From an uncultured Pseudomonadales bacterium (lineage in GTDB: Bacteria; Pseudomonadota; Gammaproteobacteria; Pseudomonadales; UBA7434): a stretch of 64,000 bases of DNA. Position 1 is the first letter of the stretch. Each line of letters starts with the position of its first letter. The position numbers were made by a program, and so were the translations under genes. The stretch spans positions 44,961 through 108,960 of the forward strand of contig CAJQKT010000023.1 of NCBI GenBank assembly GCA_905478995.1, written 5' to 3'. The notes beneath the pieces are model-generated. The model was not told the origin of the DNA. It was given only the letters and a program-made list of their open reading frames with translations, and made no database searches. This document shows positions 1-64,000 of this stretch, in pieces.

Positions 1-3000
1 GCTTTACTCGTAATGGTGGGGTGCAATTCGGTGCGATTGGGTTTTTAAATAATTTACAATACGCGAGCTTAGATACACTTGATGTTCGCTGGGTTGATAA
101 GAGCCTACCTGAAGCGACGTTAGTTCAGCCACCCAGCCTCACTCTTGTACTGAATCACCTTAAGAAAAAACGGCAGCTTCATATAGAAGCAGCTAACCAA
201 AAATTTCACGGGTTAGTGCGAGGTAAATCCGTTGAGCACAATGCTGTTGATGCCGAAGATCATTTGGCAGGTGAAGCTGAGTTTGCGGCGGCAGAAATTA
301 AAGCAGGCGATCGTTTTGAATACGCGGTCAGTTCACAGGGTGACCTATTAAAGCAGGGCACTAATTTTGAGTCTTATTTTATTGCACAAGGCGAAAGTGC
401 GGCTGCGTGGCTTGGGCTGTTAAGTGGCGCATGGCAGGTACAAAACGTTGATATAGAAGCATGGGGCTCAAAAAGCAGAGCAGGCCCAGTGCGCGCAGCA
501 ATAAATATTAACGACGCCGATATTGTGTATGTCAACGATGCAAGCCTGAGCAATTCAGTTGCAGTTGGCCACACTAATGCTCGCAATTCAATTCGACTGC
601 AAAACGTGCGTAGCTTGCTGTCTATGCGTTGGCACACATCTTCAGAATTTGAGTTGAGTTGGAATGACTTCCGGTTTCGTGTCAGTACGCCAGACCAAGG
701 CAGAGAGTTGGCGCTACCGAACGGGGCGCTCAGTGCTGTTCCGGGTTGGCCGCGCAAGGATCGGTTTGTGCTAGCACTGCCGCGGTGGGATGTAAGCCCT
801 TCGATGGCTGATGTTTTAGCGCTCAACGTGCTGCCCACTCGCGCGCAGGATATATTGCAAACGCTCGATCCATCCGGCGGCCTAAAAAATATCGAGTTCG
901 TGTGGTCGGGCAGCAGCTTGGCGGACGTGCGTGTGCAGGCCGACGTTGAAGGCCTGTCAGTGCAGCCATGGTTAGGATCGCCCGGCATAGAAGGGCTTAG
1001 TGGGAGGGTGATATTTCAGCGTGATAAAGGCGCGTTTGTACTCGACAGCCCTTCGCAGTTGGCATTGTTTTTTCCAAAAATTTATACGCAAAAGCACGTT
1101 TTTCACAAAGCTTCTGGTGAGCTTGAGTGGTCGGTTGTACGTGATAGGCTATTGATTAATGGCGTCAATCTGTCACTGCAATCGTTAGATGGCAAGGTGG
1201 ACTATGGAGCAGGGTTTAATCTTGATGCCAAAATTAAAAAAGATGCTGCGCCAAGTAACCTGCGTTTAGAGGCAGGATTTACTCATGCTAAATTGCAGGA
1301 GTTGACGGACTTCGTCCCACTAACGCTACCCAGTAGTTTGCTGACATGGATCGAGCAAAGTGGCGCTGCTGGTACGGTCAATGAAGGCGCTTTCATTTAC
1401 AACGGTTCACTGGCTAAAGGTGATAGCGAAAATCGTAACGTACAAATATACCTTGATTTAGAAGATGCTTCGGCTCTCTATGCGCCCGACTGGCCGCCGG
1501 TGGAGAGGCTAACCGGTCTGTTGACCATCAACCCTAGCCAGAGCGCGCTCACACTTAGTTCAGCTGCGGTACAGGGTGTAGATTTGTTCGATGCGCAGAT
1601 TGATATACATACCAGCGAACAGAAGAGCTTTATTGATATTGAATCAAAGCTGGTCAGTAGTTTTTCTGATGCGCTGAGTTTTTTGCAGCAAACGCCAGCC
1701 GGCGTTGCTGTTACCGGTATTTTGGGTGAGTGGACTGGCAGTGGTTTGTTACAAGAGGCCGCTTTGAGTTTGCGTGTGCCACTAGGTACTAATGAGCGAG
1801 CGCTTGACGATCTGAAGTTTACTGCAGTACTCGACAACGTAGCATTGCAAATGAACAATTTGGAGCTTGAGCTAGAGCAGGTGCGCGGCCCGATTGCTTA
1901 TAGTTTGGCGAACGGATTGGAGTCTAAAGGTTTGCAGGCAACATTGTGGCAGCAGCCTTGGCTCATTAAATTGGGCGACCGTGGCACCTCAGGCTTGCTT
2001 CAAGCTGCGGACAATGTATTTATTGATGCGCAGGGTGCTGCCGAGATGGGATCTATTGGGCAGTGGTTGCAGCAGCCGGTGTTTGGTTTTGCCAGTGGCG
2101 TAGCGAATGTTGATGTGAGGCTCGAACATACCAGTATCAATAGTGAGCTCATGATCAGGAGTGATTTGAAGAATGTTGTTATCGACGCGCCGTCTCCTTT
2201 TTATAAGCCTGCGGCGCAAGCACTGCCGACGACTATAAAATGGAACCTCAGCCAGAAGAATCAGCCGTTGTCATTACAGTTGCTTGATGCATTACAAGGA
2301 CGCTTCGAATTTGATAACTTTGCTCTGGATGGCGGTGTGATAACACTTACTGACCCTGATGAATTCTTTAATGATGAATTCAATTTCTCGCCCGACTCCG
2401 GCGCTAGCGCCGCTGTGCAGAGTTCTGTTGATGAGAATAGTTATGAGCTGGGAGCGCTGGTAATCAATGGCAGGCTCAAGGAATTTAATTTGACGGCCTG
2501 GCAACGCGCGCTAGATCGTTATCAAGGTTATGAGGAATTGCTCCAGTCGGCTAGTTCAAGCATGCAAAGTGCTGCCACTGATGGCGCACCACTGAGCTTA
2601 AAAGGAAAGAATTTGCGCATTGATCATGCGTTGGCGTTTGATCAGGATTTCAATGATGCGGTTGTCAGTTTTGCTGAAACCGAAGATGAAAGTGCTTGGC
2701 AGTTTGATCTTGAAAGCGATGTTGTTAAGGGCCTCATCATTTTGCCCTCATTTTATTCGAATGCCGAGAGTCCACTGAGTGCGGTCGTTGCTAATGCGAC
2801 AGTTGATGCGCCCGGTCTATCGGCAGTTGCGGTCACTAACAAAACATTGATGGACCTTGATCATTTGCCCAATCTTCCTGAATTGAGTGAGGTTGGTCGT
2901 CGAATAGTGCTGGATCTTGATTATTTGCGCTTTTCTCGTCGCCCTCCCGCAATTAAAAGCGAGGCCTCGTCGTCTGAGCCCGCCGCATTGTTAGAGCCGG

Positions 3001-3890
3001 CTCAGTTGCAGCCTTTGGATGTGAGTATTGATAATCTCTATGTGGGCGAGCAGAGTTATGGCGCTTGGAATTTTCTGCTTACCAGCAGTAGTAACGCGGT
3101 TTTAGCGCATGATATTCGCGCCCAATTTTCTACATTAACGTTTCGTTCGGATGAGGATGATGGGCTGCTGTGGGCCTATGACGAGCAAGGAGCCATGGTG
3201 TCGGCACTTAATCTGCGCGCGAGCAGTGAAGACTTCAGTCAGTTTTTAGATCGCATGGTTAAGAATGAGGGGCAGCTGCCTATGCATGCCAAACGTCTAG
3301 AGGCCGATTTGTCTTTGTCCTGGTCCGGTGCGCCTGAGCAAATATCTTTGCAGGGCCTCAACGGCGACTTAACGTTTTCTTTTAAAGAGGGAAGATTTTT
3401 TCAGGCTTCGGAGTCGACTACGGGATTTTTGAAGCTTTTAGGTTTATTTAATTTCGATTCTTTGGTGCGGAGAATTCAGCTTGATTTTACTGATGTCTAT
3501 AAGCAAGGTTTAAGCTTCGATGAGATGAAGGGTGAGTTATTGTTTTCAAATAATCTCCTGTCGTTTGCTGATGTGCCCATTCAGGTTACATCACCCTCTA
3601 GCAAGTTCAGCATGGCAGGTGCGATTGATATGCGTCAATCAACCATTGACGCTGAACTGATTGCAACGATGCCCGTGGCCAATAATTTGCCTTGGATTGC
3701 AGCATTGGCAGGAGGCCCTGCGGCGGCGGCGGGGGCCTTTATCGTCACTCGGGTATTGGGCGATCAGTTTGATCAGTTGTCTAGCGCGGCTTACAGTGTG
3801 CAGGGTCGCCTTGATGACCCTAAGGTTAAGTTTGAGCGCTTATTTGATAATGAAAAAACCAAGTCTCAAGCAACCACAGCGTTGCCCTAA
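1..3890 (+). CDS. yhdP: YhdP-family (AsmA-like) envelope protein, 5' end outside the window
   Basis: The frame of the 21..3890 ORF stays open back to nt 3, and the visible N-terminus has no membrane anchor, so the true start lies upstream. The product exceeds 1289 aa. The C-terminal segment (FNFDSLVRRIQLDFTDVYKQGLSFDEMKGEL ... VQGRLDDPKVKF) matches my memory of the conserved YhdP/TIGR02099 C-terminus. Confidence 0.75.
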   Translation, partial: FTRNGGVQFGAIGFLNNLQYASLDTLDVRWVDKSLPEATLVQPPSLTLVLNHLKKKRQLHIEAANQKFHGLVRGKSVEHNAVDAEDHLAGEAEFAAAEIKAGDRFEYAVSSQGDLLKQGTNFESYFIAQGESAAAWLGLLSGAWQVQNVDIEAWGSKSRAGPVRAAININDADIVYVNDASLSNSVAVGHTNARNSIRLQNVRSLLSMRWHTSSEFELSWNDFRFRVSTPDQGRELALPNGALSAVPGWPRKDRFVLALPRWDVSPSMADVLALNVLPTRAQDILQTLDPSGGLKNIEFVWSGSSLADVRVQADVEGLSVQPWLGSPGIEGLSGRVIFQRDKGAFVLDSPSQLALFFPKIYTQKHVFHKASGELEWSVVRDRLLINGVNLSLQSLDGKVDYGAGFNLDAKIKKDAAPSNLRLEAGFTHAKLQELTDFVPLTLPSSLLTWIEQSGAAGTVNEGAFIYNGSLAKGDSENRNVQIYLDLEDASALYAPDWPPVERLTGLLTINPSQSALTLSSAAVQGVDLFDAQIDIHTSEQKSFIDIESKLVSSFSDALSFLQQTPAGVAVTGILGEWTGSGLLQEAALSLRVPLGTNERALDDLKFTAVLDNVALQMNNLELELEQVRGPIAYSLANGLESKGLQATLWQQPWLIKLGDRGTSGLLQAADNVFIDAQGAAEMGSIGQWLQQPVFGFASGVANVDVRLEHTSINSELMIRSDLKNVVIDAPSPFYKPAAQALPTTIKWNLSQKNQPLSLQLLDALQGRFEFDNFALDGGVITLTDPDEFFNDEFNFSPDSGASAAVQSSVDENSYELGALVINGRLKEFNLTAWQRALDRYQGYEELLQSASSSMQSAATDGAPLSLKGKNLRIDHALAFDQDFNDAVVSFAETEDESAWQFDLESDVVKGLIILPSFYSNAESPLSAVVANATVDAPGLSAVAVTNKTLMDLDHLPNLPELSEVGRRIVLDLDYLRFSRRPPAIKSEASSSEPAALLEPAQLQPLDVSIDNLYVGEQSYGAWNFLLTSSSNAVLAHDIRAQFSTLTFRSDEDDGLLWAYDEQGAMVSALNLRASSEDFSQFLDRMVKNEGQLPMHAKRLEADLSLSWSGAPEQISLQGLNGDLTFSFKEGRFFQASESTTGFLKLLGLFNFDSLVRRIQLDFTDVYKQGLSFDEMKGELLFSNNLLSFADVPIQVTSPSSKFSMAGAIDMRQSTIDAELIATMPVANNLPWIAALAGGPAAAAGAFIVTRVLGDQFDQLSSAAYSVQGRLDDPKVKFERLFDNEKTKSQATTALP

Positions 3891-3911
3891 TTAATTAGTA
3901 GAGGTTGCTTG

Positions 3912-3967
3912 CCTACCTACCTACCTACCTACCTACCTACCTACCTACCTACCTACCTACCTACCTA
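3912..3967. repeat. Perfect tetranucleotide microsatellite (CCTA)14, = (TAGG)14 on the minus strand
   Basis: Counted directly: 14 uninterrupted CCTA units over 56 nt, starting 22 nt after the yhdP stop. The TAG stop (3961-3963) of the convergent minus-strand gene is made of repeat sequence. Confidence 0.98.
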
Positions 3968-5838
3968 CTAGCTGTGGTGATCGCACTATACCTCCGCCTT
4001 ATTATAAGCGTTAGAAGAGAGGCTAGTGCGGCAAATCCGATTAGAGGCAGGATGGGCACAGCTTCACTGCCGGCATCGGGGTCTAGTGGGGCATAGTCGG
4101 CGCCGTCGAGCACGCCATCGTTGTCGGTGTCACTGTCGTTTGGATCGGTGTCGATGCCGGGCGTATAGTTGGAAGGGTCGCCATCACGGTTAACTTCAAT
4201 GAAGTCGGACATGAAGTCTTCGTCGGAGTCGGCGTTTTCTGGGTCGAGCCCCAGACTAATTTCAACAGCATTAGCTAGGCCATCGCTATCTGCATCACCG
4301 GTCAAATCGACCACTAGAGTCATCGTGTCCAAGCCTGTCTGACCGCTATTGTCAGTGACGCTCGCCGTTATTAAATGGACCCCATCGCTAAGTGAGGGGT
4401 TGATGGCCGCGCCACTCCCTATCGGTCCATCGATGGATGAATTCCAGCTAACGCTACCGCTTAAATCGCCTTGCTCAAAATCGCTCGCAGTGGCAGTCAG
4501 AGATTGTGGTGCGCTATAAAAAATGGCGTTTTCAGCGGGAGAAGAAATCGTTGTCTCAGGGGGTAAATCATCGGTTACCTCAAGGATAAAATCGATAGCG
4601 CTGGTTGGTGTGCTGCCATCATCAGCTGTTAGGGTAATGATGGTTGACCCGGTCGAGTTAAGATTGGGTGCTATGTTGAGAGTGCGGAGTCTGCCCGTGC
4701 CGCTAAGGACGATATTATTATTGCTGACAACCGTTGTGTTGGATGAGTTACCCACTATGCTCAAGCTGCTTGGGTCAGTGTCGTTATCCATCACTGTGAA
4801 ATCCACCGTAAGAGTTTGGATGTCGCGCAGGAGTTGATTGTCTATCGTTGAGATGACGGTTTCTTGGTTGGCTTGTATGCTCCACCCCATATCGGCTAGC
4901 ACATAGGTTGCTAAGCCAATATTGCTAGCGGTGCCGGTTTGTTGGTGTTCCATCAACTGAAAGGGTTCAAATGCATTGCTAAAGTGCGAGACAGAGCTGA
5001 ACGTTGATAGGGTCGATGGTGCATAGAGTCGGGCATGCCCTTGATTAATGCCATCGGTTAACCCCCCTAAATTGTTCTGTACATGGTTACCGATAAAATG
5101 GAGGTCAGGGTCATCTTTGGCCGAAGCTGCACGTTGAGAGTTCGTCATATTAGGCCATATTTTTCCAAGGCTATGATCTTCGATGTTTAACATGTAAGCA
5201 TCGTCGCTCCCGCTTTGCTTGGCGCCGCTAGTTAAGTTGACTCGCGTTAGAAAACCGATGCCATGCATTACCTCATGCAATACCGTGGTTAGAAAATCAA
5301 TATCGTTACTGGGCGGATTGCCGTCTAAACCATAGTACCAATTGCGGTTATCAAGGCAGCCGCTATTGTTATCGACGCTGCTATTAAATGTCATTCCCAT
5401 ATCGTCAGTCGACGGATTGAGGTCTGCGCCAGATAAACTGTTGGCTTGAGCCTGTGAATAAAAAGTATTACTTAGAGGCGTGCCCAAAAAGTTTTGATGA
5501 AACCCGTTGGGCCCTGCAAGGCCGAGTATGCCTGATGTGGCATCGCAAGTTAGTGGGTCAAACTTAGCTTCAATGCTAATGGGCACGGTGCTATTGATGA
5601 CACTAGCGACAAGCGCAGCAGCATACTCAAAGACTATAACTCTTTGCTGTCCCACTGTGTTGCCAATATTGCCGCCAATGGGCAGGGAGGGGGTTGGATC
5701 GTTTAAACCCTCGTTTGCATCGTCACTGTTATTAAGGGTAATCGTTGTTGCCATCACCGATATTGGCATACCCACAAGAGCAAAGAGCAGGGCAACTAGC
5801 CCTAATTGATGGTTTTTTTTGTTTGTAATGATTGCCAT
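3961..5838 (-). CDS. Secreted mosaic protein: HExxH metalloprotease-like domain, Ig/cadherin-like repeats, TSP3-like Asp-rich Ca-binding repeats, PEP-CTERM-like tail
   Basis: I moved the start to ATG 5838 because MAIITNKKNHQLGLVALLFALVGMPISVMA reads as a signal peptide and the upstream gene stops at 5858. Zinc-site-like motif TTVLHEVMHGIGF. Asp-rich repeats DSDGLANAVE, DPENADSDED, DTDPNDSDTDNDGVLDGAD. C-terminus AVPILPLIGFAALASLLTLIIRRR. Confidence 0.8.
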   Translation of the reverse strand: MAIITNKKNHQLGLVALLFALVGMPISVMATTITLNNSDDANEGLNDPTPSLPIGGNIGNTVGQQRVIVFEYAAALVASVINSTVPISIEAKFDPLTCDATSGILGLAGPNGFHQNFLGTPLSNTFYSQAQANSLSGADLNPSTDDMGMTFNSSVDNNSGCLDNRNWYYGLDGNPPSNDIDFLTTVLHEVMHGIGFLTRVNLTSGAKQSGSDDAYMLNIEDHSLGKIWPNMTNSQRAASAKDDPDLHFIGNHVQNNLGGLTDGINQGHARLYAPSTLSTFSSVSHFSNAFEPFQLMEHQQTGTASNIGLATYVLADMGWSIQANQETVISTIDNQLLRDIQTLTVDFTVMDNDTDPSSLSIVGNSSNTTVVSNNNIVLSGTGRLRTLNIAPNLNSTGSTIITLTADDGSTPTSAIDFILEVTDDLPPETTISSPAENAIFYSAPQSLTATASDFEQGDLSGSVSWNSSIDGPIGSGAAINPSLSDGVHLITASVTDNSGQTGLDTMTLVVDLTGDADSDGLANAVEISLGLDPENADSDEDFMSDFIEVNRDGDPSNYTPGIDTDPNDSDTDNDGVLDGADYAPLDPDAGSEAVPILPLIGFAALASLLTLIIRRRYSAITTASR

Positions 5839-5857
5839 GAATGCTCGGTTTTTTGAT

Positions 5858-6331
5858 TTATTGTGCGGCGATTTTTTCTGGCAGTGGTTGCATAATATCG
5901 GCGACCACCGTGTTGTTGTCATCATCTATAATGGCGATCATGACTGACGAGGAGCGATCTGATAAATCTATAAAGCTGCCATGCACTGCTGGTGTTTTTT
6001 GTGGTGGTTGATTGTTTGGGCGCAGGTAGTTATTGATCTCATCGCGCACGGTGGGCAGTAGTCGTCGATCGATTAGCTCTGCTAGATCCTGTTCGCTCAG
6101 TGGACGGTTTGTTGTATTCAATAACGCAGACTGATTTTTATTGTCTGACGCGATTTTTTCTTTGGTGTTGGGTTGCTCGACTGCAGCGCTGGCTTGAATA
6201 TTATTGGCATGGATTTGAGGCGGCTGATCGCTCGTTACTTTAGGCTTGAGCATAAAGTGCCAGCCACTACCGATCAATACTGCCAGCAATAAGCCAAAAG
6301 CTAATGATTGCACTAAGCTGGGTTTTCTCAT
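5858..6331 (-). CDS. Hypothetical N-terminally membrane-anchored protein (157 aa), probably co-transcribed with the HExxH protein
   Basis: ORF with one N-terminal hydrophobic helix (SLAFGLLLAVLIGSGW) followed by a polar Q/N/P-rich region. Its stop lies 19 nt upstream of the next start. I recognise no family. Confidence 0.55.
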   Translation of the reverse strand: MRKPSLVQSLAFGLLLAVLIGSGWHFMLKPKVTSDQPPQIHANNIQASAAVEQPNTKEKIASDNKNQSALLNTTNRPLSEQDLAELIDRRLLPTVRDEINNYLRPNNQPPQKTPAVHGSFIDLSDRSSSVMIAIIDDDNNTVVADIMQPLPEKIAAQ

Positions 6332-6498
6332 GATCAGGTTGATTGACTATCTTTTTGTTATTTGGAAATCGCTAAGTTAGCAGTCTAGGGGGCGCTGTGC
6401 AACAGGGAACATAGCGCTGAGGGTTGGGTTTGTGTAAGACCCGCGACTGGCCTCACCTATTATGAAGCCCAGCAAACGCCGATGAACGCTTCTCAAAC

Positions 6499-7128
6499 CT
6501 AATCAGCGACTTTGGTGCTAGTTTGTATGATATCGCGCACGTAGGTATAAAGTTTGCGCGCTGATGCAGGGGCTCGGGCTGAAGCGGGTTCTTGTTGTTT
6601 TAGTTCGTGAGCGCACTGTCGGCGAATTTGGCGTAGCCACTGTCTGTCGGCTGTTGGATACTGCAAGATAAACGCTTCTATGGAATTTGAATCCTCACCG
6701 AGTATCCGGTCACGCCATCGCTCACATTGATGCAGTTCATCGATCTGCTGAGCGCTTTGGTTATTTAACTCTTTAAGTAACTGTTCGCAGCGCTCAATAA
6801 AAAGCGGGTCCTCCTTGCGCATTAGTTTGCCAATGTATTGCATTTGACGACGCAAAGCCTCATTTTTTTTAGTTATGCGGGCAAGCGCAATGGCATCGAC
6901 TAGTGAAGTGGAGGGGTTTAGGTTTTCGACGAGGCCGAGTTTTAAATCAACGAGTTCGGTGCCTAGTTTTTGCAAGCGATGCATCTGACGTTTGCGCTCG
7001 CTTTTGCTAACGGCGTCCGGGCCTTCATTACCACTAGCATCAGTGGGTGATGATTTGTCAGGATCAGATATTTTGGTCTTGCTCAATGAATATGTACTCT
7101 GTAGCTGGTTACTGGTTGGGTAAGTCAA
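6499..7128 (-). CDS. yjgA: Ribosome-associated protein YjgA/DarP (DUF615 family)
   Basis: 209-aa basic helical protein. The segment SKSERKRQMHRLQKLGTELVDL and the overall layout resemble YjgA. Confidence 0.7.
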   Translation of the reverse strand: MTYPTSNQLQSTYSLSKTKISDPDKSSPTDASGNEGPDAVSKSERKRQMHRLQKLGTELVDLKLGLVENLNPSTSLVDAIALARITKKNEALRRQMQYIGKLMRKEDPLFIERCEQLLKELNNQSAQQIDELHQCERWRDRILGEDSNSIEAFILQYPTADRQWLRQIRRQCAHELKQQEPASARAPASARKLYTYVRDIIQTSTKVAD

Positions 7129-7131
7129 TCA

Positions 7132-8502
7132 CTACGCGTAGAACAGGGTTGCTAAGCCAAGAAATGACATAAACCCTACCACATCAGTCACGGTTGTGAG
7201 CGCGACCCCGCCCGCTATTGCCGGATCAATATTTAATTTACGTAAAATTAATGGCAGGGTTGCTCCTGCCAGTGCAGCGGTAATAAGGGTAATAATCATT
7301 GCTGCGGCAATGATGAATCCAATAGTTGTATCATCGAACCATAGGGCTGCAGCAACGGCCACAACGCCACCCCACAAAACTGCATTGATGGTGCCAACAA
7401 TTAATTCTCGGTTAACAATCCAACGGGAGTTGTGTTGTTCGATGTGGCCCACCGCGAGGCCACGAATAACAATAGCTAGTGTTTGCGTACCGGCAACACC
7501 GCCCATACTGGCTACGATAGGCATGAGGATGGCTAGTGCGACCACTTTGTCTATAGCATCATGAAAAAGATTAATGACCGAGGCTGCTAAAAAGGCCGTC
7601 ATTAGGTTGATACCCAGCCAAATGGCGCGCCGCGGCGTTGTTTTAGCGACGGGCGAAAAAGTATCTTCCTCTTCATCCAGACCTGCCATCCCCATGAAGG
7701 AGTGATCGGCGCCTTCTCGAATGACATCAACAATATCATCGATAGTAATACGACCGAGTAACTTCCCTTGCTCGTTGACTACCGGAGCCGATACCCAGTC
7801 ATTGCGCTCAAAGCGCATAGCGATATCACTTTCTTCCATCAATACCGGAATTGTTTCAGTTTCTGTGAGCATAATTTCGCGCACTGTATTTTGCGGATCT
7901 GAAACAAGTATTTTGGTCAGCGGCAAGATGCCGATAAATTCATCTTTACGATTAACTACATAAAGATTATCGGTCATATCGGGTATTTCATTGTGGCGGC
8001 GCAAGTATCGCAGCACCACGTCTAATGTGTGCATTGGCCGAACCGTAATGGTGTCGGTGTTCATCAGGCCGCCGGCTGTATTCTCCGGATAATGAATGGC
8101 TTGAGCAATGCGTTGACGATCTTGCACGCTCATCGACTGTAGGATTTCTTGAGTTACTTTGTTGGGCAGTTGCTGCAGAATATCGACCAGATCATCGGTT
8201 TCGATGTCGGCTGATAATGCCGCAAGTTCTTTCAAGTCCATAGTTGCGGCGAATTGCCCCTGCAATTCATCGCTGAGGCAGGCGAGTACTTCGCTACGAT
8301 TATCTTCGTCTAGCAGCGACCAGAGGATGGCTCGCGAGTCGGGCGGTGACGATTCGATCAGGTGAGCAGTGTCTGCGGCTGGCAGACGATTGAGCATGTA
8401 TCGTGCCTGCTGAAAGGTGCCCGAGTCGAGTAAGTCAGAGACTTCTTGGCTTAGTGAGGTCGTTATTTTCTCGGCGATTCCTGAGGGCATAATTGTTGCC
8501 AT
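7132..8502 (-). CDS. mgtE: Magnesium transporter MgtE
   Basis: 456 aa: MgtE N-domain, tandem CBS-like repeats (e.g. VNEQGKLLGRITIDDIVDVI), and a 5-TM C-terminal channel domain ending TDVVGFMSFLGLATLF. Confidence 0.9.
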   Translation of the reverse strand: MATIMPSGIAEKITTSLSQEVSDLLDSGTFQQARYMLNRLPAADTAHLIESSPPDSRAILWSLLDEDNRSEVLACLSDELQGQFAATMDLKELAALSADIETDDLVDILQQLPNKVTQEILQSMSVQDRQRIAQAIHYPENTAGGLMNTDTITVRPMHTLDVVLRYLRRHNEIPDMTDNLYVVNRKDEFIGILPLTKILVSDPQNTVREIMLTETETIPVLMEESDIAMRFERNDWVSAPVVNEQGKLLGRITIDDIVDVIREGADHSFMGMAGLDEEEDTFSPVAKTTPRRAIWLGINLMTAFLAASVINLFHDAIDKVVALAILMPIVASMGGVAGTQTLAIVIRGLAVGHIEQHNSRWIVNRELIVGTINAVLWGGVVAVAAALWFDDTTIGFIIAAAMIITLITAALAGATLPLILRKLNIDPAIAGGVALTTVTDVVGFMSFLGLATLFYA

Positions 8503-8793
8503 TCATAGTGGTGCTTGTTCGGATTGTCAAAGAGCCGCCGAAATGACTCAGGGCTTTGTCAGTAGTTGCGTTGCAGCAAGCCTACGCGTGGTTGCAATCC
8601 GCCAGCTGGGTTTTGCAAAGCTAGCACAACAAGTATGGTTCAAAGAGAAAATGCCAACAAGGTTTGATGCAGTCAACATTACCAAATGTAGCGGCGAACC
8701 ACAGGCGCCTATATCTCGACTGGGGGTGGGATAAAGCAATATGTTGGGTTGGTGGTTTACTTGGTTGGCTAGAGAGGCTAAGCCAGCGTTTTA

Positions 8794-9063
8794 TTATTTA
8801 TCTTCGCCAAATCTTTCAGCAATGACTTGTTCAATAGCAACGGCGGCCGCTTCCTCGTCTGGCCCGTTAATTGAAAAGCTTAGTTCACTGCCAAAGGGCG
8901 CGGCTAGCAACATGACTGACATAATGCTTTTGCCATTAGCCTTGGTGCCTGCATGCGTGATGGTGACTTCGCTAGCAAACTGGTTGATAACATCGAGTAG
9001 CCGGTTGGCAGCTCGAGCATGTAATCCCAGCTTATTGATAAGTGTCAGCTGTAGAGTAATCAT
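8794..9063 (-). CDS. ptsO: HPr-family phosphocarrier NPr
   Basis: 89 aa with the HPr signature NKLGLHARAA. It overlaps the rapZ stop, as in the rpoN operon. Confidence 0.85.
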   Translation of the reverse strand: MITLQLTLINKLGLHARAANRLLDVINQFASEVTITHAGTKANGKSIMSVMLLAAPFGSELSFSINGPDEEAAAVAIEQVIAERFGEDK

Positions 9064-9944
9064 CGTTTTGTCTCGAGTCTTTCGAGCTCTCGATGCCTAA
9101 CTTGAACTTCAGTAAGGTGTTCTTGAAAGTATTTGAAGAGCTGTTCGGCAATATAAACCGAGCGATGACGTCCTCCGGTACAGCCAATCGAAACGGTTAA
9201 GTAGCTACGGTTGCCTGCACGAAAGCGAGGGATCCATGTATCTAAATAATTTCGAATGTCATCCACCATGCTGCGCACATCTGCATGTGCATGCAAGAAT
9301 TGTTGTATCGCTGTATCTTTTCCTGTGAGCGCTCGCAGCTCCATTTGCCAGTATGGATTGGGAAGGCAGCGCACATCAAATACCAAATCGGAGTCAATGG
9401 GTATGCTGCTTTTAAAGCCAAATGACTGGAACATCACGGACAAACCTTTGCCGCTAGTTTCTCCTATACGCTGCTCTATTAATTCGCGCAATTGGTGTAG
9501 GTTCATCGTAGTGGTATCGATGCTCAAGTCAGCCATCGACGCGATGCTGTCTAGACGTTGTGATTCTACGGCTAGGGCTTCAGGTAGAGACACGTTTGCG
9601 TTACTTAGTGGATGTTTGCGCCGAGTTTCTGAGAAGCGTTTTATGAGTGTGTCGTCTTTCGCATCGAGAAACACTACGTTAATGTCAAAGTCACCAGGAA
9701 TTTTTTCTAGTAGGGCGGGAAATCGTGAGAGGTCAGAGCCGATGTTGCGCGCATCAATCCCAATAGCAAGTTTCATATTCTGTGTGTTGGTCGCATGCTG
9801 ATGACCGGCTTGCGCATGGGACGCGAGGGCGGGCATCAAGCCCACGGGTAAGTTGTCTACGCAGTAATAGCCCATGTCCTCAAGCGTATTGAGTGCTGTA
9901 CTTTTTCCTGAGCCAGAGCGACCGCTAATGATGATGAGCTTCAT
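9060..9944 (-). CDS. rapZ: RNase adapter protein RapZ (YhbJ)
   Basis: N-terminal Walker A GRSGSGKST and C-terminal GCTGGRHRSV motif. Position between ptsN and ptsO is conserved. Confidence 0.9.
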   Translation of the reverse strand: MKLIIISGRSGSGKSTALNTLEDMGYYCVDNLPVGLMPALASHAQAGHQHATNTQNMKLAIGIDARNIGSDLSRFPALLEKIPGDFDINVVFLDAKDDTLIKRFSETRRKHPLSNANVSLPEALAVESQRLDSIASMADLSIDTTTMNLHQLRELIEQRIGETSGKGLSVMFQSFGFKSSIPIDSDLVFDVRCLPNPYWQMELRALTGKDTAIQQFLHAHADVRSMVDDIRNYLDTWIPRFRAGNRSYLTVSIGCTGGRHRSVYIAEQLFKYFQEHLTEVQVRHRELERLETKR

Positions 9945-10093
9945 ACTGTCATTATGACCTGTGAGGCGCCGTTGTGGCGATAGCTAATATGACTATTATC
10001 GGCTGCGCTGCGGGATGCCGTTGCGTAAGCTAGTCGCTGCAGCTGAAAATCCTTAATCGGGCTTAATGGAGTTGCTGTGATCACTTTGCAGAC

Positions 10094-10576
10094 TCAATTT
10101 TTATCGATGTATTTCGATTCGGTGATTTTTAAATAGAGCTCGTTATTATTGTGCGCGCTTCGAATACTTTGCCGTATATCGGGCGCGCTGAGTAATTCTG
10201 CCAGTGCAGCGAGTATTTCCAAATGTTCATCCAGAGCATCTTCGGGCACAATTAATGCGCATAGCATGTTTGAAAGATGTTGGTCTCGCGCGTCAAAATC
10301 GACATCTTCGGTCAGTGTGATGAGTGCGCATAGTGGCCTGGTACAGCCACTAATGCGGCAGTGTGGCAGTGCAACGCCGTGCTCAAGGGCTGTGCTGCCT
10401 AGCTTTTCACGTGCGCTTAGAGCCTCGAGAATGACATCTTGGTTGAGTTCGGAATCGGACTCGGCAAACACTCCTGCACACAGTTCAAGCGCTTTTTTTT
10501 TGCTGCTTGCTTGTTGGTTCAGGCGAATTCTCTGTGGGGACAAGACTTCGCGGATCAGCGTGCTTCTATTTTTCAA
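10094..10576 (-). CDS. ptsN: PTS IIA-like nitrogen regulatory protein PtsN
   Basis: 160-aa EIIA(Ntr)-type sequence with the GVALPHCR active-site His region, in the conserved position downstream of hpf. Confidence 0.85.
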   Translation of the reverse strand: MKNRSTLIREVLSPQRIRLNQQASSKKKALELCAGVFAESDSELNQDVILEALSAREKLGSTALEHGVALPHCRISGCTRPLCALITLTEDVDFDARDQHLSNMLCALIVPEDALDEHLEILAALAELLSAPDIRQSIRSAHNNNELYLKITESKYIDKN

Positions 10577-10639
10577 GGCAATAGTTCAACAGGGAGGCTA
10601 TAGGTTTATCGGCAATGCAGTGCAGATTGATGAGGAGTA

Positions 10640-10966
10640 TTACTCTTCATCAGGAATCTGCTTCACACTATTTCGTTTGTTTTTTCCTTGAATTTTTTCT
10701 TTGTGCTTAATGACCTGTCTATCCAGCTTGTCTGCTAGGCCATCAATCGCAGCGTACATGTTCTCATCATGATCGTTAGCAAACAAGTCGGCGCCTGATA
10801 CGTGTACTGAGGCCTCTGCCTTTTGCACTAGTTTTTCGACAATGAGCGTTACATCGATGTGCGTGATATTATCAAAGTGACGCTCCAGGCGCCCTAGCTT
10901 ATTTGTGACGTATTCTCTTAATGAATCGGTTACTTCAACATGGTGACCACTGACGTTGATGCGCAT
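10640..10966 (-). CDS. hpf: Ribosome hibernation promoting factor
   Basis: MRINVSGHHVEVTDSLREYV matches the HPF/YfiA N-terminus. I chose the ATG at 10966 because AAGGAG sits 6 nt upstream; the track's TTG at 10972 directly abuts that SD. Confidence 0.85.
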   Translation of the reverse strand: MRINVSGHHVEVTDSLREYVTNKLGRLERHFDNITHIDVTLIVEKLVQKAEASVHVSGADLFANDHDENMYAAIDGLADKLDRQVIKHKEKIQGKNKRNSVKQIPDEE

Positions 10967-11402
10967 GAGCAACTCCTTAAATTGATGAGAGAGATTGTTT
11001 GGGTGCAGAGAGGCAAAAAGCTGAATATGTTGGCTGCTGCATTTGATAACGCAGCAATAATATTGCGGGGATTTTTCTAGTTAATTGGGTTCTAATTAGC
11101 AAGTTAAAGGCAGAGAGGCTATGGCTGCAGCGGCTTAGTCGAGATAGGATACTCAGGGTTTTTATAACGTAACGCTCCTATAGCCCACTAATATAATTAA
11201 CCATACATCTGCTAAAAAATAGCAGCGTAATCAATACCAATCCCTTTTACGCGGGCTTCAAATACTGATTAATCAGCTGAGAAGCCACTGCAATCCATGG
11301 TTAAAATCGTACCGTAAAAGCCTGGTTAAGCCAACTGATATTTTGTTTTTTTAAATATAAATTATTTTTAGGACTATTGGCCGGCACAATTTTGATATTG
11401 GT

Positions 11403-12926
11403 CTATAACAAGCGCTTTCGTTCGTTGGAGGGAGCTATTGACATAGACTCGCGGTATTTTGCTATGGTGCGCCGCGCTACTTTAATCCCTTTCTCATCTA
11501 AGACTTTGGCTATCTTGTTATCACTCAGAGGCTTACGCGTATCTTCTGCGGCAACTAACTTTTTAATGATAGCGCGGATTGCTGTAGAGGAAAATTCTCC
11601 GCCTTCTGCCGTTGCCACATGGCTTGAGAAAAAATATTTTAGTTCAAATATTCCGCGCGGCGTGTGCATATATTTTCTGGTAGTTACCCGAGAAACGGTC
11701 GATTCATGCATGTCTACATCGCGAGCTATATCCGCTAATATTAGCGGCTTCATCATTTCTTCGCCTTGCTCAATAAATTCTTTTTGGTGAGCAACAATTT
11801 TTGAGGCAACTTTGAGCAAGGTTTCGTTACGGCTATGTAGGCTTTTAAGAAACCATTTTGCTTCTTGCAAGTTGTCCTTTAAAAAGTTGTTATCAGCGCC
11901 ATTGTCAGCGCGTTTAATTAAGCCTGCATATTGGCTATTGATTTTAATTTTTGGCGCAATACTTGGGTTGAGTTCGACGACCCATTTTTTTTCATCTTTT
12001 TTTACATAGACATCAGGCACGATGTATTCTGCGGTATTTTCCTCATACCAATCGCCTGGTTTTGGATTGAGGCTGCGAATGAGCTCTATGACTTCACCTA
12101 GCTCTTTTTCTTTTAGTCGCGTGCGGCGCATGAGCTGGGTGAAATCGCGGGCAGCTAGCAGTGGCAAGTGCCGATGAATAATCATTGCAGCTTGTTCGCG
12201 CCAGGGGGTATCGGCAGGATATTGTGCGAGCTGCACCATCAGGCAGTCTTGAAGATTGAGGCTGGCAACGCCTAAGGGGTCAAATTGTTGAATTCTGTGT
12301 CGCACGGCCTCTATTTCATCGAGCTCAATCTCAAACTCAGGATCGAAACTGGCTAGCAGATCTTCGCAAGTAGTGGACAAAAGACCGCTGGGCAGCAGCG
12401 CATCAATAATCGTTTCGGCAATCAGTCGATCGGTATCGCTCATAGGGGTCAGATTGAGCTGCCATTCAAGATGCTCACTTAATGATTCGCTGTGCGCCTC
12501 TCTGTTTTCTAGGTCGGGCATTTCGTTAAATGGCTGGCTGGTGTTTTGTCCGGGGCTGGCAGGTAGTGCTGAGGTGTAGATTTCGTCCCATTTGGTATCG
12601 ATAGGCAAATCTTCAGGGATGTTCTCTTGCCAGTCAGAGTTTTCATCCGCGGTCTCGCCTGCGCTATCTGCAGCTAGAGTCAGCGTGCTCTCGTCGGCGC
12701 TGTTAGCGGAGGTATCGCCGGTAGCATTTTGCTCTTGCTCGGCCTCGCCGGATTCACTCACGCCCTCTGAATCTTCAGAGACCTCCAGCATGGGGTTGCT
12801 TTCAAGAATGGACTGAATTTCTTGCTCTAAATCGAGTGTTGATAGCTGGAGCAGCTTGATCGCCTGTTGCAGCTGCGGGGTCATCGTTAAGCTTTGACCC
12901 AATTTTAGCTGTAGCGATTGCTTCAT
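11403..12926 (-). CDS. rpoN: RNA polymerase sigma-54 factor RpoN
   Basis: Gln/Leu-rich region I (MKQSLQLKLGQSLTMTPQLQQAIKLLQLS), an acidic linker, and the RpoN box ARRTIAKYR near the C-terminus. Confidence 0.95.
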   Translation of the reverse strand: MKQSLQLKLGQSLTMTPQLQQAIKLLQLSTLDLEQEIQSILESNPMLEVSEDSEGVSESGEAEQEQNATGDTSANSADESTLTLAADSAGETADENSDWQENIPEDLPIDTKWDEIYTSALPASPGQNTSQPFNEMPDLENREAHSESLSEHLEWQLNLTPMSDTDRLIAETIIDALLPSGLLSTTCEDLLASFDPEFEIELDEIEAVRHRIQQFDPLGVASLNLQDCLMVQLAQYPADTPWREQAAMIIHRHLPLLAARDFTQLMRRTRLKEKELGEVIELIRSLNPKPGDWYEENTAEYIVPDVYVKKDEKKWVVELNPSIAPKIKINSQYAGLIKRADNGADNNFLKDNLQEAKWFLKSLHSRNETLLKVASKIVAHQKEFIEQGEEMMKPLILADIARDVDMHESTVSRVTTRKYMHTPRGIFELKYFFSSHVATAEGGEFSSTAIRAIIKKLVAAEDTRKPLSDNKIAKVLDEKGIKVARRTIAKYRESMSIAPSNERKRLL

Positions 12927-13184
12927 ATTGTACTTAGGCTCATTGTGTGAACGGTGTTTTGGCTATGATATTGGGTAGATTACCTATGCTGGTATTGCCA
13001 AGAGAGACACTCTCAGGACAATCACATTAAACCAAAGTGTAGCCCTGAGATCGTCGTTAGGCAAGAGTGGTGCCAACATTTAAAAAGCTTGACTTTTTAA
13101 CGGTTTGTAAGGGAAGTTCTGCTCAGAGGCCATGCAAAAAGTGGCTAAGCAAGAAATCAGGGGGCTTAGGCTTGGAGTATGAGG

Positions 13185-13922
13185 TTACAGGTTGAACTCA
13201 TGACCTAAATAGATATCGCGCACTTTTTGGTTTGCCAATATGTTCTCGGTTTTACCTTCGGCGATAACTTCTCCCTCCCCCACAATATAAGCCCATTCGC
13301 ACAAATCGAGCGTTTCGCGAACATTGTGGTCGGTGATGAGTACGCCAATACCTCGATCGCGCAATTGATAGACAATATTTTTAATGTCATTGACTGAAAT
13401 GGGGTCTACCCCGGCAAAGGGCTCATCCAGCAACAAAAACTGCGGATCGCTTGCAAGCGCGCGAGCAATCTCAACACGGCGACGCTCGCCGCCCGACAGT
13501 GACATGCCCATACTGTTGCGAATGGCCTCAAGCTTAAATTCACTGATTAATTCATTGGTTCGTGTGATGCGCTGCTTGCGGGTAAGGGTGGGGCGTGTTT
13601 CGAGAATAGCCAGTATATTTTCATAGACGGTGAGCTTGCGAAATACTGACGCCTCTTGCGGCAAATAGCCAAGACCTAGCTGTGCACGTTTATGCATAGG
13701 CTTATTGGTCAGGTCCTGAACATCACCATTGTCTTCAATGGTGATGCGGCCGCTATCAGCCGAGACGATGCCGGCAATCATATAAAAGCAGGTGGTTTTG
13801 CCTGCGCCGTTAGGGCCAAGTAGGCCCACAATTTGACCGCTGTGTAGCTCTAGCGAAACATCCGTAATGACGCTGCGCTTGCGATAGGACTTAGCCAGGT
13901 TGGCTGCTTTAAGAATACTCAA
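13185..13922 (-). CDS. lptB: LPS export ABC transporter ATPase LptB
   Basis: Walker [10 protein letters not shown], signature [15 protein letters not shown], Walker B LLLDEP. The start codon is TTG. Confidence 0.93.
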
Positions 13923-14062
13923 TTTTTTTTCCGTAGTAGTCTGTCAAGATGCTAGATCTAATGTCGAAAAACCCGCGGTGAGGTGCCCCGGCATTTTCTT
14001 TTTACATGATTAGAACATTTTGTTTGGCTGAGACGACCTTGTAATGATTGCCTTGCCTTTTT

Positions 14063-14728
14063 TTAGTCGCCAGTATTAAAGAGAATGCCTGCGCCGGGGG
14101 TGATCACAGTGCGAACTCGATCACTTTTTCCTGATGTTTTTTCTCCACCGGCTTGTGCTTTGACGCGTTTTTCAGCGATGAAATATTCTATTAGCTCACC
14201 GCTAACGCTTGAGCCTTGTTGCACCAGTGAGGCGCTATTTTTTAGTATGACGATGCCGGGTTTTAATTGGTAGTCAATTTTCTGAGCTTGGGCAATAATG
14301 CTATCGGCTGGGGTGGTTGCCTGATGGGTAAAAATAGCAGGCTTGCCACTGGCCGATATTTTCTCGACAGATCGCTTGTCTGAACTGCCGACACTAATAA
14401 TATGAACCAGATCAGCTTTGATGGAAAGGGCTCCCTGAACAATCGCCACGTTGCCCTTGTAGGTGGTTATACCAAGCTTTTCGTCTTGCTCTGCGCTATC
14501 AGCTTCAATTGAGATAGGAGCCTGGGGTTTGGCTTGTGTTTCTTCTGGTGGGCTTGCTATTGTTTGCGCGTAGCTTTTAGAAGCAGAAAATAGCATTACC
14601 AACACCAGTAAAGCGAGCAGCGTTGTGTATGTTCGTGGTTTTTTTTGAGAAAAAAAAGTTGCAAACGAAAGCGTTTTTGCTCGTTTACTAGCATGCGTTT
14701 GTGAGTGGGTTGTTTTTTTATAGTGCAT
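14063..14728 (-). CDS. lptA: LPS transport periplasmic protein LptA (start uncertain)
   Basis: OstA-like sequence (ISIEADSAEQDE...YKGNVAIVQGALSIKADLVHI) with a signal-peptide-like LLALLVLVMLFSASKSYA. It lies between lptC and lptB. Confidence 0.75.
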   Translation of the reverse strand: MHYKKTTHSQTHASKRAKTLSFATFFSQKKPRTYTTLLALLVLVMLFSASKSYAQTIASPPEETQAKPQAPISIEADSAEQDEKLGITTYKGNVAIVQGALSIKADLVHIISVGSSDKRSVEKISASGKPAIFTHQATTPADSIIAQAQKIDYQLKPGIVILKNSASLVQQGSSVSGELIEYFIAEKRVKAQAGGEKTSGKSDRVRTVITPGAGILFNTGD

Positions 14729-14747
14729 AAGTTTTTCAATTAAATCA

Positions 14748-15440
14748 TTAGGGTTGGATGACGCTTTTGACTTTAGACATGAGCTTCCATCGCTGGTCGG
14801 TTAGGTTACCTTGTAGTCCATGCGAAGTGGTTGATGACTTTAGCCCCACGATTTCAACGTCTTCGCGCGTTAAGATTTGCTTAGATTCGGTAAGTAGCAA
14901 CAGCTTTTCGGTAAGTAAAAGAGCATCATTGCTGATGTCTCTGAGTCTGACATTGCCAATAAGTTCTGTGTTTTGATTGGCCTCATCGGTTACAGCAGAA
15001 TTGGCATTGAGTTGTGCTATGACTCGCCCTTCACTAAATACTTTTATGTTGGGCTGGTTGGCTTTGACAATAACTTTATATTTGTTGTCGTTTTTACTAA
15101 ACAAAGGTGATGAATCGTCAAAACTATCATCCTCGTCGACTGCGCCGATGGGTTTTAGCTGGGTAAAGTATTCTGCGCGTCCGCTAGTAAATTGATGGCT
15201 GATATTGCCGTCACTATCAAAGTGTTTTATCAATAAGTCTGTGCCAATCCGGTCGGCCGTATCAATGCCATTATTGTTGAAGGCCGAGTCATTAGCGTTG
15301 GGTTGAAATATTTGTGGTGGCGCTATGCCTAAGTTGACCATATACGCAATAACAACGAGCAGGCTTAGGGCGCCTGTGATGGCACTAATATTCTTTGGTA
15401 GTCGTCTGCGTTCTTTGTTCATTGTTTGTGTGCTGTTCAA
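14748..15440 (-). CDS. lptC: LPS export system protein LptC
   Basis: N-terminal anchor (ITGALSLLVVIAYMV) plus a beta-rich periplasmic domain. The kdsC-lptC-lptA position is conserved. Confidence 0.7.
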   Translation of the reverse strand: MNSTQTMNKERRRLPKNISAITGALSLLVVIAYMVNLGIAPPQIFQPNANDSAFNNNGIDTADRIGTDLLIKHFDSDGNISHQFTSGRAEYFTQLKPIGAVDEDDSFDDSSPLFSKNDNKYKVIVKANQPNIKVFSEGRVIAQLNANSAVTDEANQNTELIGNVRLRDISNDALLLTEKLLLLTESKQILTREDVEIVGLKSSTTSHGLQGNLTDQRWKLMSKVKSVIQP

Positions 15441-15449
15441 GGGCGCGGA

Positions 15450-15989
15450 TTATAAGTAGCGGGCAATGACATCGTCATAGTAGCCGTTGGCAGTTAATAA
15501 AATATCGGCCACCTCTCTTACTGCGCCACTACCGCCGCTATTGCTACAGACCCAGTCTGCGTGTTGTTTGATGGCGGGATAGGCGTTGGCGACGGTGATG
15601 CCAAACCGGCAAAATCTTATTGCTGCGAGGTCAGGTAAGTCATCGCCCACATAGGCGGTCTGTTCTTTTGAGAGGTTGAGCTGGGCCAGTAGTTCCATGA
15701 GCGCAGTGAGTTTATCTTCGCGACCCTGTACAACATGTTTGATGCTTAGTTCGGTTGCGCGCTGCTCAACAATCGCCGAGCTTCTGCCGGTGATGATGGC
15801 GCATTCGATCCCGCAATCGCGCAGTAGCTTGATGCCTAGTCCATCGAGTATAGAAAAACTTTTGAGGGATTCACCCTGCTGCCCAAAGTACAATTTCCCA
15901 TCAGTCATAACACCGTCGACATCTAGCGCGAGCAGCTTAATGCCGCGTGCTTTGGCTAGTGTGTTTGCATCGGCCTCTTTTTGCTTCAT
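15450..15989 (-). CDS. kdsC: 3-deoxy-D-manno-octulosonate 8-phosphate phosphatase KdsC
   Basis: HAD motif LLALDVDGVMTDGKLYF and a size of 179 aa, downstream of kdsD. Confidence 0.85.
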   Translation of the reverse strand: MKQKEADANTLAKARGIKLLALDVDGVMTDGKLYFGQQGESLKSFSILDGLGIKLLRDCGIECAIITGRSSAIVEQRATELSIKHVVQGREDKLTALMELLAQLNLSKEQTAYVGDDLPDLAAIRFCRFGITVANAYPAIKQHADWVCSNSGGSGAVREVADILLTANGYYDDVIARYL

Positions 15990-16057
15990 GTCTTATTTGC
16001 TCAAGTGGTTATGGTGTCAATTGAGAAGAACGAGTTGCGCAGCGTTTAATCTATTGA

Positions 16058-17014
16058 TTAAGCGATGCCCGCACGTATCAATGCATGCAGATGCACCACC
16101 GCGCAAGGTTGATCGTTTTCATCAACGACAACCAAGCAGCTGATTCGATTGTCTTGCATTATTTTCAAAGCCTCGGCGGCCAGCTTGTTGGGGGTGACCG
16201 TTTTGCTGCCGATGGTCATCACACCTTTGATTTGTGTGGCATGGATGTCGTGGCGTTGATCGATGGTACGGCGCAAGTCGCCATCGGTGAACAGCCCGCA
16301 TAGTTTGCCATTGTCGACTACAGTGGTCATACCTACGCCTTTATTGGATATTTCATAAAGCGCATCGCTCAGCAGCGTGTTGGGTCCAACCTGCGGGAAG
16401 TCTGTTTGCATCACATCGGCGACTTTAAGCAGCAGGCGTTTGCCCAGCGCTCCGCCGGGATGAGAAAAAGCAAAATCTTCAGCGGTAAAGCCTCGTGCTT
16501 CTAACAGCGCGACGGCTAGTGCATCGCCCATGACTAAGGTTGCCGTGGTGCTGGAGGTCGGTGCGAGGCCTAGCGGGCAAGCTTCTTGGGCAACACTCAC
16601 ATCGAGGTTGGCGTCCGCGGCTTTGGCTAATCGCGACAATGGATTGCCCGTAATCGCTATCAGCGGCGCCCCCATGCGCTTGATTAGCGGTAGCAGCGAA
16701 ATAATTTCTTCGGTTGAGCCTGAGCCCGAGATGGCAATGACTGCATCGTTGTTTGTAAGCATGCCCAAGTCGCCATGACTGGCTTCGCCTGCGTGCATGA
16801 AAAATGCTGGACTGCCGGTGCTGGCTAAGGTGGAGGCAATTTTGTTGGCAATGTGGCCTGATTTGCCCACGCCAGTGACTACGATTCTGCCGCGGCTTTG
16901 CAGTAGGATTTCGCAAGCACGCGAAAATGTCCCGTCGATGCGTTTTTCAAGTGCGGTTATTGACTCAGATTCGATACTGATGGTTCTGAGTGCCGATTCA
17001 ATAAAACTACTCAT
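16058..17014 (-). CDS. kdsD: Arabinose-5-phosphate isomerase KdsD
   Basis: SIS domain (GVGKSGHIANKIASTLASTGSPAFF) followed by tandem CBS domains. I set the start at ATG 17014 (MSSFIESAL...), giving 318 aa; the longer track ORF adds 45 non-homologous residues. Confidence 0.9.
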   Translation of the reverse strand: MSSFIESALRTISIESESITALEKRIDGTFSRACEILLQSRGRIVVTGVGKSGHIANKIASTLASTGSPAFFMHAGEASHGDLGMLTNNDAVIAISGSGSTEEIISLLPLIKRMGAPLIAITGNPLSRLAKAADANLDVSVAQEACPLGLAPTSSTTATLVMGDALAVALLEARGFTAEDFAFSHPGGALGKRLLLKVADVMQTDFPQVGPNTLLSDALYEISNKGVGMTTVVDNGKLCGLFTDGDLRRTIDQRHDIHATQIKGVMTIGSKTVTPNKLAAEALKIMQDNRISCLVVVDENDQPCAVVHLHALIRAGIA

Positions 17015-17336
17015 GTCGCTTCTATTACTAGGTGGATGAGGACCGAAGTTAACTGGGTCATTGATGCCGCGCCAGCTAATAGCGCTATTGACGCTTGAAA
17101 CGGGCCCAGCATGGTGACATGCGATCAGGTTAACGTTGTTAGCACCCAATCAGCCCACATTGTAATTGCAAGGGCGCTAATGCGCTCGTGATTAGTTGGC
17201 AGTGCGGCTTTGCTGGGCATGAATGGCGGGTGCCAAATTAGGAGTCCGGGCGGCCATTAGGTCAGCGACGGGATGGTTTAGACGCTGCTAGCGTCAAATA
17301 CTGGCTGTTGCTCGCTTTTGTTTGTTGCTGCGGCGG

Positions 17337-18326
17337 CTAGTGATTTTGAGCCACGATAACGGCATAGTAGCCAATATAAATAAGCAGGAATACGATGCCC
17401 GACGGCTTGCCAATAAAGCCCGAGTAGCCACGACTTTCGCGGGTTTTAAATATAATAATGCCTATTAAAAGGGCCGTCATCGCTACCATCGTTACGGTGT
17501 CGCGGCCAAATACCTGTAGGTCAAGTGATGTGGGCATTAGGAGCCCAGGTAGAGCCATTACAATAAGAATGTTGAGGATATTTGAGCCTATGATGTTGCC
17601 AATAGCCATTTCATGGTGGCCCTTAATGGCGCTAGTAATCGATGCTGCCAGCTCCGGCAAGCTGGTGCCAAGTGCCACGACGGTCAGGCCAATGATCAGC
17701 GGGCTGACGTTAAAGAACTCCGCCAGTGAGGAGGCGGCTTCAACAAGAAAGTCGGCGCTGATCAATAGCACCACTAGGCCGCCTAGCAGCCATAAAAACG
17801 ATTGTTTTAGCGATAAGTCGGGTATCTCCTCATCGTCAACGGGGTAGTTTTCATCGGCACGGGCTTGTTTATGTAATTTTAAGTCGATCATCAAGATCAC
17901 CGGAAGTGCGAAGGCGCAGCCAATCAAAACAATGCCTTCATAGCGCTCAAGTTGGTGGTCAAATAAAAATAGTGCTGCCAGCACCGTTGCTGCAGCCAGT
18001 AGTGGTACTTCGAGCCGATTGAGCCAGCGTGATACGGGCAGCTTGGCAAAGAGAGCCGTAACGCCCAGCACCAGGCCAATGTTGGCAATGTTGGAGCCAA
18101 TAGCGTTGCCCACGCCCAGCGCAGGTACGCCCTCAAGTGCCGCGCCGGCTGAAACAACAATTTCAGGCGCTGAGGTGCCAAATGCTACGACGGTAAGGCC
18201 AATTAAGCCGGGCGTCATGCCTAAATGTTTGGCCAATGAGGCGCTGCCACCCACAAAATAATGTGAGCTCCAAATTAGCCCAGTTAGAGCGAGCAAGAAA
18301 ACGAGCGATGCAATGAGAGGTGTCAT
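17337..18326 (-). CDS. yrbG: Calcium/sodium antiporter (YrbG family)
   Basis: A polytopic membrane protein with two Na_Ca_ex alpha-repeats (GTSAPE and GTSLPE), upstream of kdsD as in E. coli. Confidence 0.8.
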   Translation of the reverse strand: MTPLIASLVFLLALTGLIWSSHYFVGGSASLAKHLGMTPGLIGLTVVAFGTSAPEIVVSAGAALEGVPALGVGNAIGSNIANIGLVLGVTALFAKLPVSRWLNRLEVPLLAAATVLAALFLFDHQLERYEGIVLIGCAFALPVILMIDLKLHKQARADENYPVDDEEIPDLSLKQSFLWLLGGLVVLLISADFLVEAASSLAEFFNVSPLIIGLTVVALGTSLPELAASITSAIKGHHEMAIGNIIGSNILNILIVMALPGLLMPTSLDLQVFGRDTVTMVAMTALLIGIIIFKTRESRGYSGFIGKPSGIVFLLIYIGYYAVIVAQNH

Positions 18327-18929
18327 AGTCGATGGGGTAGGTAAACTTTAATGGTTAAGCTCATAGCTATAGGTGAACAGCAGCTGGCTGTGCTTTGTTC
18401 AGTTTAGTGGGTTTGGCACAACAACCCTCGTCATTCTAATGGCATGAGGGCGTCTTACATTTATAAAAATGGTACTTATTTTCACGCTTTTTGGTAATTG
18501 CTACAAAGCCATCTTTGAGACAACGTGCGAAAATAGCGACGTTGTGTCTTTCCACCCAATTTTAATCAGTTTGGTAGTGGGCGCTCAACAGCCGCGAACA
18601 TTGGCTGCTAGTTGCTGTCGATATTAGAAGCTTTGTTTGATTTGCTGCCGATTATTGCCCTGTTACTCAGCCTATGCTCGATGCACGAAGGCTCTGAGGG
18701 TGCCTGGCAGCTACTGATAACTGATGTGCAAGACTCAGAGGCACGCTTTGCTTTGCGTACTCAAGTGCAAAAGACTATACCGCAGTCAGGTAACAGACTC
18801 AAACGTAACGACTGCAAACTGTGTTAATTGGCTTTTGTGCTTACTGGACACCAGGCAGGCTTGGGCAGCGCAATTAACGTTATAGAATAATCAGCGGTTT
18901 TTTGCGTGAAAAATCGCAAGGCGATATTT

Positions 18930-19676
18930 ATGAAAGTATTTCAAAAAAGTAAATGGCTGGGCATGGTTGCATTGATAGGGCTGCTAGCGGCGGGTGGCAG
19001 TGCAGTCGTTGTGGCGCAAGAGCAGCAAGAGTCACTGGTAAGCGGCATTGAAGCCTCTGTAGATGTAGGCCTTTCGCAAAACCTGATGGCGGCCCATCAA
19101 TTGGTTCAAAGTACTACGACTGATTTGATTGAATTGATTGAGCAAGCGCAAACCTATGTCGATGATGATCAGCCGCGGTTTTATCAAGCTCTAGGTGAAT
19201 TGCTAAAACAATATGTCGATTTCGAATCTTTTTCACGCGCAGTTATGGGTAAGTATGCCAGCACTAAGCGGTTTGCAAGTTTATCTGCCGAGGAGCAACA
19301 GCAGCTTGAGATGCAGGTTAGTCGATTTAATGGGGTGTTCACCGGCGCACTGATCAATACCTATGGTAAAGGTCTTTTAGTTTTTGAAGGTGAGCGCATA
19401 GAGGTTTTATTGCCTTCTATAGAGGATGAGGCCTACGCATTAAAGGGCAAGGCAAGGATTAAGCAATTGATCTTTGGCGATCGGGTTGAGCCCTATGTTA
19501 TTTACTATTCTTTGCGAAAAAATTCAGATGACGCATGGCGTATTCGAAACATGATTATTGAGTCATCGAACCTTGGCAAAATATACCGCAATCAGTTTGA
19601 TAATGCCTACAAGGTGTATGATGGTGACATCGACCGCGTTATCGAAAATTGGGTCGTGGGCACCGAAACCGAATAA
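18930..19676 (+). CDS. mlaC: MlaC/Ttg2D-family periplasmic phospholipid-binding protein
   Basis: Signal peptide MKVFQKSKWLGMVALIGLLAAGGSAVVVA. HQLVQSTTTDLI and WRIRNMIIESSNLGKIYRNQF...DIDRVIENW align by eye with Pseudomonas Ttg2D (HEVVQSTTNELL, WKVRNVIVNGINIGKLFRDQF...DLDKTIDGW, recalled from memory). Confidence 0.75.
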   Translation: MKVFQKSKWLGMVALIGLLAAGGSAVVVAQEQQESLVSGIEASVDVGLSQNLMAAHQLVQSTTTDLIELIEQAQTYVDDDQPRFYQALGELLKQYVDFESFSRAVMGKYASTKRFASLSAEEQQQLEMQVSRFNGVFTGALINTYGKGLLVFEGERIEVLLPSIEDEAYALKGKARIKQLIFGDRVEPYVIYYSLRKNSDDAWRIRNMIIESSNLGKIYRNQFDNAYKVYDGDIDRVIENWVVGTETE

Positions 19677-19737
19677 TTCTTTACGGCACCAAATAGCCGC
19701 CGCAGTTTTTTATAAACACTAACGTCAGATAGATATC

Positions 19738-19980
19738 ATGGAAAGTAAAATAGAAGATTTAATAAAAGAGCACCTGCAAAGTGATGTTCTTGAAGTGCAA
19801 ATGGCGGGTAACCATTGCTCGATCACAGTAGTAAGTGCCGAGTTCGAAGGGTTGATGCCTGTAAAACGTCAGCAAAAAATTTATCAGTGTCTTAATGAGT
19901 TGATTACTTCGGGTGAAATTCATGCCGTAAATATCAAAGCAATGACGCCACAGCAGTGGCAGGCTACGCTAGCGAGCTAG
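19738..19980 (+). CDS. ibaG: BolA-family protein IbaG
   Basis: 80-aa BolA-like protein immediately upstream of murA, which is the conserved position. Confidence 0.75.
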   Translation: MESKIEDLIKEHLQSDVLEVQMAGNHCSITVVSAEFEGLMPVKRQQKIYQCLNELITSGEIHAVNIKAMTPQQWQATLAS

Positions 19981-20088
19981 CTCGCCCATTATTATCAGTG
20001 GCGCTTTAAAGATGACGCTTATAGCGTTGCGAAAAAAGCGCTTGGCAATTCGGCCGTCTTGATCGTTCGCTACGATTATTATGCTTAA

Positions 20089-21366
<1,278 letters not shown>

Positions 21367-21421
21367 ATGGCTGGCGCTGTTGTTTAAAGATATTTTGTGG
21401 CTTGAGTGATAGGAGAGTTTT

Positions 21422-22048
21422 TTGATTACCATTGCATTGACCAAGGGTCGAATCATGCAAGAAACATTGCCGCTTTTGCAGGCGGCTGGTATTACGCCGG
21501 CTGAAGATATTGCCAGCAGTAGAAAACTCCGTTTTGCTACTAACCAAAAAGATGTGCGCCTACTTGTTTTGCGCGGCGCCGACGTCATCACTTATATCCG
21601 GCGTGGTATTGCTGATATTGGTGTGGTTGGTAAAGATATGCTGTTAGAAGATGGCGGCGACGGTTTATATGAACTGGTCGACTTGAAAATTGCCTGTTGT
21701 AAATTAATGACAGCCGGTATCGCCGGAACATCTTCAGCCGTTTCGCCCGCGCGGTTGCGCGTGGCAACCAAATACACGAATTTAGCGCGAGTTTGGTACG
21801 CTAAAAAAGGTATTCAAATAGATGTTATTAAATTATACGGCGGCATGGAGTTAGCTCCACTGATGGGTTTGGCTGACGAAATTGTTGACATTGTTGATTC
21901 AGGCAAGACGCTGCTGGCCAACGGGCTAGAGTCTCGCGAATTTATTGCAGACATCAGCTCTCGACTAGTGAGTAACAAGGCGTCGATGAAGGTTAAGCAC
22001 GCACAATTGATGCCTATCGTTGACGCATTATCGGGTGCGGTTAAGTAG
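21422..22048 (+). CDS. hisG: ATP phosphoribosyltransferase, short form HisG
   Basis: (TTG)[23 protein letters not shown] matches the HisG-S N-terminus. 208 aa, with GGAG 7 nt upstream. Confidence 0.9.
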
Positions 22049-22185
22049 CTTGGCGTAGTGCGTAGAATGCGTGTCTGACTTGATTGGTTTTTTTATGCCG
22101 AGCTTGAGTGCGCCGTGTTTTTTCGCCATGCGAAGGCTGGTAGAGGTAGAAATTCAAATGCTCAAACGGAAAATAGATCAGTATT

Positions 22186-23526
22186 ATGAGTAACAATTCC
22201 AATCTAAACGGCGGGCCAGCGATTAATATATTGCGCTTGGATGCCGCTGCCGATGGTTTTTACGAGCAGTTAGACACGCTGGTTGCTTGGTCAGCCGTGT
22301 CTGATATCGAACTTGAGTCATCGGTCAAGGCCATTATGCTGGATGTTCGGACGCGCGGTGACGATGCGCTGCTCGATTATACTCGGCAATTTGATGGCTT
22401 TAGCTGTAAGACCATCGAAGATCTGCGCATTAGCCAGTCGGCCATGCATGATGCACTTAACAGTATCGATAAAGATCTGCGCTTGGCGCTTGAGTTATCG
22501 ATGCAAAGAATAGAAGACTTTCACAACAGACAGCTACAGCAATCATGGCGGTACACCGATGCCACCGGGACGATGCTGGGCCAGCAAGTTACAGCGTTAG
22601 AGCGCGTTGGAATTTATGTTCCTGGTGGTAAAGCCGCTTACCCATCGAGTGTCTTAATGAATGCAGTGCCAGCTAATGTGGCCGGCGTTGAAGAAGTCAT
22701 TATGGTATCGCCAGCTCCGGCCGGTGAGTTAAATCAAACTGTTTTGGCTGCAGCCGCTCTGGCTGGGGTAGATCACTTTTTTGCGGTGGGCGGTGCTCAG
22801 GCTATTGCCGCGCTGGCTTACGGCACGCAGAGCGTTCCTCGCGTTGACAAAATTGTGGGCCCTGGTAATCGCTATGTGGCAACTGCTAAAAAAATAGTTT
22901 TTGGTGAGGTTGGCCTTGATATGGTTGCCGGGCCGTCCGAAATCCTCATTGTCTGTGATGGAAAAACCAACCCTGACTGGATTGCGATGGACATGTTTTC
23001 GCAAGCGGAGCACGATGAGCATGCGCAAGCGATTCTTATTTCAACCGAGGCAGGTTTTTTTGCCAAAGTAAGCGCCAGTATTGAAAAACTGTTAGGCGGC
23101 ATGGAGCGCAGTGAGATTATTGCAGCTTCATTGAATAATCGTGCAGCGTTCATTCAGGTTGCCGATTTGAACGAAGCGTTCCAGGTGGTCAATCGCATCG
23201 CTCCTGAGCATCTTGAATTATCGATCGATGATCCAGAGCAATGGTTGAGCTCGGTTCGCCACGCCGGAGCCATATTTTTAGGTCGCCATACGCCAGAGGC
23301 ATTTGGTGATTACTGCGCTGGGCCAAATCATGTGTTGCCAACGTCCACGACGGCACGCTTTGCTTCTCCGCTGGGGGTTTATGATTTTCAGAAGCGCAGT
23401 TCTATTATTCAATGCGACCCGAAATCAGCGTCACAGTTGAGCCCCATCGCCTCGACGCTAGCGCGCAGCGAATCGTTAACCGCGCACGCGCGCTCGGCTG
23501 AAATGCGCAGCGGTGATGATGGTTAG
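22186..23526 (+). CDS. hisD: Histidinol dehydrogenase HisD
   Basis: 446 aa with typical HisD blocks ([42 protein letters not shown]). Confidence 0.95.
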
Positions 23527-23620
23527 TTGAGCTGACACTAGTTTAGCGCTGACGGTGTAGTTATTTTTTTACGTGGCTAAGTTTCAGTCTGGTGAATTTA
23601 TTTTTTGAGAGAATGTATCA

Positions 23621-24709
23621 ATGAGCAGCTTGTGGAGTCCATTTGTCAATTCGCTGAAGCCTTATGTGCCAGGCCAGCAGAGTGCTACGAGCGGCATTAT
23701 TAAACTCAACACCAATGAAAACCCTTATCCACCCTCGCCGCGAGTTCAGGACACCTTGCGCCAGTTAGACGCCGATTTTTTACGTTTGTATCCTGACCCT
23801 GAGTCTACGGAATTGAGTGCCTGCATTGCCAGCTACCACAACGTTGAGGCGGGGCAGGTGTTTGTTGGTAATGGTTCTGATGAGGTTTTAGCGCATGCGT
23901 TCAATGCGTTTTTTCGGCAAGACAAGCCGTTATGCTTTCCTGATATCACCTACAGCTTTTATCCAGTCTATTGTCGCCTATACAATATTGATTTTAAAAT
24001 GATACCGCTTGATGATAATTTCGTTATCGACTGGACGCGCTATCCTGAAGAAGCGGGCGGTATTATATTTGCCAACCCCAACGCGCCTACCGGTATTTTT
24101 CAGTCTGCTGACGACATTGAAAGGGTGCTACAAGCGCACCCCAATACTGTGGTCGTCGTTGATGAGGCTTATATCGATTTTGTAAAGCCCGATGCTACTG
24201 GCAGCGATCTTTCGGCGATACCGTTGTTGGCGCATTATCCGAATTTAGTAGTGACGCGCACTGTGTCTAAATCGCGCAGCCTAGCCGGCTTGCGAATTGG
24301 TTATGCGTTAGCGTCAGTTGAACTTATCGATGGTTTGAAGCGCGTTAAGAATAGTTTTAACTCGTATCCGGTAGATGCGGTGGCCAGCGCAGTGACGCAG
24401 GCTAGTTTTGCTGACGAAGACTACTTTCAGTCTACGTGCCAGCGCGTGGTCGACAATCGTGAGCAGTTGGTCGCAGCGCTTGCGAGTCTTGGCTTTGCGT
24501 CGCTTGATTCGTCGGCCAACTTTATTATGGCGCGTCACGCCACACGGCCATCGGCCGAAATATATGCAGCGCTGAAAGCAAGCAATGTGTGGGTGCGTTA
24601 TTTCAATGCACCCAGGCTAAAGGATTTTATTCGGATTTCGATTGGCTCGGCCGATGAAAACGCTGAGCTATTGAGCTCACTTAAACGTATCTTAGCGGTC
24701 GATAATTGA
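23621..24709 (+). CDS. hisC: Histidinol-phosphate aminotransferase HisC
   Basis: Class-II aminotransferase (LNTNENPYPPSP; TVSKSRSLAGLRIGY containing the PLP lysine) directly after hisD. Confidence 0.85.
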   Translation: MSSLWSPFVNSLKPYVPGQQSATSGIIKLNTNENPYPPSPRVQDTLRQLDADFLRLYPDPESTELSACIASYHNVEAGQVFVGNGSDEVLAHAFNAFFRQDKPLCFPDITYSFYPVYCRLYNIDFKMIPLDDNFVIDWTRYPEEAGGIIFANPNAPTGIFQSADDIERVLQAHPNTVVVVDEAYIDFVKPDATGSDLSAIPLLAHYPNLVVTRTVSKSRSLAGLRIGYALASVELIDGLKRVKNSFNSYPVDAVASAVTQASFADEDYFQSTCQRVVDNREQLVAALASLGFASLDSSANFIMARHATRPSAEIYAALKASNVWVRYFNAPRLKDFIRISIGSADENAELLSSLKRILAVDN

Positions 24710-24777
24710 GAGCCACTCCGTAGCGTAGTTGCCGCTTTGGCGACTTCATTATTTTTGTGACTAGTCGGCACCGCATA

Positions 24778-25896
24778 TTAAGCGAGCACTGAGCAGTTGC
24801 GGCCCGTAGTCTTTGCGCGATACAGGGCTTTGTCTGCTCGTAAAATGAGTGAGCCGGGGGTTTCCTCTTTATTTAGCACAGCACTGCCAAGGCTTATGGT
24901 AAAGCTATGCGACTTATTCTCGCCAAATCCCAATGACTCAACGCGTTTGCGCAGACGTTCAGCCACTGCTTCAGCACCGTTGCTATCAGTATTACCCAGC
25001 AAGATTAAAAACTCGTCGCCACCAAACCGAAAAGCAATATCTGAATCGCGCGCAATCGCTCGGATAGCGTCGGCCAAGGCAATTATGACTTGATCGCCCG
25101 AGTTGTGGCCATATTGATCGTTAATGTTTTTAAACTGGTCGATATCTATCATCAAGACTGAGAGGGGCTGTTGGTAGCGTCGCGCACTAGCGACCATATT
25201 GGGCAGGGTTTTACCTAGGGCATCGCGGTTACCTAAATTGGTGAGGTAGTCGGCCTCAGCAGAGGCTAGCGTTTGCTGAAAGAGCACGGCGTTGTGCAGA
25301 GGATAAATAAGCGTGCTGATCGCCGCCTCGAGTACCTCAATATTTAATCCATCGATGCGGTTGCGCGAGTAGCACGTCAGTGTGCCCACCTCATGATCTT
25401 TTGTGTTTAGCTGATAGCAAAATGTGTGAATTGCATGTGCACCGACGCAGGTGGGTTTGCCAGCTGTGGGAATTTGTACCACCGTATCGATGATTGACGA
25501 TGTTGGCCGCGCTTTTTCTACAGCAAATTCGACGCCCGCAATTCCAATGAGGTGCTCAAGTCGGCTAAAAAATATTTGCAGCAGGTTATCGACTTTAAGG
25601 CTCGTTTGAAGCTCGGTACACAAATAGAGGCGCAACTCGTTAATAAATTGAGTTTGTTCGGAGGGGAGTTTGCTGCGCGCATGATTGGCAGTCACTACCC
25701 CGCGATTGGACTGCTCGGTTTTTGTAGCGTCGCGCTTGCTGTGTACTAGTCGGCTGGTAGGCGTATTGGCTTCTTGCTTAATTTCGCTTGATTTTTCCAT
25801 GCTGCGCCCGATCAGTAGTGGTGTTTTGGTGGCTGGGTTTTGCTTGTCATGGGGCTTCCTATTTTCCGGATGTTTGATGACCGCTATTGCCAGCAA
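24778..25896 (-). CDS. Diguanylate cyclase (GGDEF) with GAF-like N-terminal sensor region; start uncertain (TTG 25896 or ATG 25800)
   Basis: GGDEF motif RFGGDEFLILL. An RxxD I-site (RDSD) lies five residues upstream of GGDEF. The preceding ~170 aa look GAF-like. Confidence 0.85.
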   Translation of the reverse strand: MLAIAVIKHPENRKPHDKQNPATKTPLLIGRSMEKSSEIKQEANTPTSRLVHSKRDATKTEQSNRGVVTANHARSKLPSEQTQFINELRLYLCTELQTSLKVDNLLQIFFSRLEHLIGIAGVEFAVEKARPTSSIIDTVVQIPTAGKPTCVGAHAIHTFCYQLNTKDHEVGTLTCYSRNRIDGLNIEVLEAAISTLIYPLHNAVLFQQTLASAEADYLTNLGNRDALGKTLPNMVASARRYQQPLSVLMIDIDQFKNINDQYGHNSGDQVIIALADAIRAIARDSDIAFRFGGDEFLILLGNTDSNGAEAVAERLRKRVESLGFGENKSHSFTISLGSAVLNKEETPGSLILRADKALYRAKTTGRNCSVLA

Positions 25897-26217
25897 GAAA
25901 AAAGTTCAGACCGGGGATTCGGTTGCGGTAATGCGTTGGTAAACCGTACCCGGAGGGATAATCGCCCGATCTTATTTTAGTAGGAGCGAAAATTGTGCCA
26001 GTTTATTGAATAAGGTCTTATCTAATTGATATTTATATATTTTTTATTTTTATTTTTGCTGGTTTTTACCGTGTTTGGCATTTTTTTTTAGCTGGGCAGT
26101 GCTTGAGTCAAAAATATGACACGGGTGTGGCGTTGACACCATCGGCATGAATGGATCTGGGGGCCTAGTTAAGCTTTTTTGTGGCGGGGCCGTTAGCTGG
26201 ATTGTTTAGAGGATTGT

Positions 26218-26982
26218 TTAGCGGGTTCTTGCGTCGAGTTGCTGCCCATTAATGTGGATGCTTTCATCACCCATTAAAAAGAGGTAGGCACCCATTATCG
26301 CCTCAGGTTGTGGCGTGCTGCTGGGGCTTTCGGCGGGGTAGGCTTGTCGGCGCATAGCTGTGCTGGTGCCGCAGGGGTTGAGTGAATTGACGCGAATGGA
26401 AGACGTGCTCTCCAGTTCATCGGCCCAGATTTGCATGAGCCCTTCAATGCCAAATTTTGCAACGGCATAGGCTCCCCAGTAGGCGCGACCTTGGCGCCCG
26501 ACGCTGCTCGAAGTGAAGATGATCGATGCGTTCTCGGCAGCTTTGAGTGAGGGCATTAATGCTTTTGTGAGCAGGAAGTTACTCAATAGATTGACGTTGA
26601 GTACATCAGCAAAAGTTTTGCCGTCATACTGCTCCAGAGGCTTGAGTTCGCCTAAAATTCCAGCATTGTGTAGTACGCCGTGTAGGCCGCCTAAGTTATT
26701 TTGAAGTTGCAGTGCAATGTCTTCATAGGCCGACTCGTCAGTGGTGGCTAGATCAAACGGGACGATGGCCGGTTGCGGATCGCCATTGGCCTCAATGGCA
26801 TCGTAAACTTCACTAAGGTGACTCTCAGTTTTGCCCAGTAGGATAACGGTAGCACCATGCTGCGCAAAGCTCAGTGCGGCGGCTCTGCCGATGCCCGCGC
26901 CTGCGCCAGTCACTAAAATGTTTTTTCCTTTAAGGAGGTCTGGGGTTGCTTGGTATGTAGAAAGATCGTCGGGTTGCGGCAT
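26218..26982 (-). CDS. SDR-family oxidoreductase (YciK-like)
   Basis: Rossmann motif TGAGAGIG and catalytic YAVAK. It follows the HAD phosphatase, as in the Pseudomonas ubiG-mupP-yciK arrangement (from memory). Confidence 0.8.
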   Translation of the reverse strand: MPQPDDLSTYQATPDLLKGKNILVTGAGAGIGRAAALSFAQHGATVILLGKTESHLSEVYDAIEANGDPQPAIVPFDLATTDESAYEDIALQLQNNLGGLHGVLHNAGILGELKPLEQYDGKTFADVLNVNLLSNFLLTKALMPSLKAAENASIIFTSSSVGRQGRAYWGAYAVAKFGIEGLMQIWADELESTSSIRVNSLNPCGTSTAMRRQAYPAESPSSTPQPEAIMGAYLFLMGDESIHINGQQLDARTR

Positions 26983-27083
26983 GTCAGTGGCTCAAAGAGA
27001 TTCGGTGATGCAATAGAAAGGCTCAAAGTTAGAAAGGATAAACAATTCAAGTAGTGTTTACCAATGCTGGCGCGAAGCTGGAC

Positions 27084-27761
27084 TTATTTAATGAGGTGCA
27101 AAATTCTTTCACACAACTCGCCGGGAGTTTGTACCACGTAATCAGCAAGCCATAAGTTGGCGTCATCATCGGGAGCAAGATAGCCATAGCTCACTGCTAT
27201 TGTACTCATGCTAGCAGCGTTGCCGGCTTCTATATCGCGCAGATGGTCACCAACATAAATGCAGCGAGATGCCTCAATGCCGAGCTCTTTGGCAGCCAGT
27301 ACAAGCCCCTCTGGGGCGGGTTTGGGTTGTTTGACATGGTCGGGGCAAATTAACGTGGCGCAGTGTTCTCTTATGCCTAACGTTTCCATCAAGCTGTGTG
27401 CAAAGAACACCGGTTTGTTAGTGACCACGCCCCATGCAATACCGCGTTCTTCGAGCGTCTGTAAAAGATTTAATAGTCCGTCGTACGGTGCGGATGCAGC
27501 GCCTAGGTGTTGCTGATAACTATCAAGCAATGCCTGTCGATAGTTATCAAAGTCGGCGTGATGCTCGTCGGCGTCAAAGGCAAGCTTGGCTACGGCTATG
27601 GCACCATTGGTGACTTGCGCGGCAATGATTGCTGCGGGCAGGGGCGCCTTGCCTAGCTGTTGGCGTAGCTTATTGGCGGCCAGCACAAAGTCTGGCGCGG
27701 TGTCGACTAGGGTTCCATCGAGATCAAAAAGAACAGCTTGCATAAAGGCCTTGCTTTCCAT
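27084..27761 (-). CDS. HAD-family phosphatase (phosphoglycolate phosphatase / MupP-like)
   Basis: HAD motif I FDLDGTLVDT and motif IV YVGDHLRDIEAG, downstream of ubiG. The exact substrate cannot be read from the sequence. Confidence 0.7.
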   Translation of the reverse strand: MESKAFMQAVLFDLDGTLVDTAPDFVLAANKLRQQLGKAPLPAAIIAAQVTNGAIAVAKLAFDADEHHADFDNYRQALLDSYQQHLGAASAPYDGLLNLLQTLEERGIAWGVVTNKPVFFAHSLMETLGIREHCATLICPDHVKQPKPAPEGLVLAAKELGIEASRCIYVGDHLRDIEAGNAASMSTIAVSYGYLAPDDDANLWLADYVVQTPGELCERILHLIK

Positions 27762-27811
27762 AGGTGGTTGTTGAGTGCCGCGTGTGCGCTTGAACTGAAT
27801 GCTGGTGGCGT

Positions 27812-28570
27812 TTAATCGTTGGTTTTAACGGCGTGCAGCAAGTAGTTTACGCTCAGATCGTGAGGATCCAGGCGGTATCGTTTGGTGAGCGGATTGTAAG
27901 CCATGCCAGTGCTATGGCTAAGGTCCAGGTTGCATTGTCTCATCCAGCGATGCAATTCCGAGGGTTTTAAAAATTTAGCATACTCATGGGTGCCTTTTGG
28001 CAGCAACTGTAATGCGTATTCGGCGCCGATGATGGCAAACAAATAAGCTTTTGGGTTTCGATTGATGGTGGCAAAGTAGAGGTGCCCGCCGGGTTTGCAA
28101 AGTTTTGCGCAGGCTGCAATGACGCTGCCAGGTTCGGGTACGTGCTCAAGCATCTCTAGACAGGTAACAATGTCGTATTGGCCGGGGCGAGCTTTGGCAA
28201 TGGCCTCGGCAGTATCTTGTTTATATTCCACAGTAACGCCATTATCTGAGGCATGCTGGCGCGCAATATTGAGCGGCAGTTCACCCATGTCAATGCCTGT
28301 GACCTCCGCGCCCATTGAGGCTAAGGCTTCGCTCAAAATGCCGCCGCCACAACCAATATCGATGACCGATTGGCCGGCGACTGGCGAATGTTGGTTGATG
28401 AAGTTGACGCGCAACGGGTTGATTTCATGCAGTGGTTTAAATTCACTTTCGGTGTCCCACCATCGTGCAGCTAAGGCTTCAAATTTGGCTATTTCATCGA
28501 GGTCTACATTAGCGGTTTGCGCTTCGGTATCGTGCTCAATTGTTTTTTGTTCGCTAGTATTTTTTGTCAT
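27812..28570 (-). CDS. ubiG: Ubiquinone biosynthesis O-methyltransferase UbiG
   Basis: SAM-binding motif VIDIGCGGGILSE and the UbiG-like N-terminal block FEALAARWWD. Confidence 0.9.
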   Translation of the reverse strand: MTKNTSEQKTIEHDTEAQTANVDLDEIAKFEALAARWWDTESEFKPLHEINPLRVNFINQHSPVAGQSVIDIGCGGGILSEALASMGAEVTGIDMGELPLNIARQHASDNGVTVEYKQDTAEAIAKARPGQYDIVTCLEMLEHVPEPGSVIAACAKLCKPGGHLYFATINRNPKAYLFAIIGAEYALQLLPKGTHEYAKFLKPSELHRWMRQCNLDLSHSTGMAYNPLTKRYRLDPHDLSVNYLLHAVKTND

Positions 28571-28632
28571 GGTTGATACGTTAACTATGGTGATGGTTTT
28601 GGGGTTAAATGGCGGTTTGTGATGCGGCTTGG

Positions 28633-30033
28633 TTAGCGTTTAGCTAATTTGTCGCGCCATGCTTTTGTGTTTGCAAGTAGCTCGGCGAGATCTATGTTCA
28701 ACAGCTCTCTGGATCGAACGACGGCCTCGCCGTCAATCCATACATGATTCACGGCGCTGCCAGCTTGCGTGTAAATCAGCTGCGATATTGGATTGTGCAC
28801 AGGCTGCATGCCAGGCTGGCGTGTATCAATGGCTATGATGTCGGCTTGCTTGCCTATGCTGAGGCTGCCAATTTGCTCACCCAGACCGAGTGCGTTGGCG
28901 CCGCCTTGGGTCGCTAGATGCAGGCTCTGCGTGGCGTTGAGTGCGGTGGCATCGCTGCTGTGGAGCTTGGCCTGCAGTGCCGCTAGTCTCGCGCTGTCGA
29001 ATAGGTCGAGTGTGTTGTTACTGGCGGCACCATCGGTGCCTAGACCCACATGTAGCCCAGCAGCCAATAACTGTTTTATCGCGCTATAGCCGCTGGCGAG
29101 TTTGGCATTAGAGGCGGGGCAGTGGACAGCGCTGGTATTCGATTGCGCCAGTAGTTCGATATCGCGCTCGTTAAATTGTGTTAGATGCACAGCTTGTGTG
29201 CGCGGGCCTAGTACACCGAGGCGATGCAGGCGCTCGATGGGGCTGGCGCCATGGTCGCGGACAGAGTCGGCCACCTCGGCTGCGCTTTCTTGCAGATGGA
29301 TCTGGATGTGAGTGTCGATTTCTTCGGCGAGCACGGCTACGCGTTCAAAGCTGGCATCACTGACGGTGTAGGGTGCGTGCGGTCCAAAGCCTACGCTGAC
29401 CAGTTTGCTGTGGCGGTAGTTGTCAAAAAGATCGAGGCCTTTGGCGAAATATTCCTCCGTGTCGCTGGCCCAATTGGAGGAAAATTCAATAATCGGAAAG
29501 TTGATTTGTGCGCGAACGCCATGCGATTCGGCAACTTCGGCGCTGGCCTCAGGAAAAAAATACATATCTGAGAAGGTTGTGGTGCCTGCAAGCAGCATTT
29601 CCGCAACGGCCAAGGTCGTGCCGTCGCGCACAAATGACTCATTCAGCCATTGGCTCTCAGCTGGCCAGATGTGCTGCTCAAGCCAAGGCATCAAGGCGTA
29701 GTCATCGGCAAACCCGCGCAGCAAACTCATCGCGGCATGGCCGTGGCAGTTGACCAGGCCTGGGAGCATGATGTGGTCGGCAAAAAACTCGACATCGATA
29801 TCTGGGTCGGCTTGCTGGGCTTGTGCAACCAGTTCGGTATAGGGAGCAATCTGGGCAATCTTCCCATCGACAATGAGCAGGCCATGGTCGCGATGAATCG
29901 TTGCTGTTTCGGCGCGTAATAGCGAGCCGTGAGTGTCGCCATCTATGGGTATTACCCAGCTAGCGCCAATGATGCGGTTGTTTTTTGCTTCGGTGGATGA
30001 TGTCAAAGTTATTCTGCCTGAGTGGGCGTGCAA
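28633..30033 (-). CDS. mtaD: TRZ/ATZ-family amidohydrolase, probably 5-methylthioadenosine/S-adenosylhomocysteine deaminase
   Basis: Metal-binding motif NCHGHAAMS and downstream H/D ligands typical of the amidohydrolase fold. It is adjacent to ubiG, as the Pseudomonas MtaD homologue is (from memory). Confidence 0.7.
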   Translation of the reverse strand: MHAHSGRITLTSSTEAKNNRIIGASWVIPIDGDTHGSLLRAETATIHRDHGLLIVDGKIAQIAPYTELVAQAQQADPDIDVEFFADHIMLPGLVNCHGHAAMSLLRGFADDYALMPWLEQHIWPAESQWLNESFVRDGTTLAVAEMLLAGTTTFSDMYFFPEASAEVAESHGVRAQINFPIIEFSSNWASDTEEYFAKGLDLFDNYRHSKLVSVGFGPHAPYTVSDASFERVAVLAEEIDTHIQIHLQESAAEVADSVRDHGASPIERLHRLGVLGPRTQAVHLTQFNERDIELLAQSNTSAVHCPASNAKLASGYSAIKQLLAAGLHVGLGTDGAASNNTLDLFDSARLAALQAKLHSSDATALNATQSLHLATQGGANALGLGEQIGSLSIGKQADIIAIDTRQPGMQPVHNPISQLIYTQAGSAVNHVWIDGEAVVRSRELLNIDLAELLANTKAWRDKLAKR

Positions 30034-30677
30034 TATTTAGCCGTCGTTGCGTGGCTGGCCGTTTCGGGCGAGGATTATACGCCATGCTGCCACTGAGATG
30101 CTCGCCCTAGCAGCGAGCAAAGTGGGTGAATAGGAGCCGCTGTTGTCTTAGCTGTTTTGCCCGCTGAATGTCTTTTCTGCGCGATGATAAAGTGCATACG
30201 CTGGGTGGGGCAGTTAGGCTCTTGGGCTGTGTATTGATTCAGTCGGTTGGAGCGCCGCAATGCGGGGCTTAAAGGGTTCTGAAATCGGGCTGAAATTTAG
30301 TGCCAAAGTACCCTGTTTGGCATTTTCATAGCGGCCTTTTTATGGGGTCTTTATGGTATCATTCTGGGCGCTGCTAAGGCCCGTTTTTGAGGCTCCGCGC
30401 TGGGTTCGATGTGCTATTTATCTCGGTGCCTTTTGCGGTCACCTGTGGCTCCAGCGAACTGCAAATTTAAGCCTTTTGTGATCGATTGTTAAGAGGCTGG
30501 GGCGTTGAGTTATATCAGTGGGCAGCGGTATTGAAGTCGAGGTTTAGTGGGTGGTCGCCAGTCAGGCTGTCGCTGAGTTCTCGCTAGGCTAGTTGTTAGT
30601 ATTCGAGTTGCTCCAATAACAAAATGAAGTGCCGTGCTGTTAAGCGGATCCGTGTATTTTATGACCGAGGATAAAAC

Positions 30678-33257
30678 ATGGCTGAGATAGCCAAAGAGAT
30701 TTTACCGATCAATATTGAGGAAGAGCTTAAAAAGTCTTACCTCGATTACGCTATGAGCGTAATAGTGGGGCGTGCACTGCCCGACGTTCGCGACGGTTTG
30801 AAGCCAGTACATCGACGTGTTTTGCATGCGATGAACGAGTTGGGTAACGACTGGAATAAAGCTTATAAGAAGTCTGCGCGCGTTGTGGGCGATGTGATTG
30901 GTAAGTATCACCCGCATGGTGATTCAGCAGTCTATGACACGATCGTTCGTATGGCGCAGCCTTTCTCGCTGCGTTATATGTTGGTTGATGGTCAGGGTAA
31001 CTTCGGTTCAATTGACGGTGATTCTCCGGCAGCTATGCGTTATACAGAAATTCGCATGTCAAAGATCGCCCACGAATTGTTATCTGATCTAGACAAAGAA
31101 ACCGTTGACTATGTGCCCAACTATGACGGCACTGAGTTTATTCCCGAAGTTATGCCTACACGAGTGCCCAACTTATTAGTTAATGGCTCTTCGGGTATCG
31201 CGGTGGGCATGGCAACTAATATGCCTCCTCATAATCTCAACGAGACCGTCAGGGCAACCCTCGCTCTGATTGAAAATCCCGAGTTGACGGTTGATGAATT
31301 GATGGAGTTTTTGCCGGGGCCTGATTTTCCTACGGCGGGCATTATTAATGGCCGTGCGGGTATTGTGCAGGGCTATCGCACCGGCCGTGGCAGGATTTAT
31401 GTCCGCGCGCGAGCGGTGGTTGAAATTGATGAGAAAACCAAGCGCGAGACGATTATTGTTAGCGAGTTACCTTACCAGGTCAATAAGGCTCGCTTGATAG
31501 AAAAAATTGCCGAACTTGTCAAAGAGAAGAAAATCGAAGGTATATCTGAGCTGCGTGATGAGTCAGATAAAGATGGCTTGCGCGTCGTCATTGAGATGCG
31601 TCGTGGCGAGTTAGGTGAGGTGGTGCTAAACAATCTTTATGCTCAAACTCAGCTGGAAACGGTTTTCGGTATCAATATGGTGGCGTTGGTCGATGGTCAG
31701 CCAAAACTGCTTAATTTAAAAAAATTAATAGAGTGCTTTATTCAGCATCGCCGCGAAGTCGTTACGCGGCGCACGGTGTATTTGCTGCGCAAGGCTCGTG
31801 AGCGCGGACATATTCTGGAAGGCTGGGCCATTGCATTAGCTAACATCGATCCTGTTATCGCGCTTATTAAAGCATCGCCGACCTCCGCAGAGGCGCGCGA
31901 AAAATTAATCAATGCGTCGTGGGAATTGGGCAGTGTAGCTGAAATGTTAGAAAGAGCTGGCGCCACTGCAAGTCGCCCTGACGAGCTTTCTGATCAATAC
32001 GGCGTGGTTGATGGCCGGTATCATTTGTCGCCTACCCAAGCGCAGGCTATTTTAGAATTGCGACTCCATCGCCTCACGGGTATGGAGCACGGTAAGCTGC
32101 TCGAAGAGTACCGTGAGCGGCTAGAGCAGATTGGAGAGTATCTTGAAATACTGGGAGACTCTTCTCGGTTAATGCAAATTATTCGCGAAGAATTGCACGA
32201 CCTGGTCACTAATTTTGGCGATGAGCGCCGCACCGAGATAACCGCTAGCAAGCGCGATCTGACGGTTGAAGACCTCATTCCTGAAGAAGATCGAGTAGTG
32301 ACGATATCGCATGGTGGTTATGCTAAGTCACAGCCACTCGATGATTATCGAGCGCAGCGTCGCGGTGGTACGGGCCGCTCTGCAACGGCGGTAAAAGATG
32401 AAGATTTTGTTGAGCATTTGTTAATTGCTAATACGCACGACACTATTTTGCTGTTTTCTAATGTGGGTAAAGTTTATTGGATGAAAGTCTTCCATATACC
32501 CATTGCTGGTCGCGGTTCGCGTGGTCGCCCAGTCGTTAATATGCTGCCACTCGATCAGGGTGAGCGCATTACGTCGATTTTACCGGTGGCTGAATACCTC
32601 GAAGACCATTATATTTTTATGGCAACAGCAAGTGGCATTGTTAAAAAGACTGCGTTGACTGACTTTTCTCGTCAGCGCAGCGTAGGTTTGCGCGCAATTG
32701 AGTTAGATGAAGACGATGTCTTGATTGGTACGGCAATCACCGATGGCGCCTCTGATGTGTTGTTGGTCAGTAGTGAAGGAAAGACTGTTCGATTTAAAGA
32801 AACGGCAGTTCGCGCTATGGGTCGAACTGCGCGCGGTGTGCGTGGCATCAAGATGGGCGAGGATCAGCATCTAATAGCGCTGATGATTCCTCGTGTCGAC
32901 GGGCGAGTGCTAACCGTGAGTGAACATGGCTACGGTAAACGTACCCATGTTGATGAATTTCCGGTTAAGGGTCGCGGTACGCAAGGTGTTATTGGTATGC
33001 AGACGTCGGAGCGTAATGGCAGGTTGGTAGGTGCTATACAGGTTGATGCGGGCAATGAAATGATGCTTATCAGCGATCAGGGTACCTTAGTACGCTGTCG
33101 TACCGATGAGGTTTCAGAGTTGGGTCGCAATACGCAGGGTGTGAGAGTTATCCGTCTTAAAGAGGGTGAGTCACTTGTGAGCGTGGCGCGTATAGAAGAC
33201 ACCGACAATGAAGATGCCGATGAGCCGGCTGCCGAAGAGGGCGGTTCGGAATCATAG
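30678..33257 (+). CDS. gyrA: DNA gyrase subunit A
   Basis: 859 aa. QRDR region [17 protein letters not shown], active-site AAMRYTEIR, and an acidic C-terminal tail. Confidence 0.97.
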
Positions 33258-33336
33258 GTCGACTTGTAGGGCTTATAGGGTTTTCGGTCGATTGGATGAC
33301 CAAAATAGTGTTCCATTTTTTAAGAGTTGATGTTGT

Positions 33337-34416
33337 ATGAATCGCAAATTTAATTTTTGTGCAGGTCCTGCTGCACTGCCCGAAGCTGTTCTGGCTCGGG
33401 CACAAAGTGAACTGTTAGATTGGCACGGTGAAGGTTTATCGGTCATGGAGATGAGCCATCGCAGCGAAGAGTTTGTGTCGATTGCTGAAGAAGCAGAGAA
33501 AAACTTTCGTGAGTTAATGGGCATTTCTGATGATTATGCCGTTTTGTTTTTGCAAGGCGGTGCTACACAGCAGTTTTCTGCGGTGCCGCTTAATTTGTTA
33601 GCGGGTAAAAACTCGGCTAATTATGTTAATACCGGGCAGTGGTCAAAAAAGGCTATTCAGGAGGCTGGGAAATATTGCAATGTTAATGTGGTGGCTAGTA
33701 GCGAAGAGCAGAATTTCTCATGTATTCCGGCTTTTGACAGTTGGGCGATCGATGAGCAGGCTGCTTATTTGCATTACACGCCTAATGAGACGATTGGCGG
33801 AGTAGAATTTTTTTGGGAGCCTGACGTTAGCATGCCTGTGGTCGCAGATATGTCGTCAACTATTTTGTCGCGTCCAATCGATATTGAAAAGTTCGATTTA
33901 ATCTACGCCGGTGCGCAAAAAAATATTGGGCCATCGGGCCTTACGCTAGTCATCGTGCGCAAGTCATTGTTAGGCCAGGCTAGCAAAATGACGCCGTCGA
34001 TGCTTGATTATCAGGTTCAGGCAAAAGCTGGTTCTATGTCTAACACGCCGCCGGCTTATGCTTGGTATATGGCCGGTTTAGTATTTGAGTGGATTAAAGA
34101 GCAGGGCGGTTTGTCGGCTATGGAAGCGCTAAACAAGCGCAAAGCTGAAAAGCTCTATGGCTTTGTCGATGGCCATAGCTTTTATGCTAACCCCGTTGAG
34201 ATAGCTAGCCGCTCGCGTATGAACGTACCGTTCACATTGGCCGATAGCAGCCTCGATAAGGCGTTTTTACAAGGGGCTGATGGCATTGGCTTGCTCAACC
34301 TGAAAGGTCATCGTTCGGTGGGTGGTATGCGTGCTTCTATTTACAACGCCGTGCCCGAAGCAGCAGTTGATGCATTGATTGCCTATATGGACGAGTTCGC
34401 CTCAGAGCATGCTTAA
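33337..34416 (+). CDS. serC: Phosphoserine aminotransferase SerC
   Basis: MNRKFNFCAGPAALPEAVL and GAQKNIGPSGLT (PLP lysine) blocks; 359 aa. Confidence 0.93.
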   Translation: MNRKFNFCAGPAALPEAVLARAQSELLDWHGEGLSVMEMSHRSEEFVSIAEEAEKNFRELMGISDDYAVLFLQGGATQQFSAVPLNLLAGKNSANYVNTGQWSKKAIQEAGKYCNVNVVASSEEQNFSCIPAFDSWAIDEQAAYLHYTPNETIGGVEFFWEPDVSMPVVADMSSTILSRPIDIEKFDLIYAGAQKNIGPSGLTLVIVRKSLLGQASKMTPSMLDYQVQAKAGSMSNTPPAYAWYMAGLVFEWIKEQGGLSAMEALNKRKAEKLYGFVDGHSFYANPVEIASRSRMNVPFTLADSSLDKAFLQGADGIGLLNLKGHRSVGGMRASIYNAVPEAAVDALIAYMDEFASEHA

Positions 34417-34483
34417 ATAGGTTGGTACTTTTATTCACTCCCTGCAGCGTTTTGAAGCAGGCACAGCATATTGATATAAGGCC

Positions 34484-35581
34484 ATGAGTAACGACGATTT
34501 AGCCAAATTACGTGATGAAATTGATCGTATCGACAGCGAGATGCAGCGCTTGCTTAATCGTCGTGCGAGCTGTGCTCAAGAGGTTGCTCAGGTGAAAATG
34601 CGCGAGGCCGTGCTCGGCGCTGCTGAACCGGTTTTTTATCGTCCGGAGCGCGAGGCTCAGGTACTACGCAAAGTGATGGAGCGCAACGAGGGTCCGCTTG
34701 ATGCTAAAGCAGTGGCGCATATTTTTCGCGAGATCATGTCTGCCTGTCTAGCGCTCGAAAAACCCCTTGAGGTGGCTTACTTAGGCCCGCAAGGTACCTT
34801 CACTGAGGCAGCTGCACTCAAACACTTCGGTCATTCGGCGCATACGCGGCCGATGAATAACATCAGCGAAATTTTCTCTGCGGTGCAGCGTAAAGTGTGC
34901 CGCTATGGTGTGCTGCCTATCGAAAACTCTACTGAAGGTATGGTGACTCATACACTCGATAATTTCATCAACTCGTCATTAAAGATTTGTGGTGAGCTGG
35001 AGTTGCCAATTGCCTTGCACCTTTTAGTCAACGGCGGCGCTGACTCGGCCAAGCTAAAAAAGATTTGTGCCCATCAGCAAGCCTTGGCTCAATCGCGTGA
35101 TTGGCTACAGCAAAACTTCCCTCAAGTAGAAATTTCAGCCGTTAGTTCCAATGGTGAAGCGGCGCGCATGGCGGCAGATGACCCAGGTATTGCTGCCGTG
35201 GCGGGTGAACTGGCTGCTGAGCGTTATGGACTTGTGCATTTGGCATCGAATATTCAAGATTATGCCGACAACACTACTCGCTTTTTAGTTATTGCTCACG
35301 AAGAAATCCCCGCCAGTGGGCATGATAAAACGTCTTTAGTAGTCTCTACCCGCAACGAGCCCGGTGCGCTGTTTAAGTTATTAGAGCCACTCGATAAAGA
35401 AGGCATCAGCTTAACGCGCATTGAAACGCGCCCCTCGCGTACTGAAAATTGGGCTTATGTGTTTTTTATGGAATTTCACGGGCATCATCAAGATCCCAGC
35501 GTGCAACGCATAATAGAGCAATTTAAGCAGCAGGCCTTGATGGTTAAGGTGCTTGGCTCGTATCCTGTTGCAGTTATTTGA
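34484..35581 (+). CDS. pheA: Bifunctional chorismate mutase / prephenate dehydratase PheA
   Basis: N-terminal CM helix (LRDEIDRIDSEMQRLLNRRA), PDT domain (VAYLGPQGTFTE), and ACT domain with LTRIETRPS. Confidence 0.9.
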   Translation: MSNDDLAKLRDEIDRIDSEMQRLLNRRASCAQEVAQVKMREAVLGAAEPVFYRPEREAQVLRKVMERNEGPLDAKAVAHIFREIMSACLALEKPLEVAYLGPQGTFTEAAALKHFGHSAHTRPMNNISEIFSAVQRKVCRYGVLPIENSTEGMVTHTLDNFINSSLKICGELELPIALHLLVNGGADSAKLKKICAHQQALAQSRDWLQQNFPQVEISAVSSNGEAARMAADDPGIAAVAGELAAERYGLVHLASNIQDYADNTTRFLVIAHEEIPASGHDKTSLVVSTRNEPGALFKLLEPLDKEGISLTRIETRPSRTENWAYVFFMEFHGHHQDPSVQRIIEQFKQQALMVKVLGSYPVAVI

Positions 35582-35668
35582 ATAAAACCTTGCAGCAGTA
35601 CGCTGGCTTTTGTCGCGCATTAAAGTGATCGTATCTAACGATTATCTTGTGGTGATGAGGAATTTTTT

Positions 35669-36778
35669 ATGGTGACCGATTGGATAAAAGTAGCCCGCCG
35701 CACGGTGCAGGCCATGCAGCCTTATCAGGCGGGCAAGCCGCTCGAAGAAGCGCAGCGTGAGTTGGGTCTTACTTATTTAGTTAAGTTGGCCAGTAACGAA
35801 AATCCTCACGGGCCTTCGCCGCGGGTGCTTAATGCAATGACGGAGTCTTTAAGCGATTGCAACCGTTACCCCGATGCCAATGGGTATTACTTAAAGTCTG
35901 CGTTGGCTTCAAAGTTTGCTGTTGATGTTGAGGCGATTACGCTGGGCAATGGCTCGAATGACATCCTCGAATTAGTAGCCAGTGCTTTTCTCGATCATAA
36001 CGCTAGCGCCGTTTACTCTCAGTATGCCTTTGTTGTTTATGCATTGGCCGTGGCTCGCAGTGGAGCCGCGGCGTTAGTGGCGCCAGCGAGCAACTACGGG
36101 CATGATCTTAATGCGATGCTAGCCTTAGTGCAGCCCAATACGAAGGTTGTGTATTTGGCCAATCCTAATAATCCAACGGGTACTTATTTTTCGCATAATT
36201 CGTTAGCGGTCTTTTTGCGGGCGCTACGCTCGGATATTGTCGTGGTGCTTGATGAGGCTTATTACGAATATGCGCAGGCGGCTGATTACCCCGATGGCCA
36301 GCTTTTGCAGCGCAGCCACCCCAATCTCATACTGACCCGCACGTTTTCTAAAGCCTACGGTTTGAGTGGTTTGCGTGTTGGGTACTCGCTATCCCACCCA
36401 GCAATAGCGGATGTGCTGAATCGAGTTCGTCAACCATTTAATGTCACATCTCCTTCGCTGCTAGGCGCGCAAGTGGCACTCGATGATGATCAGCACTTAC
36501 AACAGGGGCTGGACACTAACCGAGCCGGTATGGAGCAAATAACCACTGGCCTAGATACCTTGGGGTTGGAAGCTATTCCCTCGGCAGCTAATTTCGTGAC
36601 CTTTGCTCCGGGTATCGATGCTGCTCGTGTCAATCAAGCGCTACTAGAGCGCGGTGTGATTTTGCGTCCACTTGCGAATTATCACATGCCGAAGCATTTG
36701 CGCGTGAGTATCGGGCTTGAGCATGAAAATCAGAAATTTTTAAACGAGTTACCAGCTGTCTTGAGCGCTCTAAAATAA
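35669..36778 (+). CDS. Histidinol-phosphate/aromatic aminotransferase (HisC2-like)
   Basis: Class-II aminotransferase (LASNENPHGPSP; TFSKAYGLSGLRVGY) lying between pheA and tyrA, as in the Pseudomonas aromatic amino-acid cluster. Confidence 0.8.
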   Translation: MVTDWIKVARRTVQAMQPYQAGKPLEEAQRELGLTYLVKLASNENPHGPSPRVLNAMTESLSDCNRYPDANGYYLKSALASKFAVDVEAITLGNGSNDILELVASAFLDHNASAVYSQYAFVVYALAVARSGAAALVAPASNYGHDLNAMLALVQPNTKVVYLANPNNPTGTYFSHNSLAVFLRALRSDIVVVLDEAYYEYAQAADYPDGQLLQRSHPNLILTRTFSKAYGLSGLRVGYSLSHPAIADVLNRVRQPFNVTSPSLLGAQVALDDDQHLQQGLDTNRAGMEQITTGLDTLGLEAIPSAANFVTFAPGIDAARVNQALLERGVILRPLANYHMPKHLRVSIGLEHENQKFLNELPAVLSALK

Positions 36779-36826
36779 TAAGGGTGTGAAGATGGGTCAG
36801 TTTATCAAAGTACATAAGAGCATTCT

Positions 36827-37696
36827 GTGAGCAAAGTAATATTTGAAAAATTGCTAATTTTGGGGGTCGGTCTGATTGGCGGATCATTAGCAATGGCTGC
36901 GAAGCAAGCTGGCGCGGTTGGCGAAGTACGTGGTTGGGGGCGGCGGCAGAGTAGTCTGGATGAAGCGCTGGCACTGGGCGTTATCGAGCAAGCCGAAACG
37001 GATTTAGAGCGGGCCTTAGAGGGCGTTGATTGTGTGGTCATCGCAACACCAACCCAGTTTGCCGCACAGCTGATGGTCGATGTAGTGCAGCGGGTTCCCG
37101 CTTCAGTTGTGGTTACCGATGTGGCAAGTGTTAAAGGTAATATCGCCGCAGCGTTGACCAAGCAATTTGGCCAAGTGCCAGCTAACGTGGTTCTGGGGCA
37201 TCCTATTGCGGGCTCAGAACAAAGCGGTGTTGCTGCGGCCAGTGCAGATTTGTTTGTTGGTCAGCGCGTGATTTTGGCAGCGCAAGAGCAAACTGCGCCC
37301 GCTGCTTTGCAGGCGATTGAGTCATTATGGCGCGCCACAGGAGCCGATTTGCATGCGATGAGCGCCGAGTTTCATGATCAGGTGCTGGGTATGACAAGCC
37401 ACTTGCCTCATTTACTGGCTTATGCATTGGTTGCCTATTTGAGTGATCAGCCGAGTTCGAGCGATATTTTTGCCTTGACCGGCGGAGGCTTTCGAGATTT
37501 TACTCGTATAGCCGGTTCCGATCCTCGCATGTGGCGAGAAATATCGGTGGCTAACGATAAAGCTTTGTTGGAGGCCATTAGCGGCTTTGAAAAGCAGTTA
37601 GCAGAGCTTAAGAAAAACATAACCGATAGTAATGGCCCAGCTCTTGAGGCTTTATTCGCTCAGGCGAAAGCAGCGCGAGATCAACACATGGGCTAG
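36827..37696 (+). CDS. tyrA: Prephenate/arogenate dehydrogenase
   Basis: GTG start; Rossmann motif ILGVGLIGGSLA; PDH C-terminal block HDQVLGMTSHLPHLLA. Confidence 0.8.
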   Translation: MSKVIFEKLLILGVGLIGGSLAMAAKQAGAVGEVRGWGRRQSSLDEALALGVIEQAETDLERALEGVDCVVIATPTQFAAQLMVDVVQRVPASVVVTDVASVKGNIAAALTKQFGQVPANVVLGHPIAGSEQSGVAAASADLFVGQRVILAAQEQTAPAALQAIESLWRATGADLHAMSAEFHDQVLGMTSHLPHLLAYALVAYLSDQPSSSDIFALTGGGFRDFTRIAGSDPRMWREISVANDKALLEAISGFEKQLAELKKNITDSNGPALEALFAQAKAARDQHMG

Positions 37697-37749
37697 TTGG
37701 CGCAGGTCAACAATTTTTAAAGGCAAGAAAAAATACAAAATATGAGGAA

Positions 37750-39147
37750 GTGACAAGTCCTCTGATCTATCAAAACGGAGTCGTTGGATTTACTGTGAGA
37801 TTACTAGCAATTGCAAGGCAGCGTGATGCTGCAATACAAGAAACATCAATTGATTCAGTGGCGGGGTTGGCGGGTAGTGTTCGTGTGCCTGGCGATAAAT
37901 CGATTTCTCACCGGTCCATTATGTTGGGTGCCATCGCTGAGGGCGATACGCATATTTCTGGCTTTTTGGAAGGAGCGGATGCACTGGCTACCCTCGCTGC
38001 ATTTGAGGCGATGGGGGTACCTATCGATCAGCTAGGCGACGGTAAGCTGATTGTCAAAGGCCGAGGTTTGCATGGTTTACAGGCGCCCGTTGAGTCGTTA
38101 TATGTTGGCAATTCAGGCACTTCGATGCGGCTGTTAGCGGGCTTATTAGCGGGCCAGTCTTTTAGTTCTACCCTTACAGGCGATGTGTCATTAACCGGGC
38201 GGCCGATGAACCGCGTAGCGTTACCGCTGCGTGAAATGGGCGCAGAAATCGTTACCGCCCCAGAGGGTCGTCCACCGCTAGCGATTGCTGGCAAGGCTGC
38301 GTTGCATGGTATTGACTATGTGCTGCCAATAGCCAGCGCTCAGGTTAAGTCGTGTCTTTTGCTCGCCGGTTTGTATGCTTCTGGACGCACCACCGTTACT
38401 GAACCTGCGCCGACTCGCGATCACACCGAGCGAATGTTGCAAGGCTTTGGTTATGTTGTTGAACGCAATGGGCCGACGGCAAGCGTGCTAGGCGGGGGTA
38501 AACTTACTGCAACAGCTATTGATATTCCGGCTGATATTTCCTCAGCGGCCTTCTTTTTAGTGGCGGGATCGATTACCCCAAATTCTGAAATAACTTTGCA
38601 GCATGTTGGCATTAATCCGACGCGTACTGGCGTAATCGATATTCTCAAATTAATGGGCGCTGATATTACATTGACTAAGCTTCGTGATGTAGGCGGCGAG
38701 CCGGTCGCCGATCTTGTTGTGCGCAGCGCCCAGTTGCATGGTATTGATATTCCGCCTGCATTGGTGCCACTGGCTATTGATGAGTTTCCGGCCATATTCA
38801 TCGCCGCTGCTTGTGCCACGGGTCGAACCGTGTTGACCGGTGCGGAAGAATTGCGCGTTAAAGAAAGCGATCGTATACAGGCAATGGTCGATGGGCTTTT
38901 GGCGCTTGGAGTCGATGTGCGTGGCACCGACGATGGGGCGATTATTGAGGGCGGTCCAATAGGGGCGGGCCTCGATAATGCCTCAATTAACTGCCATCAC
39001 GATCACCGTATTGCCATGGCTTTTGCTATTGCAAGTGCGCAGGCGCAGTGTGATATAGAGATTCAGGACTGCGATAATATCGTCACGTCTTTTCCCAATT
39101 TCGTGGAGCTAGCGTGTCAGCTTGGCTTGTCGCTTGAGTTGGCATAA
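37750..39147 (+). CDS. aroA: 3-phosphoshikimate 1-carboxyvinyltransferase AroA (start uncertain: GTG 37750 or GTG 37795)
   Basis: EPSP synthase blocks VPGDKSISHR, VGNSGTSMRLL and RVKESDR. Homology starts near residue 35 of the track ORF. Confidence 0.9.
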   Translation: MTSPLIYQNGVVGFTVRLLAIARQRDAAIQETSIDSVAGLAGSVRVPGDKSISHRSIMLGAIAEGDTHISGFLEGADALATLAAFEAMGVPIDQLGDGKLIVKGRGLHGLQAPVESLYVGNSGTSMRLLAGLLAGQSFSSTLTGDVSLTGRPMNRVALPLREMGAEIVTAPEGRPPLAIAGKAALHGIDYVLPIASAQVKSCLLLAGLYASGRTTVTEPAPTRDHTERMLQGFGYVVERNGPTASVLGGGKLTATAIDIPADISSAAFFLVAGSITPNSEITLQHVGINPTRTGVIDILKLMGADITLTKLRDVGGEPVADLVVRSAQLHGIDIPPALVPLAIDEFPAIFIAAACATGRTVLTGAEELRVKESDRIQAMVDGLLALGVDVRGTDDGAIIEGGPIGAGLDNASINCHHDHRIAMAFAIASAQAQCDIEIQDCDNIVTSFPNFVELACQLGLSLELA

Positions 39148-39236
39148 CGCAGCGCATGTAATACCCACATCACGCACTTTAATCATGGTCGGTGAGCATT
39201 CAAGTTGACTACTCTATATAAAAGGAACCGAAGCAT

Positions 39237-39920
39237 TTGATTCCCATTATTACAATCGACGGGCCAGGTGGTGCGGGTAAGGGCACCGTAGCTAAACGCA
39301 TCGCTTCGCAACTAGGCTGGCACTTGCTCGATAGCGGCATGCTCTATCGATTGCTGGCACTTGCAGCACTGCATCATCATGTGGCTGTGGACGATGAGCC
39401 CAGTCTGCGGGTGATGGCCGGAGCACTCGATGTGCATTTTGTTGCCGATGACGACAGTGAGGGTGTGCGAGCCTTTCTAGAAGGTGAGGATGTGACCAAC
39501 TTGGTACGTTCAGAGGATGTGGGTTTGGTAGCCTCTAAAATTGCCGCGCTGACATCGGTGCGCAAGGCTTTATTGGGTCGCCAGAGAGCCTTTGCCGAGG
39601 CGCCCGGGCTGGTCGCAGATGGGCGAGATATGGGCACAATTGTGTTCGTTGATGCCCCTCTCAAGGTCTATTTAACCGCCAGTGTTGACATTCGAGCTAA
39701 ACGCCGGCAGAAGCAGTTGCTCGGCAAGCAACAAAGTGGTAATCTCGCGCGCCTCGCTGAAGCCATTGCCGCCCGCGACAAGAGCGATATGGAGCGTCCG
39801 GTAGCGCCACTAAAGCCTGCCCCCGACGCCTTGTATATTGACAGCACCGAACTGAGTATTGAACAGGTTTGTGCTGAAATTCTTGCCAAGGTAAAAGAAC
39901 GTGGTTTGGTAGCGGCCTAA
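39237..39920 (+). CDS. cmk: Cytidylate kinase
   Basis: TTG start; P-loop ITIDGPGGAGKGT; 227 aa; upstream of rpsA. Confidence 0.9.
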   Translation: MIPIITIDGPGGAGKGTVAKRIASQLGWHLLDSGMLYRLLALAALHHHVAVDDEPSLRVMAGALDVHFVADDDSEGVRAFLEGEDVTNLVRSEDVGLVASKIAALTSVRKALLGRQRAFAEAPGLVADGRDMGTIVFVDAPLKVYLTASVDIRAKRRQKQLLGKQQSGNLARLAEAIAARDKSDMERPVAPLKPAPDALYIDSTELSIEQVCAEILAKVKERGLVAA

Positions 39921-40463
39921 CTCTTAGAGTTTTGTATGAGTAGGTCGTGGTTTTGACTGGGTCAGATGATTTGACCTAGCCAGTGAGAACTTTCCGTTGT
40001 TGGATGGAGTGTTGTTGAATTAAGTGTTTTGAGGCGCTCGCGCTTTTAGCCTTTTCATTAATGACTACACCCAGCTGATGGATTATTGGTTGACGTTGCA
40101 ATGAGTAACCAGTGTTTGCACCGTCAATATTTATTAACTACTCCGCGTGTGCTGGTGCGTGGACTTACAGTAAGTTTGTTGCCTGTGCTGCGATCTCTCG
40201 CATTACCGAAAACACTCGTGTTTTTGGTAATAAAATCTCTGAAACTGTTGGGCCAACCATTTTATGATTGTGGCCGCCGTGCTGTGGCGCCGCTGACGTT
40301 TATTGTCAGCTGTGATGAGTCAGCGTTGTTATAAAACAATACCGAGCTTTGCTTAAGGTTTACTTTGAGTACAGTCGATTAAGGGTAGCGTTTTAAAACT
40401 TGCAATAGCCAAAGATAGTTTGAGTACACCTACAAGCTTGCGTTAAAACAAAAGGTAACCGTC

Positions 40464-42140
40464 ATGGTTGAATCATTTGCAGATTTATTTGAAGAAAGTT
40501 TAAAAACGATTGAAATGCACCCCGGAGCTATTATTACCGGTGTAGTGCTCGACATTGATAATGACTGGGTCACGGTACATGCCGGCCTTAAGTCAGAAGG
40601 TGTTATCCCACGAATTGAATTTATCGATGAGCAAGGCGAATTTACCGTTGCCATCGGTGACATGGTACAGGTTGCACTTGAGGCGGTAGAAGACGGCTTT
40701 GGTGAAACTAAGTTGTCGCGTGAAAAAGCTCGCCGTATGGAAGCTTGGACTGCGCTAGAAGCAGCGTTCGAAGCCGAAGAAGTTATTACCGGTGTCATCA
40801 ATGGCAAGGTTAAAGGCGGCTTTACAGTTGACATCAATACTATACGAGCCTTTCTACCAGGTTCACTGGTTGATGTGCGCCCTCTGCGTGACACTTCGCA
40901 TCTTGAAGGCAAGCCTCTCGAATTTAAAGTTATTAAGCTCGATGCCAAGCGTAACAACATTGTGTTGTCGCGCCGTGCTGTTATGGAGTTGGCTAATAGT
41001 GCTGACCGTGAAGAGCTGCTTAAAAATCTTGAAGAAGGCCAAGAAGTTAAAGGTATCGTTAAAAATCTTACCGATTACGGCGCATTTGTTGATCTTGGCG
41101 GCGTGGATGGTCTATTGCACATCACCGACATGGCGTGGAAGCGCATCAAGCACCCAAGCGAGATTGTCGCTGTAGGTGATGAGATTGACGTTAAGATCCT
41201 CAAATTTGATCGCGAGAAAAATCGTGTATCGCTGGGCTTGAAGCAACTGGGTGCAGATCCATGGGCCGACATTAAAGGTCGCTACCCTGAAAAGACCATC
41301 ATTAAAGGGGTTATTACTAACCTTACTGATTACGGTTGTTTTGCAGAGCTTGAAAGTGGCGTTGAAGGTTTGGTGCACGTATCTGAAATGGATTGGACTA
41401 ACAAAAATGTTCATCCATCAAAAATTGTTAACCTTGGCGATGAAGTCGATGTAATGGTTCTTGATATTGATGAAGAGCGTCGTCGTATTTCATTAGGCAT
41501 TAAGCAATGTACTCAAAATCCGTGGGATGCATTTGGTTCGGAGCATGCTAAAGGCGAGAAAATCAAAGGCACCATCAAATCGATTACCGATTTTGGTATC
41601 TTTATTGGCCTGAATGGCAATATCGATGGTTTAGTGCATCTCTCTGATATTTCTTGGAGCGAGCCTGGCGAAGAGGCAGTACGTGCTTACAACAAAGGCG
41701 ACGAGATCGAAACAGTTATCTTATCGATTGACTCGGAACGTGAGCGCATTTCACTGGGTATTAAGCAGCTCGAAGAAGATCCGTTCTCAGATTTCGTAGC
41801 TGAAAATGACAAAGGCAAGATCGTCAATGGTACGGTCAAGTCAATGGATGCCAAAGCGGCGATCATTGATCTTGGTAACGACATTGAAGGAACTTTGAAA
41901 GCCTCGGAAATTTCGCGTGAAAAAGTTGAAGACGTGCGAAATGTTCTTAAAGAGGGTGAAGAGGTTGAAGTTAAGGTGATTAGCGTCGATAGAAAAAATC
42001 GCGTAATTGCTTTGTCGATCAAGGCCAAAGACGTACAAGATGAGAAAGATGCGGTGCGCCAGCACCGAGAGCAAGATACTGCAACTGAAGCGGTTACCAC
42101 TATCGGTGGGCTCATCAAAGCCAAGCTAGACGACAAGTAG
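40464..42140 (+). CDS. rpsA: 30S ribosomal protein S1
   Basis: 558 aa with six S1 repeats (e.g. [29 protein letters not shown]). Confidence 0.97.
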
Positions 42141-42150
42141 TCGTCGGTCT

Positions 42151-42198
42151 AAACCAGCTGCGGGCGCCATTCGGGCAGCTCGCAGCTGGTTTTTTTTT
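42151..42198 (+). terminator. Rho-independent terminator of rpsA
   Basis: The 12-nt arms AAACCAGCTGCG (42151-42162) and CGCAGCTGGTTT (42181-42192) run into a 9-T tract that ends at 42198. Confidence 0.85.
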
Positions 42199-42394
42199 AG
42201 TCATTTTTGATCTTCCTTTGTAAATCAGTCATTTATATGACCTTTTTGCCCCTTTAATAGCCAACTTCTGCCATCTCATCACTGGAACACTGGTTAAGCT
42301 TGTCTATAATAAACAGAGAGTTACAAAATCAATCGCGGATTGGTTTATTAAGGCAATGAGGGCGTAGGCGGTGGCTTGCGTTCGAGGTGATGTG

Positions 42395-42703
42395 ATGACG
42401 AAATCGGAATTGATTGAACGAATAGCAATGCGGCAGGTACAGCTATCGACTAAAGATGTTGAGCTTGCAGTGAAGTGCGTCATTGACCAAATGGTGGATG
42501 GCTTGGCGGCCGGAGAGCGTATCGAAATTCGTGGCTTTGGCAGCTTTAGTTTGCACTATCGTGCGCCTCGGGTAGGGCGTAATCCAAAAACGGGTGAAAA
42601 AGTTAATCTGGCCGGTAAGCATGTTCCACATTTTAAGCCGGGTAAAGAGATGCGGGATCGCGTCAATGATAGCCTAACCCGCTTCCAATCCAGTTATTTT
42701 TAA
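42395..42703 (+). CDS. ihfB: Integration host factor subunit beta
   Basis: [11 protein letters not shown]... and the block [13 protein letters not shown] at 42395 is preceded by GAGGTGA; the track's GTG at 42371 adds 8 residues. Confidence 0.93.
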
Positions 42704-42709
42704 ATCTAC

Positions 42710-42733
42710 GGCGCTTCAAGCGCCGTTTTTTTT
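42710..42733 (+). terminator. Rho-independent terminator of ihfB
   Basis: GGCGC-TTCAA-GCGCC hairpin (42710-42724) followed by a T8 run. Confidence 0.8.
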
Positions 42734-42898
42734 GTCTGTGTAAAATTTCATTTCACTAGCAAGACCCTTTTGGCTCCCGCTCGACTGCTTGCTGGCTCAG
42801 CTGAATAGGAAGTACTTTTATCAAAAGCTCTTTTACTGCTTACAGCGCTTAAGAAGCATCGCGTATAATGCACCCTCTGGGACTTGGAGGTTATGATA

Positions 42899-43183
42899 AT
42901 GCGATATGTAAAAATGTTGATGCTATTGGCAGCTGTGCTGGTTTTTGCATTTTTTAGCTTGGCCTTCATTACGCACAATAACAGCCCTGCAACGGTGGAT
43001 CTGTTATTTGTTGAGCCCATTGCACTTCAGCTCTCCAGTTGGCTCATTGGTTTTTTTGTTGCAGGCGCTGGGCTTGGCCTGCTGACATCTACCTTGCTTG
43101 TGCTGCGCGAAAAGGCATTGCGCCGACGCATAGAGCGCCGCATGCAGCATACTTCAAAAATCATCTCGGGCTATCATTCCTAA
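42899..43183 (+). CDS. lapA: Lipopolysaccharide assembly protein LapA (YciS)
   Basis: A small 2-TM protein (MRYVKMLMLLAAVLVFAFFSLAF ... LIGFFVAGAGLGLL) directly upstream of lapB. I chose ATG 42899 for its ~8-nt spacing from GGAGG. Confidence 0.75.
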   Translation: MRYVKMLMLLAAVLVFAFFSLAFITHNNSPATVDLLFVEPIALQLSSWLIGFFVAGAGLGLLTSTLLVLREKALRRRIERRMQHTSKIISGYHS

Positions 43184-43186
43184 CTA

Positions 43187-44407
43187 ATGAACGATTTTGC
43201 GCTGCTTGGTCTGTTGATTATAGCCATTGGCATTGGTTTTTTTCTTGGTCTGCGTGCTGCCAAAAAGAATTTGGCGGGCGCAGCTTTTGCTCCGGGCAAG
43301 AGTTACTTTCAGGGGCTTAATTACTTGCTTAATGAGCAGCCTGACAAAGCTGTGGAAGAGTTTGTTTCGGCTCTCGATGTGAATACAGATACGCTTGAAA
43401 CGCACCTCGCATTGGGTAAATTGATGCGTAAACAGGGGCAGGTAGATAGAGCGATTCGTATTCATCAAAACCTGCTGGCTCGGCCCGTGCTTGAGCTCAA
43501 AGATCAGCATCAGGTTCACCTCGAATTGGCGCGCGACTTTATGACCGCAGGCTTGCTTGATCGTGCCGAAGTGCTATTGCAGGAGGTGATCGGTGAGTCT
43601 ACTGATCTGCGCAGCATTGCCCAGCGTTCCTTGCTTGATATTTATCAAGATGAAAGTGAGTGGCAAGATGCAATAAACGTAGCGCAGGCGTTATTACAAA
43701 GCCGTTTCATGAAAGCCAATGTAGAGCACAAGCGTAATCTGCAGCGCATGGTTGCGCACTTTTATTGTGAACTGGCTGAAGATTGCATGCATAGTGAAAA
43801 CTTGATTGGGGCTAGGCAGTACCTCGATCGCGCTGTAGCGGCCGACAAAACCGTTTATCGTGTGGCATTGCTCAGCGCAGCCAATGATAACGCTCAAGGG
43901 CGGCACAAACAGGTGATTAAGGTTTTATCACGACTTGAGTTGCAAGACCCTGCATGGTTCTGGATGTGTTTGCCGGCGTTGCAAGAGGCGTATGAAAGGC
44001 AGGATGCGGAGCGTGGCTTTGAGATTTTTTCACGACATTTGCGCTCACATATTGAAAATCATGATGCGCCGCGCGTGGCAATGTATTTGGTCGATCAGTT
44101 TATCGCCCGCAGTGAAGATGAGCCTATTCGGGTGCAGCAGGCCAGTGAAATACTGTCTGTTTTTGTTGCCCAGTATGAGTCGCTGCTCGCCTCAAATAAG
44201 TTAGTCGAGCTGCAAATAAATGATGCGAGTAAGCATGTGGAGAGCGATGTGTGTAGGCTTCATTCGCAGGTCAGTGAGCTGTTAAATCAACGTAACCGCT
44301 ATCGGTGTGGCGACTGTGGTTTTTCCGGGCGGCAGCTGCATTGGCGTTGTCCAAGCTGTAAAACATGGGAATCCATGCGGTCTATCGAAAATCAGTCGAC
44401 AGCCTAG
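43187..44407 (+). CDS. lapB: Lipopolysaccharide assembly protein LapB (YciM)
   Basis: N-terminal TM helix, TPR repeats, and a C-terminal rubredoxin-like CGDCGFSGRQLHWRCPSCKTW. Confidence 0.9.
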   Translation: MNDFALLGLLIIAIGIGFFLGLRAAKKNLAGAAFAPGKSYFQGLNYLLNEQPDKAVEEFVSALDVNTDTLETHLALGKLMRKQGQVDRAIRIHQNLLARPVLELKDQHQVHLELARDFMTAGLLDRAEVLLQEVIGESTDLRSIAQRSLLDIYQDESEWQDAINVAQALLQSRFMKANVEHKRNLQRMVAHFYCELAEDCMHSENLIGARQYLDRAVAADKTVYRVALLSAANDNAQGRHKQVIKVLSRLELQDPAWFWMCLPALQEAYERQDAERGFEIFSRHLRSHIENHDAPRVAMYLVDQFIARSEDEPIRVQQASEILSVFVAQYESLLASNKLVELQINDASKHVESDVCRLHSQVSELLNQRNRYRCGDCGFSGRQLHWRCPSCKTWESMRSIENQSTA

Positions 44408-44542
44408 CGTTGATACATTGTTGAGACTAGAGCTGGCAATTCGGTATTTCTTCTCGCTCACTTATGGTTTGCAAAAAGCCATGTGAACTCTCTAGCTCAT
44501 CACATTTGAATTTTTTGCCAAGCATTGATCTGTTTTTGCAAG

Positions 44543-44574
44543 CCGGCAAACGCGCAGAGCTGTGCGTTTGCCGG
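44543..44574. terminator. Strong hairpin between convergent lapB and the LTD gene (possible bidirectional terminator, no U-tract)
   Basis: Perfect 11-bp arms CCGGCAAACGC (44543-44553) and GCGTTTGCCGG (44564-44574). There is no T-run after the stem on either strand, so terminator function is only inferred. Confidence 0.4.
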
Positions 44575-44601
44575 TTGCTCAATCCCCCGATTCGCTTTGG
44601 C

Positions 44602-45489
44602 TTAGGTTTGCCTTGCTCGCGAACGATGTCGTTGTGAAGCCACCGCCAGACCCGTTAGTGAGCTGGCAAAAAATATTATGCTTGCCGGTAGCGGTATACT
44701 ACTGACATGGGGCATAAGGTTTTGACCCGCATTGAGCCCACCAAAGGTAGCATTGGCCGCCGTCCAGCTAAAGTCTTCTCGCTCAGATCCTGTGCCGGTC
44801 CGTTGTAATGAAATGCCAAGTGCAGCGTTTATGCTTTCTGAAATCCCTATATCCGTGCTAGTAAGTCCCAGCGCAGCGCCGTCTGTTGCAGTGACATCAC
44901 CTTCATAGCTTAAAAACTCTATAACCTGGCCCAAAGAGTTGATGAGTGCGACTCCGTCCGAGGGACCATTTTGCAAGCCACCGGTAACTACATGCATAAA
45001 ACCGTAACCGTTACTTTGATCTGAAAACGAGCCGGTTAATGCATTGGTTTTGTAAACACTGCCATTGTTGCCGTTATAAAAGAGCAGTTGCCAATCCTCT
45101 AGGCTGGTGCCCGCTTGGGCCACAATTTCAATACCCTCGTCGACATCTATGCCGTCATTGTCATAGTGTATTTCATTAATAAAAACGGTTGAGGCTTGAG
45201 ATTGAAGGCCTGTTAGGGCCAGTGCGAGTACACTGCCACTGCACAAAAAACGCCTGCATAAGCAGCGCAAATTTTTTGAGATGCCCTGACTTAAATGGGC
45301 TGATTGCTGGATGTCGGTGCAGCGAATTTGTGCGCGCCTGATGTTTTTGGTGGGGGGGGATTTGCCGCTGGATTGGGTGTTGAACTGCTTGCTTTGGCAC
45401 GCTGCGGTGCCAAGATTATCGGCGCTACCCTTGCTGGTGCATGCGCTTGCGGCTTGCTGGGATAAAAATAAAGTTAAGTGGTTTGACAT
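44602..45489 (-). CDS. Lamin-tail-domain (LTD) protein with VPLPA/PEP-CTERM-like C-terminal anchor
   Basis: ATG 45489 has a near-perfect SD (AAGGAGGA, 5-nt spacing). LTD-like block VFINEIHYDNDGIDVDEGIEIVAQAGTSLEDWQLLFYNGNNGSVY...GPSDGVALINSLGQVIEFLSYEG. Tail SIPLPASIIFFASSLTGLAVASQRHRSRARQT. Confidence 0.8.
   Translation of the reverse strand: MSNHLTLFLSQQAASACTSKGSADNLGTAACQSKQFNTQSSGKSPPTKNIRRAQIRCTDIQQSAHLSQGISKNLRCLCRRFLCSGSVLALALTGLQSQASTVFINEIHYDNDGIDVDEGIEIVAQAGTSLEDWQLLFYNGNNGSVYKTNALTGSFSDQSNGYGFMHVVTGGLQNGPSDGVALINSLGQVIEFLSYEGDVTATDGAALGLTSTDIGISESINAALGISLQRTGTGSEREDFSWTAANATFGGLNAGQNLMPHVSSIPLPASIIFFASSLTGLAVASQRHRSRARQT
45352..45359. repeat. G8/C8 homopolymer tract inside the 5' coding region of the LTD gene
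   Basis: Counted directly: tGGGGGGGGa on the plus strand, equal to codons TCC CCC CCC ACC (Ser44-Thr47) of the minus-strand ORF. Confidence 0.95.
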
Positions 45490-45821
45490 ACTATCCTCCT
45501 TGATAGATCGAGCGTCTAAACGTTTATGTTTTCATTTTTGGGTTGCTGTCATCATGACTGCAGCGCCACTATACGATTGGAATAAAAAATATACAAGTAT
45601 TTATTTGTATGCTAGGGTTTAATCCGTGTTTTGGTTTTTTTAATTTTCTATGCAGTATTTGGATGAGATTTTCCGGCAAAAAAAGGAGCGTTTCATGCAT
45701 TTTTTAGAGTCTAACTAAAACACAAAGCAGCGCTATTTTTGCTTAAATAGCAGTGTTTTTTCGCAAAAAAAGCACACATTCCGGCAGGATGGCCGGTTTA
45801 ATTAATGACAAGGAGTAAGTT

Positions 45822-46100
45822 ATGAAATTATCCATTCCAACCCTCATCTTGGCTTTAAGTCTATCGTCGTTAGCACAGGCGTCAGACGGCAGAGCCGCCG
45901 ATTTAATCGATATTAACAAGGCTTCTGCTGAGCAATTAGCCCAAGCGCTCGATGGCATTGGTTTGAGCAAGGCTCGAGCTATTGTTGAGTATCGCCGTGT
46001 TAATGGGGCTTTTGGTTCGCTTGAGTCGCTTGAGGCGATTAAAGGTATTGGCGAAAGCACGATCGCCAACAACAAGAATCGCATTCGTATTAGCAAGTAA
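45822..46100 (+). CDS. comEA: ComEA-family periplasmic helix-hairpin-helix DNA-binding protein
   Basis: Signal peptide MKLSIPTLILALSLSSLAQA, then INKASAEQLAQALDGIGLSKARAIVEYRRVNGAFGSLESLEAIKGIGESTI (tandem HhH). AAGGAG lies upstream of the ATG. Confidence 0.88.
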   Translation: MKLSIPTLILALSLSSLAQASDGRAADLIDINKASAEQLAQALDGIGLSKARAIVEYRRVNGAFGSLESLEAIKGIGESTIANNKNRIRISK

Positions 46101-46292
46101 AAATCGGTAACAGCACAGCTGCTTCGTCCATGGTTTGTTCGCCTGTCGAGCGGGCGGAGCAGTTGCATATTGCCGTTTTCCTAGCGTTAAATCACTGTTA
46201 ATCTGCTACCTCTATATAATGCGCTTGTAGGGTTTTCTCGGGCATTTTTTTTGCACCAAGTGGTTGGGTGCAAATCGATCAAGGGGTTTTTT

Positions 46293-47288
46293 ATGGCGGT
46301 TTATGACGTATTTAATGGTGATGCTGATGGCATCTGTGCGCTAACTCAGTTGCGCAACGCAGAGCCTCTGGAGTCGGAGCTTGTTACCGGTGTTAAACGC
46401 GATATTAAGTTGCTAGACAACTTGCTCGACAAGTTGCCCAACAATGTGTCTGGCAAGGTTGCATTGGGCGGCGACGATCAAGTCAATGTACTTGATGTGT
46501 CAATGGATAAAAATAAGCCGGCGCTGTTGCGTATTCTGGATAGTGGTGCTCAAGTTTTTTATTGCGATCATCATGTCGCAGGCGATATTCCTAATGCCAG
46601 TTCACTCGATGCGCTAATCAATACGTCGCCAGATATTTGCACCAGTTTACTGATCAATGGACGCCTGCAGGGCGCCTATGCGCGCTGGGCTGTCGTGGGT
46701 GCATTTGGTGACAACTTGCATCGCAGCGCGAGTGCACTCGCAGGCTCACTCAATCTTTCTGATATTGAGCTCAAGCAGCTTGAAAACTTGGGTATTTATA
46801 TCAATTACAATGGTTATGGCGCGAGTCTCGATGACCTGCACTTTAAGCCGGCTGAGCTATACACGCGCGTGAGTCAGTATGACGACCCGCTGCGCTTCCT
46901 TAACGATGACAGGCAAACTTTTCAAAGTCTTGAGCATGGCTATGAAGAAGATATGTTGCGCGCTGCCAAAGCAGAGCAATTGCGTGATACGACTCATTCG
47001 GCCGCCTTTTTACTACCCGATGAAAAATGGGCCCGTCGAGTCAGTGGAGTTTATGGGAATGACCTTGCCAATCAGTCGCCGCACCGAGCTCATGCTGTGC
47101 TCACTGAGCGGCCTGACGACACTTATTTGGTGAGTGTACGCGCACCGCTCAACAATAAAACCGCAGCTGATGAACTGTGTATGGAGTTCCCTACAGGGGG
47201 AGGGCGCAAGGCTGCAGCGGGTATTAATGCCTTGCCGGCCAATTTATTGGGTCAGTTTTTAGATAGGCTTGATGAAATTTATACCTAG
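46293..47288 (+). CDS. DHH/DHHA1-superfamily phosphoesterase (uncharacterised subfamily)
   Basis: All DHH motifs are readable: GDADG (I), VLDVSMD (II), YCDHHV (III), PTGGGRKAAAG (IV, GGGH-like). ATG 46293 is preceded by AAGGGG. No signal peptide. Confidence 0.75.
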   Translation: MAVYDVFNGDADGICALTQLRNAEPLESELVTGVKRDIKLLDNLLDKLPNNVSGKVALGGDDQVNVLDVSMDKNKPALLRILDSGAQVFYCDHHVAGDIPNASSLDALINTSPDICTSLLINGRLQGAYARWAVVGAFGDNLHRSASALAGSLNLSDIELKQLENLGIYINYNGYGASLDDLHFKPAELYTRVSQYDDPLRFLNDDRQTFQSLEHGYEEDMLRAAKAEQLRDTTHSAAFLLPDEKWARRVSGVYGNDLANQSPHRAHAVLTERPDDTYLVSVRAPLNNKTAADELCMEFPTGGGRKAAAGINALPANLLGQFLDRLDEIYT

Positions 47289-47354
47289 GCTGAAGTACTG
47301 TAGTATTGCCGTCGTACTAGCGCTGCTTTAAACATCAATGATTGGTTTGCCAAA

Positions 47355-49145
47355 ATGGAAATAACTGCCTTATTATCGATCGCTGTGGTCCTATTGTGTT
47401 TTGCTGGGTTGATGTTTACTCGAGTCGCGCCCGATGTGTTACTTATGGGCGGCGTGGCGATATTATTGGTGTCGGGGATCTTGCAACCAGTAGATGCATT
47501 CTCTGGCTTTGCTAATGAAGGCACCATCACAGTGGCACTTCTATTCGTGGTGGCGCGAGGCCTGACCAAAACAGGGGCGGCATCGTGGCTCGCGGGAAGC
47601 TTGTTAGGTAAGCCAAGCACCTTGCCACGTGCGCAATTGCGCTTGATGGCGCCCGTTGCCGCGCTCAGCTCGGTGGTGAACAACACGCCAGTAGTGGCGA
47701 TGATGATTCCTGCTGTGATGGAGTGGGCTAAGCGCACTCGCTTTCCTGTCTCCCACCTACTCATGCCCTTGAGTTATGCGGCCATCATGGGTGGCGCTTG
47801 TACGTTAATTGGCACTAGCACCAATCTTATCGTCGATGGCATGTTGAAAACCTATTATCGTGAGCAGCCGGTACCTAGTGAGCATGGCCTGGCTATTTTT
47901 GAGTTGGCTTGGGTGGGCGTGCCCTGCGTGCTGGTGACCTTTGTTTATGTGCTGTTGTTTAGTCGCCTGTTATTGGTCAATAGAGGGGCATCGCAAGAAC
48001 CGCAGTTTGGTGATACCCGCCAGTACACGGTAGAAATGCTGGTTGAACCGGATAGTCCATTGGTGGGTAAGACCGTAGAGTCGGCTGACCTGCGTAATTT
48101 ACCCGGCGTTTATCTTATAGAGATACAGCGTAGCGGCCATTTAATTACCGCAGTAGGACCTTTGCAACAGCTGCAGGCAAATGATCGGCTGGTATTTGCA
48201 GGCAATGTAGAGTCGGTGGTCGATTTGCAAAAAATGCGCGGTTTACGACCTGCTGATGATCAAATATTCAAATTAGATTCAGAACGCTCACAACGTCATT
48301 TGGTGGAGGTTGTTATTTCTAACAATTTCCCTCAGCTGGGAAAAACAATCAAGCAAGGTCGTTTTCGATCGACTTATGGAGCGGCTATTATTGCCGTGGC
48401 ACGAGAGGGGCAGCGCTTAAAAGGGCGGATTGGTGATGTAGTGCTTAAGCCTGGTGATACCCTGCTAATTGAGGCGGGGCGTTCTTTTGAGCGGCAGCAG
48501 CGCTATGTGCGAGACTTTTTAATGGTGCGTAAAATAGACGACTACACGCCTGTGTCGCATGAGCATATGGGTACGGCCTTGTTTATCTTTGCGGCTATGA
48601 TTATTACAGCCGCTACCGGGCTGTTATCGATGCTTGAAGCAGCGATGCTAGCGGCGGGCGGGATGATCTTAACGCGTTGCCTTCGCACAGATGAAGCCAG
48701 ACGCAGTGTGGATTGGCAGGTGATTATTGTTATTGCTGCAGCCATTGCTTTGGGGGCAGGTCTGCAAACGACGGGTGCGGCCCTGACGATCGCCCAAGGT
48801 TTCATCGGTCTGGTAGGTGATTCCCCCTACAGTTTAATTGCAGGTCTATTTATTCTTACGGCAGGATTTTCTGCAATGATTTCTAATGTGGCAGCAGCGG
48901 TCTTGATCTTTCCTATTGCCGCTGCATTAAGTCGTCAGTTGGGTCTCGACCTCACGCCATTTGCGGTTACGCTAATGATTGCAGCCTCGGCTAGTTTTGC
49001 CACCCCCATTGGCTATCAAACGAATCTTATGGTGTACGGCCCGGGTAAGTATCGCTTTATGGATTTTGTTAAAATGGGCGGCCCATTAACGGTGTTGGTG
49101 GGTATTACCACGGTTATTATTGTGCCGATTGTTTGGCCATTTTAA
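47355..49145 (+). CDS. SLC13/DASS-type anion permease with two central TrkA-C (RCK-C) domains
   Basis: 596 aa. Two multi-TM halves flank two soluble repeats (VEPDSPLVGKTVESADLRNLPGVYLIEIQR and ISNNFPQLGKTIKQGRFRSTYGAAIIAVAR). Confidence 0.8.
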   Translation: MEITALLSIAVVLLCFAGLMFTRVAPDVLLMGGVAILLVSGILQPVDAFSGFANEGTITVALLFVVARGLTKTGAASWLAGSLLGKPSTLPRAQLRLMAPVAALSSVVNNTPVVAMMIPAVMEWAKRTRFPVSHLLMPLSYAAIMGGACTLIGTSTNLIVDGMLKTYYREQPVPSEHGLAIFELAWVGVPCVLVTFVYVLLFSRLLLVNRGASQEPQFGDTRQYTVEMLVEPDSPLVGKTVESADLRNLPGVYLIEIQRSGHLITAVGPLQQLQANDRLVFAGNVESVVDLQKMRGLRPADDQIFKLDSERSQRHLVEVVISNNFPQLGKTIKQGRFRSTYGAAIIAVAREGQRLKGRIGDVVLKPGDTLLIEAGRSFERQQRYVRDFLMVRKIDDYTPVSHEHMGTALFIFAAMIITAATGLLSMLEAAMLAAGGMILTRCLRTDEARRSVDWQVIIVIAAAIALGAGLQTTGAALTIAQGFIGLVGDSPYSLIAGLFILTAGFSAMISNVAAAVLIFPIAAALSRQLGLDLTPFAVTLMIAASASFATPIGYQTNLMVYGPGKYRFMDFVKMGGPLTVLVGITTVIIVPIVWPF

Positions 49146-49176
49146 CGGTTTAAAAATAATAAACTGGGATTCTTTG

Positions 49177-50079
49177 ATGCAGTTAAATACGCAAAATATG
49201 CCATTTCCCGAGTTGCGTGAATGGTTTGAAAAAGGCGTCATGCAGTCGCTTTTAGGCCACGATATTTTTTTTATTGATGAGGGCGAGCGCAATAAACCTA
49301 CGCTACTACTTATTCATGGCTTCCCAACGTCGAGCTGGGACTGGAAAAAAATGTGGCTGGCGCTGCGAAAAGAATACCGGGTTGTGTGCTTAGATATGTT
49401 GGGGTTTGGTTTCTCTGCAAAGCCCAACAATTATAAATACAGTATCCATAGCCAAGCCGACATTGTTGAAGCGTTAGTGGGGCACCTGCAACTCGCAAAT
49501 TTTCATGTATTAGCTCATGACTACGGTGACACGGTCGCGCAAGAGCTTTTGGCACGGCAAAATGCGGGAATTGGTCAAGGCCATTGGCTTTCAGCCTGCT
49601 TTCTCAATGGAGGGCTGTTTCCTGAAACACATCATGCGCTATTAACGCAAAAACTATTGTTAAGCCCTATAGGGCCGCTCATTAATCGCTTGGCCGGTAA
49701 AGCCAGTTTTGATCGATCGTTTAGCAGAGTTTTCGGCGCGCGCACAAAACCTAGCGAAACGGAGTTGGCGCAGTTTTGGTGTTTGATTAATCTCAAGCAG
49801 GGTAAACATATCTTCCACAATTTAATCACCTATATGAGTGATCGCATTGAACACCGGCAGCGCTGGGTCGATGCGCTAGTTGAAGCTAAAATACCCTTAG
49901 CGCTTATCAATGGCTCTACCGATCCAGTGTCGGGTGAGCATATGGTGGCCCGTTATAAGGCGTTGGGTTGTCGGTTGGACTTTGTAGCCGAGCTGGCCGA
50001 TATTGGGCATTACCCGCAGGTAGAAGCTCCAGCGTTGGTCGCTCAGCACTACCTGGAGTTTGTTCAGGAGTGGGGCTAA
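49177..50079 (+). CDS. Alpha/beta-fold hydrolase
   Basis: LLLIHGFPTSSWDW and the nucleophile-elbow region VLAHDYGD. I set the start at ATG 49177; the track ORF overlaps the permease 3' end. Confidence 0.75.
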   Translation: MQLNTQNMPFPELREWFEKGVMQSLLGHDIFFIDEGERNKPTLLLIHGFPTSSWDWKKMWLALRKEYRVVCLDMLGFGFSAKPNNYKYSIHSQADIVEALVGHLQLANFHVLAHDYGDTVAQELLARQNAGIGQGHWLSACFLNGGLFPETHHALLTQKLLLSPIGPLINRLAGKASFDRSFSRVFGARTKPSETELAQFWCLINLKQGKHIFHNLITYMSDRIEHRQRWVDALVEAKIPLALINGSTDPVSGEHMVARYKALGCRLDFVAELADIGHYPQVEAPALVAQHYLEFVQEWG

Positions 50080-50315
50080 TACAAGGTTTGGCCGTTATTT
50101 TCAGGTATATGGTGTGACTGCCGCAGCCGCAGTCGAAATCGTAAACAGCGATAATGTTGGTGTCCGCGGATTGTCTGCTTTGGGTGTGTTTCTTGGTCAC
50201 TAGCCTTAGGTGGCATGATGATTGATTGGTTATACCGCGTTGAAATAAAAACGTTTAGGCTTTACATTGAGCTTTGAAAATATTGCTACACCGGTGGAGT
50301 TGAATATTTAAATAA

Positions 50316-51995
50316 ATGATTGAAAATAAAAATAGGCCGGTCCTTATGAATAAAACACTTCTCGAATATCTTGATCACTGGAAAACTGAATATCCTAACG
50401 AAGTCTGGATGCGATATCCGCAGGGCGATAATGTTCAGGAATGGAGTTGGCTAAAAGCCAGTGAGCAAATTCATGCGATAGCGGCCTGGCAACAAACGGT
50501 ACTGGGTGAGGCGGGAGTCAATGTGGGGCTGCTTTCGCGCAATCGACCCCATTGGTTCATGGCTGACCTTGGCACCATTGCGGCAGGCAATGTAACAGTG
50601 CCCATGTTTACAACATTGCCCAAAGATACCGCGGCTTATGTGATGGAATTTACCGACATGCAGCTGTTGTTTGTTGGTGAGAATGAAAATTGGGATAAAA
50701 TTTCTACGGTCCTCCCCAAGGGGCTAACGTTAGTGGCATTGCCGGGCGTTGAGCTTGATTGTGAGCACCTTCGTTGGGACGATATTATTAACGATTACCG
50801 AGGGCAGCGGGCAACGTATCAGGCGCAGCCTACTGATTTAGTTTCGATAGTGTTCACCTCTGGCACCACCGGCATGCCCAAAGGCGTGATGCAAACACAT
50901 GAGTCAAACGTAATACCGATTGACCGCTTTAAGCAGGCTTTCGCCACACCGCCTAAAGGCCGCTTTTTCTCTTACTTACCGCTGTCTCATATCGCAGAGC
51001 GGCAGGTGGTGGAATACGGCTCTTTAATTAATGGTGGCTCGGTTTATTTTAATGAAAATTTAACCACCTTGCTGCGTGACTTGCCCGCCTGTCGGCCGCA
51101 TATGATGTTTGGGCCGCCGCGTGTGTGGGAGCAGTTGCAGCAGGGCATTATTAATCAGTTTGGCTCGCAAGCGGCCCTCAGTGCAGCCTTGGCTGAAAAT
51201 AAAGCTGGCGTAGGCGAGCTGGTGCGTGCTGGGCTGGGCTTTGATGCCGCTATGTATTTGCTCACTGCTGCAGCGCCAACGCCACCTGCATTAATAGAGT
51301 GGTATGGAGAATTGGGCATTGAACTGATGGAGGGCTTTGGACAAACCGAGGCGATGGGTGTGGCGGCTAATACCGCCGAGCATCGAAAGATTGGCTCGAT
51401 CGGGCGTGTGGTGGGTGATGTAAAGGTGCGTTTGAGTGATGAGGGCGAGTTGCTAGTTAATGCCACGGGCCTTGCTACAGGTTATTACAAAATGCCGGAC
51501 AAGACGGCCGAAACCTTTGTGGAGGGTTGGCTGCATACAGGCGATAAAGCCCGCATAGATGAAGAGGGTTTCATTTTTATTACGGGTCGAGTCAAAGATT
51601 ATTTTAAAACGATTCAAGGCAAATTTGTTGCTCCTACGGCTATCGAGAATTCATTTTCTGAAAGTATGCACAGCGAGCAGTGTTGCTTACTCGGTCGCGG
51701 TTACTCTAAAACCGTTATTGTGTGCGTGCTCTCGGCCATGGCACAAAAAGAAGACGCCGATCTAATTAACAACGATCTAATTGCGCATGTTAGACAGCTT
51801 AATCAAACGGTTGAAAAGCATGCCCGTGTGGGCGCTATTATTGTTAGTTGTGAGTCTTGGACAATTGATAACGGTATGCTCACACCGACGATGAAGATTC
51901 GCCGCGAACAAATTGAAGAGCGCTTTGGCGACTTAGCCAGAGCGTTGGCGCATGATGCTGCAGTTAAAGCGGAAGTGTTGCTAACCAGGCAATAG
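50316..51995 (+). CDS. AMP-dependent acyl-CoA synthetase/ligase (long-chain fatty-acid type)
   Basis: AMP-binding signature IVFTSGTTGMPKGVMQTH plus the later blocks GFGQTE and TGDKARIDEEGFIFITGRVKD. Confidence 0.85.
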   Translation: MIENKNRPVLMNKTLLEYLDHWKTEYPNEVWMRYPQGDNVQEWSWLKASEQIHAIAAWQQTVLGEAGVNVGLLSRNRPHWFMADLGTIAAGNVTVPMFTTLPKDTAAYVMEFTDMQLLFVGENENWDKISTVLPKGLTLVALPGVELDCEHLRWDDIINDYRGQRATYQAQPTDLVSIVFTSGTTGMPKGVMQTHESNVIPIDRFKQAFATPPKGRFFSYLPLSHIAERQVVEYGSLINGGSVYFNENLTTLLRDLPACRPHMMFGPPRVWEQLQQGIINQFGSQAALSAALAENKAGVGELVRAGLGFDAAMYLLTAAAPTPPALIEWYGELGIELMEGFGQTEAMGVAANTAEHRKIGSIGRVVGDVKVRLSDEGELLVNATGLATGYYKMPDKTAETFVEGWLHTGDKARIDEEGFIFITGRVKDYFKTIQGKFVAPTAIENSFSESMHSEQCCLLGRGYSKTVIVCVLSAMAQKEDADLINNDLIAHVRQLNQTVEKHARVGAIIVSCESWTIDNGMLTPTMKIRREQIEERFGDLARALAHDAAVKAEVLLTRQ

Positions 51996-52096
51996 ACCAG
52001 CGGGCTGCCTCTTTGGAAGGCATTGTCTAGTCGTTATCTTGCAATGGCTTTAACCAATGAGGCCATTATTTTGTTTGCTTTTTTTGGAAGATCCAC

Positions 52097-53053
52097 ATGA
52101 AAGCCGCAACAACCAGAGGCATTTTCGCCAATACTTCCCTCATTACTCGAAGTACTCAGCGGCCTACAGTGGGCGTTAATGATGTACTAGTTGAAGTTCA
52201 TGCATCCTCTGTTAATCCAAAAGATTGGAAGCTCAATACCATTATTTCATCGCTAACTCCCAAGCTAGGTGCGCTTGCTAAAATCAATATTATTGGTGAT
52301 GACCTGGCCGGCGTGGTCGTTGAAAAAGGTGCACACGTTTCTGACTTTGCTATCGGCGATGAAGTTTACGGTATGGATATGCGCCTGCGAACGGCCGCGT
52401 GTGCAGAATATGCTGTAATTAGCGAAAAAAGCATTGCCCACAAGCCTAAAAATATGTCTTTTGCCGAGGCTGCGTCGGTACCGCTTGCGGCTCTTACTGC
52501 GCTGCAAGCCTTTTATTTGGGTGGCGTGCAACAAGGCAGTAAGGTGTTGGTGATTGGCGCCTCGGGTGGTGTGGGCACCTTTGCAGTGCAAATAGGTAAA
52601 GCCATGGGCGCACATATTACCGGCGTGTGCAGCGGTAAAAATAGTGAGCTTGTGGCCGGCCTCGGTGCAGAAAAAGTGATTGATTATACGCGGAGTGATT
52701 TTTTACAAGAGACCGATGACTATGATGTGGTTTTTGATGTCACTGCCTACCAGAGTTTGTCTTCGTGCTCATCGCTGATGGCTGAGCAGGGAGTATTTAT
52801 TAGCACCGCCGGACACGGTAAGGCACTATTTAACACTTACCGGCCGCACTTTTCTCAGGGAACAAAGACGGCCAAAGCCATATGGGTAAAGTCGCGCAAT
52901 GAAGACTTAGATAAATTAAAAACGTTTATTGAGGGCGGATTGGTTAAGGCTGTTATTGACAGCGCTTTCACACTAGACAATATCCAGCAGGCCTATGTGC
53001 AAAGTCAAACAGGCCGCAGCAAAGGGAAGGTGGTTATTCTTGTCAAACAATAG
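52097..53053 (+). CDS. NAD(P)H-dependent MDR-family oxidoreductase (quinone oxidoreductase-like)
   Basis: Nucleotide-binding motif VLVIGASGGVGTFAVQIGKAMGA. The GroES-like N-domain lacks obvious catalytic-zinc Cys ligands. Confidence 0.8.
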   Translation: MKAATTRGIFANTSLITRSTQRPTVGVNDVLVEVHASSVNPKDWKLNTIISSLTPKLGALAKINIIGDDLAGVVVEKGAHVSDFAIGDEVYGMDMRLRTAACAEYAVISEKSIAHKPKNMSFAEAASVPLAALTALQAFYLGGVQQGSKVLVIGASGGVGTFAVQIGKAMGAHITGVCSGKNSELVAGLGAEKVIDYTRSDFLQETDDYDVVFDVTAYQSLSSCSSLMAEQGVFISTAGHGKALFNTYRPHFSQGTKTAKAIWVKSRNEDLDKLKTFIEGGLVKAVIDSAFTLDNIQQAYVQSQTGRSKGKVVILVKQ

Positions 53054-53203
53054 CGAACGCATCGAGTGCAGAACAATAACAACAGACTAGTCTGGCAATG
53101 CGCAGTCTAGGGTCCAACTTAGCAGTGTATTACAGTGCAGTCTCAATACAGTGAGGATAAGCTCGGTTCATTCGGTGGGGTAGCTTATATTTATTTTATG
53201 CCA

Positions 53204-53761
53204 CTAACGCTTGTACAGTGCCTCGAGTGTATGTGAACCCAAAGAATTGGCGTTGATCATATAGCCTGTTAACGCCCCCGAGGCATTTTCCGGTAAATCC
53301 AGCTTTTGAGACAAGGCGTGTACAGTAAACTGATACCGGTGAGCACCATGGCCTTCGGGGGGGCATGCTCCACCAAAGCCATGAATACCATAATCGTTTC
53401 GCATTTGCATACTCCCCTTGGGGGCGAGGTTTTTACTTGAGTCACCCGCACCGGTGGGCAAGGTCGTTATGTTTGCGGGGATATTTACAAGCTGCCAATG
53501 CCACCAGCCACTCCCGGTAGGCGCGTCGGGATCGTAAGCGGTAACCGCAAAAGCCTGAGTGCCCTCGGGCACGCCATCCCAAGAAAGCTGCGGTGACAAA
53601 TTACCGCCGTTGCAACCGAATCCCTGAAATTCTTGAGCTTTTTTCATGAACTGGCCATGCGATAGATCGGTGCTGCTCAATGAAAACGAATCCGCTAAGG
53701 TAGAACTCGTCAAAAATGTTATTAAAAGTAGTAGTGTGCTGCTTTTGATAGGTTGAAGCAT
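53204..53761 (-). CDS. YbhB/YbcL-family (PEBP, Raf-kinase-inhibitor-like) periplasmic protein
   Basis: Signal peptide, then the PEBP blocks YDPDAPTGSGWWHW and GHGAHRYQFTVHAL. Confidence 0.85.
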   Translation of the reverse strand: MLQPIKSSTLLLLITFLTSSTLADSFSLSSTDLSHGQFMKKAQEFQGFGCNGGNLSPQLSWDGVPEGTQAFAVTAYDPDAPTGSGWWHWQLVNIPANITTLPTGAGDSSKNLAPKGSMQMRNDYGIHGFGGACPPEGHGAHRYQFTVHALSQKLDLPENASGALTGYMINANSLGSHTLEALYKR

Positions 53762-54157
53762 ACGGATGTCCTTGATGAGGTAGTCAAGGGACTATTTTAC
53801 CCCATTACTTGCAGATGGGTGTATCGCGCAGTAGTGAATGTATCGTTGATGGAGTTATTGGCCAACACTTCAGTGGTATTTCATTCGGATGCTGAAGCTG
53901 AAGCCACAGTAGTTATCAATAGGCTTCAATGGAACATGTTGCATTAGCACAGCTTTTTACCGTAGCTCTTCGCATGCCGTATCCACCCCAACCGGTCATG
54001 AGCTAAGAAGGGTTGAGGCTGTGGTATGCCAAATGATCAGGCTAGAGCTGGGGGGCGGCTTGAAACGACCGGTTTACGTTGAAGCCGCTTTTCCATGTTT
54101 ATAAGTTATGGTTTTTCTTGCTGTTGACGATTTCGATACACACTGGCATGGTACGGA

Positions 54158-55234
54158 TTAAAGCTTCGCGCTCTTTTTAACGCGCCTATTATTGGCCTTG
54201 CTGAAAATGATCGAAAAAATTATCAACGAGCACACTGTCCAAACATGAACAATGGGTACTGATACATTGATAGGGTTTTCCGATAGTATTTGGTGTTGTT
54301 GCATAAAGTGCCATGCCTTTTCTGCTAAATCGATGCCGTCCTCATTTTGATATAAAAAGTGGCCCGCAGCATCACTGCCCGTGACGCTGCATAAGCCAGT
54401 GTCAGCACTGTTGGAGCAGGAGTTATAAGTCTCACAAAAAGCGGTGTCGCTTATTGTCTCTATCACATCCGGCGTTGGCGAAGTGCAGCCGTTGTATTGC
54501 TTCCAAGCTTCCAATGATTCATGGGCGCTCTTATAAATGATATTGCCATCGTAGGGTACTAAGCTATCGGTCAATCCTTGAAATGTTAATATTGGTATCG
54601 GTTGCTGGGCACAATCCATGTTGAGGTTTTGTAATGTAGATGCCGCCAATGGCACAGCGGCAGCGAAAATATCGGGCGCTTCACAAGCTAATCTATGCGA
54701 CATAAAACCGCCGTTAGAAAGCCCCGTTACATAAACACGTGTCGTATCAATATGGCTCGCTGCGTTTATCGCCTCAACCATGGCTCGAACAAAGCCAATA
54801 TCATCCGTTCCATTTTCTTCGGCAGCGCCGCAGCAAACACCACCTGCATTAAATGATGGTCCTTCAAGTGGAAAGCCCGTTACCGGATTTCGCTCTTCTG
54901 GAGCATTAGGCAGACCATAAAGGCCCTGCGGGTATGCCACAATAAAATTTTCTAGCTCCGACAGTGGCCGCATGCCTGATGTTAGGCGTTGCGCGGTTTT
55001 GTTGCTGCCAAGGCCGTGTATGTCGACAACTAAGGGGTAGGCCAGACTGCCATCATAGCTGTCAGGTACATAAACGTCGTAATAGCGTACTTCACTATCG
55101 TGCGTTAATGTCTCATTGAGTTGGAGACCTGAGGAGTAATTTGCGAGTGCCCCTAGGCTGGTGACGCATAGCCCCAAGGCCATTGCCCCCTGTCGGATTA
55201 TGCCAAGGCTATTTTTTATGGTGGTTGTATGCAA
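54158..55234 (-). CDS. Secreted PHB-depolymerase-family esterase (LpqC/CE1-like) with C-terminal hydrophobic anchor
   Basis: Signal peptide; YYDVYVPDSYDGSLAYPLVVDIHG; nucleophile elbow VTGLSNGGFMS; C-terminus VSVPIVHVWTVCSLIIFSIIFSKANNRRVKKSAKL. Confidence 0.8.
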   Translation of the reverse strand: MHTTTIKNSLGIIRQGAMALGLCVTSLGALANYSSGLQLNETLTHDSEVRYYDVYVPDSYDGSLAYPLVVDIHGLGSNKTAQRLTSGMRPLSELENFIVAYPQGLYGLPNAPEERNPVTGFPLEGPSFNAGGVCCGAAEENGTDDIGFVRAMVEAINAASHIDTTRVYVTGLSNGGFMSHRLACEAPDIFAAAVPLAASTLQNLNMDCAQQPIPILTFQGLTDSLVPYDGNIIYKSAHESLEAWKQYNGCTSPTPDVIETISDTAFCETYNSCSNSADTGLCSVTGSDAAGHFLYQNEDGIDLAEKAWHFMQQHQILSENPINVSVPIVHVWTVCSLIIFSIIFSKANNRRVKKSAKL

Positions 55235-55284
55235 TTTAATTTGACCTGTTTGATCTTACGGTAGATATCTAGTTTGGCGGTCCT

Positions 55285-55307
55285 AGCCCCCTAGCCCCCT
55301 AGCACCG
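55285..55307. repeat. Short tandem 8-mer repeat (TAGCCCCC x2 plus TAGCACC) upstream of the esterase gene
   Basis: Read directly at 55285-55292, 55293-55300 and 55301-55307, about 50 nt upstream of the esterase start codon. Confidence 0.8.
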
Positions 55308-55458
55308 AGTAGGATGCACCCAGTTGAATGCGCCGAGCCCTAGCCGAGCACTACAGACAGCCAATTTTTGGAATTAGCTAATAATGGTAGTACGAGCACT
55401 TGCAGGGTCAAGGTGTAGGAGACAAAGAGTATCAAGCTTCTCTTGATGTAAAAAATAT

Positions 55459-55487
55459 TTGACAGAGATGAGCGGGTATAATATATT
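55459..55487 (+). promoter_or_regulatory. Candidate sigma-70 promoter for the membrane-protein/HTH pair
   Basis: TTGACA (55459-55464), a 17-nt spacer, then TATATT (55482-55487), about 30 nt upstream of ATG 55519. Prediction by eye only. Confidence 0.45.
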
Positions 55488-55518
55488 TTACTCTCAGTAA
55501 ACAATATTGGACATAACT

Positions 55519-55932
55519 ATGAGCGTGACATTTAAAGAAAAAAGTCTTTGGATCCAGATCGTAACTCTTTCACTTGTGTTTGGAAGCTACTTTTTGGCCC
55601 TTGATTACACCGGTGTTGATAGGTTCCCGCCAAATTTGGTTTCTCATTTCATTGGCTTACTTGTAGTGCTCACAGTATTAACTATTTTAGGCCATATCTT
55701 TGCCGCGGCATTTAATGAGCCCGAAAATGAGGATGAGCGTGACTTAATCATTGAATTGAAAGCTACGCGCATCAAAGCATTTCTTCTAGCCTCAAGCATT
55801 GTCATTACCATGCTGACGAGCTTAACGCTGCAAAATGAGTTTGTTACCTTTCACCTGTTGCTCTTGTTTTTAGTTGTGTCTGAGGTGGTGGAAAAAGCCG
55901 TTCAATTATTTTATTACCGGCAAGGTAGTTAA
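55519..55932 (+). CDS. Small 4-TM membrane protein (DUF2178-like partner of the downstream HTH)
   Basis: Four hydrophobic helices can be read in the translation. The stop lies 3 nt before the HTH gene start. The family name comes from memory of the usual gene pairing and is not verified. Confidence 0.65.
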   Translation: MSVTFKEKSLWIQIVTLSLVFGSYFLALDYTGVDRFPPNLVSHFIGLLVVLTVLTILGHIFAAAFNEPENEDERDLIIELKATRIKAFLLASSIVITMLTSLTLQNEFVTFHLLLLFLVVSEVVEKAVQLFYYRQGS

Positions 55933-55935
55933 AAA

Positions 55936-56178
55936 ATGCAAATCTCCAAGTTTATTATTTTAAATCAAATTCGGACCTTAAGATTTCTAAAGGAAGAGAT
56001 GACCCAGAAAGAATTAGCTGATTTAGTGGGCGTGACAAGGCAAACCATCAATGCCATTGAATTAAACAAATATTCGCCTAGCTTAGAAGTTGCTTTCAAA
56101 ATTGCTCAGGTGTTTAGCGTGCCCATAACCGATGTATTTAGCTATAGCGATCAAGCAGAAGGAGAGGCTGGCACATGA
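55936..56178 (+). CDS. XRE-family helix-turn-helix transcriptional regulator (short, 80 aa)
   Basis: MTQKELADLVGVTRQTINAIELNKYSPSLEVAFKIAQVFSVPITDVF is a canonical Cro/C1-type HTH. Confidence 0.85.
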   Translation: MQISKFIILNQIRTLRFLKEEMTQKELADLVGVTRQTINAIELNKYSPSLEVAFKIAQVFSVPITDVFSYSDQAEGEAGT

Positions 56179-56258
56179 CGCCAGTCTTGGCGTAAGGAGG
56201 AGCGAGTCGTGGGTTGTTCGCCTGTTCGAGCGCAGTGGGCTCTTCGTAGAGTATGCCT

Positions 56259-56762
56259 TTATTGCCGTAAAGCTAGCATGATAAGTAAAAATGATACGCA
56301 ACAAGCGATTATTGTTCGAATTTTGTTTGATCTATTCCAACGAGGCTCAAATTTTTTGCGAGCCGCACAGAGTTCTTCATCAGACATGGTTTCAGCATCA
56401 TACGTTTGAATTTTATTATTCAGCGGTAAATGAACAACAATTGTAGAAATTTGAACGCCAACTAGGTAGCCGGCTGTAGCAACTAAAAGCAAGGCGAAAT
56501 CGAATCCCTGAAGTTTTGCAAATCCGCTGATGATGCAAGCGATTATTGCTATGATTGATCCCAGCCAAACGAACAAAAAAATAGGATGGTTATCCTGTAT
56601 AACACGATCGGTGACCTGGAAAGCTTCAATAAACTGTTTGTCGTTAAAATTTCGTATGCCGGGCATCACTACTACTGCAAAAGCAAAAAGAAACCCTGCA
56701 ACTAGTGTGCATAGAAAGGCAGAAGAAATTAGCGCGATATCGAAAACGGTCATAAATTTCAA
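56259..56762 (-). CDS. DUF1772 (anthrone-oxygenase-like) membrane protein
   Basis: 167 aa with 4 TM helices. The N-terminal pattern FLCTLVAGFLFAFAVVVMPG and the overall topology resemble DUF1772. Confidence 0.65.
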   Translation of the reverse strand: MKFMTVFDIALISSAFLCTLVAGFLFAFAVVVMPGIRNFNDKQFIEAFQVTDRVIQDNHPIFLFVWLGSIIAIIACIISGFAKLQGFDFALLLVATAGYLVGVQISTIVVHLPLNNKIQTYDAETMSDEELCAARKKFEPRWNRSNKIRTIIACCVSFLLIMLALRQ

Positions 56763-56852
56763 CTCGGCAAGTTCAGCCTAACGGGCCTGTTGGAGCCTAA
56801 ATTTTTTATTGTTGAGGTTACACATTAGCAATGCTTGATATGTCGCGCAGTC

Positions 56853-57719
56853 TCAATGCCTGAACTGAAGTTCTGCTATTCGAGATTTTTTTACCTCAAG
56901 TTTTTCTTTCGGACGATCCTTAAGAGATAAATCAAAAAAGGAAGTGATGTAGTAGCTCATTGGTTCGTGGAATCGTTTGGCCAAAGCTCCGTCGGTCCAA
57001 GATGAATGTCGAGCACGCTTGAATATTTGTAAATACTTTGACGGCTCAGTTTTATCAAAGGTGCCGTTAGGTTTTAGTATGTCTGTTGATATTGGGCGGT
57101 CTTTCGAGCCCCCTTGATAAAGGGTTTTAACATTATTCATTTTGGCGATACGGTTTTGTACTGCATAGGGCTTATTCCATGGCGAGAGTAATGCTATAGC
57201 AATGACTTCCTCACGTTTCCATGAGTCCCAAGCGCCAGCAAGCCCCATGCAGGTGTAGCCGCCCATAGAATGGCCCGCGCAACCTATTTGCTTAAAGGTC
57301 TTGATGTATTGAGCATAATGACTGGAGGGTAGGGCATCTAGAACCTTATGCATGTCGTCTCTTCGATTGCTATTACTTTGAGCTGTCCACTTTTCTGGCT
57401 CTCGCCAAGATACATCAGGTTTTGTACTGCCTGAAATGCAGTCTTCATGTTTTGGTGAAACCACTATATAACCTGCATTCGCGAGTCGACTTTGAATGCC
57501 CGAGTACTTAGCTGGACAGGCTCCCATTCCATGGGAAAAAACGATTAAAGGATATGCTCCGTTCGCCGGCCGACGAATTTCAACTTCGATGCCTTCAATG
57601 TTTTCGGTCGTTAAAACCTCAGCTGTAGCTGGGGCCATTTGTGACGTTAAAAGAAAGATAATCAAAGCGGCCTTTTTAAATCTTGCTTGCTTTTTTTTGG
57701 TAAAGAAAATGTCTTTCAT
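56853..57719 (-). CDS. Secreted alpha/beta-fold serine hydrolase (dienelactone-hydrolase / PAF-acetylhydrolase-like)
   Basis: I set the start at ATG 57719, which gives the signal peptide KKAALIIFLLTSQMAPATA. YPLIVFSHGMGA and the nucleophile elbow GCAGHSMGGYT. Confidence 0.8.
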   Translation of the reverse strand: MKDIFFTKKKQARFKKAALIIFLLTSQMAPATAEVLTTENIEGIEVEIRRPANGAYPLIVFSHGMGACPAKYSGIQSRLANAGYIVVSPKHEDCISGSTKPDVSWREPEKWTAQSNSNRRDDMHKVLDALPSSHYAQYIKTFKQIGCAGHSMGGYTCMGLAGAWDSWKREEVIAIALLSPWNKPYAVQNRIAKMNNVKTLYQGGSKDRPISTDILKPNGTFDKTEPSKYLQIFKRARHSSWTDGALAKRFHEPMSYYITSFFDLSLKDRPKEKLEVKKSRIAELQFRH

Positions 57720-57821
57720 TTTAAAGTCATTCCGTTTGATGAAATTGACGCCTTCAATCGGCCAGTATGAGGCGCACATATGCTCATTTTGTTATTTTTA
57801 TAGCGGTTACTAGGAATAACT

Positions 57822-57983
57822 CTACCGCTTTGGTTGAGTATTTTTTTGAATGCCGATAACAAACAGCGCAATGCTGGCACCAGAACAACCGATAGCCACG
57901 CCATAAAAGCCTGGCGAATGGAAGGAAAAACCTAACAGAAAAAATACGAAGGCATTGAGCAGAAGGACAACGCCGACAATCAA
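57822..57983 (-). CDS. Candidate small 2-TM protein (53 aa, TTG/CTG start) missed by the ORF track
   Basis: My own translation of the reverse strand: (M)IVGVVLLLNAFVFFLLGFSFHSPGFYGVAIGCSGASIALFVIGIQKNTQPKR*. It lies 46 nt downstream of the His-rich gene on the same strand. There is no ATG and only a weak, distant GGAAAG. Confidence 0.3.
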   Translation of the reverse strand: MIVGVVLLLNAFVFFLLGFSFHSPGFYGVAIGCSGASIALFVIGIQKNTQPKR

Positions 57984-58029
57984 CAGTGGATGCCACGTTT
58001 ATTTTTCTTTCCTTTGCAATCCAGTAAAC

Positions 58030-58371
58030 TCAGCCGTTCACTATTTCTAATGGGCCGTGGTCATCGCAATGTCCCTCATGAACATGGTGCAAGCGACCAT
58101 CCACTAAGTAATCTATGTGATCTCCATGCGGCACAGCCTCATGCCCGCAATCCGGGCCGTGTAGATGGCCGTCACAGTCATTTACAGGGCTGCAGTTATC
58201 AGGGTTGGCTTCGCTGACCTCGACAACATGTACATCGCAATGATTGCCGTGAGGGTGGTGTAAATGACTATCCTGTAGGTAATCAACATGACCATTGTGG
58301 CGGATGGCAGTGTGACCGCACCCCGGTCCATGTGTGTGCTCTGTATGTGTATGAGTGTTTGTGCATTTCAT
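58030..58371 (-). CDS. His/Cys-rich putative metal-binding protein with internal tandem duplication
   Basis: 113 aa with no signal peptide. I count 23 His and 7 Cys. The two halves align as HGPGCGHTAIRHNGHVDYLQDSHLHHPHGNHCDVH and HGPDCGHEAVPHGDHIDYLVDGRLHHVHEGHCDDH. AAGGGG precedes the ATG. Confidence 0.8.
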   Translation of the reverse strand: MKCTNTHTHTEHTHGPGCGHTAIRHNGHVDYLQDSHLHHPHGNHCDVHVVEVSEANPDNCSPVNDCDGHLHGPDCGHEAVPHGDHIDYLVDGRLHHVHEGHCDDHGPLEIVNG

Positions 58372-58686
58372 GTGTCACCCCTTGGCTATGGGAAAATTCA
58401 AATCTAATAGTGTATTCAACTACCGCTATCGTTGTTAAGAGGCGCTTTATATTCTGACGACGTTTTTATCCACGAAAAGAAATGTACATACTTTTTAAAT
58501 ATTTATCAAACCATGGTACCTTTTAGTTTTACAAATAATGCGACACTTGGTGTTGATGATTTATTTGTGCCTCATAAGGCTCACCATTGTTTCAATAGCT
58601 TGCGCGCCGTGTCGTTGGAAAGCGAAGCATTGGTAGTTTGTTTGGCATGTCATACTTGGGGTTGGTATAACAAACGTAAAAGGCAA

Positions 58687-58710
58687 CATGTAGTAACCAG
58701 TTACTACATG
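58687..58710. promoter_or_regulatory. 24-nt perfect palindrome CATGTAGTAAC-CA-GTTACTACATG
   Basis: Read directly: 11-bp perfect arms with a 2-nt centre. It lies 93 nt downstream of the amidohydrolase stop and 316 nt upstream of the His-rich gene start. Function (operator or hairpin) is unknown. Confidence 0.5.
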
Positions 58711-58802
58711 CGGATACTACATACGGTTACTAAGATGTCGCGTGAGGTGGCCGAGAAGGGTGACACAGCCTATGTGTGTGATGCAATTGTTAGAGAGCGT
58801 CG

Positions 58803-60737
58803 CTACCCACAAAGTGCCGCTAGGGCTTCAGAGCTGTTTTCTTGACCTTGCATTTTTGCAAGCTCCCACGGGCGCACGCATTGCGCTAGTTTTTTGCACC
58901 ATTGATAGCCGGCCGAACCCATACACCCATGCACATCTTGATCTGAGCCTACTACCGCCGGCGCATCATTGGGGGCTTTGAGTTTAAAGACGGTTTGGCC
59001 ATTATTAATGGTTTCTAGTATTTTTATATCAGCAATAGTTAGCGGATCTACTGTAAGCGGGTTGGCCGATAAGATAACCAAGTCGGCTTGCTTTCCCACT
59101 TCAATCGAGCCCTTCTGATTTTCTTCAAAGTGCTGATAAGCAGGCCAAATCGTAATGGCCTTTAAACCCTCATAAGGTGTCACTCTTTGGTCGGGCCCAA
59201 GCACTTCACCGGTGCGGGTGACTCGCGTGACGGTAGCCGACAAAACACGCATAGAATCGGGGAGTGCAACGGGTGCATCGTGGTGTGAAGTGAAAATTAA
59301 GCCGGCATCCAGTACATCGCGTGTGGGTGAGATATAGGCGGCTCTTTCAGGGCCTAGCACTGACGTCTTATGCCATTCGCCCCAGTAAAAGGTATGCATA
59401 GGAAACAACGAAGGAATAATATTCAGCGCTTTTAACTGGGCAATTTGATCTTTACGCAACGTTTGGCCGTGAATCAACACGACCCTGCGATCGCCAGTAC
59501 CGTATTGTTGACTGGCTTTGGCGATGGCTTTTATATAGAGGTCAATGGCCGCATCACCGTTACAGTGCGCAAGAATTTGCCGGTTGTTTTTAAAGGCATC
59601 CATAATTTCGGCGTCTACCTGCTCAACGCTCATGGCGGGATAACCCGCATAGTCGTTTGATTCGCCCTCGGGAGGCACATGATAAGGCTGCGTCAGCCAA
59701 GCGGTTTTACCCTGCGGTGAGCCATCTAGGGTTAATTTAAGCCCAGCTATGCGCAAACCGTTGTTATAGCCAATGCCTTGGTAACCATTGCCTGTGTAGT
59801 AGGGCGAATCGGGGAGTTTGTTTTTAGCGGTGTAGTCAACATATAACGCAACGTCTATCGGTAGCGGGCCAAGGCTTGCTCGAGCCGCGGCAACCATTAC
59901 CGTTGAGTCGAATGCTCTACCTTCTTGCGCAGTTGTGTAACCAAAACGAGCAAAACTTTGCATGCCCTGATTAAAAAGTTCAATGTTGTAGTCATCGTCA
60001 ATACCCGATTGAAAAGAACCTAGCGCAGCAAAAAATGCATTTTCTTCTAGTACTCCATTGGGCGTCTTTCCATCGGGCTGGCAGCGAATTTTTCCGCCAG
60101 GAATTATTTTTTGGCAATCGTCTATGCCCGCTATGGCGAGCGCTTTTTTGTTAAATACGCCAAAGTGAGCAGACTGATGAATAATCAATACGGGCCTCTC
60201 GGTGCTCACGCTATCTAATTCATCCGCGGTCGGAAATACCTGCTCGCTTAGTTGCGAATCATCAAAGCCAAAGCCCAATATCCAGCCCGTATTGGCAATG
60301 AATTTTTTGCCTGTGTCGCTGGTTTGCCATGCTTTAAGTGTATCGAGCAGTTCAGCAAAGCTATTGACTGGGCCGTCGGGCAGTGGCAATAGGTTGGCGC
60401 TGGCTGCCTGTATACCGGCACTAACAACATGGCCATGTGCATCAACAAAACCCGGCACCATGGTGCGATTGTCAAGGTCTACCTGTTCGGTAGCAGGGCC
60501 TACAAAGCGCTTCGCACCAATGTCATCACCCACGTAAATGATCTTTCCGTTTTTAATGGCTACGGCTTGCGCTGAAGGTTGGTCGTCATTGACGGTGATG
60601 ATTGTACCGTTTAAGTAAACCGTATCTGCGGTGGCAGCGTTTGTAGACGGCGCTTGGGATACGGGCGGTGACTTACTTTTGTCGGTACAGCCCATGGTTA
60701 GCAGTAACGTGCACAGTGTTAAGAGGATGAGTTTCAT
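58803..60737 (-). CDS. Amidohydrolase-family (YtcJ/Amidohydro_3-like) lipoprotein with extra Cys-containing C-terminal module
   Basis: Lipobox LLLTMGC; metal-binding motif PGFVDAHGHV; later HCNGD and HHDAP blocks. The 47-aa tail DQDVHGCMGSAGYQWCKKLAQCVRPWELAKMQGQENSSEALAALCG contains 4 Cys. Confidence 0.85.
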   Translation of the reverse strand: MKLILLTLCTLLLTMGCTDKSKSPPVSQAPSTNAATADTVYLNGTIITVNDDQPSAQAVAIKNGKIIYVGDDIGAKRFVGPATEQVDLDNRTMVPGFVDAHGHVVSAGIQAASANLLPLPDGPVNSFAELLDTLKAWQTSDTGKKFIANTGWILGFGFDDSQLSEQVFPTADELDSVSTERPVLIIHQSAHFGVFNKKALAIAGIDDCQKIIPGGKIRCQPDGKTPNGVLEENAFFAALGSFQSGIDDDYNIELFNQGMQSFARFGYTTAQEGRAFDSTVMVAAARASLGPLPIDVALYVDYTAKNKLPDSPYYTGNGYQGIGYNNGLRIAGLKLTLDGSPQGKTAWLTQPYHVPPEGESNDYAGYPAMSVEQVDAEIMDAFKNNRQILAHCNGDAAIDLYIKAIAKASQQYGTGDRRVVLIHGQTLRKDQIAQLKALNIIPSLFPMHTFYWGEWHKTSVLGPERAAYISPTRDVLDAGLIFTSHHDAPVALPDSMRVLSATVTRVTRTGEVLGPDQRVTPYEGLKAITIWPAYQHFEENQKGSIEVGKQADLVILSANPLTVDPLTIADIKILETINNGQTVFKLKAPNDAPAVVGSDQDVHGCMGSAGYQWCKKLAQCVRPWELAKMQGQENSSEALAALCG

Positions 60738-60752
60738 AAGCTGCCCTTACTT

Positions 60753-60782
60753 TTATAGGGTTAACGTTTATAGGGTTAACGT
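60753..60782. repeat. Perfect tandem duplication of a 15-mer (TTATAGGGTTAACGT x2) in the amidohydrolase 5' region
   Basis: Read directly at 60753-60767 and 60768-60782, 16-45 nt upstream of the start codon at 60737. Each unit contains the GTTAAC palindrome. Confidence 0.9.
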
Positions 60783-60970
60783 ATTCAATCGGTAAGCGCC
60801 GATCTTTTGCTTGATGACGGTGCTCGTGCTCATGGCAGACACAACTGATTAAAGGTCATTAATGCTCTAGTTTATTTTTCAACTGCTGGGCGTGCACTTT
60901 GGTCGTTTCATCATATCTTGCCATCCCTCACACGGCGATCTTGAGCGCGAGGGAGTGGCGTGTGCTGTTT

Positions 60971-61300
60971 TTAATGAACCACTGTTTTTGAGAAAACATT
61001 AATCACCAACACACCGGTTAAAATTAAGCCCATGCCAATGATCGCCGGTAAGTCGGGTATCTGTTGATAAACCACTGCGCTGATGGAGGCAATTAAAACA
61101 ATGCCCATGCCTGCCCAAATAGCATAAGCGATGCCTACGGGAATAGTTTTAAGAACCAAAGACAGAAAATAAAAGGCTGCGGCATAACCCACTACACAAA
61201 TAACGCTTGATGTCGCATGAGAAAAACCGTCAGAGGCTTTGAGTGCGAGTGTTGCTAACACTTCAGCGCCAATTGCTATTGTTAAGTACCAGTAACCCAT
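60971..61300 (-). CDS. SMR-family small multidrug resistance transporter (EmrE/Qac-like)
   Basis: 109 aa, 4 TM helices, with the conserved membrane-embedded Glu in MGYWYLTIAIGAEVLATLALK. Confidence 0.88.
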   Translation of the reverse strand: MGYWYLTIAIGAEVLATLALKASDGFSHATSSVICVVGYAAAFYFLSLVLKTIPVGIAYAIWAGMGIVLIASISAVVYQQIPDLPAIIGMGLILTGVLVINVFSKTVVH

Positions 61301-61523
61301 ATTTACACCTTTGATTAAAAATTATCACCCGTACTGCGGTGGGCGGTTCTTAGTTGATTCTATCTTATGGCGGAAGGCACGCTCAAGCAATTGGCTCGGA
61401 CTCCGGGTCTGCTGCCAATGGTTATTGCCTTTTTGCTTATAAAAAATCTAGATAGCGGTACTGCCAAGGGCGGGGTGCTAGGGTGTGGTTTTTTTTGCGC
61501 TGCTCTCAAGCTCAGCTATACGC

Positions 61524-61958
61524 TTATTCATTTGGTAAGGTGTTTTTCAGGCGCCGAGATTGCCACATAAACCATACGCTGAGTAGCATCGTGGTCATAA
61601 GCACGAGCGCAACTGTTTCGGGTAGGTAGGCGCTGTTTGCATTTCCGCTAGCGTTTGGCAAAGTTGAGCGGCCGAGCTGGCTCCAAGCTCTTGCGGCGCT
61701 ATTAAAATTATAGATGGTAACAATAGTGAGCGTTTGTATGACCAAGTAAAGGCTGTTGGCTAATGAAAATTGCGTTTTACTGAGTTGTCCGCCAACCATG
61801 TAGGCCGCAACAAGGTAGGCACTGAGAAGCGCAATAAAAATAGAGATATAAGCCGCTGAGGTTGAGTAGCTACTTTGGGCGAGGTCAAGCAGTTCGTAGG
61901 GCGTCATTGCTTCTTCCGTATTTCCGACAATAAAAATGATAGGTGTCACAACAATCAT
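61524..61958 (-). CDS. Hypothetical membrane protein (start possibly ATG 61907)
   Basis: ORF with three hydrophobic segments (AYISIFIALLSAYLVAAYMV, LYLVIQTLTIVTIY, VALVLMTTMLLSVWFMW). I recognise no family. Confidence 0.5.
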   Translation of the reverse strand: MIVVTPIIFIVGNTEEAMTPYELLDLAQSSYSTSAAYISIFIALLSAYLVAAYMVGGQLSKTQFSLANSLYLVIQTLTIVTIYNFNSAARAWSQLGRSTLPNASGNANSAYLPETVALVLMTTMLLSVWFMWQSRRLKNTLPNE

Positions 61959-62047
61959 TTATTTGAAGTGTCATGTCGGCACTGTTTCTATGTGCTGTGT
62001 CTGCGTGCTGTGCTGGTATGCATTGTGCGACTGGGCAACGGCGGCTG

Positions 62048-63205
62048 TTACAGAGCGGTTTCTAAAATGACTCGACTGATTTCAGGAGTCACTTCGCGCT
62101 GTTCGCCTAGCGCAACCAAGCCATGCTGTTGCAACTTTTCTACAATCGTATCGATATGCGATGCGTCTAGATCTATGTCGCTAAGTCGCGTGGGTAAGTT
62201 CATTTGTTTAAAGAAACGTTCGGTCAATTCAATGGCCGTGTCAATGCGTTGATCTTCTGTGCCATCAACCACATGCCAAACTCGCTCGGCATACTGCAAT
62301 AATTTATCTTGTTTGGCTTCACGGCGAACTTTCATCACAGCGGGTAGAGTAATCGACAGCGTTCTAGCATGATCAATATTGTATAAACCGGTGAGTTCAT
62401 GGCCAATCATATGGGCGGTCCAGTCTTGTGGAACGCCTGCACCGATTAAGCCATTAAGGGCCAAAGTAGCTGACCACATTGCGTTAGCTCGCACCTCTAA
62501 GTCATCTTTGGTAGCGTTATCTAACGCCTTGGGGCCTTCTTCAATCAGCGTTAATAACAGGCCCTCAGAAAACCTATCTTGTACTTTGCCGTTAACATTG
62601 TAGGTGAGGTATTGCTCCATTACGTGGACAAACGCATCAACAATGCCGTTACCAATTTGACGATCCGACAGGCTTAGAGTGACTTGAGGATCAAGCACTG
62701 CGAATTGGGGGCGTAATAATTTATTGCCGAACGGTAATTTGTTGCCGTGACGAGTGACTACGCCGTTACTGTTAGATTCAGAACCCGTGGCAGGTAATGT
62801 GAGTACCACACCTATCGGCAGCGCACTGGCTATTCGGGCTCGCTTGGCAATAATGTCCCACGGTTCGGCGCCGTCAAACTCAGCCGCAGCAGCAATAAAT
62901 TTAGCGCCATCAACCACCGAGCCGCCACCCACAGCGAGCAAATAATCTACGTTGTTGTCGGCAATCACTGGTAGTGACTTGATGACAGTATCGTAACTTG
63001 GGTTGGGCTCTATGCCCGAAAACTCATACCATTGCCGTGTGCCTAAGGCCTCAACGACTTGATCAAAAATGCCGTTTTTTTTAATCGAGCCGCCGCCATA
63101 AATGATTAGTACATTGGCATCTTTAGGGATTTCTTTATTGAGTTTGGCAATCTGCCCCGTACCAAAATGAATACTGGTTGGGTTGTGAAAACTAAAGTTC
63201 AACAT
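62048..63205 (-). CDS. yqhD: NADPH-dependent iron-containing (group III) alcohol/aldehyde reductase, YqhD-like
   Basis: It aligns by eye along its whole length with E. coli YqhD as I recall it (MLNFSFHNPTSIHFG..., LLAVGGGSVVDGAKFIAAAA, LPATGSESN, DAFVHVMEQY, GAGVPQDWTAHMIGHELT). Confidence 0.9.
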   Translation of the reverse strand: MLNFSFHNPTSIHFGTGQIAKLNKEIPKDANVLIIYGGGSIKKNGIFDQVVEALGTRQWYEFSGIEPNPSYDTVIKSLPVIADNNVDYLLAVGGGSVVDGAKFIAAAAEFDGAEPWDIIAKRARIASALPIGVVLTLPATGSESNSNGVVTRHGNKLPFGNKLLRPQFAVLDPQVTLSLSDRQIGNGIVDAFVHVMEQYLTYNVNGKVQDRFSEGLLLTLIEEGPKALDNATKDDLEVRANAMWSATLALNGLIGAGVPQDWTAHMIGHELTGLYNIDHARTLSITLPAVMKVRREAKQDKLLQYAERVWHVVDGTEDQRIDTAIELTERFFKQMNLPTRLSDIDLDASHIDTIVEKLQQHGLVALGEQREVTPEISRVILETAL

Positions 63206-63454
63206 AACAAATCCTATTTAACGGCGGGTGTTGTGACCACGGCATAAGCATTATGCATGATTAAGGTTAGAACATTAAAATCTAATACTAGAGTGCAACG
63301 CCACGTTGTAAGCGTAATTAATGACCTGACCGGCCTAAGCATTTCGTGGCGTTTAAAGTCGACTAGATAACGGTCTATTTCTTGCCAATTATGCCGTATT
63401 GGGCTTAGCAAATAAATCTTTTTAAAAAAGACGCTCAATGCAAACAATGGCTCA

Positions 63455-63802
63455 TTAGCTTGCAATGATCATGGTTATTTTGCCTGCAATGAAAAGCAAA
63501 AAAATTCCTACAGCCCAAAAAAGCCCGGTGAGGACTTTAAATGGCGCCAAGCCCGTCGCGTGAGATTTAAAAACCGCTAAGTTCCGGCCTCGCCAGATAA
63601 AAATGGCTGAGTGCTGTAATGCACATAGGCCGTTAAGCATACTTAGTAAGCCGGAAAGGGCAGGGATTATTACCACGCCGGTTAGCATCACCCGAGCCGA
63701 CGGTTCAGGGCTTAGCAAGCCGTACGCTACACAAAATCCGCCGGTGCTAAGGGTGGCAGCAAGCAGCCTTAAAATGAGTTTATGGTATTGCTCTAGGCTC
63801 AT
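63455..63802 (-). CDS. Hypothetical small membrane protein (115 aa)
   Basis: I set the start at ATG 63802 (MSLEQYHKL...) because another minus-strand reading frame, open from the window edge, terminates at 63861. Three to four hydrophobic helices. Confidence 0.5.
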   Translation of the reverse strand: MSLEQYHKLILRLLAATLSTGGFCVAYGLLSPEPSARVMLTGVVIIPALSGLLSMLNGLCALQHSAIFIWRGRNLAVFKSHATGLAPFKVLTGLFWAVGIFLLFIAGKITMIIAS

Positions 63803-63860
63803 GCTGTGTTTCGCACTGCAGATGATTTTGTTGCATGCCACCGCATAATATAGCGTTGGT

Positions 63861-64000
63861 TCAGCAACGTTTGGTATCAAGCCAATGAGCCGTGGCGGCA
63901 AAGGCAAAATACATGACAAGCGCTGAAATTGCTAAAGACGCCTCACTCTCGCTGGTGGCTGGACCAAATATATTAACGGCGTTAATTAAAAGTAGAACAA
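63861..64000 (-). CDS. 3' end of a membrane-protein gene that continues beyond the window
   Basis: My translation of the reverse strand from the window edge: ...VLLLINAVNIFGPATSESEASLAISALVMYFAFAATAHWLDTKRC*, with TGA at 63861-63863. It is not in the ORF track because no start is visible. Confidence 0.3.
   Translation of the reverse strand, partial: VLLLINAVNIFGPATSESEASLAISALVMYFAFAATAHWLDTKRC

Follow-up and report, generated by a model that had tools for sequence, protein, structure and literature searches.

A C8 homopolymer in the leader of an LTD-like, CTERM-tailed surface-protein gene is probably an incidental, slippage-prone run rather than a phase-variation switch

We analyzed a run of eight cytosines near the 5′ end of a predicted surface-protein gene in a 64-kb window (the whole stretch of DNA under study), and concluded that this C8 is probably an incidental, slippage-prone homopolymer within a leader that is translated yet unconstrained in sequence, where frameshifted alleles are purged and the consensus is always ON. 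In the mechanism that we propose, translation would start at ATG 45489 and proceed through about 73 disordered codons, a signal-peptide-like helix, and a beta-sandwich to a membrane anchor; with one C more or fewer, a stop would be met at codon 66 or 105 and the protein would be lost. Frameshift alleles of this kind would have to arise more often than ordinary mutations, and purifying selection would remove them and keep them from ever becoming the consensus. We infer that slippage does occur at the run, that selection acts against it, and that the run plays no adaptive switching role.

The gene occupies 44602..45489 on the minus strand, as do all features of the gene described below, and encodes 295 aa; orthologs of exactly this length were found at 82–100% identity. 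Its product is predicted to combine a disordered leader, a signal-peptide-like helix, an LTD-like beta-sandwich, and a C-terminal membrane anchor of the IPLPA type. The pre-signal leader (codons 1–73, 45271..45489) was delimited by composition, dN/dS, and pLDDT, and the signal-peptide-like segment (codons 74–99, 45193..45270), which reads L/M-RCLCRRFLCSGSVLALALTGLQSQA and then STVFINE, by its hydropathy (peak at residue 81), the structural model, and homologs. The mature, lamin-tail-like beta-sandwich (codons 100–262, 44704..45192) was recognized by purifying selection and a pLDDT above 90, and the sorting and anchor tail (44605..44697), in which IPLPA is followed by a hydrophobic helix and a basic end as in VPLPA-CTERM/PEP-CTERM tails, by a sub-cut-off match to TIGR03370 and the model. 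In the AlphaFold (AF2) model, which was built on a 47-sequence alignment, residues 1–67 had no confident structure (pLDDT below 50), residues 65–94 formed a helix over the hydrophobic FLCSGSVLALALTGL followed by QSQA/STV (pLDDT 47–63), residues 103–258 formed the beta-sandwich (pLDDT above 90), and residues 270–294 formed a C-terminal helix (pLDDT 72–82). The IPLPAS motif, the helix 270–294, and an RHRSRAR tail were all visible at the C-terminus of the 295-aa protein.

The family assignment was approached in several ways. The Pfam LTD model PF00932 matched aa 97–195 below its gathering score (19.1 vs 34.3 bits, E = 0.0017), and TIGR03370 (VPLPA-CTERM) matched aa 265–288 below its cut-off (12.8 vs 25.35 bits). 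Precomputed annotations placed PF00932 on many homologs and PF07589 on some, and identical proteins are named "lamin tail domain-containing" at NCBI. The top fold matches in the PDB were lamin A/C Ig-folds, which were weak (E = 0.012, probability 0.96, target TM-score 0.4). Because the Pfam, TIGR03370, and PDB matches were weak, we regard "LTD-like, CTERM-anchored surface protein" as a fair label for the predicted product rather than as demonstrated membership. When GTDB representative genomes were scanned with the mature domain, no close relative was found, the best match having 61% identity.

The run itself, GGGGGGGG by direct reading of the plus strand, occupies 45352..45359, which corresponds to C8 in the mRNA at nt 131–138 of the ORF, that is, codons 44–46 (TCC CCC CCC, Ser-Pro-Pro). 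The preliminary description had placed G8 of the plus strand in the 5′ part of the ORF starting at ATG 45489, which we reproduced; its assignment to codons 44–47 held for 44–46, the remaining codon 47 (ACC) lying outside the run, which is a trivial slip. Repeating the frame walk also returned both of the reported stops. With C7, a TAA is reached 22 codons past codon 44, giving a 65-aa product, and with C9 a TAA is reached 61 codons past codon 44, giving a 104-aa product; the first of these stops (45291..45293, codon 66) also serves the frame of a C10 that arises by indel, and the second (45176..45178, codon 105) that of a C6 that arises by indel. As had been claimed, both stops precede the lamin-tail domain, and the beta-sandwich is absent from both products. 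Thus, a G/C tract of at least 7–8 nt lies within an ORF, and apparently downstream of its real start, as is usual for phase-variable genes.

To follow the tract in relatives, the locus was read in 26 assemblies, which yielded 16 distinct gene sequences in four clades. A broken tract (C3/C4) was present in L004 (GGCCCTTCC) and L005 (TCCCCATCC), and the protein cluster of this sister clade, with at least 21 members, encodes GKAPSNK or GKGPSNK at the corresponding place. A C6 tract (TCTCCCCCC) was found in L001/L002, the C8 tract (TCCCCCCCC) in the window and in L003, L006, L073, and L079–L089, a C9 tract (AAA CCC CCC CCC) in L090, and a C10 tract (AAC CCC CCC CCC) in L074–L077 and L091. All of these differences were base substitutions, and the total length was identical throughout apart from an in-frame 66-nt deletion in one of the 16 distinct sequences (L078). 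No net frame-changing length change was observed at the tract in any of the 26 assemblies, and length differences by indel with ON and OFF alleles, as expected of phase variation, were therefore absent among the 16 sequences.

Every one of the 21 assemblies with C8 or longer was in frame, in a sample that is biased towards in-frame alleles in that exact matches to 295-aa proteins had supplied most of the assemblies, and that reflects the majority allele only, minority OFF cells being invisible in metagenome assemblies. With equal odds of an ON and an OFF majority, such an outcome would have a probability of 5e-7, or of 0.009 at 80% ON. Two samplings were independent of the tract. Scanning metagenome DNA with a pattern taken from the invariant SD block yielded one locus, L073, with C8; and the neighboring 92-aa gene, which is carried by about 570 collection blocks, led to 23 contigs that were read and that represented 5 distinct places (L086–L090), all with the 295-aa gene. 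No clusters of truncated products were present among the close homologs in the protein database. A query with OFF-frame peptides (the C9 product and the C7-frame tail) likewise recovered no truncated products, in a search that was insensitive and also missed known 295-aa proteins; its sole hit was P0149, a C10 allele that is in frame and meets a premature stop at 151 aa on a short contig. The gene of locus L091 (ERZ802840, 263–718) carries a C10 allele that is cut short at 151 aa by a premature stop; its contig measures 3.9 kb and departs from the usual synteny in the downstream gene, which suggests that this truncation stems from a chimeric assembly or from a rearrangement that has nothing to do with the tract.

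The constancy of the tract region differs from what was seen outside the gene. Among the same genomes, the 335 nt upstream of the ATG had undergone at least five indel events, including a T5–T7 length polymorphism. Since these shorter, less slippery non-coding runs vary, length changes in the C8–C10 run must be selected against.

We also compared the run with chance expectation. The C8 was the longest G/C homopolymer in the window, followed by G7 at 53357, C6 at 5062, and G6 at 54050. In 100 dinucleotide-preserving shuffles of the window, G8/C8 runs occurred with a mean of 0.70, and at least one was present in 43; the single run of 8 or more in 64 kb is not above chance. Within 219 nt of leader composition, the iid expectation for a C8 was only about 2%. 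The G7 (53357–53363, plus strand) reads as C7 around codon 133 of the 185-aa minus-strand ORF 53204..53761 and falls in its 3′ third.

The preliminary description had proposed that expression of the surface protein may be stochastically switchable, and this was not borne out by the zero frame-changing lengths in 26 assemblies, by the 21 of 21 tracts in frame, or by a run that is broken in the sister clade and occurs once per 64 kb, as expected by chance. The strongest form of that proposal would make the run a true contingency locus, at which slipped-strand events reversibly turn the LTD surface protein ON and OFF, and which is maintained because switching is useful and is strongly ON-biased; we consider it unlikely. 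The run does have the length and position usual for such loci (the cut-off of PhasomeIt, a tool for cataloguing phase variation, is 7 or more G/C; PMC6321876), both slipped frames truncate a protein that is predicted to reside at the cell surface, and C8 has persisted across three clades at a dS of about 0.18, C9 and C10 having been reached in shallow lineages by flank substitutions that are enriched near the run. Against this stand the uniformly in-frame consensus, the chance-level occurrence of the run, the failure to find truncated products among the database homologs or by the insensitive OFF-frame search, and the fate of the run elsewhere: three clades keep it, the sister clade has a broken version, L001/L002 have an interrupted one, and L078 has lost it by deletion, with the gene retained in each case.

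A second repeat had been cited beside the first, namely that the other CTERM-tailed protein of the window also abuts a simple-sequence repeat. This is so in that a perfect tetranucleotide repeat, (CCTA)14 (window 3912–3968), lies in a convergent intergenic gap and, read as (TAGG)n on the minus strand, begins at the stop codon (3961–3963) of the 654-aa CTERM-tailed ORF 3961..5925; however, it adjoins the 3′ end. Because the repeat starts at the stop codon, with stops in all frames, its copy number cannot alter the 654-aa ORF.

How the run arose can be read from the evolution of the leader. In every lineage, A+C made up 65% of the leader DNA and T only 17%, the remainder of the gene being 50% A+C, and the leader peptide was hydrophilic and rich in Ser, Gln, and Ala. 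For leader codons 1–73, dN/dS was about 0.9–1.3, similar to the off frames, compared with 0.22–0.31 for the mature part; parsimony changes were spread over the three codon positions as 24/26/25 in the leader and as 32/20/61 in the mature part, with the third-position excess of a constrained protein visible in the latter. From the dN/dS of about 1 and the even distribution of changes, it follows that the peptide sequence of the leader is unconstrained. In L078 (JGI 3300060388, gene 601–1422), the in-frame 66-nt deletion has removed the whole C-tract region and leaves a 273-aa protein (P0131), which shows that the leader can do without some of its length as long as the frame is kept. Since nothing holds the leader to a particular amino-acid sequence, point substitutions probably built the run stepwise in this C-rich DNA. 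Mapped on the tree, it grew by single substitutions, in the order TCC CCA TCC or GGC CCT TCC, then TCT CCC CCC, TCC CCC CCC, AAA CCC CCC CCC, and AAC CCC CCC CCC.

The substitutions next to the run deserve separate consideration. Of the 26 sites that vary within the three shallow clades, 3 lay within 2 nt of the run, against an expectation of 0.35–0.51 (P = 0.006–0.015 for at least 3, calculated post hoc). Two of these three sites were the two bases immediately 5′ of the run, both changed to C, and T130C occurred on two backgrounds; both near-run changes in the clade of the window lengthened the run, from C8 to C9 to C10. Transient misalignment ("dislocation") mutagenesis at run boundaries yields flank changes of this kind, and the pattern thus hints that slippage occurs at the run. 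The enrichment could alternatively reflect selection for mutability or for a longer tract, and it is mainly on this account that we still grant the switch hypothesis a slim chance. A further version of it would be an incipient or ON-biased contingency tract, with the leader acting as an evolvability module in which slippery tracts arise, lengthen through flank substitutions (C6, C8, C9, C10), and supply reversible nulls of the surface protein at low frequency. One OFF state might even be softened, for the TAA of the C7 frame (45293..45291) sits 24 nt upstream of the in-frame TTG codon 74, with 20 nt in between, and reinitiation might occur there. We judged this version decidedly unlikely.

The preferred reading of an incidental run in a translated leader depends on the position of the start codon. 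The preliminary description had itself pointed out that a true start downstream of the tract would place the run in the 5′ UTR; the conservation of the Shine–Dalgarno (SD) sequence and ATG 45489, together with the preserved leader frame, places it in the translated 5′ part. The AAGGAGG SD, the ATG, and about 45 nt upstream were invariant in all close relatives (82–100% protein identity). The SD within a hairpin, the ATG, and a −10 block (AATCGTATAGT) were also kept in the syntenic orthologs L092 and L093, which represent two more distant lineages, sit between the ComEA-like gene and lapB, and encode leaders of about 75–85 aa ahead of the signal peptide. The predicted gene start at the upstream SD–ATG 45489, rather than at the start of the signal peptide, is thus confirmed by comparative evidence.

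The hairpin (45491..45506), CTATC-AAGGAG-GATAG with the SD in its loop, ends 1 nt before ATG 45489 and was invariant in close relatives; in L092 (2986–3001) and L093 it reads CAATC-AAGGAG-GATTG, a compensatory T-A to A-T change in the 5-bp stem. It was present in the MFE fold, and the 96-nt leader folded no better than its shuffles (z = −0.29); the putative hairpin is backed by one compensatory pair, not by thermodynamics. The GGA in the loop over the SD presumably resembles CsrA/RsmA-type binding sites, and we treat it as a candidate only. Upstream, a putative sigma-70 promoter, TTGTAT-17 nt-TATAGT (45568..45596), was read by eye in a block that is invariant in close relatives; a scan for consensus promoters and terminators returned nothing on the minus strand, and conservation is the evidence for this element. 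The roughly 108 nt between the putative −35 hexamer and the ATG were free of indels and better conserved than the coding leader. None of the known RNA elements was detected in the leader or UTR by an Rfam scan of 44400–46000 with E up to 1. Further upstream of the promoter, at window positions 45620–45800, T5–T7 runs, a 1-nt site, and a duplication of about 20 nt varied in comparison with L001, L003, L004, L078, L082, and L087.

Should the leader instead be untranslated, with the true start at the TTG of codon 74 (45268–45270) or nearby, the tract would lie in the 5′ UTR and its length would be irrelevant. A neutral rate and changes without codon-position bias are what such a leader would show, and a start at the conserved in-frame TTG 74 would yield a signal peptide of textbook form, MRCLCRRF...; most of the distant homologs begin directly with a signal peptide of 20–35 aa, and homologs with these ordinary signal peptides start the mature part at the same [AS]TVFINE. 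On the other hand, TTG 74 has no upstream SD, whereas a perfect AAGGAGG precedes ATG 45489 and is conserved throughout the three lineages compared. Frame 0 of the leader contained no stop in any sequence, whereas the other two frames contained 2–6; the probability of no stop in frame 0 after 75 neutral changes was 0.03, even though T-poor DNA by itself lowers the frequency of stop codons. An untranslated C8–C10 should moreover vary like the shorter non-coding T runs, whereas the total length was fixed and the sole indel was a multiple of three, and long pre-signal leaders are also found in the orthologs and in many family members. We consider an untranslated leader very improbable.

A sequencing or assembly artefact confined to the contig of the window, conceivable in that some sequencing technologies make errors at homopolymers, is refuted by the identical C8 in many independent assemblies from different projects and pipelines. 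Programmed frameshifting and transcriptional slippage were also considered, and were rejected because the gene is in frame at each tract length seen.

Long leaders were encountered repeatedly in this family. The small LTD/CTERM homologs P0033, P0049, P0057, P0058, P0059, P0062, and P0065 carry leaders of 50–140 aa before the signal peptide, and these leaders are mutually unrelated and of low complexity, often consisting of tandem repeats, for example TTYLRTTYLRTTYLQ and CTSSRCTSLRFTSLKCTSLRSTSL. A hypervariable pre-signal leader thus seems to be a recurrent trait of the LTD/CTERM family. As for the neighborhood, the LTD-like gene is divergently paired with a ComEA-like (HHH_3) gene of 91–92 aa and adjoins lapB in three of three lineages (window 44602–46100, L001, L004, L092, L093), and in some distant homologs LTD is fused to an extracellular endonuclease domain (P0035, PF04231). 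The ComEA-like neighbor and the LTD–endonuclease fusions may hint at a role with extracellular DNA. Our literature search found no paper linking lamin tail domains to PEP-CTERM.

Several implications emerged from this analysis. If the run were a true switch, homopolymer phase variation would reach an environmental gammaproteobacterium that has not been cultured, as well as a small surface protein of the LTD/CTERM kind; our literature search found no paper on homopolymer phase variation in marine metagenomes. As the evidence stands, the main lesson is one of caution, in that phase variation should not be called from eight consecutive G/C in the 5′ coding part of a surface-protein gene alone. 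Comparative data can reveal a frame that is held by purifying selection though the encoded peptide is unconstrained. For annotation, the by-products are an upstream SD–ATG as the probable gene start and the apparent recurrence of long, hypervariable pre-signal leaders in the family.

Among known systems, the leader recalls the ESPR of autotransporters and other long signal-peptide extensions, in which extra residues likewise precede a classical n-h-c signal peptide. The ESPR measures about 25 aa and is conserved as a motif, whereas the leader described here has about 73 aa, is predicted to be disordered (pLDDT below 50), evolves neutrally, and is swapped for unrelated low-complexity or tandem-repeat leaders in other family members. 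With the promoter poly-C/G tracts of Bordetella fim and Neisseria opc/porA, our run shares a poly-C upstream of the region coding for a mature surface protein; however, those tracts lie in promoter spacers, whereas here both the putative promoter (45568–45596) and the SD–ATG are upstream and the tract is apparently translated. The closest likeness is to the poly-G/C contingency genes of Campylobacter jejuni and Neisseria, in which, as with the G/C run of 8 described here, the homopolymer lies early within the ORF of a surface component and the gain or loss of one base leads to a premature stop. At those loci, the tracts differ by indels between isolates and a large share is OFF in each genome (cf. 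PMC6321876), whereas here the total length was constant apart from the one in-frame 66-nt deletion, all alleles were in frame, and the run of the window was absent from the sister clade; the host, too, is not a host-adapted pathogen but a Pseudomonadales bacterium of the environment that has not been cultured and is known from metagenomes. Runs differ in mutability by degrees, and those close to the cut-off may switch too seldom to be truly phase-variable (PMC6321876). Taken together, the likeness of this run to the poly-G/C tracts of Campylobacter or Neisseria is one of potential only.

Follow-up and report, generated by a model that had tools for sequence, protein, structure and literature searches.

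The window analysed here is a 64,000-nucleotide stretch of a contig from an uncultured Pseudomonadales bacterium, and the gene of interest lies on its minus strand, downstream of an amidohydrolase gene in the same orientation. The open reading frame reported by the first-pass annotation at 58030..58371 (-) is indeed present and encodes a protein of 113 amino acids. Its composition agrees with the counts given there (23 His, i.e. 20%, and seven Cys) and further includes 12 Asp, with the longest run of His comprising just two residues. The ribosome-binding site, already described as good, was located 6 nt upstream of the ATG, and the GC content of the gene is normal, as had been stated (51% versus 48% over the whole window). 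The N-terminus is devoid of a hydrophobic stretch, in keeping with the reported absence of a signal peptide, and the proposed cytoplasmic location of the protein is supported. The THTHTEHTH head corresponds to residues 6-14 and the Cys-containing linker NPDNCSPVNDCDG to residues 56-68, both matching the earlier description. The features of the locus are listed below.

58030..58371, (-) strand: coding sequence of the 113-aa His/Cys-rich protein together with its stop codon (ORF listing and translation; more than 3,578 homologous clusters)
58383..58378, (-) strand: Shine-Dalgarno sequence AAGGGG, 6 nt before the ATG at 58371..58369 (read directly from the sequence)
58481..58509, (-) strand: sigma-70-like promoter candidate with hexamers TTGATA and TACATT spaced by 17 nt, some 100 nt ahead of the ATG (pattern scan; putative function)
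58686..58711, (-) strand: terminator-like hairpin with an 11-bp stem, downstream of the amidohydrolase gene (repeat I1; putative function)
57822..57983, (-) strand: 53-aa hydrophobic ORF, 46 nt downstream of the His-rich gene (ORF listing; called as a gene in a strain variant)

The gene is a candidate for monocistronic transcription, or for transcription paired with the 53-aa ORF, from a sigma-70-like promoter of its own, sites of this type being no commoner in the region than in shuffled sequence according to the pattern scan. The -35 hexamer falls within a 15-nt block that is conserved perfectly in one strain, against about 75% identity for the rest of the intergenic region, and this strain also retains a TAATTT -10 hexamer. 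Overlapping the candidate -10 hexamer there is a 22-nt palindrome (58475-58496), which was rejected as an operator because the divergent strain L092 has not kept it. The 55 nt directly preceding the ATG are conserved perfectly but were likewise discarded as a regulatory footprint, since the entire CDS is also nucleotide-identical in the strain concerned, which points to a recombination tract. An Rfam scan returned no element upstream of the gene. The 53-aa ORF is possibly co-transcribed with the His-rich gene; it has no Pfam match and tblastn found no relative in 84 homologous loci, so it is not conserved beyond the species.

Tandem repeats and predicted fold

The two halves of the protein align as claimed by the first-pass annotation, over 46 residues with no gaps and 23 identities. 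The BLOSUM62 local score between them is 147, compared with 36 +/- 7 (maximum 66) for 2000 composition-preserving shuffles, and the resulting z = 15.7 indicates that the repeat reflects real homology and is not a by-product of His richness. The protein can thus be divided as follows.

58228..58338, (-) strand: repeat 1, residues 12-48 (self-alignment with z = 15.7, conservation, AF2 model)
58168..58227, (-) strand: linker, residues 49-68, with invariant N56-P57 and conserved C60 (88%) (alignments A1 and A4)
58057..58167, (-) strand: repeat 2, residues 69-105 (alignment conservation, AF2; part kept in the giant-virus CDF fusion)

Repeat 1 can be summarized by the motif HxHGxxCGHxAIxHxxHxDYLxDxHLHHxHxxHxDxH and repeat 2, the better conserved copy, by HGDHxDYLVxGRLHHxHxxHCDDH. 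In an alignment of 108 relatives, from which all conservation percentages were derived, positions conserved at 93-100% comprise H12, H14, C18, H20, H25, H28, D30, H38, H39, H41, H44 and D46 in the repeat 1 region and H71, C75, H77, H82, D84, H85, D87, H96, H98, H101, D103, D104 and H105 in repeat 2. Conserved Cys residues are limited to C18, C60 (88%), C75 and C102 (80%). Position 48 is occupied by His or Cys with the exception of a single Arg, and position 69 by His or Cys except for nine Glu and one Val; such an exchange of His and Cys is typical of metal ligands. About 26 His/Cys/Asp positions, i.e. about 13 per repeat unit, are near-invariant (88-100%). The His/Cys positions, on whose retention in homologues the earlier metal-binding claim depended, are therefore conserved in the 108 relatives.

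Structure prediction with AF2 from the 108 sequences yielded an all-beta model consisting of two four-stranded units (pLDDT 87.2, pTM 0.79); a first run with 36 close homologues had reached a pLDDT of 59, and the prediction improved once Bacillota-type homologues were added. Each unit is predicted to form a four-stranded beta-meander, with strands at residues 21-25, 28-33, 36-41 and 44-48 in repeat 1 and at 78-82, 85-90, 93-98 and 101-107 in repeat 2. Together with the invariant spacing of the ligands, the scores of this model bear out the view that the protein has a defined fold rather than a low-complexity sequence. When the model was compared with the PDB using Foldseek, none of the 50 matches listed reached E <= 0.001, and the His-rich domain probably represents a new fold.

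A widespread family without a name

Homologues of the 113-aa protein fall into more than 3,578 clusters at 90% identity (1,190 representatives at 50%) and occur in many bacterial phyla, Amoebozoa and giant viruses. The bacteria include marine, soil, oral and food ones, and the gene is also carried by plasmids and mobile elements. The 120 best matches share 59-79% identity with the window protein across 81-100% of its length. Every near-invariant column of the family, in both repeats, is filled in the window protein, and the homology is full-length.

The family corresponds to none that has been named, the first reading of the sequence having likewise failed to place it in one: searches of Pfam, NCBIfam and PDB sequences, queried with the single sequence as well as with profiles, gave no match. 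With hmmscan against Pfam at E <= 10 the window protein matched zero families, Metallothio_Pro included, and this profile is also absent from the 20 Pfam families matched by the 108 relatives at E <= 5. Matches of the relatives to EutQ, DUF3659 and DUF3658 are sub-threshold and were taken as similarity of beta-hairpins or of composition. Those to Cupin/EutQ (PF06249) occur in 30 of the 108 relatives (best E = 8.8e-4), span just 22-39 residues of repeat 2 and score 14.5-16 bits in three members checked singly, against a cut-off of 21, with the window protein giving none; with scores below the gathering threshold and partial coverage of repeat 2, we do not assign the family to the cupins. No publication on the family was found in literature searches.

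Linkage to SmtB-like repressors and domain fusions

To characterize the genomic context of the family we inspected 80 species-representative genome loci, out of about 578 or more matching loci. The sole recurrent neighbour is an SmtB-like ArsR repressor, found in 19 of the 80: directly upstream and on the same strand in 17, and nearby in two more. The pairing is also present on Pantoea and Pediococcus plasmids, and the two genes are arranged divergently in Enterococcus gallinarum; considering these cases along with the genome loci, it spans Proteobacteria, Bradymonadia, Planctomycetota and Bacillota. Examples of arsR-linked homologues are WP_072015868 of Pantoea and WP_062904319 of Pediococcus. 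About three quarters of the homologues are solitary genes with no fixed partner, among them those of Vibrio campbellii, Microbulbifer and Neisseria subflava.

The closest solved relative of the partner ArsR is SmtB (1r1t, E = 2e-16), and the alignment pairs all four of the alpha5 ligands. The alpha5 motif DxHx10Hxx[H/E], described as the canonical Zn(II) sensor motif (PMC11672702, section 3.2.2.1), is complete in 20 of 21 partners (19 of 20 sequences plus the one from Enterococcus), and many partners additionally have CV[ST]E in helix alpha3 and an N-terminal CxHxH, resembling the alpha3N site of SmtB. Across 1.0 Mb of loci there are 15 occurrences of the palindrome ATTCYA-N8-TRGAAT, allowing for at most one mismatch, and 13 of these sites are located immediately upstream of arsR. 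Putative control by an SmtB-type sensor is seen in relatives (19/80 loci plus the three Bacillota/plasmid cases); in the window the operator is absent and no ArsR, Zur or ZntR homologue is encoded, and no MerR homologue is encoded nearby.

The His-rich domain also occurs fused to other domains. In bacterial proteins it is joined to an ArsR HTH domain (P0126 and P0255; ArsR-domain ORFs of Rubrobacter are candidate fusions) and, in one permease, to an ABC-3 (ZnuB-like) domain (P0159); P0230 combines it with a Cys-rich, metallothionein-like segment. It is fused to C2H2 transcription factors in Physarum and Cavostelium, and a giant-virus metagenome-assembled genome encodes it together with Cation_efflux and ZT_dimer domains (hhalign probability 98.4%). 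A CDF protein of Yasminevirus is the best BFVD match of the His-rich model in Foldseek. The viral CDF fusion retains a GHSHSGHSHSGHSH loop of its own besides the His-rich domain. Used as a query for further eukaryotic architectures, the amoebozoan domain gave 23 matches, all bacterial-type.

A putative cytosolic zinc buffer

Considering the His-to-Cys swaps, the SmtB-type operons and the fusions to a CDF exporter, the ZnuB-like permease, ArsR and the Cys-rich segment, metal binding, as suggested by the first-pass annotation, appears by far the best reading of the His-rich protein. We further infer that zinc would be the physiological metal, that synthesis would be induced by metal excess, and that the role of the protein would be a buffering one. 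Since its relatives share operons with SmtB-type sensors or are joined to zinc transporters and regulators, we see roughly an even chance that the 113-aa protein buffers or sequesters Zn(II) in the cytosol, resembling SmtA in function without being related to it. The earlier proposal had offered a metal buffer or a metallochaperone; of the two, the SmtB-type linkage favours buffering or sequestration over a delivery chaperone.

The following scenario can be envisaged. Each unit of ~37 residues would fold into a four-stranded beta-meander, on which alternating His, Cys and Asp side chains (about 26 per protein) would create several tetrahedral sites for metal. The His-rich gene is, in about a quarter of genomes, the second one of a two-gene operon, after an SmtB-like ArsR with the canonical alpha5 Zn sensor motif DxHx10Hx2(H/E), and the apo-repressor would bind the palindromic operator ATTCYA-N8-TRGAAT ahead of the operon. 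SmtB-type sensors derepress under metal excess; a zinc excess would free the repressor, the His-rich protein would build up, and the surplus zinc would be taken up by it. On CDF exporters, the ZnuB-type permease and transcription factors the domain presumably binds or senses cytosolic zinc. Contexts hinting at zinc limitation, not excess, exist among the homologue loci as well (Zur-like genes, a znuABC-like operon, a Zur box). The alpha5 site serves Co/Ni sensors too, and the His-rich protein could favour Ni, Co or Cu(II).

A broader proposal, to which we give a chance somewhat short of even, is that of an ancient and modular domain that would fold autonomously, adopt a new beta-meander fold and bind or sense zinc. 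Thousands of bacteria would have it as a free His-based 'metallothionein' controlled by SmtB-type or other zinc sensors, and it would have been recruited for cytosolic zinc sensing by CDF exporters (in giant viruses), ZnuB-type importers, ArsR repressors and amoebozoan C2H2 transcription factors. Cytosolic zinc buffering in bacteria devoid of metallothionein is poorly understood, and a very widespread family that has no name, no Pfam or NCBIfam profile and no solved structure bears on this question, as its genomic associations are all directed to zinc, from SmtB-type sensors with a defined operator to fusions with an exporter, an importer and regulators. It is a candidate for a second class of zinc-sequestering proteins in bacteria, one based on histidine, and, if the interpretation is true, would supply a missing component of cytosolic zinc buffering in many bacteria without classical metallothioneins. 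It might also provide a portable zinc-sensing domain and, for metal biosensing or bioremediation, a simple cassette of sensor, operator and effector.

Comparison with known metal-binding systems

The closest functional parallel may be SmtA/BmtA with SmtB in Synechococcus. SmtA is likewise small and cytosolic, and its cluster of metal held by Cys and His has a putative counterpart in the His-rich family; members of this family are encoded in many genomes beside an SmtB-like ArsR, and the expected logic, derepression by zinc followed by sequestration, would be shared. SmtA has nine Cys and two His in about 55 aa, which form a Cys-dominated Zn4 cluster. The His-rich protein, in contrast, has 23 His and seven Cys in a predicted all-beta tandem repeat and shows no sequence relationship to SmtA; lacking both a match to the Metallothio_Pro profile and a Cys-dominated cluster, it is not a member of the bacterial metallothioneins. 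The gene arrangement differs too, as smtA and smtB are divergent, whereas the His-rich gene mostly lies behind arsR within a single operon.

The first-pass annotation had invoked Hpn-like proteins, ZnuA loops and COG0523 partners; these comparisons hold as analogies only, with no Ni-enzyme maturation gene among the families listed for the two immediate neighbours. Hpn and Hpn-like of Helicobacter pylori are similarly located in the cytosol, have a very high content of His and are believed to serve as a store or buffer for a divalent metal. Hpn proteins are characterized by low-complexity runs of His and Gln and are not known outside Helicobacter; the His-rich family differs in having no His run longer than two, a fixed spacing across phyla and a confidently predicted fold, and does not belong to the Hpn-type low-complexity proteins. 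As for COG0523/CobW G3E metallochaperones, which are marked by a P-loop GTPase domain with a CxCC motif, neither a CobW nor another Pfam domain was detected in the His-rich protein, which at 113 aa and all-beta leaves no room for a GTPase. In one locus alone (L084) a gene for a GTP-binding protein, perhaps of COG0523, was seen some 4 kb away from the homologue.

Some resemblance can be discerned to the streptococcal Pht proteins (PF04270): the segment HGDHxDY followed by xxG recalls the Pht triad HGDHYHY, and Pht proteins likewise possess short beta-strand zinc sites in tandem and function in zinc homeostasis. The triad, however, is HxxHxH in Pht and HxxHxD here, with the third His replaced by Asp, and Pht proteins are surface-exposed whereas the His-rich protein is cytosolic. 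PF04270 has no match in the window protein or the 108 relatives, and a Pht structure is absent from the 50 PDB Foldseek matches listed. The domain takes the same place of a cytosolic appendage as the His-rich loops and tails of CDF/ZnT, ZIP and ZnuB-type transporters, both in giant viruses and in a single permease of bacteria; those loops are usually short and disordered, whereas the domain is conserved, folds independently and occurs mostly as a free protein. Finally, the copper storage proteins (Csp) and MymT bind Cu(I) through Cys thiolates in four-helix bundles or as small Cys peptides, unlike the His-rich family, which is His-dominated, all-beta and linked to Zn sensors. The likeness lies in the use of a dedicated cytosolic sequestration protein, sometimes under the control of a metal sensor (PMC11672702).

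Alternative explanations

The most serious competitor of the buffer interpretation is a role in zinc starvation, where the protein would be a Zur-controlled cytosolic reservoir or metallochaperone passing zinc to client enzymes, comparable to COG0523 or ZigA partners. Fur/Zur-family genes occur at most 6 kb away in five of the 80 loci, including a divergent Fur/Zur neighbour in L052 and, in L043, a zur gene divergent to an arsR-target pair. A Paraburkholderia copy adjoins a znuABC-like operon (with a zinc substrate-binding protein) and a GTP-binding gene, and ZnuA and DUF1826 are each matched by a single immediate neighbour. An exact Neisseria-type Zur box, TGTTATGTAATAACA, lies upstream of the homologue in L031, with a conserved 2-mismatch version at a fixed position in the other Neisseriaceae loci, and the fusion with a ZnuB-like importer permease would fit too. 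We nevertheless deem this role unlikely: the dominant and phylogenetically broadest linkage is that to SmtB-type sensors, derepressed by metal excess; fusions with CDF exporters indicate handling of an excess; the Neisseria box is situated upstream of the predicted -35 hexamer and also fits activation by Zn-Zur; and no Zur-box-like site is found within 250 nt upstream of the gene in the window.

Slightly less likely still is that the domain acts primarily as a zinc-sensing regulatory module and not as a bulk store, with metal-dependent folding or docking modulating an ArsR, CDF, ZnuB or C2H2 partner and the free protein acting in trans. All fusion partners are indeed regulators or transporters expected to respond to cytosolic zinc, and the in-frame ArsR-domain fusions, which recur in several contigs of the P0126 cluster, suggest a physical interaction by Rosetta-stone logic. 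Most family members are, however, solitary and have no fixed partner, and about 26 conserved ligands far exceed what a sensor needs. The 239-aa ArsR fusions, moreover, have a Met inside the chain where the domain protein usually starts, so they may also be read as two separate products.

Improbable in our estimation is a protein for storage or detoxification specifically of nickel or cobalt, functionally like Helicobacter Hpn. Such a role would agree with the His content of 20% and with the ArsR partners matching NmtR as well (2lkp, E = 8e-10), given that alpha5-like sites sense Co and Ni in some ArsRs (PMC11672702). Against it, the solved structure closest to the ArsR partners is that of the Zn sensor SmtB, all transporter fusions involve zinc-type families (CDF with ZT_dimer, ABC-3), and genes for urease, hydrogenase, Ni/Co transporters or RcnA-type proteins are absent from the families listed for immediate neighbours.

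The suggestion of the first-pass annotation that the protein might be a dedicated metallochaperone serving the adjacent binuclear-metal amidohydrolase has almost nothing left to commend it, for although the enzyme belongs to the metal-dependent Amidohydro_3 family and the two genes are adjacent, on the same strand and in the same order in strains of the same species, the amidohydrolase bears a lipoprotein signal (LTMGC) and is thus exported, unlike the His-rich protein, which is devoid of a signal peptide, the 431-nt stretch separating the two genes holds the terminator-like hairpin and a separate promoter-like site, and an amidohydrolase adjoins the homologue in none of the 80 other genomes (L002 and L029 have distant ones, several kb off). 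Neither the amidohydrolase nor the PAF-AH-like hydrolase, the anthrone-oxygenase-like protein or the SMR protein is kept as a neighbour beside homologues; the sole exception among window-type neighbours is an SMR gene located about 4 kb from the homologue in L001.

The gene and its duplicated product

The reading frame described in the first-pass annotation stands: at 58030..58371 on the minus strand of the window, 113 codons open with an ATG that lies 6 nt after an AAGGGG ribosome-binding site, and the GC content of this His-rich gene (51%, the window having 48%) is indeed normal. Translation yields the 23 His and 7 Cys already counted, along with 12 Asp and 13 Gly, and the N-terminus lacks a hydrophobic stretch, in agreement with the proposed absence of a signal peptide. 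The suggested tandem duplication is likewise borne out. The N- and C-terminal halves form a gapless alignment of 46 residues with 23 identities and a BLOSUM62 local score of 147, and 2000 shuffles preserving the composition of each half gave 36 +/- 7 (maximum 66; z = 15.7). With a score so far above the shuffled ones, the duplication is real and histidine richness is not its source.

Distribution of the family

Searches of Pfam, NCBIfam and PDB sequences with the His-rich protein returned zero matches, and relaxing the cut-off to E = 10 or searching with a profile did not change this. At least 3,578 clusters (90% identity) are homologous at E <= 0.001 in a protein database search, and an exhaustive profile search gave 1,190 representatives at 50% identity. 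The best 120 clusters are 59-79% identical to the query; most align over 95-100% of it and all over at least 81%. Their names are either 'hypothetical protein' or 'Threonine dehydratase', the latter a propagated UniRef name that we take to be erroneous. The hosts include Alpha-, Beta- and Gammaproteobacteria (Microbulbifer, Colwellia, Vibrio, Photobacterium, Shewanella, Pseudoalteromonas, Neisseria, Kingella, Lautropia, Bradyrhizobium, Brucella, Burkholderia, Achromobacter, Pseudomonas, Mannheimia), Bacillota (Pediococcus, Lentilactobacillus, Enterococcus, Priestia, Planococcus), Actinomycetota (Streptomyces, Rhodococcus, Rubrobacter), Chloroflexota, Acidobacteriota, Verrucomicrobiota, Planctomycetota, Myxococcota, Bradymonadia and one spirochaete. 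Within the public assembly collection, 217 indexed blocks contain the identical window protein, and the four contigs examined that carry it come from ENA and JGI metagenome assemblies; the source organism is thus a commonly sampled environmental bacterium. A full-text literature search found no paper on the family, although one could exist outside the searchable library.

Candidate ligands and predicted fold

Conservation was assessed in an alignment of 108 family members from Proteobacteria and Bacillota. Residues conserved at 93-100% are H12, H14, C18, H20, H25, H28, D30, H38, H39, H41, H44 and D46 in repeat 1 and H71, C75, H77, H82, D84, H85, D87, H96, H98, H101, D103, D104 and H105 in repeat 2, with C60 at 88% and C102 at 80%. 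The metal-binding role proposed in the first-pass annotation implied that homologues would keep the His/Cys positions, and most of them fall within that 93-100% range, so the proposal is not refuted. Positions 48 and 69 are nearly all His or Cys (58/49 and 57/41, respectively), and His/Cys exchange at fixed positions is characteristic of metal ligands. With its approximately 26 conserved candidate ligands, the protein could form some six tetrahedral sites, a geometry and stoichiometry estimated from ligand counts only.

An AlphaFold2 model from a shallow alignment was uninformative (pLDDT 59). A deeper alignment gave pLDDT 87.2 and pTM 0.79, with each repeat predicted as a four-stranded antiparallel meander with two-residue turns. 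Foldseek found no match to this model at E <= 0.001 among 350,542 PDB chains.

Strands predicted by AlphaFold2
Repeat 1: residues 21-25, 28-33, 36-41, 44-48
Repeat 2: residues 78-82, 85-90, 93-98, 101-107

In 30 of the 108 aligned relatives, segments of repeat 2 (e.g. 58-96 in P0306, 71-100 in P0336 and 75-96 in P0353) match the EutQ cupin profile at its positions 72-114 or so, with scores below the threshold. The source of these matches is the hairpin D-x-[IV]-D-Y-[LV]-x-x-G-x-L-H-x-x-H. This likeness is probably convergent, a remote origin of repeat 2 from a cupin hairpin being conceivable.

Association with an ArsR-family regulator

In 80 species-representative genomes, all ORFs within +/-6 kb of the homologue were clustered and the immediate upstream and downstream genes were scanned against Pfam. 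The homologue is usually a solitary gene. Its single recurrent partner is an ArsR-family regulator, which tblastn places directly upstream on the same strand in 17 of the 80 loci and nearby in two more. The pair is also annotated on plasmids, a conjugative one in Pantoea ananatis and beer-spoilage ones in Pediococcus damnosus, and occurs divergently arranged in an Enterococcus gallinarum element. Since a genome has only a few ArsR genes, adjacency in more than 20% of loci, across four phyla, constitutes a strong association.

Among solved structures, the Salinisphaera partner has its best relative in SmtB (1r1t, E = 2e-16), the repressor of a cyanobacterial metallothionein gene, whose alpha5 ligands D104, H106, H117 and E120 align with D, H, H and E of the partner. 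Of 20 partners checked, 19 have the full motif DxHx10Hxx[H/E], as does the Enterococcus partner. A 2024 review gives the alpha5 motif DxHx10Hx2(H/E) as that of a canonical Zn(II) sensor (PMC11672702). Helix alpha3 carries CV[ST]E or CVGD in 11 of the 20, many of these also having an N-terminal CxHxH, which resembles the second (alpha3N) site of SmtB. Judged by these motifs, the partner is an SmtB-like zinc sensor. The palindrome ATTCYA-N8-TRGAAT is common to the arsR upstream regions; allowing at most one mismatch, it has 15 sites in the 1.0 Mb of loci searched, 13 of them directly before arsR, and is expected to be the autoregulated operator of a two-gene arsR-target operon.

In Priestia flexa (L085, 4054-5339), a gene for a 221-aa protein with a B12-binding domain and a 76-aa ORF precede the homologue in the same orientation, and ArsR is absent. 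On plasmid p1 of Cupriavidus sp. KK10 (L082, 2500-9700), the homologue has on one side a divergent arsenic-resistance cluster (arsR, two arsC and genes for a glyoxalase-like protein and an aquaporin-like channel) and on the other a pair of identical IS copies; this record has three places matching the His-rich protein.

Domain fusions

The His-rich domain also occurs as a module of larger proteins. It is joined to an ArsR HTH in P0126 (Rubrobacter-like, several independent contigs) and P0255, where an internal Met makes two separate products possible, to the C-terminus of an ABC-3 (ZnuB-type) permease in P0159, and to a Cys-rich, metallothionein-like segment in P0230. A CDF zinc transporter from a giant-virus MAG has it at the N-terminus, followed by Cation_efflux and ZT_dimer domains and accompanied by the transporter's own GHSHSGHSHSGHSH loop (hhalign probability 98.4%, E = 7e-15); independently, the top BFVD Foldseek match is a Yasminevirus 'cation efflux' (CDF) protein.

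Location of the CDF fusion
L097:3968-5260, plus strand: 431-aa protein, contig IMGVR_UViG_GVMAG-M-3300023112-4_000001

Finally, the bacterial-type domain stands C-terminally, after three to four canonical C2H2 DNA-binding fingers, in transcription factors of the amoebozoans Physarum polycephalum (P0136) and Cavostelium apophysatum (P0192) and in related metagenomic proteins; further eukaryote-like fusions of this kind are P0129, P0146, P0148, P0158, P0188, P0233 and P0264. These proteins may be metal-responsive transcription factors, and the activity of every fusion partner should depend on cytosolic zinc.

Proposed function

On comparative grounds, the most economical reading is that the His-rich protein would bind Zn(II) in the cytosol, acting in zinc buffering or sequestration, and, where paired with an SmtB-like sensor, would be induced by zinc excess. 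SmtA, which likewise buffers or sequesters zinc, is its proposed functional analogue, although the two are unrelated in sequence and fold and the His-rich protein uses mostly histidine. A sensor-controlled cytosolic metal-sequestering protein is of an already known kind; what is new is the protein family, its probable fold, the histidine-based chemistry and the modular reuse in transporters and regulators, with all functional statements being comparative.

The main alternative is that the protein would serve as a reservoir or chaperone when zinc is limiting. Consistent with this, 5 of the 80 loci have Zur-like genes within 6 kb, a znuABC-like operon and a GTP-binding gene adjoin a Paraburkholderia copy, and Zur-box-like sequences occur upstream in Neisseriaceae. 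The site is exact in Neisseria sp. 83E34 (L031), where the palindrome TGTTATGTAATAACA closely precedes the predicted -35 hexamer, at about -87 relative to the ATG. At a fixed position, other Neisseria loci have TGATATA(N)CGTAACA.

Neisseria loci with the site at about -118
L038, L039, L042, L047, L048, L059, L065, L066, L068, L069, L073

The protein may also be a store that takes up zinc in times of excess and gives it up when zinc is scarce. It is possible, too, that the domain acts as a sensor module or that the protein is specific for Ni or Co.

Neighbourhood in the window

Features around the His-rich gene
58803-60737, minus strand: Amidohydro_3 gene, ending 431 nt before the His-rich gene
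58711..58686: terminator-like hairpin downstream of the amidohydrolase gene
58509..58481: promoter candidate TTGATA-17-TACATT preceding the His-rich gene
57822-57983, minus strand: 53-aa hydrophobic ORF, starting 46 nt after the stop of the His-rich gene

The adjacent amidohydrolase had been suggested as a client of a His-rich metallochaperone. Its lipoprotein signal (LTMGC) indicates that it is exported, and the adjacency is absent from all 80 other genomes compared, so that such a relationship is not supported. The enzyme has a C-terminal extension of ~45 residues with four Cys (…HGCMGSAGYQWCKKLAQCVRPW…ALCG) beyond its Pfam domain, which ends at residue 584. The remaining neighbours (a PAF-AH-like hydrolase, an anthrone-oxygenase-like membrane protein, an SMR transporter and an XRE regulator) have no metal link. 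Within the window we found neither ArsR, ZntR or Zur homologues nor an SmtB-type operator, and there was no Zur-box-like site upstream of the His-rich gene or Rfam element around it.

The -35 block of the promoter candidate and a -10 hexamer are kept in a strain in which the rest of the intergenic region is about 75% identical. When window positions 58030-58430 are compared with L092:2950-3342, from a divergent related strain, nucleotide identity is 100% over the CDS and some 55 nt upstream of it and only about 75% in the adjacent intergenic region, a pattern suggesting that a recombination tract or sweep recently covered this gene. The His-rich gene and the 53-aa ORF have no evident terminator between them. 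This ORF has two predicted membrane-spanning stretches and is annotated as a gene in a strain variant; neither relatives in the other loci nor a Pfam match were found for it.

Other upstream elements

Several further arrangements precede homologues elsewhere. In a Verrucomicrobiia MAG (L052), the perfect 15-bp palindrome TGCAAGTGACTTGCA lies about 80 nt upstream, between a divergent Fur/Zur-family gene and the homologue. Loci of Achromobacter, Burkholderia and Pseudomonas oryzihabitans (L053, L056, L060) have in common TTGAC(T/A)-19 nt-T(G/C)(A/T)AAT about 40-75 nt upstream, with the imperfect dyad ACTCTCTAG...CTTCAGGGT; the 19-nt spacer recalls promoters of the MerR/ZntR/CadR type, and no MerR gene lies near the homologue in these three loci. 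In Microbulbifer agarilyticus (L013), three to four tandem copies of CACATCACTTTTT, about 20-70 nt upstream, abut the ribosome-binding site, and a degenerate version of these repeats is seen in L014.
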